A stretch of 64,000 nucleotides of DNA. Origin: Octopus vulgaris (lineage: Eukaryota). Of the stretch, positions 1 through 64,000 are shown in pieces (position 1 is the stretch's first letter; each line of letters opens with the position of its first letter). Position numbers and translations under genes: made by a program. The notes beneath the pieces were generated by a model, which was not told the DNA's origin, did not search any database, and saw only the letters and a list, made by a program, of their open reading frames with translations. Location: contig OX597815.1 of NCBI GenBank assembly GCA_951406725.2, positions 79,980,001-80,044,000 on the forward strand, written 5' to 3'.

Positions 1-4
1 TCTA

Positions 5-23
5 ACTGTCTGTCTATCCATCC

Positions 24-64
<41 letters not shown>

Positions 65-72
65 CCTCCCTA

Positions 73-148
<76 letters not shown>

Positions 149-166
149 GCTATCTAGCTAGCTAGC
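5..166. repeat. Compound tetranucleotide microsatellite (TCTA)n/(TCTG)n/(GCTA)n
   Basis: Tandem units read directly. Confidence 0.95.
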
Positions 167-247
167 TCTCTTTTTCTCTGTTTAGAAGATGTGCAGAAAG
201 TCATGATGCTATTCAATATATCTTTCTCTTTTTAAGAGATTTAACAC

Positions 248-1374
248 ATGATGGTAGTTCCTACAGTAGATTTTGATAAAATTGAAGTACGGGTTGTCAT
301 GAAATTTCTCTTTTTGCAAGACAAAGGATTGGCGGAAGAAAGTCTTGAAGGATGGCTGCTTCCCTTATTCCACAGTGAAAAAAAACTAGGTGTCCAGGTT
401 TTTGACTGGTCATTTGGAGGTCATAGATGAACCTGGTCAGGACGGCCAACTTCCGCGGGCGAAGCGAACGAAGCTGACGCTGTGCACGTCATGGTTTTCA
501 AAGACAGTCGGATTTCAACTAAAGCCATAACTGAGACTCTGGGAATTTCCCACGAAAGAGTTGGTAACATCATCCACAACATTCTGAGCATAGAAAGCTA
601 TCTGCAAAACAGGTACCGAAATATCTGAACGCAGATAAGAAGCGTATCAGAGTGACGATATCAAAGGTGATTTTGAACCGGTTTGCAGCGGCACAGGCTG
701 ATTTTATGACTCGTTTAGTCACCATGGATGAAACTTAGATTCATTATTATGATCCCCAGACCAAGCAGCAATCAGTGGATTGGTGCCACAACGGTTCTCC
801 GCGTCCCAAGAAGTTTCGGATCCAGAAATTAGCCAGAAAGATTCTGGCTTCACTGTTCTGAGACAAAGACGGAGAACTCATAAAATAGTTATCAAAGGGT
901 CACACCATCAGCACAGAATACTACCGCTCCGTTGGACGAACTGCTTGATGCTTTGAAGCAGAAACGCCGTGGAAAGCTGAGCCGTGGTGTCCTGCTTTTG
1001 CAGGGCGAAGCACCAGCAGGCACAGCACATGAAACTCTGCATAAAATACGCGACTCTGGCTTCGAATTGGTAGACTATCCACTTTGCTCTCCTGATTTGC
1101 CCCCCCCCCCTCCTTTGACTATCACCTCTTTCCACAACTGAAGAAACATCTTAAGGGAACAAAATTTCACTCCGATTCAGAAGCGATCACTGTAACAGAG
1201 GCCTGGCTGGAACCCCAAGCTTCCGAATTCTTTTTATAGGGCTTAGCAAAACCGAAGGACCGCTGCAATAAGTGTGTGAGTCTGAGAGGCAAATATGTAG
1301 AATAAAATAATAATTAACTGATCCTCCTGTATTTCCTTTTACCCAAGCCAGGAACTTTTCATTTCTCCCTCGTA
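248..1374 (+). mobile_element. Mariner transposase pseudogene; 3' TIR present, 5' TIR not found
   Basis: Broken frames give KIEVRVVMKFLFL (N-terminus), TMDET*IHYYDPQTKQQS (first catalytic D, ~721), YPLCSPDL (YSPDL-like) and RCNKCVSLRGKYVE* (~1305). Ends in mariner-type terminus ...ggaacttttcatttctccctcgTA at 1374. Confidence 0.9.
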
Positions 1375-1461
1375 TCCCGCACTCTTTTGCAGCACCATTA
1401 AGTTACAGAAACTTAAAGAAAGCAAAACCAGTTCTAAGCGGTAGTCAGGCTCAAACACTAA

Positions 1462-1470
1462 CACACACAG

Positions 1471-1567
<97 letters not shown>
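1462..1567. repeat. (CA)n microsatellite
   Basis: Direct. Confidence 0.95.
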
Positions 1568-1568
<1 letters not shown>

Positions 1569-1572
1569 TTAT

Positions 1573-1740
1573 ATACGATAGGATTCTACAGTTTCCGACT
1601 ACGAAATTCCCTCACAGGGCATTAGTCGGTCGGGGTAACAGTTGACGACACTTGTCCAAGGTGCCGTATAGTGGCACTGAACCCAAAACCATATTACAAC
1701 AAAGGGGGCTTCTTAACCAAACAGAAAAGCCTGCACCTAT
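1573..1740 (-). mobile_element. Degenerate 5' half of tRNA-derived SINE family A, followed by (TACA)n to ~1820
   Basis: gacacttgtccaaggtgccgtatagtggcactgaaccc matches the reverse of the family A head seen in better copies. Confidence 0.7.
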
Positions 1741-2461
1741 ACATACATACATACATACATACATACATACATACATACATACATACATACATACATACAT
1801 ACATACATACATACATACATTGCATTCTTTATTTGCTGTACAATTCTTCAGCTATTCATGTTCTGTTAAATAAAATGAGTTGAAAGCTATTAACCAGTTT
1901 AATGTTCAATCAATCATATGTTCCAACGTCTCATCCAGTGTATTAGTTTTCAATTGCAATGTAATATGGAAGGATTAGCTGAGCATTTGGTTGATCAGAA
2001 ACCAGCAGCAGAGTGAGAAAAAGGCAATTGTTATGTGTTAGAGTATTAGTTTCGGTCGAATGATCATTACATAAAATGAACTTCACTAGCTTACTTTGTC
2101 TTGCGCAAGCGTGTTTGTTATCGATTGTTAGAGTATGTTGTTCAATGTTAATGTTGAAAGAACATAAGAGAATGGTTCTCGCAAGAGAATAAGACTCTCT
2201 GTTCGCTAGTGAGAAAATCATGTTTAGAAAGCCACCTATATTATTCCAACTTAAAAATACACTATATTTATTTACTTATTTATTTATATTTTTGTTTAGA
2301 TCTTTCTGTGTTATTCTATTGCGATGGCATTGAATAGAGTGTAGTTTAAATGATTTGAAATGTAGAAATTGAATAATATGTATGGGCGTGTTGAAACTGG
2401 CCTCTAAATCAAAATAAACAAGCTGTATACATGTATGCATATGCATACATATTTATATATA

Positions 2462-2529
<68 letters not shown>

Positions 2530-2600
2530 AATATATATATGCATATCAAACTAACCAACATATCAAACACGATGTACGTACATAAATATGCATGTATACA

Positions 2601-2631
<31 letters not shown>

Positions 2632-3409
2632 GCGCGCGTGCACACACACGCGCACACACACGCGCACACACATTTGTCTGTATGTCTGTCTATGCATAAA
2701 AAGCACGCTATAAATGATGCTTTGTAGACTGTTTTGATCGGCTGAGTCTCTTCAACCATTTGAACCTTTAGCTACAAGCAAAGTTACAGTTTGCGCTATT
2801 TGATTGCAAAGAGAACTGATTGAAAATATATTTAACTCGAAGGAAATACCTACTGACTTGGCATCAGAACTATTATACCAAACTTGGCTTCATAATAGAA
2901 AGTTCAATGTATTGTTTTCTTTTCCAGTCTTCAGCCGTTCTACATGTTACATTCTTCACATCCAAGTGAAACCCAAAACCTGTGATCACCATGGCTGGTA
3001 TCGTTTTGCTATGTAGCTTCAGATATGCCTTGATCTAATAGCTCTCATATGATTATATTAGTTCCAGCCATTACTATGGTTCTAAGGACGGATGGAACAC
3101 TCTATAGCTCATGTTGGAGAGAAACTGAGAGACAACTTCCGCAGACATGTGTATCTATGTGTATGCTTGTGTGTAAATGTATGAGAGTATGTGTGAGTGT
3201 ACGATTAATCTACTAAGAAATTGAACTTTCTAATTGTACGTAATTTCAGTTAACTTGCGTTGACAATGGTCTTCCAAACAGCATGTATACATCAAGTAAA
3301 CTAAATGTTGTTTTTTCTTGAAAACGGAATAGCTTTCGATTTTCCCCCCTTTTTTTTCGATCATGTATTAGTGCTTATTTAGGTTTACTGTTTAATGATG
3401 TTTTAGTTT

Positions 3410-3645
3410 CGAATGTTGACACAAGGTCAGCAAGTTTGATGTGTGTGTGTGTGTGGAGGGGGTAGATGGGAGAAGGGTAAGTCGATTACTTCGACCCTAG
3501 TACTCAACTGGCACTTATTTTATCGACCCCGAAAGGATGAAAGGCAAAGTCGCCCTTGATAGAATTTCGACTCAAAACGCATAGACGAGATGCCGATAAG
3601 CATTTTACCCGAATTGCAAACGATTCCTGCCATTTCGTCGCCTCA
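3410..3645 (-). mobile_element. SINE family B, diverged
   Basis: ttatcgaccccgaaaggatgaaaggcaaagtcg shared with 39289-39520. Confidence 0.8.
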
Positions 3646-4497
3646 TAATGATGTTTATACTGAAATTCAATGCAGAGACATTCTTGAAATAATTCATACA
3701 CTTATAAAACATTATTCTAGTGTTTTTAAATTTTCTTTTAACAAAAACAATATATTCACTGATTGAAATGGTACCAGATATCTATCGTTTGCTAGACCGC
3801 TGCATTACAGATTGTACTAAAATCACAGTTAATCATTCGTGATATATTCTGAGTGTGGCGTTCAATCATACTCAAAAACAACTCAGAAGTGATTAATGTA
3901 TGGCTATTTTATAGCCATTTATAAAGCCGAAGTTTGCGCTATGTTAATATCCATCGAATTATCTGTGAAACCAGAGACATATTGTACAAATATAAAATTT
4001 ATTTACCAGTTGACAGGTATAACTAATTTCAGATTTATTCATGACTTTTTCAATTCCAATTTAATAGTGTCAGAGACAATTCGTTGAGGTTAATTATCTA
4101 ATGATATACGAAATTTTTTCCCGGACTTATAGAAATAATCAAAATTGTGGTAATTTTTCGTTTCTTACTATATATTAATTTCTCATTCAATTTTTCATAC
4201 TCACTATATTAATTATGTTAACAATAGCTGAACAAATAGTGACATATATGTTCATTTAGTACACACATACACGCATATATCCCAAACACGCGCACTAACG
4301 CATACACGTATACATACACGTAAGCACAATATAATTAACTGTAATTGCTTACGATTAAGCAAAAAAGTACAGAATACAGATTGGTATACTCATGTGCGTG
4401 GATTCACATATATAGCATGTGCATATACATACAAACATACATACATACATACATACATACATACATGCATGCATACATACATACATACATACATACA

Positions 4498-4531
<34 letters not shown>

Positions 4532-4538
4532 CATATAC

Positions 4539-4604
<66 letters not shown>

Positions 4605-4946
4605 GCATTGGCTCAGTGGTTAGAGCGTCGAGCTTACGATCGTGAGGTTGTGAGCTCGAATCCCGGACCGGGCTGCGTGTTGTGTTCTTGAGCAAGACAC
4701 TTTATTTCACGTTGCTCCAGTTCACTCAGCTGTAGAAATGAGTTGCGACGTCACAGGTGCCAAGCTGTATCGACCTTTGTCTTTCCCTTGGATAACACTG
4801 GTGGCGTGGAGAGGGGAGGCCGGTATGCATGGGCGACTACTGGTCTTCCATAAAAAACAACCTTGCCCAGACTTGTGCCTCAGAGGGTAACTCTCTAGGT
4901 GCAAACCCATGGTCACTCATGACCGAAGGGGGTCTTTACCCTTTTA
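4605..4946 (+). mobile_element. tRNA-derived SINE (third family) inserted in (TA)n
   Basis: A-box tggctcagtggttagag, B-box-like agctcgaatcc, body gtgttcttgagcaagacactttatttcacgttgctccagttcactcagctg, flanked by TA repeats. Confidence 0.85.
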
Positions 4947-5289
4947 TATATATATATATGTATAAAGAAAGAGAAAAAGGGGGGAAGAGATAAATTTCAG
5001 GTGAAGTCGTGTCAATGTCGTAATATAATAGGTATATAAGTGCTTAGATTTACCACCTAAAACTCCGACTTAAACTGCGAAAGTGGTTTATCACTGAGCA
5101 GGCACATGTACAGTAGAATTAAAAAGTAAACAAGCAAACAATTGGTATTAGTTTAGAGCATGGAATTTATATATTTGAACATAATTGTAAATTTGTTTCA
5201 ATAGAGTTGTTAAAACACAGAATATCATATAAAAGTAAGAAGATTTGCATTAGGTCTCTTACAGCTGTTTCCAGAATAGATGCGCCTTT

Positions 5290-6460
5290 CTCAATAGACT
5301 TCGCACATCTTCCCCAACATACCTCTTCTCCCCTTCAAACATACGTGACCTCCTGGTCCACAGTTTCTTCCCTAACCCCACCTCCCAACTTGGCTCGTTC
5401 CCCTACTCCTACCCACGCTTCCGTACTTGCCCCTACTTCTCCAACACTACCATCCTCACAGGCACCCATCATCGCCCCTATCATATCACTGACTCCTTTA
5501 CTTGCACTTCTAGCAAAATCTTTTACTGCATCTCCTGCTCTTTCTGCTCTTCTCTGTAAATCCGTCAAACGGGACGCCACTTGACTGACTGGTTTGCGGA
5601 GCTCCTCCGAGATAATGGACTTAGCAATGAACCCCGGTCTCGCGCCATTTCCCTTCTACCGGTCATTTATTACAACACCTGTCTGTGTTCGGATTCTCTT
5701 TGCATAGTGGCCATCCGGACTCCCGCTTTCGCCGTGAACAGAAATTAATCTTCTCTCTTCGCTCCATTGCGCCACATGGGCTCAACTCCCTTCCCTCTTC
5801 GTCTGACTCCCTCCTCTTATCTCTTCATCTGACACCTACTTCCTCTCTTCATTTGACATCTAATTCCTCTCTTCAATCCTACCAACCTTCTCCCTTCATT
5901 GATACATTCTCCATCCACCCCACCCAATCCTTACTTCATCCACATCCTCACCCCACCCACATCATCACCCCACCCATATCCTCACCCCACATCCTCACCG
6001 CAAAAACCACACCTCACCCTCACAGTCCCACACCCCACACCATCATTACACCCCACACCATCATCCACACCCACACCATCATCCACACCCCCACACATTA
6101 AAGACGTGCACACTTACACGCGTCAAAGTCACCAGCCCATATCCACGCGCACACACACACTCTCACACACATATGCACGCGCACCTTTGTTTTGGGATCA
6201 CCAGTACTTTATTATCTTCGTTTCTTCTTAATTCTCCGTCCATTTACCTTCTTCCAACCAGTCACTATGATTGAACGCTAAATCCACAAGTTTTTTTTTA
6301 AAATTCTTGACCTGTTTATTTCCTCGTGTTCCTTTCTGTTGAAGAGCGTAGGCTCGAAACGTAAAATACTCTCACCTTCCCGAATGTCAAACTAATACAT
6401 CTGCTTGTTGTTTATTCACATGTCTTCGTCTTTTGTTCTTCTGTAAATTTCAAATGTCAG
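5290..6460 (+). mobile_element. Penelope-like retroelement 3' part: decayed GIY-YIG endonuclease plus pLTR/3' UTR
   Basis: Frameshifted peptide RTCPYF..TDSFTCTSSKIFYCISCSFCSSL*IRQTGRHLTDWFAELLRD..SRHF..RFRREQKLIFSLRSIAPHGLN fits the PLE GIY-YIG pattern (YIGQT-R-EH; EQ-LI-L-P-GLN). Hammerhead-like motif at 6332-6366; ends at (TA)n. Confidence 0.85.
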
Positions 6461-6601
6461 CTACATATATATATATATATATATAAAAGCAATAAAGATT
6501 CAAGTTAATTTAAATGAATTTACTTGAATATGGTACCTAACTTAGATGCACCAAAAAAAACTATACTGATTTAACAATACAGTAATGTGGGGTGATTATA
6601 A

Positions 6602-6712
6602 GCGAGAATGAAGCAACAAGAATGGATAGGTTTTTAGTACGATCGTTTTAGTACGTCCTTGTATGAAACGATCGTACTAAAAACCTATCCATTCTTGTTG
6701 CTTCATTCTCGC
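6602..6712. repeat. Perfect 47-bp inverted repeat (hairpin) with 17-nt loop
   Basis: 6602-6648 is the reverse complement of 6666-6712. Confidence 0.95.
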
Positions 6713-6756
<44 letters not shown>

Positions 6757-7276
6757 AAAGCTTATCTTCCACCAGGTCAAACTGAATCGATCAGATATAT
6801 AATCAAAGACATTGAAGTCATGACCACGAACTTCCTTTAAGTACAGGTTTAATGTGTCTAGGAATATAATATCTGATGTATCCTTGCTTTTAAAGACATC
6901 TGGGTCTGATATAATGTTGTTGTTTAATGCCAGGCAAGAACTAATCGATAAACTACATTATCAAAAGTGTTCCTGCTGTAGCAATTCTGGTCTTTTTCCT
7001 CAAAAGGATAACATTATCCATATGCAGCTAGTTCGTACAATTTTCCCACATAGTACGACGGGGTACGTACGTGAACCGAGTTCTATTTCTTGCACGTCGA
7101 TACGACCGCATAGAAACTCTCTTGCTGACTCATCGTTGTTTCTGTTCTCAGTTCTTGGGCTTATAAAAAACTTAGGCGACATAATCTCGTCTTGCGTTTA
7201 CTTTTTGTCATTACTAATGCTTGCCTGAAGGCATGGATTCCAACTCGTATCGAACCAACACGAATAGGATAGGCAC

Positions 7277-7307
<31 letters not shown>

Positions 7308-7547
7308 TCCACATATAGTTATGCATCAGTGCAGTTAAAAGGCCTTAGGGGATCTTAATGCTGATATTTAGGTCTGGTTTCAATGCGTCGAGTGGATGTA
7401 AGAAACATATTTCACCCTCTGTTCTTCACCTTTGAACAGCACACCATCATCTTCCTTTACATTCAGCACTGCTATTATTGTTATTGCTGTTGTTATTGTT
7501 GAAATCGATATTATTGCTGGTGTTGTTTATCACCATCATCTTTACCA

Positions 7548-7598
7548 TCTTCTTCTTCTTCTTCTTCTTCTTCTTCTTCTTCTTCTTCTTCTTCTTCT
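7548..7598. repeat. (CTT)n microsatellite
   Basis: Direct. Confidence 0.9.
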
Positions 7599-7750
7599 GC
7601 TAGTGTTGTTGATATCATCATTATCGTCATCGTTGTTATGTTTTAAGCTGTAAAATGCGATACGATTGATGGCGCGTTAAACAGTTTCAGTCGACTTTGA
7701 AATTTTCTGTGTATCTTAATGCTGAAGAGTAAGTATTGCACACGATATAG

Positions 7751-7843
<93 letters not shown>

Positions 7844-8409
7844 TATGCATGTATTCAAGAATGTAAGCTTTGCGTATGTGCAAAATGTACACACACGCAC
7901 GCACACACACACACATACACACACACACACGCACAAACACACTCTCACGTATTTACTTACAGACAAACGAGCACATCCTCCATCATATACATTTGTACAC
8001 AATTCCACACTAAGTTGCATGCGTGCGAGGGCTGCATATGGTTTAAGACAAAGTCTGCAGAATTGAAATTTTAGAATATCGTCCATTCTTCATCTTTTCT
8101 TCAGTGGCTGATACAACATATGGAAGAAACATCAATTGGGTTTCGAAGGTTAGAACGAAACGAAACAAAATAAGATAAAATTATATAGAATTGATAGCCT
8201 AGAAGTTTCTATGCTCTATGGCGTATCGTTTGTGCAATAAGCAATATGGCAGCCTTCATACTTCTTCACTTCTGTTCCCCTTTCCAACATAAGCAAGACG
8301 TGTATGCATTTGTTCATACTCATGCAAACACATGCAACCATATATTATATGTTTATACATACATACATTTATTTCGTATATATCTGTATGTCAATAAATG
8401 TTTGTGTAT

Positions 8410-8496
<87 letters not shown>

Positions 8497-8505
8497 CATA
8501 TATAT

Positions 8506-8566
<61 letters not shown>

Positions 8567-8751
8567 ATCTATATTATTTTTTTCTCATTTTAATATGAAT
8601 AGCAAACCGCATTGCTATTTGATAAACATTTGTGAAGCAATTAATGATACATACATGCACAAATGCATGCATAGATGCAGAGATACATACTTATACATAC
8701 ACACATATATGTGTATATATATATATATATGTATATGTATATATACATATA

Positions 8752-8813
<62 letters not shown>

Positions 8814-8880
8814 CATACATATACATACATATATATATATACATATATATATTCATATATATACACAGACACACATATAC
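8410..8880. repeat. Cluster of long (TA)n/(TACA)n tracts
   Basis: Direct. Confidence 0.9.
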
Positions 8881-9000
8881 GAAAGCCCAAACTTAACGGG
8901 TTTAAGTGATGCGTGAAACATTTGATGCCCTCATGGTTTCCACTGCAGAGGTTTTAGCGCGCGCACACGCACACGGATACACTCACACAAACACCCACAC

Positions 9001-9037
<37 letters not shown>

Positions 9038-9502
9038 TGTACGTATGTATGTATGTACATATGTGTCTATGTATGTATGTACGTATGTTCATACTGCACG
9101 TGTTCCCATTTGCAGATTGATGACGATTTCAAATTCTATATGGAACTGTGTTTGTTTTTCTTTCGGAAGCAACACAAAAATGATAGTGGGAAGCTGTTAT
9201 ATAGCAAAGCTGTCTGTTTGGTATAAAAATGATTCAGATGATACTAAAATGTTCCTGTGCAAAAGCATATGGTTTAATATGCTGGAGCCTCAACGTTCTG
9301 CTCGTACTTAACCTAATTCTGTCTATTTTACAAATAATTGGGTCGCTAGCTAAGATTATTCTTATCCACAAAAAAGTAATTTACTGATTATGAAGGGATA
9401 CCTGCTTTCTTGGTAAGCATTATCTATATTATATATATCCGTATTATTTCCATTTTGTTACTATTTGTTTTCGAACCAATGTAAACGATATCTTTTAAAT
9501 AA

Positions 9503-10141
<639 letters not shown>

Positions 10142-12148
10142 AATAGAGAAAGAAAGAGAGAGAGTAAAAAACTTCGAACAAAAATTGAACGTATATAAAA
10201 TAATGTAGTTTAATATTCTAGATGTTATCTGAGGATGATGTCACATAATTTATTGATTATAGAGAAATAGCTAATGATTTCGTTTTCAAGATTAAATTTG
10301 GGGTGAGCCCTTCTCTCTTCTTTGTCTCTCTGTCTCTTTGTCTGTCTTTCTGTCTGTCTGTCTCTGTCTCTCAGTCTCTCTCTCGAACAGCTTGAACAAA
10401 AGACAAAGTTTGCTCAATACCTTTTGCAAGGTCTCCAAGACTGACAGGTGGAAGTTATTTTCAGAAGGGAAATCTTTCCCGAATGTCTGCAATAGACGTG
10501 ACTGCACTACAAATCACTATTCAGGTCTTCGAGTGAATGCTAACGAAACACTCGGCAGTATTATAGATTTGCTGCTGCTACTTTCAACATCTAGTTTGGA
10601 CTGGATCATTTGCAAATTAAATGTTTTGTTCATCAGTACAAACAGTGTCACTTACAGTATACAAACTTAGTATTCCAATATCATGTCGCATTCAATTTAT
10701 CCATGTTTTCTCTCCTTTGAAGAAATAAATTTATCTCAAATATTATTCAGATTAATCCCGATTTTATCGTTTCTTTATATACTTTTATATAGAGAATCAT
10801 GTAAAAGAAAGGAGCTTACATTCTGAAAACCACTTTCATACATCAAAACGATATAAGAAGTCATATTCATATGTATTTATAAAATAAGACAGTTTTCTTT
10901 TTTAGCAATTTGCTGTGTGAGTGCAAGCGATCGGTTTCAATGTCATTACATCTCCACAGTATTCCATTGACTACCTCACCATCACTACCATACACTCATG
11001 GTACCGAGATGATAAAGAAACGGGGAGCTACTTATCAAAATGCCAAAAAATTTTAGTAGACTGCCGCACAGTAATTACCGCATGCTTTTTTATTGCGTTT
11101 CTCAGAAGTGTGGTTGATAGTGGATTTTAGGAAAGTGGTAGAAAAGCAGATGTGTTAGTGAATATAGCAAAATAAATTCTTTTATTTATTTATTATTTTT
11201 TTTTGTTGAGATTTCTACTGAAATGATTTCGGGGAGATTTGCTTGCTATTTCTAGTAGGTCCGGCGACCATAGAGCTCCTCCTTCGTTGGTTCACTAAGT
11301 CAGTCAGTCATTTAGTGTTGAATTTAGTGGTCGAATCAATCAAATTATGAATCTCAAATACGTAGTACCCTGAAAAAAATAGAATCAATTTTTGGCTCAA
11401 GAACTCGTTCCCTAACGATTTCATAATATAAATCACTCTTAGGACATTCTTGCATTTCCACCCTCTTTACCAATGACGGCAGTAACCTAAATTATATAAA
11501 ATGGCTTTAACCGGAAATCAGAACTGCGTTGCAGTTGGCAAGGTAAAAGAGAAAAAAAAAAATAAAACAAATTACACATCGTTTCTAAACGATAATCGTA
11601 ACCACATTTTGTTTCCGACTGCTGGCTAAGTCTACATATAAAGTTAACCAAGCACAATCTATCTAACATATTTAGTAACTACTTTTTATATAATCTCTAT
11701 CGAACTGTTTAGTCAAATCTGGAAGCTGTTAAGCTTTCTGGTAATCTGAATCGCAGGTAGTTAACCGTGTGGTGTGTGAGTACGCTCGCACGTATGTGTA
11801 TTTGTGTGTGTCTGCGTGTGTGTTTCTGAGCATGTGTCAGTGTGTACGTGTGTTTTTTTATGTGTTTTTCTTTTTTTTTTTCTTTTATTTATTTTTAAGT
11901 TAATTATTTACAGCTATCGTTTCTAAAGCAAAGAACTCAGTGATTTTTATGGACATAATGTGATTAACATAAAATGTTAACTTTATTGATTTATAGATAC
12001 AGGAAATACTGTTATTTCTCTTCGTCGAATAAAAGAAAGAAAAGAAAAAAAGTGAGCAACAACGAAACTGCTAAAACAGCATCAGCGTCATCACTAGCAG
12101 CAACAACAACAACAACAACAGCAATAAAAACAGCGAAATCTACACCCA

Positions 12149-12193
<45 letters not shown>

Positions 12194-12199
12194 GTATAT

Positions 12200-12242
<43 letters not shown>

Positions 12243-12821
12243 CATACACATACATATATATATCCACATCTATATTGCACGTTCACACACACGGTCACAC
12301 ACACACGCAGCATTTGTTTCACATCTGAAACGTTTATTTTTATTTATGTATTGGAAATCTAGCGATGCATGCAGAGACATGCATATGTGATAGCAACAGC
12401 AGAAGAACCGGCGGTAGTATAGTTTTGGCTTGTATGTTAGTTTTTAAATGTCTATATATATATATATTTTTTTGCTCTATTTCACTTTTTGTTTTAAACA
12501 AATACAGACACACACACACATTTGCATGTATACGTGTACTTATGTATGTGTATGTGCATGTACATATTCATACGTATATTTATGTGTGTGTCTCTGTGTG
12601 TGTGTATATACACATAAGCACACAAATATACTCACAGATATATGTACATATGTATGTAAGTATATAAAGAAAATATATATAAATATATGATTTTCAGTGG
12701 TTTGGCCTTTTCTCTCTGCTAGTGCTTCATTCAGCAGATTTCTTATATGTATGTATGTCTTTGTGTGTATGTATATATGTAGAAATAGATTCACACACAC
12801 ACACACACGCACATACACACA

Positions 12822-12899
<78 letters not shown>

Positions 12900-13722
12900 G
12901 TGTATGTGAATGAGTATATGAGTGTATATATGTATATATATATATATATACGAGTGGACAAACTAAAGGAAAACGCACTCAACATATTTAGTAGAACTTA
13001 CATATATTATATAAAACAGTTTGATTCGGCTTCATGCGACTGGAAGTTTCGCAGGCTTCTTGTAGAAGCCTAGCTCATTCAAGCCCCGAATACTGAATTG
13101 AGAAATACAAGAAGTCCAAGTTGGCTACTGGAAAATATAGCCAGCTATCGGTCAAGGCGAATTACATGGAGTTGTAGTGAGATCGACAATCCAGCGACAC
13201 CAAATACAAAAGAGAGGGTCGCGTGGCTGATGCGCCTTGGTGTCTGGCGGGTCTTTGAAGGGACAATGAAGCAAGGCCTGTGAATGAGCGAGTGTGTGTG
13301 TATGAGTGTGTGTATACCAGATATATGAGTGCGTAAATGAGGGTGCATTAGTGTGTGTGTGTATGTGTGTGTGTGTTTTTGTGTGTGAGTGTGTGTGTGT
13401 GTGTACGTGTGAATACGTTTGCTTTAATGCCTGCTGCATACGCTGGCATTCGCGAACGTATTTATGATGCATGTATGTGTACGCATGTGTGTATGCATGT
13501 GTACGCGTAAGTTTGTGCATTCTTGTATTTGTGTATAGAAGTATATATATATATTGTATGTATGTATATTACTGTGAAGGTCTGTGTCAATTTCTATGTG
13601 TGCATATTATTGTGTACTGCTGAATGTGCTTATTAGGCATGTATCTGTCCAGGATTTACTTTGTATGATTGAGTGTGTATCTATACACTATTGTATATAT
13701 GTATATACATATATAAAATATT

Positions 13723-13787
<65 letters not shown>

Positions 13788-14093
13788 CTAGGAGTACATA
13801 GACATATATACATATAGGGATATATATATATATATACCTTGTATGTATTCTTATGAATACATTTATATGTATGTGTATTTATACCTATATTGTGCGTATA
13901 TGTATGTGCGTATTCTAGTTTATATATTACTTGTGGAATAATTTAATCGATCGGGTTTCCGGGATTTCCCCTGCATGGAACTCTGCGCTATACTCCTCCG
14001 TATACGATTACTATGTGGTCCGCACGAAGAGTTTTCTGTGATAGCCACATGATTCTATGAATCCATCCATTACATTACAATGATATGTATATG

Positions 14094-14144
<51 letters not shown>

Positions 14145-14146
<2 letters not shown>

Positions 14147-14525
14147 CAGCGCACACACTAGCACTGACCCCTTCCCAGCACCTACACCATCATCCACACA
14201 CCTAGACATGCACACACGTACACGTCAAGGTCACCAGCCCCTTCCACACGTACATACACGCTCACATACACACTCACGCGCTCCTTCGTTTTGGGATCAC
14301 CACTACTTTATCTCCGCTTCTTCCTAGCTCTGCTGTGTAACCCTTCTATCCGGCATTCGCCATTAGATCGCTACCCACTAAACCATTTTATATTTTCTCT
14401 CCGTTTATTTCTGTGTTCCTTTCTGTCGAAGAACGTAGGCTCGAAAATTAAAAAGACTTTCTCACTTCCCGTTGTCTGTTTGTAGCTTATACACCCGTCT
14501 TCGTTTTTAGTTATTTTGTAAATTC

Positions 14526-14530
<5 letters not shown>
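14145..14530 (+). mobile_element. Penelope-like pLTR/3' end, same family as 6060-6460, flanked by (TA)n
   Basis: Shared cgtcaa.gtcaccagccc, ttttgggatcacca and tttctgt.gaaga.cgtaggctcgaaa. Confidence 0.8.
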
Positions 14531-14623
<93 letters not shown>

Positions 14624-14647
14624 CATATATATATATATATGTGTGTA

Positions 14648-15329
14648 TACAAAGAGAAGTTAAAAATTACCCACACTTTTGCTATAACATATATTCATTA
14701 TCGTCACACTGCCTTCTGCGTATGCGTGCTTATAGTTGGTATTATTGTGGTTTTGTGATCGAAGTTTGAGCCTAATCGCACCATTTTTCTTTCTGGCATA
14801 GCCGCTGCACTAGCAAAGTGCACCAAAGAAGAACAAAGAGTAGTGATCCGATTTCTCTGGCAAAAGGGTATACGATTAACAGTGCAAGATACAGCTTTTT
14901 GCTGGCCAACAAACTGACACCAGCAATTCGCACCAAACACCAAAGCCTATTGATGAAGAAAGGTTTGTTGTTGTATGATAATGCACGCCCACACACAAAC
15001 GTACAGACCTTTGAAGCCATCAACCAATTGGGTTTTGAAGTGCTGGAACATTCTGCCTACAGCCCAGATCTCGACCCTTCTAACTATCATATCACTGGAC
15101 CGCTCATAGATGGTTTACGAGGTCGTTGATTTTCTACAGATGAAGATGTAAAGGAAGCGGTGCATAAATGGTTGCACGACCAACCGAAAACCTTCTTCTT
15201 GGAGGGAATTATGCAAGCTTGTGCATCGAAAGAGAAGGAGACTACATAGAAAAATGGCGTACTTTTTTGTCTCTTACTTTTGTGTAAATAGATTGGAAAA
15301 ACAAGAGTTCATATAATTTTTGACTTTCC

Positions 15330-15335
<6 letters not shown>
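14648..15335 (+). mobile_element. Internally deleted mariner with both (degenerate) TIRs
   Basis: KCTKEEQRVVIRFLW fused to TINSARY..LLYDNARPH..EHSAYSPDLDPSNYH. TIRs tacaaagagaagttaaaaatta (14648) and taatttttgactttccctcgta (15335). Confidence 0.9.
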
Positions 15336-15421
<86 letters not shown>

Positions 15422-15528
15422 CATATATATATATGTATGTATGTATGTCAGCCTTCGGGCTAAAACATTTTTAAGGATTTAAGGATTTATATATACACAT
15501 ACTTATATGTGTGTGTATCTATGTTTAT

Positions 15529-15579
<51 letters not shown>

Positions 15580-15913
15580 CGTATTTACTTCTCTATTATT
15601 TAGAGCAGATTCTGTTATATATGTATATTCCAGTAGACGCGTCTTGCAATTTGCTACGATCTGTTTGAATCTTAACATTCCATGCTAAACAGTGTGTCCA
15701 GCACTTCATCGTTAGATCTACTGCAGTATTCTTTCAAATCTGTGTTTACGTTTCTTGTATATCTCTGTAAGCATTTGGCTGAAAATACATCAAACGACGA
15801 AACTGCTGCGCCTCTCTAATGACTTTGCTGCAGATTTAAATCCTACGGGCTCTCTTCATTTCTTTCTCTTATTTTCTTTCTCTCAAAATCACTTTTAGAC
15901 ATATTGTTTCTTA

Positions 15914-15914
<1 letters not shown>

Positions 15915-15964
<50 letters not shown>

Positions 15965-16185
15965 GTTGCTGCTGCTGCTGCTGCTGCTTCTTCTCATCCA
16001 GCTCCTTCTCCTCATCCGCTCCTCCTGTTGCTATTCCTCCTGCTACTATTGCTCCTCTTGCTGCTGCTCCTCCTGCTGCTCCTTCTGTTTCTATGCTGGC
16101 CCTCCTCCACTCCTCCCCCTCATCCCCACCCTCTTCCCTCTTCCCTCCTCCCCTCCTCCCCTTCTCCTCTTCCTCCTCCTGCTGT
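15915..16185. repeat. Compound trinucleotide tract (CTA)n-(CTG)n-(CTC)-rich
   Basis: Direct. Confidence 0.9.
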
Positions 16186-16348
16186 TGATGTTGCTGTTAA
16201 ACCATTCCTGTAGCGAACACTTGATAACTTACACTAGTAATGAATTAGCCGTACTGGATAACAGCTTAAAGATACTGACAAAATTCATTGAAGACTCTTA
16301 TACATACATACATACATACATACATACATACATACATACATACATACA

Positions 16349-16382
<34 letters not shown>

Positions 16383-16452
16383 CATACATGCATACATATA
16401 ATACATACATACAGTCATTATCTCTCTATCTATATATATATGTGTATATTCT

Positions 16453-16675
16453 CTTTACTCTTTTACTATTTTACTTGTTTCAGTCATTTGACTGCGGCCA
16501 TGCTGGAGCACCGCCTTTAGTCGAGCAAATCGACCCCGGGACTTATTCTTTGTAAGCCCAGTACTTATTCTATCGGTCTCTTTTGCCGAACCGCTAATTG
16601 ACGGGGGATGTAAACACACCAGCATCGGTTGTCAAGCAATGCTAGGGGGACAAACACACACAAACACACACACAT

Positions 16676-16714
<39 letters not shown>

Positions 16715-16846
16715 CATATATACGACAGGCTTCTTGCATTGGTCGGCCCGGGGCTATAGCAGAAGACACTTGTCCAAGATGCCACGCAGTGGGACTGAAC
16801 CCGGAACCATGTGGTTGGTAAGCAAGCTACTTACCACACAGCCACT
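16453..16846 (-). mobile_element. SINE family A
   Basis: Reverse complement of the family A tail, body and head. Confidence 0.9.
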
Positions 16847-17729
16847 ATACACATGTATAGAAGGAGAGGGGGGAGATAGATAGATAGATAGATAGATTAA
16901 GGATACTAGCAGATGAGCTTTAAGGAAATCTTAGAGTGGTACTTCTTCTGTCCATGTGATAGCGGATCTCATTAGGCAAACTGCAGGCGCTGGGACTAAC
17001 ACCAGATCAATGTTTTTCAGACTTTTTTTAGTTCACGTGACACAGCCGTACAGTTTCAGATTTTTGGAGATGAGAAGTTAGAAATTATACTGTGTGGCGT
17101 TTTGAGATCATGAAGAATATACGAAAAGGGAAACAACTCTAATCAGTACTTGAACACGAGTTCTATAACCAGTGGACGAGAAATTGTCTCTGCGAATTGA
17201 ATATTATAATTCACTCCATCAGGTATTACATCTATTTCTTCCGAGGCATGCGATTATCAAGAATATGCAAACATGAATGACGTAGAATGTGTAATAAGAA
17301 ATACTTGAAGATCGGCAAAAACCAAAGAAATGAAAACTGCTATTTACAAGTCGACTCTAAGGTTTGTTGCCTTTTATTGATGCTATTGGACTTCGTGAGT
17401 CCTACAATAAGTTGGAGTGTGAGAAATCCCACTGAAATTTCTTTTTTATGTAGTGCATTGCTAATTTGTACAATTTGCTGTTTAAAGCATTTGCAAGAAT
17501 GACTTCATCACTCAAAACAACCCCACAAATACAATTGAAAATTAATTTCCGAAAATAACAATCACACAGAATTTATGTATTTCGTAGTTATACTGAAATA
17601 ATTTTATTCCTGCAAACTAATTAGCGAGGGAGTTCAAAAATGGTGAAAGTGTTATATGTTGAGTGATAATGCATACAATGATACACAAGTATCATTATTT
17701 CTAATTCGAAGATACAAAGTAAAATTAAT

Positions 17730-18141
17730 TAGTGGCTGTGTGGTAAGTAGCTTGGTTACCAACCACGTGGTTCCAGGTTCAGTCCCACTGCGTGGCACCT
17801 TGGGCAAGTGTCTTCTACTATAGCCTCGGGCCGACCAAAGCCTTGTGAGTGAATTTGGTAGACGGAAACTGAAAGAAGCCCGTCGTATATGTGTATACAT
17901 ATATATGTTTGTGTGTGTGTGTATGTTTATGTGCCTGTGTTTGTCCCCCCAACATCGCTTGACAACCGATGCTGGTGTGTTTATGCCCCCGTCACTTAGC
18001 GGTTCGGCAAAGAGACCGGTAGAATAAGTACTGGGCTTACAAAGAATAAGTCCCAGGGTCGAGTTGCTCGATTACAGGCGGTGCTCCAGCATGGTCGCAG
18101 TCAAATGACTGAAACAAGTAAAAGAGTAAAAGAGTAAAGAG
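17730..18141 (+). mobile_element. SINE family A, near full length
   Basis: agtggctgtgtggtaag (A box), ggttcagtccc (B-box-like), ccttgggcaagtgtc, tail gactgaaacaagt(aaaagagt)n. Confidence 0.92.
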
Positions 18142-18273
18142 TATATATTTATATATATATACATACATACATACTTTATTTAAAAGCAGCAGAAATATAA
18201 CAAACATATTACTCTACCTCTGGTATTTAAGTACTCTTTTTTCCACCTTGTTTCACATTTATGTGCTTACTCC

Positions 18274-18318
<45 letters not shown>

Positions 18319-18369
18319 ACATTTGTGTGCATGTGTGTGCATGAGTGCACACATACATAAACAGATATA

Positions 18370-18975
18370 TAGGCGCAGATGTGGTTGCGTGATAAGAATC
18401 TCGCTTCCCAAACACATGATTCTGTATTTAGTCTCCCTGCGTGACACCTTGGGCAAGTAATTTCTACTATAAACCGTGACAACCAAATTGTTGTGGATGG
18501 ATTTGGTTGATTTGGCTGGTGTTTATAGAGTGTTAAACACTTTCGGTATGCAAATTAGGGAATCCTTAATAGAGTACCTGTTGCAACCGCTTGTTTCTCT
18601 GGAGACTGTTAGAATGATGTGGACGCCTCTGATGAGAACCCAACCAGTTTCGAAAATCGATTGAAGTTTTACATCACTGCTTTTTTTCAGTCTGCGGAGA
18701 AATGACTAAAATTTGCCCTGTTTGTGGGGGGAGGTGTATGTGTGTGCGGGTGTCTTTGTGTCTGTGTTCGTTCCCCCCCAACATCGCTTGACAACCGGTG
18801 CTGTTTGGTTTATGTCTACGTAATTTAGCTGTTCAGTATATGAGAGCTAATAAATAAGTACCAGGCTTAAAATGAAAAATAAGTACTGGGGTTGATTGGT
18901 TCGACTAAGTTTCTTCCAGGCGGTGCCCCAGTATGGCCGCAGTTCATTGACTGAAACTAGTAAGAGATAAAAATA
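18370..18975 (+). mobile_element. Older SINE family A copy interrupted by a ~200-bp hammerhead-bearing insert
   Basis: Head 18370-18510, 3' half 18740-18975, unrelated insert between. Confidence 0.75.
18615..18676 (+). ncRNA. Degenerate minimal type I hammerhead ribozyme (paralog of 53185-53245)
   Basis: gcct-CTGATGA-gaacccaaccagtttc-GAAA-atcgat-TG; non-canonical cleavage triplet and a stem II mismatch. Confidence 0.6.
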
Positions 18976-20766
18976 TGCATATACACACGCGCACACAAAC
19001 AAAAACACGTGCGCACACATACACACACACACTCACTCATACACACACACATGCACACACACATACACATACACACGTACATATATATAAACTGTTAGAA
19101 TTTGCTTTCGTCATGCCATATTATTCACGCTCGAAACTCGAATTTAGCCAAGTTGAAGCTATTAGTATTTTTTGCTGTTGAAATTTTTGGCCTTTTTCTT
19201 GCAACTCGTCCATTATATCGAAAGTCTCTTAATGGTGTTGTTACGCAATATCATTGCATATTCATAGATTTTGAAGCCTCTCAAACATGTTAAACAGCTT
19301 CACACTTAACTCTTCTCGTTGTTTTCTTTAACAAGCTTCCTACAACCTTTCAGATCATTATTGTATTCAGAAATGTCCTTCTTCGATTCCCCTCTTGACT
19401 TGTCATTCACTGTTTGATGATTTATGCCAAAAAAATTATCAGTTTCTTGATGGACTTTTTATAATGATACCAAAAGCTGATTTACTGTTGTTTAAATTCA
19501 TCGAGATGTTTTTTTATGGTTTCATAGTTGTGTTTTGTCAAATTAAAAGAACAACTAGCCCAAAAACCTGCATTGAGTAGAAAACATATTTATGGGTCAA
19601 AAAGCAAAAAGCAAAGAAGTCTACGTGTAGCTTTAAACTTTTCATAAGCTGTTTGTTCGCCATCGCTAACATTAAATAGTTTGCCCTTGAAATAAACTCC
19701 AAGATTCTAATGTGGAGTATCCAGATAGTTTTGTGTACCACTAATGTGACCATCTGTTCTGAATATGCCATTATTTCAGGTTTCCTCAACCTCTCAGGCC
19801 ATGCTTAAATTCACGAAGTCCCTTCATAAAAGCAACTGCAAACATAGTATTGATTCCTATTGGTAATATATATTTCGTCTTTCTTTCCTCAATAAAGAAG
19901 TACAAACATAAATTTTTCGAACGTAGTTAAAGTAGTGGCATTTCTTTTCACAACCTATTCGTGGTTAAATGATATATCAGCTAGGCAGTGGAAAGATATC
20001 TCTATCCACACAGTTGATATCTAGTCCTGTGTATTTTATTATTTGTTCAAAATGTATTCTCGGTCATTTCTGACGGAGGTACATCTGAAGGAATCTTTTT
20101 TATCTCTCTTTCTTCTGTTCTATTTCTTCTCTTCACAATTTTTATTGCAGAAAGAGGATGCTTTTACTATGGTATTGTCAAATTTCTGAAATGTTTTTGT
20201 CCATTCATTTTCGGTATAAAGGTATGCGTAAAGCTACAGTATTTTGAAGCATTTTTTTAAAATACAAAATTTAACTTTTTGTCCCCGTCACCATATTTCA
20301 TTATATTCCGCTCGAAAACTCTTCTGTCATACCTGCTATTGCAATGATGCACTACCACGCATCTCCAACGTATAATTCTATATTTTGCCTGTATTGTTAC
20401 TGTTCGTGTTTAATTCGTTTGTGTTATTTTCAGTTTATTCAAAATTTTTTCTAACATTTATCACATTTAACATTTTCGCCTTCCTACACAGGAGAGCTGG
20501 CTACCACCGTTATCAACGATAGCCATATTTTCAAAACTTCGTACAAAGCTGAAACTGAGTAACAACAACAACAACAAATAACATACCTAACCTTCACAGT
20601 AGAAAAATTTCAACAAATTTTATTCAATACCCCTGTTGATATTTTATAAAAAACTAAATGTTCAACAAACTTTAACTTAAAGGAAAAACTATAAAGCCAA
20701 ACAGGAGCGATGAGAAACGTGTCATGTCACTTTAAAATCCAATAGCAACAATATCCCTAAAGAAAT

Positions 20767-20767
<1 letters not shown>

Positions 20768-20840
<73 letters not shown>

Positions 20841-20855
20841 TGATGATAACAATAA
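20768..20855. repeat. (AAT)n microsatellite
   Basis: Direct. Confidence 0.95.
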
Positions 20856-22189
20856 ATTATACAAGTCACATTTAATAAAATTGCAACCTATTAAACCACC
20901 CAAACCACACATCATATCAACTATACTCTGTCACCATCCAATACTAAAACGTAAACGCAATACAAAACACACAGCACACACAAAACACAAACACCACCAA
21001 ACATAATAACTTGGCCGCCACAGCAAATAATCTGTACAAGAGATGAAACACAAAACTAAAGCTAGAAATAACAACCTTATCCCCCTTCAACAAAGCAAAA
21101 CCGATGTAATATACAAACGCAATTCTACATCACTATAAATCAATACTATGTATACTTCAGGAGTTTGGAGTGCAGCTTGTAATGCCGGAGATGCTCGCAC
21201 AAAACTGTTGCAAATACAATAACATGATTAATAGCAATAACAGTAGCTTATTTTTACCGCCAAGACTCAATCATACCAGCTATAGACTTGTTACAAATGT
21301 GATACAAACACGTGTTTGGATCGACTTAAAAAATTAAGGAAACAAGGAAAACGACATTACACTAATATACATGAGTAAGAGGACGCCACCTAGTTGGGGT
21401 CAGTGCACCCCACAATTCTGTATGTCTGCCATTCCACTTATTAAAGCCTGATATCCCCAAATCGCCCATGAACACTTTTTTGCTGTATGGGATAGAAAAC
21501 TTCTAACGTTTGGTACATCTTGGCTGTGCTATGATAGACCATCCTAATAATCTACACAGGAGATCTACCACTGTTATCAACAGTAGCCATATTTTCAAAA
21601 CTTCATACAAAGCACGAACAGAAAAACAACAAAAAATAACATTTCTAACCTCCGGGGCAGGAAGATTGCCACAAATTTCATTCAATACTCCTGTTGATAT
21701 CATCTGAATGTCTCTTTAAAATTCTGCTCTACACCTCCTCGCCAGGCTAGCAAGGTATTTGTTATAACTCTGGCTTTCACTAATTGCTGTGTCACTTTTT
21801 TCTAATGTGACATCTGTGAAACGGCGTAACTTATCTTTTATTGTTTGATTTTTAAAAATCAGTAGAACTGTTTTTGATGCGGCGTAAATATTGTTACCAT
21901 CTATGTAGAAGCTTCATTATGCCTCTATATTCATGATGGCATGTTTACACACAAAAAAAGAGTGATGTTTAACGTCTATTAAGACAATAAAGACAAACAA
22001 GAACAGTATAGCACAAAAAAATAATAATAGGAAAAAAATCACTTCAAAGGGGAGAGAATCTAAGTTATCAAAAGAATGCTATCTTTCAACTTTGCCGCCA
22101 ATCTACAGTTAGATAGGTAATGTAAACCATGCCAATTTAGTCACTTTATCTAGCTTGCACAAATTTGGTGGAAGGAAACACCACCCTCT

Positions 22190-22990
22190 TAACACTTACC
22201 TTTCTTTTCGAGTAGTGCTAAAAAATATAGCATAAAAGAATCCATGAAAGCTCGAACTAAGTAAAAGCTCTTTCCTGAAACCTTTCCACCGCCTCCAGTA
22301 CGCTTTCCGCCAGAGATGGATGAGTGCTACCTGCTCTTTCTTGCTAACAGCAGATGAGAAGTCGATCTATTTGGTAAACTTGGCTGATAGCCTCACCATT
22401 TATTCATCCTAGGTGCATTTTCAACATTTTAGTCGCTGGAATTCAGCACATGCCTATCTGTAAAGTTTATTTCGAACAGGCAAAGCCGCTTTGCAGCACT
22501 GCCAGGCTCATGACTTTTGAATTTTTAATAATCCCTGATCTGAACAATCCGTTAGAAGAGACTACTTAGAATATCCTCATTGATGCCTAGAATAGTTCCC
22601 ATGCCATCATAGCTCATATTTTCCCTAACACATTCATTCGAACTATTAGTGAATGACTGCCACATGTCAACGGTCCAATTTCAACTTCTGCTTGTCCCAG
22701 CACTGCAACTGGTCAACGGACGAGCTGTGAGAAGTCGTGTCGCACAAACGATGACTACATCTGTTCATCATTATTGTCATTTAGAAATATTTTCAGATGT
22801 GTCAGCCTTACTGCGTATCTGTGATCGCCAACCGCAGGATCTGTTGACACCTTGTACTGAGTGCTCGAAGAATCTTCTGACCAGGGGAACTTAACTTTTC
22901 CTCAGAATCAACAAGACGTATGTTCCGATCTGTTCTAGTGTATTCTAGGACGCTGGTGGTATTGTACTAATGAAAGAGCCCAGGATTTAA
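22190..22990 (-). mobile_element. Highly decayed Tx1/L1-clade LINE ORF2 C-terminal relic
   Basis: Minus-strand peptides KVPLVRR, HRYAVRLTHL and AWQCCKAALPVRNKL are collinear with KPLVRR, RRHALRLRHL and WQCYSNALPVRDKL of the 36.2-37.3 kb LINE. Confidence 0.7.
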
Positions 22991-22996
22991 TTACAT

Positions 22997-23236
22997 TGCC
23001 CGCCTTTTCAGGAACAGCTTTCTCTCAACCCCTTTCTCAGTGAGACTGGTCACTCTATTAATATTAGCGTTTTCTAACAGCCAAATGGTCACAATCGAGT
23101 TATACTGTAATAACGAAACGATACAGAAGTTAATTACTCTGCCCGCCTTTTCAGGAACAGCCTTTTCTCGACCACCTTGTCTGTGAGACTGGTCACTCTG
23201 TATTAATATCAACGTTTTTAACAGCCAAATGGCTGC
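22997..23236. repeat. Two-copy tandem duplication, period ~143 bp
   Basis: tgcccgccttttcaggaacagc...gtgagactggtcactct...aacagccaaatgg at 22997 and 23140. Confidence 0.9.
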
Positions 23237-23544
23237 TTATATGAGGGTAGATAACAATCGATTACATCGACCCGAGTAAATAAAGTAATATTATTTTATC
23301 GACCTTGGAAGAATGAATTGCAAAGTTGATATTGGCGAGGTTTGAAATCGGTATCGTGAAGGACCATAAGTAAATGCAACAAATCATTTTAGTCTAATTC
23401 TGTTTTATTTCTATCACCCATCAGCTTCCAAACAACAAGAGCAGCAGCGGCAGCGACAGCAGCCGTAGCAGCAGCAGCAGCAGCAGCAGCAATAGCAACA
23501 ACAACAACAAATAGAAGCAAAAACTGCTACCAATCAATCAATCG

Positions 23545-23803
23545 GCCTTCGGAGTGGTTGAACAACCGGACCCAACCAGTTGGGATTCACAGAACGGGCT
23601 GTATTATTCATTCTTTCGATCGCTGAATGCAAAAGTTGTCTCGCGAGATCGCCGTTCGAGTGATTTTCAAGGGTCTACATCTCACTCTTGTATACCATTC
23701 CGTCAAAAAGTTACCCATCGCAGCTGAGCGGACAGGAGCAGCGTGAAAAAGCACAACGTACAGCCAATCCGGGAAACGAAACCACGATCTAACCACTCAG
23801 CTA
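23545..23803 (-). mobile_element. Diverged tRNA-derived SINE related to the 4605 copy
   Basis: Reverse reads tagctgagtggttag..ggtttcgtttcccgg..ttcacgctgctcctgtccgctcagctg. Confidence 0.6.
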
Positions 23804-24222
23804 CACTAAAACCACTGCCACAACAACAACAGCAGCAGCAAATACAGCAGTAAAACCCGCTACAATACTGGCAAAGTCAACAGTTGTAGAAACAAGGACG
23901 GCGTTAACAAAAACAGTGATAAATACCATAGTTATAAGAAGTATTTGTCTGTGTGAGTGTGTGAGGATATACGAATGTGTCATGTACAAGTGTTTGTATG
24001 GTTGTATGTATTGCAGGTTATGAAATGATAATGATGGCGGCGGTAGAAGAGTTCGCTCATAAAAATAAACTTAATGCTCAGACAAGGAGAAGAGAATGTA
24101 ATGGTAAGCAAACAACTCAGAGTAAAATATTTCAAACATTCGCAGCAGCAACAACAACGACGTCGACAGGGGCAGCAGTTGGTGATACAACACTAATGCG
24201 AATAGCCGCAATAACAGTATAC

Positions 24223-24287
<65 letters not shown>

Positions 24288-24337
24288 TAATAATAATAAT
24301 AATGATAATAATGATAATAATAATAATAATAATAATG

Positions 24338-24389
<52 letters not shown>

Positions 24390-24397
24390 TAATAATA

Positions 24398-24456
<59 letters not shown>

Positions 24457-24488
24457 TAATAATAATGATAATAACAATAATAATAATG

Positions 24489-24557
<69 letters not shown>
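24223..24557. repeat. ~335-bp (AAT)n array with GAT/AAC variants
   Basis: Direct. Confidence 0.95.
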
Positions 24558-24864
24558 GGGATTCTTTGGGGTTTGAATAATTCACCTCTGGAAACATGGG
24601 TGGTTCTTTCAACATCCTTAAACAATCCTTATTCAGGGACCTTTTGAGCGGGATGGGCTACTCAACCTGAAGAAAATTCTAACTGGGCCCCACCTGCAAG
24701 GTCATGTGCTGTTTATCTTGATATGAGATCACCATGTCGCGCACATATGGTTGTGATGCATGTGCCTGGTGTACCTTTATCAGACGGGTAGTCATGATGG
24801 GTATATCGGGCTTCGTATATTTTACCCCAGTGTCACTTTGATGGCATGAACTGTTCTCTCACTC
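24558..24864. mobile_element. ~305-bp complex insert bounded on both sides by (AAT)n; probable non-autonomous retroelement
   Basis: GC-richer non-repetitive segment with sharp (AAT)n junctions; no ORF. Confidence 0.5.
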
Positions 24865-24904
24865 AATAATAATAATAATAATGATAATAATAATAATAAT
24901 AATA

Positions 24905-25287
<383 letters not shown>

Positions 25288-25639
25288 TAATAATAATATG
25301 CTGATGTTGCTACAGCTACTATAAAAATGAAAGTAAAAAAAAAAATAACAGCAGCAACAGAAATTCTTTGTAACAGAAGAAGGACGTCACAAATTTATAA
25401 TGATAAGAAAAGTCGGTTGATCGCTTCTTGAGATATTACTGGTATTAACTTTATTGATATTAGAGGGAAAGAACGGCATCGGGATTTGAGTTCGAAACCC
25501 ACCGATGTTAACTTACACAGCAAATAGAAGAGAGAGGTAGGAGGTGAATCGCAACAAGTGCAGCACATATCAGAACCCTTCTCCTTCACACTTCGTATGG
25601 AAGATGAGGAAAATATTTTCAAGCATTGAATTTCCATTT

Positions 25640-26420
25640 GCTGTCATTATCCTCTACTTAGAGTGCTAGGCATGTCGTGGTTAATGATGTACAGACATGC
25701 ACTGAAGCCGCAACATCTCTCACATTTCCTTGAAAGTGAGCAGACATAGTCGTCAGTCCTGGATCAAGCGTACTCTGTCGTAGGATGCCTGAAACCTTGT
25801 GTCACCAATGGCATAAGCGGATCATGGAAGCTCCGCCACAGTGTTTTATAGAGCATTAATGGCAGCAAAAGCAATGCCATTCATGAGGCATCGATGAGAA
25901 TCAGCTAGTTAGTCTGTTCCAGCAGAATGTTTATCCAGGAGCCTATAGATAATTTTCAGAATTCCTTGGCCTTGCAGTGCTACTCTGGGGCCTTGCCAAC
26001 CATTAACCGGGCCTGCTGGAGATGCGAGCAAGGCAAAAGCAGTCTTGCACTCGCTCGTACCGTGCCCGAGCATTGTTGACAAGTGGTCTTATGTGAAACC
26101 GATACATTCATGTGTAGGACACATCCGGATACCGGTTGACTTCATTGTGAAGATTACCCTGTCGCCTTCCCTTGCTTAAGAAGGGCATGCAGTTTTCTTC
26201 TGGATGGTGGCCATGGCGAGAGACGTTGTTTGGTGAATAACATTGAAAATATTGAAGCCAGACACCTCTCTTGAGCCAAGCCAGCACTGGTATATTTAAG
26301 TTACATTTCAAAAGAAAGATGAGATTTGAGAGGTAAGTGCTGCTTCCCGCCAAGAATAATTTTGTTGAAATGTAAATGCATATGGCATGGATGGCCCGAG
26401 TGGATGGGTCTATGTTGAGC
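25640..26420 (+). mobile_element. Decayed Tx1/L1-clade LINE ORF2 C-terminal relic
   Basis: GMSWLMMYRHALKPQHL, LALQCYSGALP and CWRCEQ..LHSLVPCP zinc knuckle; homologous to 36.2-37.3 kb. Confidence 0.72.
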
Positions 26421-27094
26421 TGATGCCGGCAGAGCAGAGCAAACAGATGGGTGAGCGGTGACTCTTAATAGTGCCGGGGTGATTCAGTATCTATAGGCTT
26501 CTTTGATTACCCTTGGGTGAAATTCCCCTCCACCGGGGTATTTTGTTGCAATAATTTTCTTCTTTATTGTTATTATTTTAATTGGATACACATGTTTAAG
26601 TCCAATAGCCTTTTGATGGATAGCATCTACGACATTCGCCGGTGAAATAGTTGCACTATTCCAGATATGTGACCTGTTCTTCAATGTAGGATACTCTTTC
26701 TTGACAGAAATTGTTGAAAGCAAAATTATTTTCTGTTTTGAATTACACTATTAAAATTTGCAATACATAAACGAATTGCTTCTTGTTGTACATGATTAGG
26801 TCGGCACCACAAAAATATGTCACTGATTTACAGTAAATCATTATCTCGTATTTTGCAAACAATACAGTGGCCTGAGGCAGCGATTTCAGGACTATGATTG
26901 ATATATTATTACGTACAACAATATTTTCATGTGAAAATGGGTTATAATTAGATCGAATTTATGCATTTAACATTTCACATACACGCATACACACATGCGC
27001 ACACACATATTCATACATTTATGTATGTATGCGAGTATGAGTATGTGTGTATACATATGTAATTGTGTATAGGTAGATATGTGTGTGTATGTGT

Positions 27095-27095
27095 A

Positions 27096-27184
<89 letters not shown>

Positions 27185-27240
27185 GTCTGTCTGTCTGTCT
27201 GTCTGTCTGTTAGTCTGTCTGTCTGTCTGTCTATCTGTCT
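27095..27240. repeat. (TCTA)n/(TCTG)n microsatellite
   Basis: Direct. Confidence 0.95.
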
Positions 27241-27555
27241 GTATGTATGTATATATATACACACACATATATGAATTTTATCGATGTCGTTTCTACATTT
27301 ACTGCTCAACGTTTGTTTACCTTAAATTTTTTTCAGGCTATTTAGTATTCAAATTTAGTTTACGCACACAAATTAATCTTACATACAAAGACACAGGCAA
27401 ATAGACAGGCAGACCGGCGTGCGCACACACACATACATCATTGCCAGTATTATTACCTGTATTGTTATATATATTTATCGTATTCTTTGTTAATGCTAAT
27501 TTGTCTGATTTTATTTATTTCTATATTGAAGATACATTAACCATTTTAAGGAAAA

Positions 27556-27964
27556 GGTGCAGGAGTGGCTGTGTGGTAAGTAGCTTGCTTACCAACCACA
27601 CGGTCCCGGGTTCAGTCCCACCGTGTGGCACCTTGGGCAAGTATCTTCGACTATAGCCTCGGGCCGACCAAAGCCTTATGAATGTATTTGGTAGACGGAA
27701 ACTAAAAGAAGCCCGTCGTATATGTATATATATGTATATGTATGTGTGTGTATATGTTTGTGTGTCTGTGTTTGTCCCCCACAAGATCGCTTGACAACCG
27801 ATGCTGGTGTGTTTACGTCCCCGTAACTTAGTGGTTCAGCAAAAGAGACCGATAGAACTAGGCTTACAAAGAATAGGCTCTGGGGTCGATTTGCTCGACT
27901 AAAGGCGATGCTCCAGCATGGCTGAAGTCAAATGACTGAAACAAGTAAAAGAGTAAGAAGAGTA
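27556..27964 (+). mobile_element. SINE family A, full length
   Basis: Same head, body and tail as the 17730 copy. Confidence 0.92.
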
Positions 27965-28380
27965 ATGCTAGAATTCAAAATTCAAGATGCTTTCTAGCAA
28001 CGATTGTACAATGCGGGAAAATGTTATCAGTCAATGACTAATATTCTTTTGCTTTTTCCTGCAACTCCGAAGACAATTTGGAATTATTTAGAACGCATCA
28101 AAAAGTATCATCAATAATTATCATTACTTGTCGATAAAAGAGCCAGCAAGTGATAAGGGAACCACCAAGCAAATGCACAAACCTGTGCATTAACTCAGTC
28201 AAATCATAAAGTAGAAAATATAAGATATATGAAATCTTTACTTGGAGTTCTCACTAAACGTATCAATAGAAATAATTCTGCTGTATTAGGTTTGCAAAAT
28301 TCATGATGTGAACTCAGGTGTTGAAACAAATATTTTGGTATCTCGGTAGAGTCACTATGCCAATAATATTCACACGTATA

Positions 28381-28573
28381 AGGCGGCGAGCCGACAGAAA
28401 CGTTAGCACGTCGGGTGAAATGTTTTACGTTCTGAGTTCAAATTCCGCCGAGGTTGACTTTGCCTTTCATCCTTTCGGGGTCTATAGATTAAGTACCAGT
28501 ACGTACTGGGGTCGATCTAATCGACTGGCCCCTCCCCCCAAATTTCGGGTTTTGTGCCCAGAGTAGAAAAAGT
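28381..28573 (+). mobile_element. SINE family B with imperfect TSD (aatat.cacacgta)
   Basis: ggcggcgag..gaaacgttagcacg..gagttcaaattcc..gcctttcatcctttcggggtc..aagtaccag; the central block resembles the MetaSINE domain (from recall). Confidence 0.85.
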
Positions 28574-28609
28574 AATATACACACGTACAGCTGCAATTTC
28601 CTTTCTATA

Positions 28610-29007
28610 ATTATTGGTTCAAAATTTTGGAACAAGGCCAGAAATTTTAGTGGAAGGACGAGTCGATTACATTGACCTCTGTGCTCAACTGGTACTTATT
28701 TTATCGACCTTGAAAGAATGAAAGGTAAATTCGACTTCGGCGGTATTTGGATTCAGAATATATAGAGGACGAAATACCGATAAGCATTTTGCCCAGCGTG
28801 CTGACGATTCTTATTTCTTTACTACCCACAAGGGGCTAAACTCAGAGAGGACAAACAAGGACAGACAAACGGATTAAGTCGTTTATATCGACCCCAGTGC
28901 GTAACTGGTACTTATTTCATCAGAATTTGAACTCAGAACGTAACGGCAGACGAAATACGACTACGCATTTCGCCCGGCGTGCTAACGTTTCTGCCAGCTC
29001 GCCGCCT
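28610..29007 (-). mobile_element. Two adjacent/nested SINE family B-type copies
   Basis: Older copy 28610-28810 is cut at gctgacgattct by a younger copy 28811-29007 with tail tttctttactacccacaagggg. Confidence 0.8.
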
Positions 29008-29102
29008 TTTCCTTTCTATAATAATCATTAGTCAGTCTGTAAACTATTTAAGCCAATCGTCAGAGTTCTTTTCGTTATCATTCATGAGCTCATCAAAGGT
29101 AT

Positions 29103-29180
<78 letters not shown>

Positions 29181-29461
29181 CTGGATTTGCTTCAGATCTG
29201 TCTCAGTGAACGATTAATCAAGTCATCATTTATTTAATTGATTAAATGGAAGGCTGTTTGAATAATAATAACAAAAGAAATAAAAAGGAGCCAGTGCGTG
29301 TTTTTATCATTGGCATAATGATCCTCCCGAGATACAATAGAAAATATTTTCATGCTACAGATGAAAGTAAATGATAAATATTTATTTTCATAATTAAATA
29401 TTGAGTAACAATCATTTCTGTAAGACTACAAAAGCAAATAAGAACGAAAAAATACAAAGTA

Positions 29462-29727
<266 letters not shown>

Positions 29728-30048
29728 AAATAAATAAATATATAAATATAAGCAGCTACGTTTCATGCTGCACGAATTATTTGGTACCTTACACCCAGCT
29801 AAAAACTGTGGAGTTTATTGGACGAAGTGTGACATGTGGTAAACAATATACTCCCACCGTCATTTAAACCAATTCTTAAAAAATAAACAGAAACCATAAC
29901 CAACAAAATGTGCTGTCTTTGCATGACTTGCAAGCAAAAAATAAAACAAATACAAAACATTAAAACACAACAACAGCAAAGACCCATAAGTTTTTATAGG
30001 GTTCTAGATATATTGCTTTCATTTATATATTTATTTTCATCTTTCCAG

Positions 30049-30112
30049 TATGTTCTTATCGCATACAAATGAGGCTCATTTATATCTAGCAGATGTGATA
30101 TTCAACTTGATG
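30049..30112 (+). other. Candidate 64-nt host exon
   Basis: Acceptor ttattttcatctttccAG, donor atg|GTGAGT, one open frame (MFLSHTNEAHLYLADVIFNLM), lying in non-repetitive DNA. Confidence 0.35.
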
Positions 30113-30698
30113 GTGAGTTCTGTTTATTTAGCAATATCAAGTGTAGAGACAAACTTAGTCAATGAGCCAAGGAATTTGGTTTTGGTTCGTGGTGTTTAGT
30201 GCAACAAACATCACAAATCCCCACTAAGCATATAATGTGTATGTGTGTGTGTGTTAGTGTATGTGTATTGTACGCGTGTGTATGTATGTATGTATGTATG
30301 TATGTATGTATGTATGTATGTATTTATGTATATATGTCTTTATGTACGTATGTGTGAATGTATATGTATATGTAAGCACACACGCACATACAAACACATG
30401 CACACGCATACATGCACACACATATATACATTTATGTGTATGCAAATATGTATATATACATATACACAAACAGACTCGCATATGTATTAGCATATGTATT
30501 AAAACTAATATATTTTTATACATTCCTGTATATATATATAAACGCACACACACATTTGCATTCACATATGTTTAGATATATATTCGTGTGTATATGTATA
30601 TGTACATTTATGTGTGTGGGGGTGAGTGGTTGTGGGTGTGTGGTTTGTGTGGGTGTGTGTTTATGTGTATATATATATATATATATATATACATATAC

Positions 30699-30787
<89 letters not shown>

Positions 30788-31111
30788 GAGGCATTTATGC
30801 GGATAAACAAATTAGATACAATAAATATATTAAATATATTAAATATAATAGCTTGGGTATGAAATACAAAATATTTGTATATGTATACATTGAAAATAGG
30901 AAATAAGAGAAAGTAAAAGGTGGAAACTTTCAGATGATGAATTTTCAAGTATAAATATATAGATATTTATATTAAAAGGTCCAACTTACACAGAGTACAA
31001 ATGACAGAGAAAATTAAAGGGGTGGCAGAAAGGTTTCATAAGTCCAACAGCTGTTTCTGGGTGCTCGGAGATCAATAATAGTAGTTCATCTCAATATGTG
31101 GCCGTATGGAT

Positions 31112-31321
31112 GCGGCGAGCTGGCAAAAACGTTAGCACACCTCAAGAAATGCTTAGCGGTACTTCGTCTGTCTTTACGTTCTGAGTTCAAATTCCACCGA
31201 GGTCGACTTTGCTTTCATCTTTTCGGGGTAGATACATCAAGTACCAGTTGCATACTATGGTCGATCTAATCGACTGGCCCCCTCCCCCAAAATTTCGGAC
31301 CTTGTGCCTAGAGGAGAAAAG
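31112..31321 (+). mobile_element. SINE family B with degenerate TSD (aatatg..gccgtatggat)
   Basis: Family B head, body and tail; flanking direct repeat at ~31092 and ~31322. Confidence 0.88.
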
Positions 31322-31441
31322 AATATGCAGCCGTATGGATACAGTTAACATTGGATAAGACGAGCCTCCGTCATCAGGGTAGAGATCTATTTCAGATCTG
31401 AATGTGGACATATATTTGTATACATAATACTATAATACATA

Positions 31442-31866
31442 TATGAGGGCGTACTCAAAAAGAAACCAGAATTTTGTAATATTTTATTCACTTAGTTTTT
31501 CACGCGTTTACGCTTTTATCGCCTTCAAAGCACTCTCCAGTTGAAGCAATGCATCGGTCCAGACACATTTTTCGCTGTTTGAAGCAGTGTTGGAACTCTT
31601 GCGAAGTGATGACTTTTAACGCCTTCATCGTTTTTTCTTCACCTCTTCCACATCGGCAAATTCAGTAGCACCAGCTTTCGTCACCAGTGATGACCTTCGA
31701 AAAAAGGTGCGCATCAACTTCCAACTGTTCTTTCAGTTCACGACACGCATTCATTCGAGACTGCTTCTGATCTTCCGTGAGCAAGCGAGGTACTAATTTT
31801 TCTGTAACTCTTTTCATTCGCAATTGTTCACTGAAAATTGGATGGTAGAAGCTCCAGGACACACCA

Positions 31867-31923
<57 letters not shown>

Positions 31924-32315
31924 ACAAATTCGTCAAGTGTTCGGTGACGGTCCTCCAAGACCAGTTCATGCATTTTCATATTTTCATTCAACGAGGTTGG
32001 TCCTCAAGCGACAAATGACCATTCCTAAAGCGTGGAAACCACTCACAAACTAGTGTTTGGTTCATAGCATGTAAGCTGCTTGAAGCATGACAACTGTTTC
32101 GACTACCGTTTTCGCCAGCAGTAAACAGAATTTTACGGAAGCACGTTGTTCCTTCGTTTCAGCCATCGCAAAAATCGACGAAGATGTGAGAAGCACTGCA
32201 AAAAAAAGACGCACCACGTGGTGCCTGACGGTCGTATCAAGTGGCGGAAACCTGAACTACAACGAGCTTGTTTCACAGAGAGCGTTTCCAGTTACTTCTT
32301 GGATACCCCCTCGTA
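31442..32315 (-). mobile_element. Internally deleted mariner with both TIRs; (TA)n expanded inside the ORF
   Basis: LVLEDRHRTLDE..KLVPRLLTEDQKQSR..VITGDESWCY fused to the C-terminal FADVEEVK..RCIASTGECFEGD. Ends tatgagggcgtactcaaaaag and cttcttggataccccctcgta. Confidence 0.92.
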
Positions 32316-32327
32316 TGCATTTATATG

Positions 32328-32391
<64 letters not shown>

Positions 32392-32505
32392 AGTAGGTGA
32401 ATAAATTATCCTATGTTTATCGTCAGCATGGAAAATTCGAAACATATGTCGAGAGTAAATGAATTTTGTTAACATCTTCGTTCGACTCCATTCTTTCATT
32501 TATTC

Positions 32506-32620
<115 letters not shown>

Positions 32621-32774
32621 TATGCATGTGTATATGGATACATGTCGATATTTATGTGTTTTCAGTTACATACACGAATGTATATATCTGCCTGTATATG
32701 TATGCACAATACACATACACACAGGCAGATAGACACACACACACACACACACATATATATATTTCGTTTTAATT

Positions 32775-32965
32775 CTTTTATACTCTTGGTTCAGTCATTT
32801 GACTGCGACCATGCTGGAGCACCGCCTTTAGTCGAACAAATCAACTTTAGAACTTACTCTTTGTAAGCCTAGTACTTATTGCATCGGTCTCTTTTGCCGA
32901 ACGTAAACACATCGACATTGGTTGTCAAGTGATGGTGGGGGTGGACAAACACAAACACACAAACA
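32775..32965 (-). mobile_element. SINE family A, 3' half
   Basis: cagtcatttgactgcgaccatgctggagcaccgcc. Confidence 0.85.
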
Positions 32966-32967
32966 TA

Positions 32968-33042
<75 letters not shown>

Positions 33043-33574
33043 ATGTGTACGTGTACATGTATATATAGTCAACAGATGAGATCCAGAGATTCTCAGTATA
33101 GAAGACTGAATTTCTTTGCATTATGATTTGAAATGTAATATCATTTCTACCCTGATGACGGATGTTCGATTTATCTGATGTTGATTGCTTCCATTACGGC
33201 CGCATATTGTGATAAACAACATCTACCAACCTTATGATGGATCCCCGTGCCCCCAGAAACAACAGTTTTACTTATAACACCTTTCTTCCTCCCCTTTAAT
33301 TTTCTCTGTCACTTGTACTCTGTGTAATTTGGATCTATTAATATAAATACCTCTATATTTATACTCGAATATTCTTCGTCTGAAAGACTCTAGGAAGGGG
33401 ATTCCACATTAAGTTGGCACATTAAGTTAGCAACAAACCATCACTTTATCGTGCTGTTCCTGCATAAAACTCTGAGAGATTTGGAAATGCAATATTTCTA
33501 AGTTTGTAGATCAGTGAATTTATTTCATTTAAAATTCCATAAGTTTTCAACAGCGATTTAGCAAAGCCAAGCTA

Positions 33575-33789
33575 CTCCAGACTGGTGAAGAGCAACTACC
33601 CCGAAACTAATCTCTGTCTGCTGGTTTTGTTGGACGGAGGTGCTTATCTCCGCTGTTTGAAAACTTAAGGACCCAGAACGCTTGTGTCATTTAGCCAACT
33701 AGAAACGGTGTTTCTTGGGGCTAAATAGTAGTAGCATTCTTCCCTTTCCTGGGACTGTCACATTAAGTTGGCAACAAACCATCACTTTA
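33575..33789 (+). mobile_element. ~210-bp interspersed repeat (PLE pLTR-like); inverted partner at 35738-35950
   Basis: aaaacttaaggac.cagaacgcttgtgtc..tagccaactagaaacggtgtttcttggggctaaatag present in both orientations. Confidence 0.75.
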
Positions 33790-33821
33790 TATATATATAT
33801 ATATAAATATATATATATAAA

Positions 33822-33949
33822 ATTAATCAAAGGACATACTAAGTATGTCTACCTGCTTGAAATAACAGTCAAAACTCTTATCAAATCGCCAAAGAGTTTT
33901 GACTGTTATTTCCAGCAGGTAGACGTACTTAGTATGTCCTTTGATTAAT
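33822..33949. repeat. 58-bp inverted repeat (2 mismatches) with 12-nt loop
   Basis: 33822-33879 versus reverse complement of 33892-33949. Confidence 0.95.
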
Positions 33950-34081
33950 GTTAACCACTCGGCTATTTAATGCTATTTTGGGGCCTTCTATCTCCTGTGT
34001 CATTGATTCTGTTATTATCATTTTTAAAATAGTTACATTGGATAATAATAGAATTAGTGACACCTTCGAAAATTAATTTTT

Positions 34082-34130
<49 letters not shown>

Positions 34131-35371
34131 GTGTGTGTATGTGGTGTGTGTGTGTGTGTGTGTAGCTTATCGTGTATTGATAGGTGTACCATGTTGCCAG
34201 TGCATGTAGCGCTATACAACTTAACGGACCATTTTTAATCCTTAATCATAAACAGTTATAAGCCACTAATTCCCCCCCCCCCCGACAAAAGACATGCATT
34301 CTTTCCCTGTTGTAGATCTAAAGACGCTATGAACTACTCATATCAATTTCAATTTTTTTCTGCCCATAAACTGATGAAGACTTCTTTGTAGCCATTTTCG
34401 TTTAATCTAGTGTATATACTTCCCCGTTACGTGTGCTCTTGTCTTGAAACAAGAAATGAATATAATTTTGATATACATTAGTGGTCAATATGTTACATCT
34501 AAACTTTTGTTCAGTCTTCTTTGTTATCAATAAATTTATAAAAATAAGTGCGAAATCTAATTTAAGGAACTATAAATAGATGTTCTTGACTTGAAGTCAA
34601 TGCCGATAGTAAACATAGCCAAAAGTGTGTAATTTGACAAATGCCTGCTGTCTTCGTTGCTCTGTGACGTGCGTGGATGAGAAATAAAACTGTTCCTTGA
34701 TAGAAAAAACTAACCTATCAAGCGAGAGCAATTGAACCCAATATTGAACACCAACAAATTCCTTTTACAGTAGCAAATTTACAATCCACTACTATTCATT
34801 ATAGCAAGTAGATTCAGCCTCTGAGAATTAAGTGACTTCCTTCTTGACATATTACATCATCAACAAAGTTATCTGCTGTCACAAGAGAGATGTAAAGGAA
34901 CAATTATTTTTTCAATATGCTGAAAGTCTAATAACGACAAAAATCATTACCGCTAATCCTATATACGCTATTGAGATTTTTTATTATGGTTATTCGATCT
35001 GACGGGAATTTGTCACCTTATTTTATTAATAATATAAAATTATTCCCTGAAAAAAAAATGAAGTGAATTAGTTACTGCTGGAAAAACTTTTGATCATTGG
35101 TTTACTTTATCTAGGCTAACTTTAGTCTAAACATTAACAACAATAAAAACATCAATAATTAATAACAGATCAATTCGATCATATTAACTAGGAGAGTCTG
35201 TTTTGGACTTGGGACATAGGTGGATCTGAAACCAAAACTGCAAACGATTGATTCATACATTGATTACACATTACTTGTTAATTTCGTATTAATCTAGAGC
35301 TTAACGGATTGTACGAACGTCAACAACTACATTGCGTCTATGTCGTTATACTCCGATGATTTTATACTCAT

Positions 35372-35610
35372 ATACTCTTTTAATAGTTTCACTTGTTTCA
35401 GTCATTTGACTGTGGCCATGCTGGAGCACCGCCTATAGTCTAACAAATCGACCCCAGAACTTATTCTTTGTAAGCCTAGTACTTATTCTATCGGTCTCTT
35501 TTGCCGAACCGCTAAGTTATGGGAACGTAAACACACCAGCATCGGTTGTCAAGAGATGGGGGGGGGGGACAAACACAGACACACAAACATATACACACAC
35601 ATACACACAT
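35372..35610 (-). mobile_element. SINE family A, 3' half
   Basis: Match to family tail and body. Confidence 0.85.
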
Positions 35611-35628
35611 AAATAAATAAATAAATAA

Positions 35629-35674
<46 letters not shown>

Positions 35675-35676
<2 letters not shown>

Positions 35677-35950
35677 GGCATTACTTCACGTAAATGCCTC
35701 ACGCTATTAGGGATTCTTTACGTCAAAACTGCTCTAAAGTAAAGTGGTGGTTGTTGCCAACTTAATGTGTTAGTCCCAGAAAAGGGAAGAATGCTACTGC
35801 TATTTAGCCCCAAGAAACACCGTTTCTAGTTGGCTACACGACACAAGCGTTCTGTGTCCTTAAGTTTTCAGACAGGGGAGATAAGCACTTCCACCCAATA
35901 AAGCTAGTATCCAAACACTAGTGTCAGGGTAATTGCCTTTCATCAGCTGA
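35675..35950 (-). mobile_element. PLE pLTR-like repeat, inverted copy of 33575-33789
   Basis: Sequence similarity as above; minus strand carries CTGATGA at its 5' end. Confidence 0.7.
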
Positions 35951-36149
35951 ATTTTTTATTACAACCATAAAGGTCAACACATAGATGGGAAAGCACAGGA
36001 CAACATACAAAACATGTTATGATGCGTTCGAATGATACCTATTATTTAAAAATATTGATGATATTATAAAATGAATAGTCTTTTTCTTATGAGTAAGGGA
36101 TATACCATGTTGCTATCTCCTTCTTTTTATTTCTCCTTTTTCCCAATGC

Positions 36150-37338
36150 CGATTAAGCAGGGTCCCTTGCACCCACCTTTCTTAATACAGCTTGTCATCT
36201 TTCCTCAAACACACTTCTCGACAGGATCCTCTTCTCCAGCCCTATCTTGCTCTTCAGATGATATCTGAAGTATTGTAGTAAACCAGGGTCAGAGATGAAG
36301 GACCCCGCCACGAATCCTTGTATCCTAGTTTTCCACACACATTATTTCAGTACTGCAACTGTACAGAAAAAAACATACCTCACTTTCCTTCGAGATTCCA
36401 GTTGGCGATACAATCTTTATTATACATTCAGCCGATAGCTGAACTCTTCCCAGATGCGACAACACGTGTTCGACGTAAATTATCAAGCCTGACAACTCCC
36501 GACAATGTATAAAAGCGTGCTGGATGGTTTCATCGTCCAGCCCACATCTTGGACATGTCGTTGGCACCGACATTCCGTGCCTGGATAACTTATCTCGAAC
36601 AGGTAAAGCGTTACTGTAACACTGCCAGGTCAGGGATTTTGGTTATTATCCAAATAACCTGACCTAAAATAACCTGTCATTCAGTCAGATTACGTCCTTT
36701 AAAGAAACCGGGTTTAAAACGTTTCAAGCTGGCTGGTCGCGGAAAGAATTCTCTGCCAGCGGATTCCACACCTTATCATCCTCCAGGTAACGCCAGAGAT
36801 GCCTCAGCCTCAACGCATGTCTGCGCATCATTAGCCAGGTCATCCCTAACCCACCCTTTAGCGATTCCTGACAGCAAGCGGAGCGCCTCACAAGCGGCTT
36901 TCCTCCCTTCCACAAGAAGCGTAAAAGGAGGCGCTCCAACTTGTTAAGCCTCGAATCAGGGCAAGGGACAACGGTCAAGCGTTAGGTGATGACAGATGCA
37001 ATAAACACCTGTACTACCTCCACCCTTTCTATCAAGGACAGAGCCCTTCCGGACCAAGTCCGTACTATCGCTTCCACCTTGACTGTCACATCGCTCCAAT
37101 TCTTCTCCGTCTGGGAGTCCTGTCCAAACCAAACTCCAAGCAACTTAACAGGACCATCTGTCCAGTGCCCCTCGACACTGGACTATATCGACTTGCTCCT
37201 CCAGGTGCCGAGGCGCGAGCCGATGGACTTGTTCTTGTTAACTTTTGCCCCTGCCACCGCCTCGTGTCCTCTGATAGCCTCCTCTATACGAGGTAGCTGA
37301 GCCTCATAGGACACGATGATGGGGACGTTATCCGCGTA
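36150..37338 (-). mobile_element. 5'-truncated Tx1/L1-clade LINE ORF2 relic (RT C-terminus, thumb, zinc knuckle)
   Basis: YADNV (YADD-like), GAKVNKNKS, VKLLGVWFG, RFLWKGGKPLVRR..KGGLGM, CPRCGLDDETIQHAFIHC. Confidence 0.92.
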
Positions 37339-37371
<33 letters not shown>

Positions 37372-38006
37372 TGTATGTATGTATGTATGTTTGTAAGTAT
37401 GTATGTGTGTGTGTGTGTGTGTGTGTATTATCACAAATGGGATGAGGCTCACTACAGCTGTTTCAGACGTGTTTTTTTATTGATGAACCAATCAATTACA
37501 TCATGTAAAAAAAAAGCGTTTTCTTGAGATTAAATTTAGCAAGAATTTTGTTCACACAAAGAGAATGGATATTGAAGCTCGTCTCGATGCCAAGTGGAAC
37601 CTTCCCTGTGTTAAATCTTGAGCTTAAAGTGGACAGTGGACAGTGGACTGCATACCGGAGTGTGTGGTTTTAGTATACGTCGAGCATACGTATACGTAAC
37701 TGGAAGAACCAATCCGTATATGCCGTAGCAAACACGTGAGTGCCTGTACACACTGTTGATAGACAGATTTGCTGTCATCGGCTCTACATTTGTGTCCTTG
37801 TTATCAAAATTCATTGATCATATTGGATCTTACAAATAATTACACACACACAGACACACACACACACAATTCTGCCTGCACTCTTTCATATATCTTGAGT
37901 AATATTTCGATTTAATGTAAGATTGTTTTTATTGTAACATAAAAAAACAAACATTATTTACATTATTTACATTTGAGGGATATTTGTCCTCATCTTGTTT
38001 GTTGTT

Positions 38007-38052
38007 AACACAACGTTTCGGCTGATATACCTTCCAGCCTTCATCAGGTGTC
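38007..38052 (-). ncRNA. Minimal type I hammerhead ribozyme in a Penelope-like terminal repeat
   Basis: Minus strand: gacac-CTGATGA-a-ggctg-gaaggtatat-cagcc-GAAA-cg-TT-gtgtt; stems I and II pair, stem III is the palindrome ACGT. Confidence 0.75.
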
Positions 38053-38101
38053 TTGGGCGAAATTCCGAGTCTGGGTTCTCTTTCCTAAGGTATATTTCGA
38101 T

Positions 38102-38297
<196 letters not shown>

Positions 38298-38482
38298 TGT
38301 TTTTTCCTTCTTTCTTCAAACTTTCTTCCGTTTCTCGCCGAGTGTTTTCCATACACCTAGGGCAGAGAAGCTCATTGTATGAATTCCCAGATTACACACG
38401 TAAATTCACAGATAAAATATGTATTTAAAAATTAATAAATAAATAAATTCATGGATGGATGTTGTTTTCACAGCGATAATGC

Positions 38483-38542
<60 letters not shown>

Positions 38543-38600
38543 TCACTGCCTGGAATCGAACTCGGAATCTTGGGGTTAGTAGCCCGCGCTCTTAACCACT
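38483..38600 (-). mobile_element. Short tRNA-derived retroposon with (AAT)n tail
   Basis: Reverse reads agtggttaagagcgcgggctactaaccccaagattccgagttcgattccaggc (A box, anticodon-like arm, B box), then (AAT)n. Confidence 0.75.
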
Positions 38601-39288
38601 TGTTACTCGACAAATTTCCCTTAGATAACAACTTGCTCTCTGAAAACGGAAGGACTCATTTCATAATATAAAAATGTATATATACGACCAAAAATTTATG
38701 GCGTGGTGGCTACTATAACCTTTAAAACTAAATTCGTTCGCTCACGACTGACTTAGTATTAAGCAATAACGTGCACACAAATTGAGCAGTTTTGCAAAAG
38801 AAAATTTCCCTCTTAGTTATGAAAGGAGTGCCCATGACATTTAATAGTGCTTCCAAGATTGATGGGATGGAAAGTGAAATTCATCCTCAAACTCGAGACC
38901 TAGCTCCAATGCTTACAACAGAATGGATTCTTCTCAAGATTCCCAAGAAACAAACGGGGTATTAAACCGGGCCGCCACCAACGTGAGCTACTGCGGTATT
39001 TGAAACCAGAACACCAGGAACCGAAATAAATATCGCGAGAAATCTGGTCCCCTAATACATCACCCTAATTCGTACTTCTTCATCGACCTTCATAAGGATA
39101 AAAGGCAAAGTTCACTTCGGCAGGATTTGAACTTAGATCGAAGAGAGTCAGAAAAAATGTCGCAAGACATTATATTTAACAATCTAATTAATAAGCTAAT
39201 TCGTATACGAAATAATTCCGCTGAGGAAACGAAACAAAAAGATCAAAGTTTTGTGTTGCAAACCAACCACCAAAGGAAAGCATCATCT

Positions 39289-39520
39289 ATTTCTTTACTA
39301 CCCACAAGGGGCTAAACACAGAGAGGACAAACAAGGACAGACAAACGGGTTAAGTCGATTATATTGACACCAGTGCGTAACTGGTACTTATTTAATCGAC
39401 CCCGAAAGGATGAAAGGCAAAGTCGACCTCGGCGGAATTTGAACTCGAAACGTAACGACAGACGAAATACGGCTACGCATTTCACCCGGCGTGCTAACGT
39501 TTCTGCCAGCTCGCCGCCAT
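39289..39520 (-). mobile_element. Full SINE family B with perfect 17-bp TSD
   Basis: aaaggaaagcatcatct at 39272-39288 and 39521-39537. Confidence 0.93.
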
Positions 39521-40199
39521 AAAGGAAAGCATCATCTGTTGAATAGAAGAGCCTCAGAAACAATCAAATAATTACAATTATTTCTAATTCAGGTACATGA
39601 CCAGCAATTTTTAGGGTGTAATTAGTCGATATCACTGACCCCATGACTTAAGTAATACTTTATTTTACATACTCGTAAGGTTGAAAGGCTATGTTGTTCT
39701 CATTAGGTTTTGGATTTAGCACGAAAAGAGGATAGAGAAAGGGAACGAACTATTTTTTCCGACGCTCTACGATTCTGCCAAACTACCGCTTTCTTCCAGT
39801 TCTTGACGTTCTGTGTTCAATATTAACTGGGGTTAACTTTAACTTTCATACTTCCAGGGTGGAAAAAATAAAGTACCAGATACACTCTTGATTCTTTATG
39901 TGCTCGTTGTGGTTGAGTGGAACAAACACTAGGGTTAAAATCTGCAATTTTAATATAGGGCCACATGAAAACAGTCGTGCATACACATATCAAATATGGT
40001 TAGAATTACGAAAGCATATATTCTAGGAAAAGAGTGTTTATAACTGTGCTTAAACCCAGAAAGATGGAAGAGAAAGTCGATCAAAGTAATGTTGAGATTT
40101 AAAATGTTCAATACTGCATGCGGTTAAAAATGTATTTAACTCAACTCTGAGGAGGTTGAATTCACGTCTGTCTGTTGACATCCCAAATTTCTGTGTAAG

Positions 40200-40877
40200 T
40201 ACTATAAAACATTAACCTGCTAAACAATTCTGTCTATTTATAGTCCTTCTGCGAATTCTGCAAATTCACATCAACCTATGTAGAACAAAGTAAGGAAACG
40301 GGATAAGACTTGTATATATGTACGAAGGACTAATAAGGTATTACTTTTACGAAGTGGCCAGAATAAGTGAGAAGGTTCTGTTCATAATTTGCAAGAGGAC
40401 ATACTATATAATGGTGACAAAAACGGGAAGCTTAAAGGGCATACTGAAAGTGAGCAATCAAATAATTAAGCAGATATCATCCTTCAACTACCTTGGAACT
40501 TTGTTCATAAAAGAAAGCAAGGTGTGTGAAGGAAATTAAATGACAAATAATGCTAGCGAAACCTTTATTCTCAAAATTGTATAACAACTTGAGAAATAAT
40601 AGTCTGAGCATCAAGACCAATATTTGTATATTGAACTGTTCTGTCTATAGGCGTAGGAGTGACTGTGTGGTAAGTAGCTGTTCTATCTATAGAACAGTTC
40701 TATCTATAGGCGTAGGAGTGATTGTGAATTAAGTAGCTTGCATATGAACCACATGGTTCCGGGTTCAGTCCCACTGCGTGGCACCTTTGGCAAGTGCCTT
40801 CTACTATAGCCTCGGGTTGACCAAAGCCTTGTGAGTAGATTTGGTAGAAGGAAACTGAAAGAAGACCGTCAATAAAA

Positions 40878-40939
<62 letters not shown>

Positions 40940-41490
40940 ATATGTTTGTGTGTCTGTGCTTGTCACACAACATCGCTTGACAACCGATCCTGGTGTGTTT
41001 ACGTCCCTGCGACTTAGTGGTTCGGCAAAAAAGAGACCGATAGACTAAGTACCAGGCTTATAAAGAATAAGGCCTGGGGTCGATTTGCTCGACTAAAAGG
41101 CAATGCTCCAGCATGGCTACAGTCAAATGACTGAAGCAAGTAAAAGAGAGTTTACCCTGTATTAATGTATGGAAGTGAGGCTTGATCAATATCATCAGAA
41201 ATGAGAAGGTGCTTGGATAGCTGTGAAATGCTGCTCTTAAAGAGAATATTGAGGATTGCATGGACAAAATGTCTAATGAAGCAGTGATGAGCCGGGCTGC
41301 GGTACATGGGAAACTGCTACGAGGTCAAGCAACTGAGATTTCTTTGTCATGTGACGAGGAAAGAGGGCCTTGACGAACGGATTAGCAGAAAGAGGAATTA
41401 AACATCAGGAATTGGAACCGTTACAGAAAACATAGAACAAGGAATTGTGGCAGGACATGATCGCACATTTCCTGCATTCTATACATTCCC
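40200..41490 (+). mobile_element. Decayed RTE-clade LINE 3' part, interrupted by a SINE
   Basis: IKQISSFNYLGT..MLAKPLFSKL..LSIKTNICILNCSVY, then after the SINE PVLMYGSEA*..EMLLLKRILRIAWT..SNEAV; ends in (GAA)n. Confidence 0.8.
40646..41150 (+). mobile_element. SINE family A with duplicated head
   Basis: tataggcgtaggagtga twice (40646, 40705), then full body and tail. Confidence 0.9.
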
Positions 41491-41680
41491 AAGAAGAAGA
41501 AGAAGGAGAAGAAGAAGAAGAAGAAGAAGAAGAAGAAGAAGAAGAAGAAGAAGAAGAAGAAGAAGAAGAAGAAGAAGAAGAAGAAGAAGAAGAAGAAGAA
41601 GAAGAAGAAGAAGAAGAAGAAGAAGAAGAAGAAGAAGAAGAAGAAGAAGAAGGAGAAGAAGGAGAAGAAGGAGAAGAAGA
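41491..41680. repeat. (GAA)n array, ~190 bp
   Basis: Direct. Confidence 0.95.
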
Positions 41681-41899
41681 CTACACAGCACTCTAAGTAC
41701 TGCGATGGTTCTAAGTAAAATATCGATTTGCTTTGTCTTGGTAGCAAAATAATTTGTCAAATGCAGCAGATCTACAATATTAAATTTCATAAAATTTTGT
41801 CACCGCTCTACCTCCACCGTCACTACCACCTGGAGTAGGTGGCCTAAATTATGTCTGAACTTTAAAAGCATGTAGGCCATTCATCAATATTATCACTAC

Positions 41900-42068
41900 A
41901 TCTGCTAAAACTAGCAGCCAAATCTCCCTGAAATTAAAACCCATCCTCTTAGAAAAGAAACTCGATAAAGTACTTCTAAATAAAGCCAAAGCATAGATGG
42001 TTACGGTTGGATAGCATTTTGGTCAGAGGTCTGCTCGGACATGGCTGACTGGAGCCTAAACAACAACG
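41900..42068 (-). mobile_element. Old interspersed repeat family C (gggagatttggctgctatttctagcagg motif)
   Basis: Motif recurs at ~11232, ~46456 and within the 33822 hairpin. Confidence 0.55.
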
Positions 42069-42079
42069 ACAGGGCTTTA

Positions 42080-42165
<86 letters not shown>

Positions 42166-42843
42166 CATAGGTGTGTGTGTGTGTGTGTGTGTGTGTTGTA
42201 TAAACTCAGTATTTTACAATCTGCTCTGTTTGCATGACTACTTGTGCTTACATTGAAATATCAAACAGAAATAAGAAAAATATCTCATAATCTTATTCGC
42301 AAAGAATAAGTTTAAAGGTCAGATAAAACAAATCAGACGTTTATTTATTTATTTTCTTTTTATTTTTGCTGTGATTGTTATCTTAAGTGAGCAGCTGTGA
42401 GCGTGTGTCTGTGTATATGTGTGTTTGGATGTGTTTATTTATGAGTGTGCGTATGTGTATATGAGTGAGTATGTATACATGTATGTGTGTGTATGTGAGT
42501 GTGTGTGTGTGTAAGTGTGTGTGTTTGCTAACCAAATATGGTAACATTCTTCATTGAAGTCAGGAAGTATAATTCTGATTTTGATGTAAAGACAAGACAA
42601 GGAGGCCAAGCAAGGTTAGAATTGGAAATCTCTGACAGTAAATACTATGATTGCATATTGTCGTCTAAACATTTAATTCTTTATAAACTCAGCATTAGTA
42701 AAAACGTTTTGGCGTGTGCTTTGCTTGGTCTAGTTCTTATTACCCGCCCACCTTTCCGAAGTTATTTCTACATAAAGCCTGTACGCGACAGACCGTCGTT
42801 GTCTACCATCACCACACTCGCAATGTGTGTGTGCGTGTATATA

Positions 42844-42941
<98 letters not shown>

Positions 42942-42955
42942 TGTGTGGTATGCAT

Positions 42956-43380
42956 AGGCGCATGAGTGGCTGTGTGGTAAGTAGCTTGCTTACTAACCAC
43001 AAGATTCTGGGTTCAGTCCCACTGCGTGGCACCTTGAGCAAGTGTCTTCTACTATAGCCAATTGTGAGTGGATTTGGTAGACGGAAACTGAAAGAAGGCT
43101 GTCGTATATATGTGTGTGTGTGTGTGTGTGTGTGAGTGTTTGTGTTTGTGTGTGTGTGTGTGCTTGCGTGTCTATGTTTGTCCCCCTAGCACCGCTTGAC
43201 AACCGATGTTGGTGTGTTTACGTCGCCGTAACTTAGCGGTTCGGCAAAAGAGGCTGATAGAATAAGTACGAGGCTTACAAATAATAAGTCCTAGGGTCGA
43301 TTTGCTCGACTAAAGGCGGTGCTCCAGCATGCCGCAGTCAAATGACTGAAACAAGTGAAAGAGTAAAAGAGTAAAAGAGA
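42956..43380 (+). mobile_element. SINE family A, full length
   Basis: Family match. Confidence 0.92.
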
Positions 43381-43899
43381 TACACACACACACTACACAG
43401 CCGAAAGATCTCGCTGGAGATCCAAACAGGGAACTAGAACTCAAAACATGAGAATGTAATATATTTTATTCATAAACCGCTGATGTTTCGTGCGTTAAAA
43501 TCTGCCAACGCACGAAAAGCACGTGCGTGTATATGCATGCTTGCATACGTACATACATACATACATACATACATACATACATACATACATACATACATAC
43601 ATACATACATACATACATACATACATGTGTGTGTGTCTGGTGACCATAGCTCTTTGCATAAGCTTTACGGTTACTCTGGAATTCCAGACGTACATCCTGT
43701 GACAGGAATATTCCCACTCTTTGATGACGTTTGGTAGCCAATATCTGCGATGGAGCTTTATATATACATGTGAATATATGTGCTTGTATATATGTGTGTG
43801 TAAGCGTGAGTGCGTGTAAACAGTGAGTGTATAATGAATGCAGACAGTTAATTTCTTAGTGAGCTATTTGCTTACTTCCGGAAGTCCTATGAATGATTG

Positions 43900-44308
43900 A
43901 CTCATTTACTCTTTTACTTGTTTCAGTCATGTGACTGTGGCCATGCTGGAGCACCGCCTTTAGTCGAGCAAATCGAACCCAGTACTTATTCTTTGTAAGC
44001 CTAGTACTTATTCTACCGGTCTCTTTTGCCGAACCGCTAAGTTACGGGGACGTAAACACACCAGCATCGGTTGTCAAGCGATGTTGGCGGGTACAAACAC
44101 AGACACACAAACATATGCGCACACATACATATATATTATACATATATACGACAGGCTTCTTTCAGTTTCCGTCTACCAAATCCACTCACTTTGGTTGGCC
44201 CGAGACTATAGTAGAAGACAGTTGCTCAAGGTGCCACGCAGTGGGACTGAACCCGGAACCATGTGGTTTGTAAGCAGGGTACTTACCACACAGCCACTCC
44301 TACGCCTA
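43900..44308 (-). mobile_element. SINE family A, full length
   Basis: Family match. Confidence 0.92.
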
Positions 44309-44846
44309 GCTGTTAATAAACCGACAGAAACAATAAAGTGTACTGGAAGAATGTAAAACAAAGAAACATTTTCTATATATTTAATATATTAGGATGATGG
44401 TATGCCCGAGTTATTATATAACAATTATCATACATGTAGCCAATGGTTTGACATATATTTATGAGGATGCTGTAATAAACAATTAAATTTCCAATCTATA
44501 GCAATTATTATTGCGAATGAATATATGTTAAAAATGTCACCTGTTTAACTTGCAGACAATATCTCCTTTTTATACTTATTTTTGTGACTTGTTTTATGCT
44601 TTTTGTTACTTATGTATTAATCATAGAGTGTAATTAAGAAGTGCGCTATGCAACCACGTGGTTTCAGGTCAGTTTAATGTGTGACACCTTCTGCAAGTGT
44701 CTTCTTCTGTAGCACTGGATCAACGAATGTCTTGTGAAGGAATTTAATAGACAGAAGCTATGTGGAAGGGCATTGTACATACATACATACATACATACAT
44801 ACATACATACATACATACATACATACATACATACATACATACATAC

Positions 44847-45052
44847 AGTTAATCCAAACAAGAAAGCACAAAAAAACACAACAACGCGAGGACGTGGAAC
44901 AAATATAATATTATTGGGCGCTCAGGAAAGAAGGAAAGAAGGAGGGTTTAACGTTTCGAGCGGAGCTCTTCGTCGGAAACATAGGAGATGGAAAGATCCA
45001 GAGAAGGGAAGACAGAGGGGAAAAAATCGCCAACGGTACACACGCGGTCACA
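44847..45052 (-). mobile_element. PLE pLTR-like repeat with hammerhead-like motif; diverged copies at 45250-45460 (-) and 55834-56010 (+)
   Basis: Minus strand 44946-44980: gttt-CCGACGA-a-gagc-tcc-gctc-GAAA-cg-TT-aaac; shared ccacgtcctcgc. Confidence 0.7.
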
Positions 45053-45092
45053 GACATACACACACACACACACACACACACACTCTCTCTCT

Positions 45093-45143
<51 letters not shown>

Positions 45144-45734
45144 TAGGCGCGAAATTGCGGTTGACCCTCTGGCCGATAACTGATGAGAAGTTGGCGGTGC
45201 ACTCATTATATATTTTTTAACTCATTATATATATATTTAATAAAAAAAAAAACGGAGCAAAAAGGCAAGAAAAAAAAGAACAACAACGGGAGGACGTGTT
45301 TCATGCAAAGTATTAATAAGAAACTTAGAGAAGGAAAGAAAGAGTCGTTGTTTTACCTTTCGAGCAAAGTTCTTCTGAAACAAGGAGACATAGGAAAGTC
45401 CAAAAGAACAAAAGCCACGACAGAGTAAGTTCCAGACTAAAAACATTAGTCGTGTGGTCAATGTGTTCGACTAAAACCCTTCAAGGCGGTGCTTCAGCAT
45501 AGTTGCAGTCCAATGACTGAAGCAAGTAAAAGATAAAAATTCGTTTTTTTTTTGTAACAAGGATAGCAAAACGCAATCGATTTTGGCAAAAGTGATAAGT
45601 ATGCGCATTATCCACTAAAGTGAAATAATTCCAACAAATTAACGAAACCAATTCGTAGATTCATCTAAAGATATCAATTGTAGTAGCAACTCGCCTGTAC
45701 TAGTACAGTCACCATACAATTAATATAACTCTTG

Positions 45735-46064
45735 TACTTTTTAACTCTTTTGCACGTTTCAGTTATTTGACTGCGGCCATGTTGGAGCACCCCCTTTAGT
45801 CGAAGAAATCGACCCATGACTTATTCTTTGTAAGGCTAGTACTTATTCTATCGTTTCCTTTTTGCCGAACCGCTATGTTACGGGAACGTAAACACACCAA
45901 CATCAGTTGTTAAGCGCTTTATATTCGGGTTTCTTTCAGATTCCGTCTACCAAATCCACTCGCAAGGCTTTAGTCGGCCCGAGGCTAAAGTAGAAACACT
46001 TGTCCAAGGTACCTTGCAGTGGAACTGAACCCAGAACAAGCTTCTCACCACACAGGCACGCCTG
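45735..46064 (-). mobile_element. SINE family A lacking the internal microsatellite
   Basis: Family match. Confidence 0.85.
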
Positions 46065-48071
46065 TTAATTTTTCTTAGATATCAACCTGTTGTTTATTAT
46101 TCCTTGAAAACTATCATCTCGAACTTCATTCACCGACCTTCATTATTTCCAATTACCGATCTATAACTTGATAGCTTATCTTTTAACGTCTTAATTTGTC
46201 ATTTGATACATCCAGATGAGTAAATGACAGTACTCATTTACTACCAGATGAACTAAGATATTCCACAGCTAAGTGTTTTAAAATATCGATGGTAGGACAC
46301 GAACTCCCAGATCAAAGCTGGCCGCACACACCTAAAATATGAAAAGTATTCTTGACGTAATAATTCTGTCTTCTCGGAATATGTAGGATTACAATGTTCA
46401 ATTTGTCCTCATATATCATTTTTTGTTTTTGTTTTAATCAGTTGGGTGTGATTTGGGGGAGATTTGACTGATATTTCTAAAAACAAAAAGTCTAGCGATA
46501 ACTCAAAATATCTCGTTGGCACTTCTTTTATATGTAATGTAATGTAGTGAAGTGCTGAACATGCTTGTGAAGTGATAACTGTATTTTCGTTTTTCCCTGT
46601 GGGAAAATAGCAGAAACGGCTGGACTACGGACTAGATGTCAAACTGGATTTTGAGTTCAGGTATCGCCAGTGCTATATCCGTGTTCTATAGAATAATGGT
46701 GAGTTCCTGGTAAACTACAATGATATATAATAGATTTTATTGACTCTTGTGCATCACTAGTTCTTAGTAAAAAAAAAACTTAATGTACATTTTTGATTTG
46801 AGCCAGGAAATTTGAAGTGTTGTGAGGAGAAAATCCCCCAAACTTACAAATCTAAATGATTAATTCTGGTCGAGAAAAACAGGGGAGACAACCATGGAAT
46901 TTAAATACATGAGAAAATAGAAGGTAGAGGGGGAGCGGAGTCTGATCTAATAAGATATGTACGTTTGTCTTACTAGACCTTTTCGGTGAAGCATAGTCTA
47001 ACCATAACTGTCAGCTCTTATAATGACTAGAGATGATATATGAGATTTTAGTGAATGAATACAGCGTGGTGTGGTAACTTACTCGTTCTTAGTTTACCAA
47101 CCACATGCGGGTTTATGAAAGGCATAGTTGACCCCCGGAAAGATTTGAACTCGAAACAGCAAGGGTACGAATTTAGATAAAGTAAAGCATCTGGAACAAC
47201 TGTTTGCACCAAATTCCCAGTAAGCCAACGAGCGTTATCCACCAAACTGAGACGGTTCCGTCAAGGAATCGAAACTGGGTCGCCGATTCGGTTCACCGAA
47301 AGATTATCGCTGCAACGGTAAGTTTTTCTCCCGCTGCTATTATTATAATATAATTAACATAATTGTTCATCTTCTCGAGATTCCGACCTATTTTTTCCTT
47401 TCTTTCTTTTCTTTCATCTCGACCTCCATACGACCGACCTTATTACCTCCAAGAACTAGTCTGTCTCACCCCTCCATCTTAGTTTTTCTTGGTGTTGTAT
47501 ATATGTGTGTGTATGTGTTTACTTCGCTTAACTTGCTTCCTTGCCTCCTCCTCCATTTCCTGATCTTCCTTTATCTCCTTTCAATTCCACATCTGACACC
47601 CTACATTTCTATTCACGGGTCACTGACCACGATTGAGGGAGGATACAGCAATTGTACTGGTTAACCTGCTACTAAAGAAAAAAAGAACCCTTCTACGCCT
47701 CACTTCTTCTTTCCTCTCCCTTTCTCTCTTTCTATTTCTCTGTTTATTATTGTCGGTTTATCTGTGACTCTTGCTACTACGCCCTCGATCTCGCTTCTAC
47801 TTCCATTTTTCACAATGTACTTCCCTCCCATCATTACGTCCCTCTCTCTCTCACTCTCTTTTTCTCTCACTCTCTCTTTCTCTCACTCTTTTTTTCTTTC
47901 ACTCTCTCTTTCTCTCTCTCTCACGCCTCTGAGAGAAAGGCAGACAGATAGTGAGACAGACAAAACGTACAGTAAGACATATATAGGACGTATAGACCTA
48001 CTTATAACATTAGTCTCACAAATACCTCCCCTTAAGGTATGTGTATAAATCCATTAAACCACCAGACCATT

Positions 48072-48237
48072 TATACATACATACATACATACATACATAA
48101 ATGCATACATACATACATACGCACATACATACATATATGTATACATACATGCATAAATGCATACATGCATACGTACATACATGCATACATACATACATAC
48201 ATACATAAATACATACATACATACATACATACATACA

Positions 48238-48272
<35 letters not shown>

Positions 48273-48342
48273 CCACATACATACATACATACATACATAC
48301 ATACATACATACATACGTACATAAATGCATACATACATACAT
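48072..48342. repeat. Imperfect (TACA)n array followed by a SINE A head at 48445-48530
   Basis: Direct. Confidence 0.9.
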
Positions 48343-48576
48343 TGACACACGCTTTGTACGAACGTACGTATATTTGTCCATGTGCACTTTTACCTATATA
48401 TTTATTAATTATCATACATATACACACATCCATCCAGCAATTAACTGGAGTGGCTGTGTGATGAGAAGCTTGCTTCCCAACGACATGGTTCCGGGTTCAG
48501 TCCCACTGCGTGGTACCTTAGGCAAATGTGAAAAACATCCATAAGCTATATCTACAGAAATAACAATAGCCCCCTG

Positions 48577-49881
48577 GGATCTTTTCTATTCTGAAGCCAG
48601 TTTTTTCAAATTTTTCCTACTGAACCAAACAATTTGAAACTTCGTATACTGGTAGAATGTGTCAAAAGTAAACTTAATTGTAAACCAGAATGAAAACGGA
48701 ATTGTAACTTCTAAGTTTAACGTTGTTTAATAATTAGAATTTTAACCAATGATATTCCGTTATTCGGCTTTATTTTATTTACTCCGTCTCGACCACCAAT
48801 TTCGTGACGTATTAGACATCTTAAATGTAAACAAGCTATAGTCAGCCACCTTCTAATAACAAAAGTTTGTCTTTGAAGTTACCGTCTAGGGGAAGCATTG
48901 ATGTACATGTGTGTGTGTGTGTTTGATGGGGTGTGGGAGACAGCATGTTGTGTAAGTGAAGTGCTTCTGTTAGTGTGTGTGAAGAGACAGAGAGAGTAAT
49001 GTGTGAAAGAGAGAGATAACTGAAATTTTTTACTCGGTGTATGTGTATATGTATGTCTGCATGTATGTGTGTGTGTATGTATGTGTAAGTATGTGTGTGT
49101 GTGTATGTATGTGTGTGTGTGTATGTATGTATGGCCGATTCATCGTAATTACGATGAATCGGCCATACATACATAGATACATACACACACACACATACAT
49201 GCAGACATACATATACACATACACCGAGTAAAAAATTTCAGTTATCTCTCTCTTTCACACATTACTCTCTCTGTCTCTTCACACACACTAACAGAAGCAC
49301 TTCACTTACACAACATACTGTCTCCCACACCCCATCAAACACACACACACACACACACACATGTACATCAATGCTTCCCCTAGACGGTAACTTCAAAGAC
49401 AAACTTCCCTCGTCATAAAATCGCTTCCTCTTAGTCTCTTTCGCTCTCATTACTTATGTAAAAAAATAAAAGTTTTTTACGGAAATCGACGGAAAACTTG
49501 TGCTACGACAAGCGAAACTTCGCCGAAATTTAATATTAAAAAAGCAAAGAGCTGGCAGAAACGTTAGCACGCCGGGCGAAATGCGTAGCCGTATTTCGTC
49601 TGCCGTGTTTGTTTACAGTTTTCCGAACGTTAGTACGTCACAAAAGCGCTTTCTACGTCACACTAATAGAATGCAGTCAAGTTTTACACATGAAAACAAA
49701 CAATCTGATTGGTTAAAATTCGCAGTTTTAATCTACGATTAAAGTCATAAAATAGATTTTTCTCAAATAAACTAGTTCCAACCTGTGTCTTGTTTTGCTA
49801 GACTCTATCAGCATACGAAGTTTCAGATTATTTAGTTAAGTAGAAAGATCTGTGGTCCTGGCTTCAGAATAGAAAAGATCC
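48577..49881. mobile_element. Non-autonomous TIR DNA transposon with 8-bp TSD (Merlin-like)
   Basis: Perfect 24-bp TIR ggatcttttctattctgaagccag (48577-48600) / ctggcttcagaatagaaaagatcc (49858-49881); TSD gccccctg at 48569-48576 and 49882-49889; imperfect subterminal inverted similarity. Confidence 0.88.
48863..49406. repeat. ~540-bp spacer-less palindrome
   Basis: Centre ...ggccgattcatcgtaa|ttacgatgaatcggcc at 49148/49149; arms match out to aagtttgtctttgaag / cttcaaagacaaactt. Confidence 0.95.
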
Positions 49882-50699
49882 GCCCCCTGTCGTAAATGTT
49901 TTAGAAATAAGTGTACAATATTGAATCCAATGAATTTGAATAGATTTCTAGTAATTTCACTGTTGACTATACAGAGGTTTGCTATTGCAGTATCAGCTAC
50001 ATAACAATTGGGCCTATCACCTGGTATCTTAACTACAGTGGAGTGAAAATGTAAATGACACTAAATTCTAGTAAACGGAGATCTTAAATATGAGGGATTG
50101 ACAATTGTAAGAAAAGATACATTCAGTTTGTAGTGAAAATGAACGGATTGAAAATAGAACTAGTTCAACATAACCAGGCGAGGAGGAGAATAATTTCGAA
50201 CACAATATTGTTTTTGTTGTTTAGTCCGAAGTTAACTCTGATCAAAGGCTATTTCAACCATAATTAGATGGGCCATTTTCTGCTGTTTTACAGACGGAGT
50301 ATATCAAAGATCGCTTCATGCCAACCAACGGCCCCTATTTTTTTAAGGAAACTGAGTTACTATTTCTTATAGATCGAACGCTTTGTGAGATAGTATCAAT
50401 CATTCCATAGGAGGCAGTCATATGTCTGTGTTTAAGAAGTTACCTTCTTAAATACACAATCCTGAGTTCCAGTTAAGTGCCCAGCAAATTATACAAGTGC
50501 CTTTCATGATATGCTCGAGTCGACGCAAATTTCAGGAGTGAAGTTTGGTAAACGGAAACTGGACAGAAGCCCGTAGGATGGACTGCTCAAGTTCTTGTGT
50601 GGTAATCTTCATCCGTCACTCAATATGACATTTTACTACTAATAGCAACAACAGCAGTACCACCACCACCACCACCACCACCACCACCACCACCGTCAT

Positions 50700-51635
50700 C
50701 AATGAAGTGGGTGACCGGGCATGCCTTCAGTCTGATCTACTGGCTGTCATCCAATGGGCAGAAAAGAATAATATGCTGCTGAACAAGGACAAATTTGAAT
50801 TAATCCACTTCGGAAAAGAGGATACTCTGGAATTCCTATACTTCCTTCCTTTAGGTGAAATTCTCGTGGCATCCAACAACATTGGAGACTTGGGAGTAAT
50901 TGTGGACAATAACATAAGCTGGGCCGCTCATATAAACAGCACTGTTGGTTTGGCCTGCAGAATGTGTTCCTGGATTCTCAGAACTCTCTAGTCAGATATC
51001 TACACCATTATCCTTCTCTTCTCCACTTTTGCCAGACCCCACCTTGGATACTGTTGTCCTTGTAGTCTCCCCACACGAAACAAAGTATCATGGAAGTTGA
51101 AGCACCTCAAAGTCAATTGCATAAAAGATAGATGGCTTGACAGGCCTTGACTATTGGGGTCGGCTAGAAAAGTTCAAGCTTTATTCTCTCCAACGCCGCC
51201 AAGAGTGCTACATCATCTGCATGATGTGGAAAATATTCTATCAGCTTTGGCCAAACGACGTTGGCACCACCTTTAAGATACACCCAAGACTCGGGCCTCG
51301 TGCTATCCACCCACAACACAAATCATACTCGCATCACATAACAGCAATACTGCACAATTGTTTCACGTCAATTTGCCCCGCTCTCTTTAACCTTACAGCA
51401 AAACACATTAAAGCAGAGACAGACCCCATAAAGTTAAAGAAGTCTTTGGAAAAATTCCTTCAAAAAATCCCGTATAAACCTCCTACACCTGGATATATCT
51501 CCGTAAACAATAACTCCCTACTCGAGTGGGCTATGGTTGTCCGATTTCTGATTTGAATGACTTTGCCAGGTGGTGCTATTCAGTTAGACATGGACTCAGC
51601 CAATACTGCCGAAAACTATCAAAATATCAAAGTAA
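50700..51635 (+). mobile_element. 5'-truncated CR1-type LINE (RT C-terminus and 3' UTR)
   Basis: LQSDLLAVIQWAEKNNMLLNKDK, DLGVIVDNNISWAAHI, RPHLGYCC, LDYWGRLEKFKLYSLQRR; short tandem tail tatcaaa. Confidence 0.9.
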
Positions 51636-51655
51636 ATAGCCAAACGCCAAACTGG

Positions 51656-51707
51656 CTTAACTGATGATGGCAACGGGAATTGCCAAAACTGACGCGTCAG
51701 TTTTAAG
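51656..51707 (+). ncRNA. Type I hammerhead ribozyme fold with G12A core mutation
   Basis: cttaa-CTGATGA-t-ggcaa-cgggaa-ttgcc-AAAA-ctgacgcgtcag-TT-ttaag; all three stems pair. Confidence 0.7.
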
Positions 51708-51814
51708 AATTCTCGGTCGGTATTTTTCGGACAATTATGATCTCTATTAGTGTACATATATTCATTAATGTGCATTAACTACAGCACTGGAGAATTTTAG
51801 CTCTTATTTCTAGC

Positions 51815-51928
51815 AATGTACACGTCGCTGATTGGTTAAAATTACCAAAATACGACAACTTTAACAGGAAATAACTTCTAAAATAGGAAATTTTGTCAAA
51901 AATGTCGAAAGTAAAGCGTGTTCAGCGT
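51815..51928. mobile_element. Subterminal fragment of the TIR transposon family (also 54270-54464)
   Basis: tacacgtcg.tgattggttaaaattacc..aaataacttct..aaagtaaa.cgtgttca shared. Confidence 0.7.
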
Positions 51929-51934
51929 CAGATC

Positions 51935-52180
51935 TCCGTCTACTCACTTACAGAGCTTTGGTCGGCCCGAAGAAACAGTAGAAGACACTTGATCAAGGTG
52001 CCACACAGTGGGACTGAACCCGGAACCATGTGGTCGGGAAGCAAAATTCTTACCGCACAGCTAGGCCTGCGCCTATGCATATATGTTCTTATCTTCTATT
52101 CTTTTACTTGTTTCAGTCCTTTGACTGCGACGATGCTGGAGTACTGCCTTTTAGTCGAACAAATGAACCCCGGTCAAGTA
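51935..52180 (-). mobile_element. SINE family A head plus a separate tail fragment
   Basis: Family match. Confidence 0.8.
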
Positions 52181-52259
52181 CTGTTTTATGGCTCTTGTTA
52201 TTTACCAACATCCTCCATATTTCAGGGTTTCTGCATATGTAAGAAACAATTCACTTAAT

Positions 52260-52725
52260 CTCTTTCTCATTCCTAATACCACCTCTTTCTCTGTTTCTCT
52301 CTCTCTTTGTTTCATTCTCTCTATTTCTCTAAGTCATCATCACCCTTTCATTTTTTTCTCCCTCCTTTCCTTCCTCTATCTCTCGCTTCATTTTTGTCTC
52401 TCTACCCATTACTCACTTCCACTCGGCTTTCTTTTATGTATGAATTTAGTCGTTCCTCTCTCTCTCACTTTCCCTCGCTCTCTCCCTCTTCCCCGCTCTC
52501 TCCCTATCCCTCGCTCTCTCCTTGTCCCTCGCTTTCTCTTCATCTCTCTCTCATTTTCTCTCTATTTCTCTTCTTTCATTCTTTGTAGTTTCTCTCTTCC
52601 CCCTCTTTCTATGTATTTTCCCTTTTCTATCCCCTTCTCTATTTTCCTCTGTCTCTCTTTCTCACTTTCTCTCCCCTCTCTCTGTCTTTCTCTTTTTCTC
52701 TTCCTATTTTTTCCTATATCTCTAT
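52260..52725. repeat. Long polypyrimidine (CT-rich) low-complexity tract
   Basis: Direct. Confidence 0.85.
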
Positions 52726-53184
52726 CTGGTAGGTAGGATTTTCCTCACTGCTCCACTGATTCTTTTGCCTCCTTCCTGCCCCTCATTATGCACATCACAT
52801 GAAATGCTGCTACTACGTGTATTTTCTGCGACACTACCAGCTGACACTGAAAAAACACAAAGATCAAATATGGTTCGTTTGAAGTCAAACAAACGGGCAG
52901 ATAAACGCATCCCTTCTCGTTATCACATATATTACACAGACGCACACAGACACATTCACACACATACACACACACTTACACACACACATATTAGTATGTA
53001 CATCGGTCCACACACGGACACAAAAAGCACTCGCATGGAATTCTACACACCGGCATAGAGAATATGCATATATAACTCTAAATTTCAATACATGTAGGCA
53101 TAAATATATATATATACACATACTTAAGCGCATTCACAGACGCACGCATTCACACACGCACGCATTCACACACACAAACACACA

Positions 53185-53245
53185 TGATGTAGACGCCTCT
53201 GATGAGAACACAATAATGTTCGAAAATCGATTAAGGTTTAAATCA
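53185..53245 (+). ncRNA. Minimal type I hammerhead ribozyme, canonical core
   Basis: gcct-CTGATGA-gaaca-caataa-tgttc-GAAA-atcgat-TA-aggt; perfect 5-bp stem II, palindromic stem III aatcgatt, UUA triplet (predicted cut after 53233). Confidence 0.8.
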
Positions 53246-53365
53246 CAAGGTCGGCCTGAGGGTACAGTAGAAGACACTTGGCCAAGGTGCCACGCAGTGG
53301 GACTGAACCCAGAACCATGTGGTTGAGAAGGAAGCTTCTTACCATACAGCCACTCCTGCGCCTAT
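53244..53365 (-). mobile_element. SINE family A head
   Basis: Family match. Confidence 0.85.
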
Positions 53366-53403
53366 ATATATGTAGGCATGTATGTGGATGTATCTATATT
53401 TAT

Positions 53404-53474
<71 letters not shown>

Positions 53475-53492
<18 letters not shown>

Positions 53493-53536
53493 AAATTGCA
53501 AGCTATCTAACACACACACAAATACATTAACGTGTG

Positions 53537-53589
<53 letters not shown>

Positions 53590-53982
53590 CAGGTTTGGTG
53601 GCCTTCAACTAACACTATCTCCTCCAAGACCCTGCAGCGCAAGTTGACCAAAATTGAGAGTATGATAGAAGCAGGCTTGTTCTTCTTTTCCTAGAAGAAA
53701 AAATTCAAATCGGACCATGTTAAGATCAAAAATTATTTTCATGAAAAAGGCGCTTTTTTTTCAATGAAAATCCCTATTTTTACGAATTTTTGACTGCTGT
53801 GTCGCCATTTTTCAGTGTATTTCAACCAGAAAAATGTTCACATAAAAAGAATAACAAGCTACATAATGCAAAGTTTTTACTTTTCAAAAAAGATTGAAAT
53901 TATGTCAAAACTTTGACATCAAAGTCTGCCGTTTTAAGCGCGACTAAAAAAGAAACCCGAGCAATGCCGGGCTATACTGCTA

Positions 53983-53983
<1 letters not shown>
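53475..53983 (+). mobile_element. Non-autonomous Helitron-like element
   Basis: 3' hairpin cccgagcaatgccggg (53956-53971), then CTAG (53980-53983) followed by T; 5' end tatataaaatt merges with (TA)n; internal (TG)n. Confidence 0.7.
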
Positions 53984-54079
<96 letters not shown>

Positions 54080-54199
54080 TGTATGTATGTGGTCCAAAGC
54101 AGATATGCAATTTATGAAAAAGAAAAAAAAAACAAAAATGAAAACGTGTAATATGCAGCACAGGCAGTGAACAAAAATAAAATAGAACAGAGTAGTGAC

Positions 54200-54464
54200 A
54201 GTTAATAAAGATGACCCGGAATTTGCTGCTCTTCGACTACCGCATACAGCAGCAGCTTTCTCCAGCTGAATACACGTCGTTGATTGGTTAAAATTACCCA
54301 AATACATCAACCTTAACGCGAAATAACTTCTGAAATAAGAAATTTCGTCAAAAATGCTGAAAGTAAACCGTGTTCAATGTGAGAAATGACTCCAGTATGC
54401 AAAATTTCAGACTTAATTTTTTAAAAAATAATTAAAAAATCTGTGAGCGAAACAGAAAAGATCC
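54200..54464. mobile_element. Right-end fragment of a related TIR transposon
   Basis: Ends agaaaagatcc like the 49881 TIR; abuts a SINE A body. Confidence 0.7.
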
Positions 54465-54732
54465 GTAGACGGAAACTGAACGAACCCCATCGTAGATGCA
54501 TATGTATGTGTGTGTGTATGTTTGTCCCCCCCACTACCACAGTTTGACAATCGGTGTTATTGTGTTTACGCCCCTGGAAACTAGGGTTTCGGCAAAAGAG
54601 TCCGCTGCAGTAAATACCGGACTAAAAAAAATACCTGGTACTTGAGTCGATTCATTCTACTAAATATTCTTCAAGATGGTGCCCCAGCATGACTGTAGTC
54701 AAATGACTGAAAGAAGTAAAAGATAAAAGATA
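54465..54732 (+). mobile_element. SINE family A, 3' part
   Basis: gtagacggaaactgaa...gtcaaatgactgaaagaagtaaaaga. Confidence 0.85.
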
Positions 54733-54858
54733 TACAATCGTACATACACACACATACATGCACACACAAACACGAGACATGCTGATAAATGTTGAAAAAA
54801 ATGTTGACTGAGAAAAAATTAATGCAGAAAAAATACATAAACATTATAAAAACTAGCT

Positions 54859-54971
<113 letters not shown>

Positions 54972-54982
54972 TGTATGTATGT

Positions 54983-55033
<51 letters not shown>

Positions 55034-55332
55034 TATAGATAAATGGGTAGATTGATAGGAAGATAAAAAGATAGATTGATAGATAGATAAACAGAGGTCA
55101 GGAGCTAGACAAAGACTGGTAGTGGAAGAGAACATTATAAATAGATAGACGACCATAAAAAAAAACCCGAAAAAATAAAACCAACAGAAAGAGGTTAATG
55201 ACAAGTAAACAGTAGAGCAATCTAGTCTTCTAAACTTAGTCATGCTAATTAGCTGTATATCTGTGTGTATGTGTGTGTGTGCGTGTGTGTGTGTGTGTGT
55301 GTAGACGTTTTGATTTATCTATCTTTAATCTG

Positions 55333-55540
55333 TTCTTTTACTTGTTTCAGCCATAGGACTGCAGCCATACTGGGGCACCGCCTTGAAAAGTTTTAAGCGA
55401 ACAAATCAACACGAGTACGTATTTTTTTAAATCCTGGTACTTACCTGTGAAACACTTCTCGAATAACTAAGTTATTGGGATGTAAACAACCGAACACTGG
55501 CCATGAATTTGTGGTAGTGAAACAAACACAAAGACACGTA
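55333..55540 (-). mobile_element. Diverged SINE family A, 3' half
   Basis: Family match. Confidence 0.75.
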
Positions 55541-56089
55541 CACATGTATTTATATTATGCATATTATACATGTGTGTGTATGCGTGTATGTGTGTATGTA
55601 TGCATGCATATGCATGTATGTGTGTAAATTATAAGTTCTAAAATTTGAACAGAAGCGCAACAAAGGAAAAAACGGAAAATTTACACACAAGACGGGACGT
55701 TGTTAATTCTTCGTCAGTTATCGTCCAAAGGATCCTTACAATTTCACACCTTTAACGATATGTACCACATGTGAAGCACTGCTATAGCCCAGGGCCGACC
55801 AAAGCCTTGTGGGCGGATTTGATGGACGGAATCGTTGCCGATTTTCTTCCTCCGTCTTCCTTTCTATAGGACTTTCCTCTGTTTCGGAAGAAGAGCGTTG
55901 CTCAAAATGTTAAACCATCTTTCTCTCCTTCCCTGAGCGTCTGCTAATGCTTTACAAGTACCACGTCCTCGCATTGCTGTATTTCTTTTGTGTTTGTTGT
56001 TCCTTTTTGGGATTTACTACACACACACACATACACACACACACATACACACACACATACACACACACACAGACACACACACACACACA

Positions 56090-56142
<53 letters not shown>

Positions 56143-56161
56143 GTATGTATGCGACGTTATA

Positions 56162-56320
56162 TACAACGGCCTTTTTTTAGATTCCGTCCATCAAATCCGC
56201 CGACAAGGCTTTGGTCGGCCCTGGGCTATAGCAGTGGTTCACTTGCTCAAGGTGCCATGCAGTGGAACTGAACCCCAGGCCAAGTGGTTTGGAAGCACGC
56301 TTTTGAAGCACAGAGCCACG
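56162..56320 (-). mobile_element. Diverged SINE family A, 5' half
   Basis: Family match. Confidence 0.8.
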
Positions 56321-56399
56321 CTTTTATTTCTTTCTTAATTTTCGTTTCTGCTTCAGATTTTACTGCCTTTTGATTTTACACAGTATCATGCTCTTCAAT

Positions 56400-56549
56400 G
56401 GTATGTATGTATGTATGTATGTATGTATGTATGTATGTATGTATGTATGTATGTATGTATGTATGTATGTATGCATGTATGTATGTGTATGTGTATGTAT
56501 GTATGTATGTATGAATGTGTGTATGTATATATGTATGAATGTGTGTATG

Positions 56550-56589
<40 letters not shown>

Positions 56590-56754
56590 TATAAATGACT
56601 TGTGTGTGTGTGTGTATGTGCATGCGCGAGTGTGAGCAAGTGTGTGCATGCTTGTGCTTGTATGTATACAAACATATACATATATATATATATATATACA
56701 TACATATATATATGTCTACATATATATATATATATATATACATATGGGTATATT

Positions 56755-56802
<48 letters not shown>

Positions 56803-56809
56803 CATATAT

Positions 56810-56847
<38 letters not shown>

Positions 56848-56900
56848 TCATACATACATATATGAATACCTACATACATGCATATATACACACATATATG
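56400..56900. repeat. Compound (TATG)n/(TA)n/(CA)n tract
   Basis: Direct. Confidence 0.9.
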
Positions 56901-57448
56901 AGAGTGAGAATATCAGAAAATCACTGAAAACATTCCATTTATCGGATCTCTTTACGTAAGCTGAGATCAGCTATCGGCTCACACACTAAGTGCTTCACAT
57001 AAAAAACTGCACATCAACTCACAATGCTTATAGATAATATCTTGTCTTTTCTCACACAACAATAAGCACATATAAATATCAATATATTCATATTGATGTT
57101 ATTGATTTAATATATTTATCATTGAAGCCAGTTTAATGCATAAGCAAACTCATTTCTCATGCATGTAATCTTCAGGATGTCTGAGTGATACGAACTCATA
57201 CACTAGATTACATTGTCAGAACCATTCAAAAGCTGGCTCTGTCGTTGACTCTCGTTTTATATACATATATATGCATACACATAAAGACGTAAGTACTTAT
57301 GTTAGAAAATCTATATTAAAGCATTTGTCACTTATTTCCATGATGTAAATAAAAGGACACATAAGCATAAACCATGCCATTTCACACCACCCCATATCAT
57401 ATCTCACCACACCTTACAGAAAAAAGGGTGCCGCTATATATATGTATA

Positions 57449-57511
<63 letters not shown>

Positions 57512-57512
<1 letters not shown>

Positions 57513-57721
57513 TTTTTATTGTTTTAATTGTTTCAGTCATTAGATTGCGGCCATGCTGGAGCACCGCCTTTAGTCGACCAAATCGACCCCAGGGCTTATT
57601 CTTTGTAAGCCTAGTACTTATTATATCGGTCTCTTTTGCCTAACCACTAAGTTACGGGGACGTAAACACACCACCATCGGTTGTCAAGCGGTGCTGGGGT
57701 GGGGCAAACATAGACACGCAA

Positions 57722-57792
<71 letters not shown>

Positions 57793-57874
57793 CACATATG
57801 TATATATGTAAATAAGATATATATATATATATATCTTCCTGTATATATATACATATATATATATATGTATATAT

Positions 57875-57973
<99 letters not shown>

Positions 57974-58426
57974 TATATATATATACATATATTTCGAAAC
58001 TCGGATTAGTTGAAACAGGGACAACTGAAGAAGAGGAATATTCTTTATGTTGTATGTCTCGTTTCTCTGTTTCTTTCGTGTTCGGAAAAAAGTTCGTTTC
58101 TATGTTTTTGCTTTATGTTTTCGTTTCTCATTGTGTTCAACGTTTTATTTATGTTCTGTACCATATATGCATGTATATATACATATATATGTAGGTATGT
58201 ATATATATGTATGCATATATGCATGTATTTATATATTATTTATATTATTATCATATATATACTACAGGCCTCTTTCAGTTTCCGTCTACTAAATCCACTC
58301 ACAAGGCTTTGGTCAGCCCAAGGCTATAGTAGAAGACACTTGCCAAAGGTGCCACGCAGTAGGACTGAGCCTGGAACCATTTGGTTGGTAAGCAAGTTTC
58401 TTACCACACAACCACTCCTGCGCCTA
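57512..58426 (-). mobile_element. SINE family A inflated by microsatellites and a nested repeat (57990-58180)
   Basis: 3' half 57512-57725, 5' half 58262-58426; the nested piece resembles the reverse of 63570-63720. Confidence 0.85.
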
Positions 58427-58513
58427 TATACATATATTATATAATTCACAAACACAAAGAGAAAAGGTGAATACATTTGTGTGTGTGTGTGTGCGTGCGC
58501 GCGCCTTTGTACG

Positions 58514-58566
<53 letters not shown>

Positions 58567-60732
58567 CTGTGTGTGTGAATCTTTCTATGTATGTGCACAA
58601 AAGAATCAATGCGGAAAGTGAAATATATTTCAATAGTAGATGGAAATGAAAAGAAAAATTAAATAGTAAAAGCCCAATATTATTGTCATATCTCCTGAAA
58701 TGAGGACAAAGGAAACTTTTTTGAGGCGACAAGTATAGCTCCAAATTTGACGCTCATGCGTTACTCCAATAATGAGGACTTCTTTTATTGTGAATCACGA
58801 ATTAGGCACCTGGTATTCTGAAAAAAAAGAAAGAAAAATGAAAAGATTTAAAGAAGCAAACCACTTGTATATGAAAATAACGTAAGTTAACATCAAAGGA
58901 AAAGAAAAGAAAACAACTATATTTGTTATTTAGAGGTGAATTCAAGCCTAAATTTAAACTTCAGGTGATGAAATCGTCCTTGTATTTTACAACAATATTT
59001 TCTAGTATTCTTTATTTCCTTTGTTTTCTCACTGCTCTCTTAAAAAGTAATATTGAGCTTTTTATACAAACGCAAAGTAAACCTTTGTGCTGCACAGATA
59101 CAGTGGATTGAATAGATCTTTGTGTACTATAGGCACCGGCTTCCATTGAGTATAATGTACAGTTAACGTTCGCGGAACCTTAAACGCAGAAGTATGTAAT
59201 TGAATGTAATATGACACTTCGTCACTATCTCTCTTATATGTTTGCCAATTTGCACGTTTTCTAGTTTAAAAAAAATTATATTTTCCAATGTCTCAAGGCC
59301 ACAAATTTGCAAAAAGGCACCGTAGTTTGAAATTACCATGGTGTGTATCAAGTTTTTTTTATCTGCCATGGAAAGATGAATTTCATAAATCGAAGAGGAA
59401 TGGTGAATTCGAAATGAGAACGCTTATATTTCTATGCCCTCAGATTGTAAATAGCTTATGGTAACCTCCTTTAGAAGCACTAATTTCTTGCCACGGAATT
59501 TCTTTGAGAGAACACGATGGTAATTTCTCGTTACCTTACTTTTGTCTTTTTACAAGACATTACCTTGTCAACAAGAGACACAGATAAGTTCGTTCCACCT
59601 ATCTGGCGTTCAGAGCATGAAAGAAGTCCTGAAAAAATATCCCAAAGTATTTTGTCCAACTCTCTAAAACTTTTGCCAATTCATTGACTTAGACTAATAC
59701 TTCATTTTATTGATTTTGAAAGGGGAAGTTGATCTCGATAGGATTTGAACCGAGGGTGTAAAGGGCTTGAAAAGTACCCCAAGCAATTTTATCGGACGAT
59801 CTAATGATTCTGCCCTTTCTTCAAGGAAGTGTAGAGAAGGAACTCATTTAAGTATTGTATGCAATCAAGCCTTCCACTCTCTGGTTTCTGTGACTTTACT
59901 TCCTTCCTTTTTAAATAGTCTAAAACTAATTTCATAGAAGACATAGGTAATCTTTTGTAGTTATAGTCAGTTGGTTTCATGTTATGTGAAAGTAAAATAC
60001 CTCCGGTCAGGAATTTCTTTTACCGTTATACTGTTTCACGTTCGAAGTTTTCCATTGTCCATTGAAAATTCTTTTAACAAACATAGAATTACTCTTTAAA
60101 TGAAAAATGTGTATTTCTCTGAATGTAACCGTTGGTCACTGGAGAAGATCCGCGAAATTAATATCTAATATTATATCCCTTCTTATAAGCGTGTCAATTC
60201 AATCACTCTGCCTCAGCACTGTTCCCTTCCTTTTTTTAAAAAAAAGAAACATTCACTCACGAACACACACGCGCATGCGCCTGCACATGCATGTTCACAA
60301 GAATGTACACTAAATTTCCTACTAATAGCACACTCATCATTCTTGCCTCGCAATTACATTCAGTTTATTTACCTTTTTAGATTCCACTCTAAGAACTTCG
60401 TCTGATCCATCATTCCTAGAAATGAAACTCTTTGGGATTCCCTCGTCGGTTATGTTAAACATTAGCTTATAAAACCCCAAACTGAATATCAACCTCAATC
60501 ACTCCAGTCTCACTAGTCTGGGGGGTGATACTTACAAATGTACATGGACATTGGTTCTCATTCTCTAAAAGTTTTATTTAAAAACTACCATTTATCTCTT
60601 AGGATACAGACGTTCTTCACTTGCAATCACGATAGACAATTTCTTAAACGAATACAGCAATTTCATATGGTCACTCATCCAGGTACAAATATCCCTCATA
60701 TACCCTCCTATGTCTTAAAAATATGTTACATT

Positions 60733-61130
60733 TAGGTGTGGCTGTGTGGTAAGAAGCCTGCTTCCCGACCTCATAGTTTCAGGTTCAGTCCCACTTCATA
60801 ACATCTTAGGCAAGTGTCTTTTGTTATAGCTTCAAGTTGACCCAAACCCTGTAAGTGGATTTGGTAGACGGAAATTGAAAGACGCCCGTCGTATATGCGT
60901 GTGCATATGTGTGTATGTGATTTTGTCCATGCTTGTTCCCAACACTACTTCATAACCGATGTTGGTGTGTTTGCGTCCCCAAAACTTAGCTGTTCGGCAA
61001 AAGGGACCGATAGAATAAGTACCATGCTTTAAAAAACAAGCGTTGGGGTCGATTTATTCGACTAAAAATTTCTCCAAAGCGGTACCCCAGCATGACCACA
61101 GTCCAATGACTGAAGCAATTAAAAGATTAG
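60733..61130 (+). mobile_element. Diverged full-length SINE family A
   Basis: Family match. Confidence 0.88.
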
Positions 61131-62269
61131 ATTACGTAGATTTTGGTATACAAAAAGACAAGATGTTCACATCCCGATAGGGACATTTTTGATCCTAAAA
61201 CTGCTCAATCACGGCTGATTTGGTGGTAAAACTACAACGAAACCTACACCACTTCCACCATAAACAGGTTAGAGCCATTAAACCTCATCGGAACATTACA
61301 TCTTTTTCACTAAAAAAGAACACCTGACTCAGATCATCGCATCTGCACGAAGTGTTTGACCGATTAGTGTCTGATAATCTTTCGTGGAAGTTATACATAC
61401 ACAGGCATGATCGACCGTATCACAAACAGTAGGTCTATTTTTTCTCTTTATTAAAGTGAAAAAAAAGCTCTGTTAACTTACTTTTTCCCTCGCATTTTGT
61501 AGCTATTTTCATCCAAGTTTCGTTGTTGCTTTCTCGCTCCCCACTCTCCCTCTCTCTCTCTTTCTCTGTCTCACTCAATCTCTTTCTGTAGCACTGCTTA
61601 ATTGTTTTTATCTATCTCTATCTCACTACATTTCTCTTCCACCCTTCTTTCTTGTATCTCCGTTTGTTCATTTAATACACCATCATTTTTATTCTTTCTC
61701 ATGTGAAATCTTTTCTCTCAGTTTATAGTTTCTTTATTCTATTCACCCTTTTTTTTCTCCCTCCCTATCGCTCTATCTATTTATCTGTCTTCCTTTCTTT
61801 TCATCTCTCTTTCTCTCTCCTGCTTCGTAGTCAACAGACATAATCTCCGTTCTTTATTTCGATATTTTCCTTGCTCTCAATCTGAAACTTTTTTCCCTTG
61901 CTCTATCTTGCATTCTTCACATACAATCTCTCCCACTCCATCACTGTCAGACTCTCATCAATCCTTGGAAACATAGCAACATACACACAAGCACACACAC
62001 AGACAAACACACACATACACACACACACACACACATTCAAACGCACACACACAAACAAACACACACACAATCAAACATACACACAAACAGAAGCGCATAA
62101 ACACCCCACAAAGGCGGACGTGTGCGCGCAAATTGTCTTTATTTGTTTTTTCTCTCCGCTTCTCTCTCTTTCTTACTCCTCTTCGTTTCAGCCGTCTTTC
62201 TTTCATACGCCCACCATACACTTGTTCAGACTTCTCTCTTACGTACTCTACGTAAACAGAAATACTCCC

Positions 62270-62304
<35 letters not shown>

Positions 62305-62458
62305 CCTTACAAACTTAAATACACAGTGTTCGTAATTCCCTCCTTCACTACTTAATCTTTCGTTTGTCTCTTTAAAATCGTAATATTGTCAGAATGTACA
62401 GTTCTGTTGTAGAGGTACGACAACAATAGTTTACACACACATACACACACACGCCACG

Positions 62459-62490
<32 letters not shown>

Positions 62491-62623
62491 CAAACACACA
62501 CACGCACACACACACAACACACACTCACACACATTAACACAGACACCTATTGCGTGTGCGTGTGTATATGTGCGTATAAAGTATATACACATATACATAT
62601 ATATACACATATACATACACAGG

Positions 62624-62677
<54 letters not shown>

Positions 62678-62747
62678 TATATATATAATTTGAGTAGTAT
62701 ATATATATGCATATATACATACGTATATGTACATACATCAATACGTG

Positions 62748-63820
<1,073 letters not shown>

Positions 63821-64000
63821 ACGTTTTTATTTCTCCTTTAGCTTTCAGAATTACTGCTATTTTTGCGGTTTGAGTTTTGGCTGCTCTTTTCAAGTGAGTC
63901 GAATGACCTGTAAGGGTCTTTCCATAATATTTTGTTGAATATATTATATAGTCTGTGACTATTTTTATTTTCTCACTTGACCGCTGGTTGCAGAAAATTT

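What the first reader, a model, noticed from the sequence alone, without database searches (positions are those of the whole stretch)
48569..49889. TIR transposon with 8-bp TSD enclosing a ~540-bp spacer-less palindrome (nested fold-back element)
Seen: perfect 24-bp TIRs beginning GG, exact 8-bp TSD gccccctg, weaker subterminal inverted similarity (gaaacttcgtat / atacgaagtttc; tttaaccaat / attggttaaa) and an internal palindrome 48863-49406 with no spacer. The arms differ mainly in microsatellite length and at least one substitution (cagcatg vs catactg). Known: 8-bp TSDs with GG termini fit Merlin/IS1016 better than hAT or P. Long spacer-less palindromes are normally unstable because they form cruciforms and hairpins. 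Inference: either a fold-back family whose consensus includes the palindrome, or a copy-specific hairpin-repair product. If transcribed it would give ~260 bp of dsRNA, a potential ADAR or siRNA substrate in a lineage known for heavy A-to-I editing.
Basis: partly seen in the sequence, partly recalled or inferred. Interest (0 to 1): 0.8.

Follow-up and report, generated by a model that had tools for sequence, protein, structure and literature searches.

The report
Octopus transposon carrying a mirrored insert
This is a real, gene-less, recently inserted octopus DNA transposon, likely of the Merlin group, whose inside is a patchwork of other common repeats, one of them present twice in mirror image, likely through a self-priming copying error; this is a known kind of structure unless the mirror image proves to travel with the whole family.

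Summary
Observation confirmed: perfect 24-bp GG-ended TIRs (48577-48600, 49858-49881), exact 8-bp TSD, and a spacer-less palindrome at 48863-49406 centred at 49148|49149. The outer inverted repeat is really about 260 bp (71% identical). Public contigs of one close relative show the right end is a multi-copy family and the site is empty there, so the insertion is young. The palindrome is not a nested fold-back transposon: it has no TSD, and its right arm runs on, past the palindrome border, as part of a roughly tenfold more abundant repeat (B), also seen in an independent Octopus vulgaris gene model. The left arm is an inverted copy of part of B. A SINE-head fragment inside is a family feature. 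Best reading: a non-autonomous Merlin-type element with captured filler, one piece duplicated by snap-back. Merlin membership rests on the ends only; no partner transposase could be linked. Whether the palindrome is private or family-wide, and whether independent reads cross its centre, could not be tested. No transcription or editing was shown, and molluscs reportedly lack an endo-siRNA pathway. Modest interest.

The parts
48569..48576 (.). left 8-bp target-site duplication
   Evidence: identical to 49882-49889
48577..48600 (+). left TIR, perfect 24-bp core, begins GG
48601..48835 (+). left extended imperfect inverted repeat (whole end about 260 bp, 71% identical to the right end)
   Evidence: score 102 against shuffle maximum 43
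48836..48862 (.). 27 bp unassigned, up to the abrupt junction with the left arm
   Evidence: sequence; no TSD found
48863..49148 (-). left palindrome arm: inverted, outwardly truncated copy of part of repeat B
   Evidence: B continues natively on the right side, not on this side
49122..49175 (.). perfect 54-bp central palindrome (17 non-microsatellite bases a side), no spacer
49149..49406 (+). right palindrome arm: microsatellite-rich part of abundant repeat B
   Evidence: summed contig depth about 11 times that of the outer element's right end in run X3
49407..49524 (+). continuation of repeat B beyond the palindrome (common form diverges near 49495; a minor form matches to 49524)
   Evidence: P0121 reads across 49406|49407 to about 49495; depth drop and X3 record 10
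49525..49548 (.). 24-bp A-rich linker, unassigned
   Evidence: sequence
49549..49609 (+). doubly truncated head fragment of an abundant SINE (OK-type name recalled); family feature of the outer element, here with a 10-bp deletion after 49606
   Evidence: 96-98% identical over 58 bp to copies at 29000 and 39512; X13 record 3 explained exactly by window SINE copies
49609..49857 (-). right extended imperfect inverted repeat
   Evidence: identical high-depth contigs in X3 and X13
49858..49881 (-). right TIR, perfect 24-bp core
   Evidence: X13 record 8 matches 49753-49882 and runs on into other flank
49882..49889 (.). right 8-bp target-site duplication
   Evidence: the only flank contig in X3 aligns from exactly 49882 and does not carry the TIR

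Best explanation
This is a 1,305-bp gene-less DNA transposon with GG-ended inverted repeats and an 8-bp target duplication, likely moved by a Merlin-type transposase encoded elsewhere, and its internal palindrome is a mirror copy of part of a second, more abundant repeat, likely made by self-primed (snap-back) DNA synthesis rather than by insertion of a fold-back transposon. Step 1 (shown): long imperfect ends with perfect 24-bp tips and an 8-bp duplication mark a cut-and-paste insertion. Step 2 (shown in one relative): the right end is multi-copy and the site is empty there, so the insertion is young. Step 3 (inferred from the ends): the mobilising enzyme is a Merlin/IS1595-type DDE transposase acting in trans. 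Step 4 (shown): the interior is a patchwork of repeat B and a truncated SINE head; the SINE piece is shared by other family copies, so it was taken up before the family spread. Step 5 (inferred): the pieces were captured by template switching during gap repair or fork restart. Step 6 (inferred): a 3' end in the B segment folded back on a short hairpin, copied about 285 bases of B backwards, then switched to the element's left end; a 4-base self-complementary loop would read as 'no spacer'. Step 7 (shown as differences, inferred as cause): microsatellite slippage has since made the arms asymmetric 27 bp from the centre, which would limit cruciform extension.
For: Ends and TSD. Multi-copy right end: X3 summed depth 15,892-128,081 over 49627-49890 against 48.2 in the flank, one identical 105-bp contig at depth 10,000, and X13 record 8 with another flank (depth gives an order of magnitude only). 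Empty site: the single X3 flank contig (1537 letters) aligns 49882-50100 only, with at least 575 further letters that are not the TIR, and no second contig adds depth in the flank. Merlin definition met for ends and TSD; Merlin abundant in O. bimaculoides and recently active in O. vulgaris (2 families, 11 insertions). B is separate and more abundant: arm and 49396-49494 depth about 10 times the right end in X3. An O. vulgaris gene model, CAI9742457.1, reads from the arm across the right palindrome border with the same 2-base shortening that 56% (X3) and 91% (X13) of contig depth shows. Both arms carry the 2-base-longer allele and differ by 2 of 250 columns, whereas listed B contigs differ from this copy at 3-6 of 66-86 letters, so the arms have one origin. 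No TSD round the palindrome: best 5 bp, off the junction. SINE junction: 17 + 10 + 3 = 30 letters accounts exactly for where X13 record 3 starts, with a 3-base overlap at the join. Precedents: gap-filling and FoSTeST capture in animal TIR elements (PMC8277862); fold-back inversions from 3-4-nt-loop hairpins (PMC7467729).
Against: No transposase was linked to these ends. Long TIRs of 100-500 bp are also typical of MULEs. The extra letters of the empty-site contig were not shown to match the left flank. The head-to-head arms with a palindromic junction and a one-sided extension also resemble Penelope inverted pLTRs. Arm-to-extension depth is 1.2 in X3 but 4.9 in X13, so the two runs disagree on how often the arm occurs without its extension.
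Confidence: 0.5

Rival explanations
1. Repeat B, or the subfamily of the outer element, is natively palindromic about this centre. The palindrome was captured or inherited ready-made and may be amplified in many copies.
For: The centre is 17 unique bases a side with no spacer. One capture from a palindromic donor would explain both truncated ends. The arms have had time to gain 3 microsatellite length changes, while about 290 bp of the right end match abundant contigs with 0 substitutions. Palindromic transposon consensus sequences are known (Xenopus Harbinger).
Against: Arm-only doubling is not the norm in X3 (depth ratio 1.2), though a fully palindromic B would also give about 1. Two substitutions between the arms against none to the family contigs is not a significant contrast. 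No centre-spanning peptide appeared among 130 representative hits or in two word-based searches, but only one B-derived protein was found at all, so this is weak.
Confidence: 0.25
2. The inner structure is a Penelope-like retroelement stump: two head-to-head pseudo-LTRs made by self-priming during retrotransposition, one with a tail, inserted into the DNA transposon.
For: PMC3846280: inverted pLTRs of about 180-220 bp, palindromes at the inverted junction, and an optional tail on one arm. O. vulgaris has 30 recently active Penelope families. B depth drops sharply near 49495 and P0121 diverges there.
Against: No TSD longer than 5 bp round any candidate end, and no exact hammerhead core (recalled motif) on either strand. 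No hammerhead family among 35 and 4 Rfam rows. The extension is 89-118 bp against a 31-bp tail in the cited example. One X13 contig leaves this copy at 49524 with letters that resemble this element's own TIR tip, which points to a DNA-transposon relative.
Confidence: 0.15
3. The palindrome is an assembly or library fold-back chimera inside a real transposon copy.
For: Centre and left junction unconfirmed by independent data; spacer-less palindromes are a known artefact class (own knowledge).
Against: The inversion is closed on both sides by correct element ends and an exact TSD, which needs two switches. The arms differ by a clean substitution in unique sequence and by three microsatellite length changes, which a same-molecule chimera would not readily give.
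Confidence: 0.07
4. The outer element is a MULE-type (or hAT-type) non-autonomous element rather than Merlin. This concerns the outer family only and can hold together with any inner explanation.
For: The roughly 260-bp imperfect TIRs fall in the MULE range of 100-500 bp, and cargo capture is typical of Pack-MULEs. hAT makes 8-bp TSDs. Mutator and hAT each have 21 recently active families in O. vulgaris against 2 for Merlin.
Against: MULE TSDs are given as 9-11 bp; here 8. hAT TIRs are 5-27 bp and usually start (T/C)A (recalled); here GG. All three end features match Merlin.
Confidence: 0.25

Closest known systems
Merlin superfamily non-autonomous elements (Feschotte 2004, as summarised in PMC8101967)
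   Same: GG termini, TIR length within 24-462 bp, 8-bp TSD, perfect tips extendable with mismatches; Merlin is abundant in Octopus
   Different: No transposase linked; interior is foreign repeat fragments with a 544-bp palindrome, which the passages read do not describe
Animal Pack-TIRs made by gap filling or FoSTeST (PMC8277862)
   Same: TIR ends enclosing captured fragments, short microhomology at one junction, multi-copy spread after capture of the SINE piece
   Different: Cargo is other repeats, not host gene sequence; an inverted duplication of the cargo is present
Palindromic Harbinger repeat of Xenopus tropicalis (PMC5625713)
   Same: A DNA transposon able to fold on itself into long dsRNA if transcribed
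   Different: There the palindrome is the family consensus and hyper-editing is shown; here neither is shown, and the near-perfect hairpin is internal
Penelope inverted pLTR insertions (PMC3846280)
   Same: Head-to-head arms of a few hundred bp, palindromic junction, one arm extended
   Different: No TSD, no hammerhead core, longer extension, no linked RT-endonuclease ORF found
Fold-back inversions from short-loop hairpins in yeast (PMC7467729)
   Same: Inverted duplication centred on a hairpin with a minimal loop
   Different: Here only about 285 bp long and embedded in a transposon; mechanism inferred, not observed

Membership tests
Merlin | TIRs of 24-462 bp | tested here: met
   24 bp perfect, about 260 bp imperfect; definition
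Merlin | terminal 5'-GG | tested here: met
   both ends
Merlin | 8- or 9-bp TSD | tested here: met
   8 of 8 at this one locus; empty-site contig starts at the first TSD base
Merlin | DDE_Tnp_IS1595 transposase in an autonomous partner with the same ends | not testable with these tools
   no genome held; the two longest stop-free frames in the element have no Pfam match; the TIR start is not in an octopus nucleotide record among the passages shown from the PMC8101967 supplements
MULE / Pack-MULE | 9-11-bp TSD | tested here: not met
   8 bp; definition
MULE / Pack-MULE | TIRs of 100-500 bp | tested here: met
   about 260 bp, 71% identical
hAT | 8-bp TSD | tested here: met
   definition
hAT | short TIRs (5-27 bp) starting (T/C)A (the start letters are recalled) | tested here: not met
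   ends start GG and extend about 260 bp
Nested fold-back transposon | own TSD round the palindrome | tested here: not met
   best direct repeat 3 bp at the palindrome border, 5 bp at any tested end
Nested fold-back transposon | arm ends are the ends of the repeat family | tested here: not met
   repeat B continues past 49406 in other copies
Nested fold-back transposon | palindromic centre present in the family consensus | tested here: inconclusive
   centre skipped by the read tool; peptide proxies blank but insensitive
Pack-TIR | captured non-TE host sequence between TIR ends | tested here: not met
   the identified cargo is itself high-copy repeat; 27-bp and 24-bp pieces unassigned
Penelope inverted pLTR stump | head-to-head inverted repeats with a palindrome at the junction | tested here: met
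   description
Penelope inverted pLTR stump | short tail on one arm | tested here: inconclusive
   89-118-bp one-sided extension against 31 bp in the cited example
Penelope inverted pLTR stump | hammerhead core in the pLTR (recalled; not universal) | tested here: not met
   no exact core on either strand; no Rfam hammerhead row
Penelope inverted pLTR stump | same repeat adjoining an RT-GIY-YIG ORF elsewhere | not testable with these tools
   no genome held

The most novel reading that the evidence does not exclude
The whole 1.3-kb unit, palindrome included, is the consensus of a young Merlin-type family with hundreds of copies. Octopus genomes would then be seeded, at presence/absence-polymorphic sites, with a self-contained 250-bp dsRNA cassette flanked by inward-facing CCAAT- and CRE-like motifs. 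That would be a natural experiment on how new hairpins create ADAR editing sites and how long spacer-less palindromes survive in an animal germ line.
Probability: 0.3. Interest if true: 0.5.

Novelty: new member of a known kind. Interest (0 to 1): 0.27.

Why it matters
As a single copy it is an ordinary product of transposon turnover in a genome that is about two-thirds repeats. It is a tidy example of cargo capture and inverted duplication inside a Merlin-type element. It would matter more if the palindrome is family-wide: insertion-polymorphic hairpins would let one test directly whether a new transposon insertion creates A-to-I editing clusters in cephalopods, as the palindromic Harbinger repeat does in Xenopus, and how quickly microsatellite slippage defuses a long palindrome.

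Tried and rejected
No whole genome is held for this window, so copies could not be aligned. Raw-read runs X21 and X22 were uninformative: 3 and 5 reads laid of 12.9 million each, far too few even on the SINE, so they gave no depth or junction data. No RNA holder was listed on record; run X13 is only guessed to be RNA, and its lack of A>G rows in the arm is not evidence on editing. Only 4 of the 24 listed runs and only 49132-50100 were laid. Collection scans with short element patterns: viral contigs 4 scans, 1 match; metagenome contigs 2 scans, 2 matches (27, 29); genome contigs 2 scans, 0 matches (30, 39). All 3 matches are confined to the 20-base pattern, so chance. Rfam: 35 and 4 rows, all below gathering score, mostly microsatellite-driven miRNA or snoRNA look-alikes. 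Pfam on 148 of 193 non-low-complexity frames of 55 aa or more (487 in all): 1 hit, zf-RVT at 36328-36642, and no host-gene domain; this does not exclude a large intron. Protein proxies: one search gave 0 hits among 8000 candidates; one search gave 130 hits, of which only P0121 is a true B copy; one search found only P0121 itself; one search found one low-complexity protein. The sigma-70 promoter scan is irrelevant to an animal and was at background. Earlier-findings look-ups by sequence and place were empty. Dating the arms at the rate quoted in PMC13282606 gives about 1 My with a 95% range of about 0.1-4 My, too wide to order palindrome and insertion. Rejected: 9-bp TSD; two independent B insertions in opposite orientation (arms too alike, share a minor allele, abut with no spacer); siRNA source.

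Full report
Observation. The described structure is present. There are perfect 24-bp inverted tips at 48577-48600 and 49858-49881 beginning GG, and an exact 8-bp duplication outside them. The tip pattern occurs only twice in the window and never in 100 shuffles. The subterminal similarity is a continuous imperfect inverted repeat of about 260 bp: 175 matches, 71 mismatches and 35 gap columns, score 102 against a shuffle maximum of 43, significant in each of three sub-blocks (0, 0 and 1 of 1000 shuffles reach the score). The palindrome spans 48863-49406 with its centre at 49148|49149 and no spacer. The arms are 286 and 258 bp, with 248 identical columns, 2 substitutions and microsatellite length differences of 8, 26 and 10 bp. 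It folds as one hairpin as DNA (z = -51) and as RNA within the whole element. The two longest stop-free frames in the element have no Pfam match. The host is an octopus: a copy of the internal repeat is annotated in O. vulgaris. The species of the window was not determined.

The outer element is a young, multi-copy transposon. Of 24 runs listed, 20 hold part of the stretch, under 4 organism labels and 10 studies. I laid 4 of them on 49132-50100. The two raw-read runs gave 3 and 5 reads and are uninformative. In the contigs of X3 (another organism label; 2 differences in 219 bp of flank) the unique flank has depth 48.2, while the element's right end has summed depth 15,892-128,081, including a 105-bp contig identical to this copy at depth 10,000. 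The tool warns that summed depth is not copy number, so I read this only as 'hundreds of copies'. The one contig over the flank is 1537 letters long, aligns from exactly 49882 (the first base of the duplication) to 50100, and has at least 575 further letters that are not the TIR. This is what an empty site looks like, although those letters could not be compared with the left flank. In X13 a contig matches 49753-49882 without difference and runs into other flank.

Family assignment. PMC8101967 (passages; supplements searched) defines Merlin by 24-462-bp TIRs, terminal GG and 8-9-bp TSDs, and reports 191 Merlin-like proteins in O. bimaculoides. MULEs have 100-500-bp TIRs but 9-11-bp TSDs (PMC3310237, passages). 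hAT has 8-bp TSDs with 5-27-bp TIRs (PMC2874221, passages). The three end features are met for Merlin; the transposase link could not be tested. I put Merlin at about 0.7.

The interior is a patchwork. First, 49549-49606 is a 58-bp piece of a SINE head, 96-98% identical to window copies at 29000 and 39512 and cut at both ends. X13 record 3 (158 letters on 49590-49737, no substitutions, 10 gap letters, depth 128, similar to the right-tip contig at 107) starts exactly 30 letters before the first non-SINE base if the SINE piece is 10 letters longer and overlaps the long TIR by 3 bases, which is how the window's SINE copies continue. So the SINE piece belongs to the family, and this copy has lost 10 bp. 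Second, the palindrome arm and 49396-49494 have about 11 and 10 times the depth of the right end in X3: they belong to a separate, more abundant repeat, B. B runs across the right palindrome border: contigs show gaps at 49398-49401, and P0121, an O. vulgaris gene model found among 130 hits, reads from the arm through 49407 to about 49495 with the same 2-base shortening, then diverges where depth falls from 596k to 69k. Both arms here carry the longer allele, which 56% (X3) and 91% (X13) of depth lacks. They differ from each other at 2 of 250 columns, whereas the listed B contigs differ from this copy at 3-6 of 66-86 letters (these are the tool's longest rows, not a random sample). There is no target duplication round the palindrome or round any of five candidate right ends (best 5 bp). 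Hence the right arm is native B, the left arm is an inverted copy of part of it, and the palindrome is not a nested TIR element.

Mechanism. Inferred: capture by template switching, as proposed for animal Pack-TIRs (PMC8277862, passages), and a snap-back on a short hairpin, as in yeast fold-back inversions with 3-4-nt loops (PMC7467729, passages), followed by a switch to the element's left end. A self-complementary 4-base loop would read as zero spacer. The arms are perfectly symmetric for only 27 bp a side before a mismatch and 10- and 26-bp bulges. Longer, more identical, spacer-less palindromes are the most fragile, and the human genome still has 718 near-perfect ones over 200 bp (PMC7999016, passages), so persistence is not astonishing. 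A natively palindromic B or subfamily (0.25) therefore stays open. So does a Penelope-type inverted pLTR stump (0.15), a lead taken from earlier finding e1-7858806 and checked against PMC3846280 (passages): the geometry fits, but TSD, hammerhead core and tail length do not. An artefact is unlikely (0.07) because the inversion is closed by correct ends and the arms carry clean differences. Against my reading, the arm-to-extension depth ratio differs between runs (1.2 and 4.9), and a single X13 contig suggests a B form with a TIR-like end.

RNA consequences. If transcribed, the unit would give about 248 bp of duplex with a 132-bp perfect helix. Transcription was not shown, and no host-gene domain was found in 148 of 193 frames scanned. 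PMC5625713 (passages) reports that 4.4e-3 of octopus loci can form long near-perfect dsRNA and that a palindromic Harbinger family is the most edited repeat in Xenopus, so the concept is established; this window itself has several inverted repeat pairs. PMC12479628 (passages) finds no dedicated endo-siRNA pathway in molluscs, O. bimaculoides included, which undercuts the siRNA idea.

Novelty. Searches of the held library found no description of this element or of a fold-back family in cephalopods; other papers in those and further listings were seen as listings only unless named above. Repbase, Dfam and the O. vulgaris library could not be seen and may hold these families. Earlier finding e1-7141006 reports Merlin MITEs with repeat cargo in another genome (unchecked). 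Verdict: a new member of a known kind, interest 0.27. The family-wide palindromic cassette remains possible at about 0.3 and would deserve about 0.5.

Noticed in passing
window 48737-48750 / 49708-49721 and 48805-48811 / 49634-49640: Within the 71%-identical long ends, a 14-bp block holding a CCAAT box and a CRE-like heptamer are perfectly kept on both sides, facing inward (motif names recalled). They could be promoter or transposase-binding sites.
   Followed up: no
window 51828-51843: 16-bp exact match to 49705-49720 (the CCAAT block) inside another stretch; possibly a fragment of a related element.
   Followed up: no
run X13, loose end behind 49524: One contig leaves this copy at 49524 and goes on with 30 letters ending like this element's TIR tip; a minor form of repeat B may be a sister TIR family.
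   Followed up: partly
runs X3 and X13, joint 49604 to 49549: Contigs hold the SINE head in head-to-tail tandem with about 10 letters between (depth 850 and 427), so a SINE-head tandem unit exists elsewhere in these genomes.
   Followed up: no
window 16419-18173, 33582-35946, 43182-44091, 30927-33386: Several inverted pairs of dispersed repeats, 85-91% complementary over 150-196 bp, lie within 0.6-2.2 kb of each other: dsRNA potential is common in this window.
   Followed up: no
window 48447-48529: A SINE head (OR-type name recalled), with more than ten copies in the window, stops 39 bp before the left TSD and does not resume after the element.
   Followed up: partly
window 36328-36642 (-), 50629-51556 (+), 14776-15129 (+), 31662-32003 (-): Decayed coding fragments: zf-RVT hit at 36328; the others look by eye like LINE reverse-transcriptase and mariner-transposase remnants but have no Pfam match at E 0.001.
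   Followed up: no
P0121 (CAI9742457.1): An O. vulgaris 'hypothetical protein' is largely a translation of non-coding repeat B, so probably a spurious gene model.
   Followed up: partly
runs X21, X22: These share the species label of the best holder yet gave almost no reads even on the abundant SINE; unexplained (label, content or filtering).
   Followed up: no
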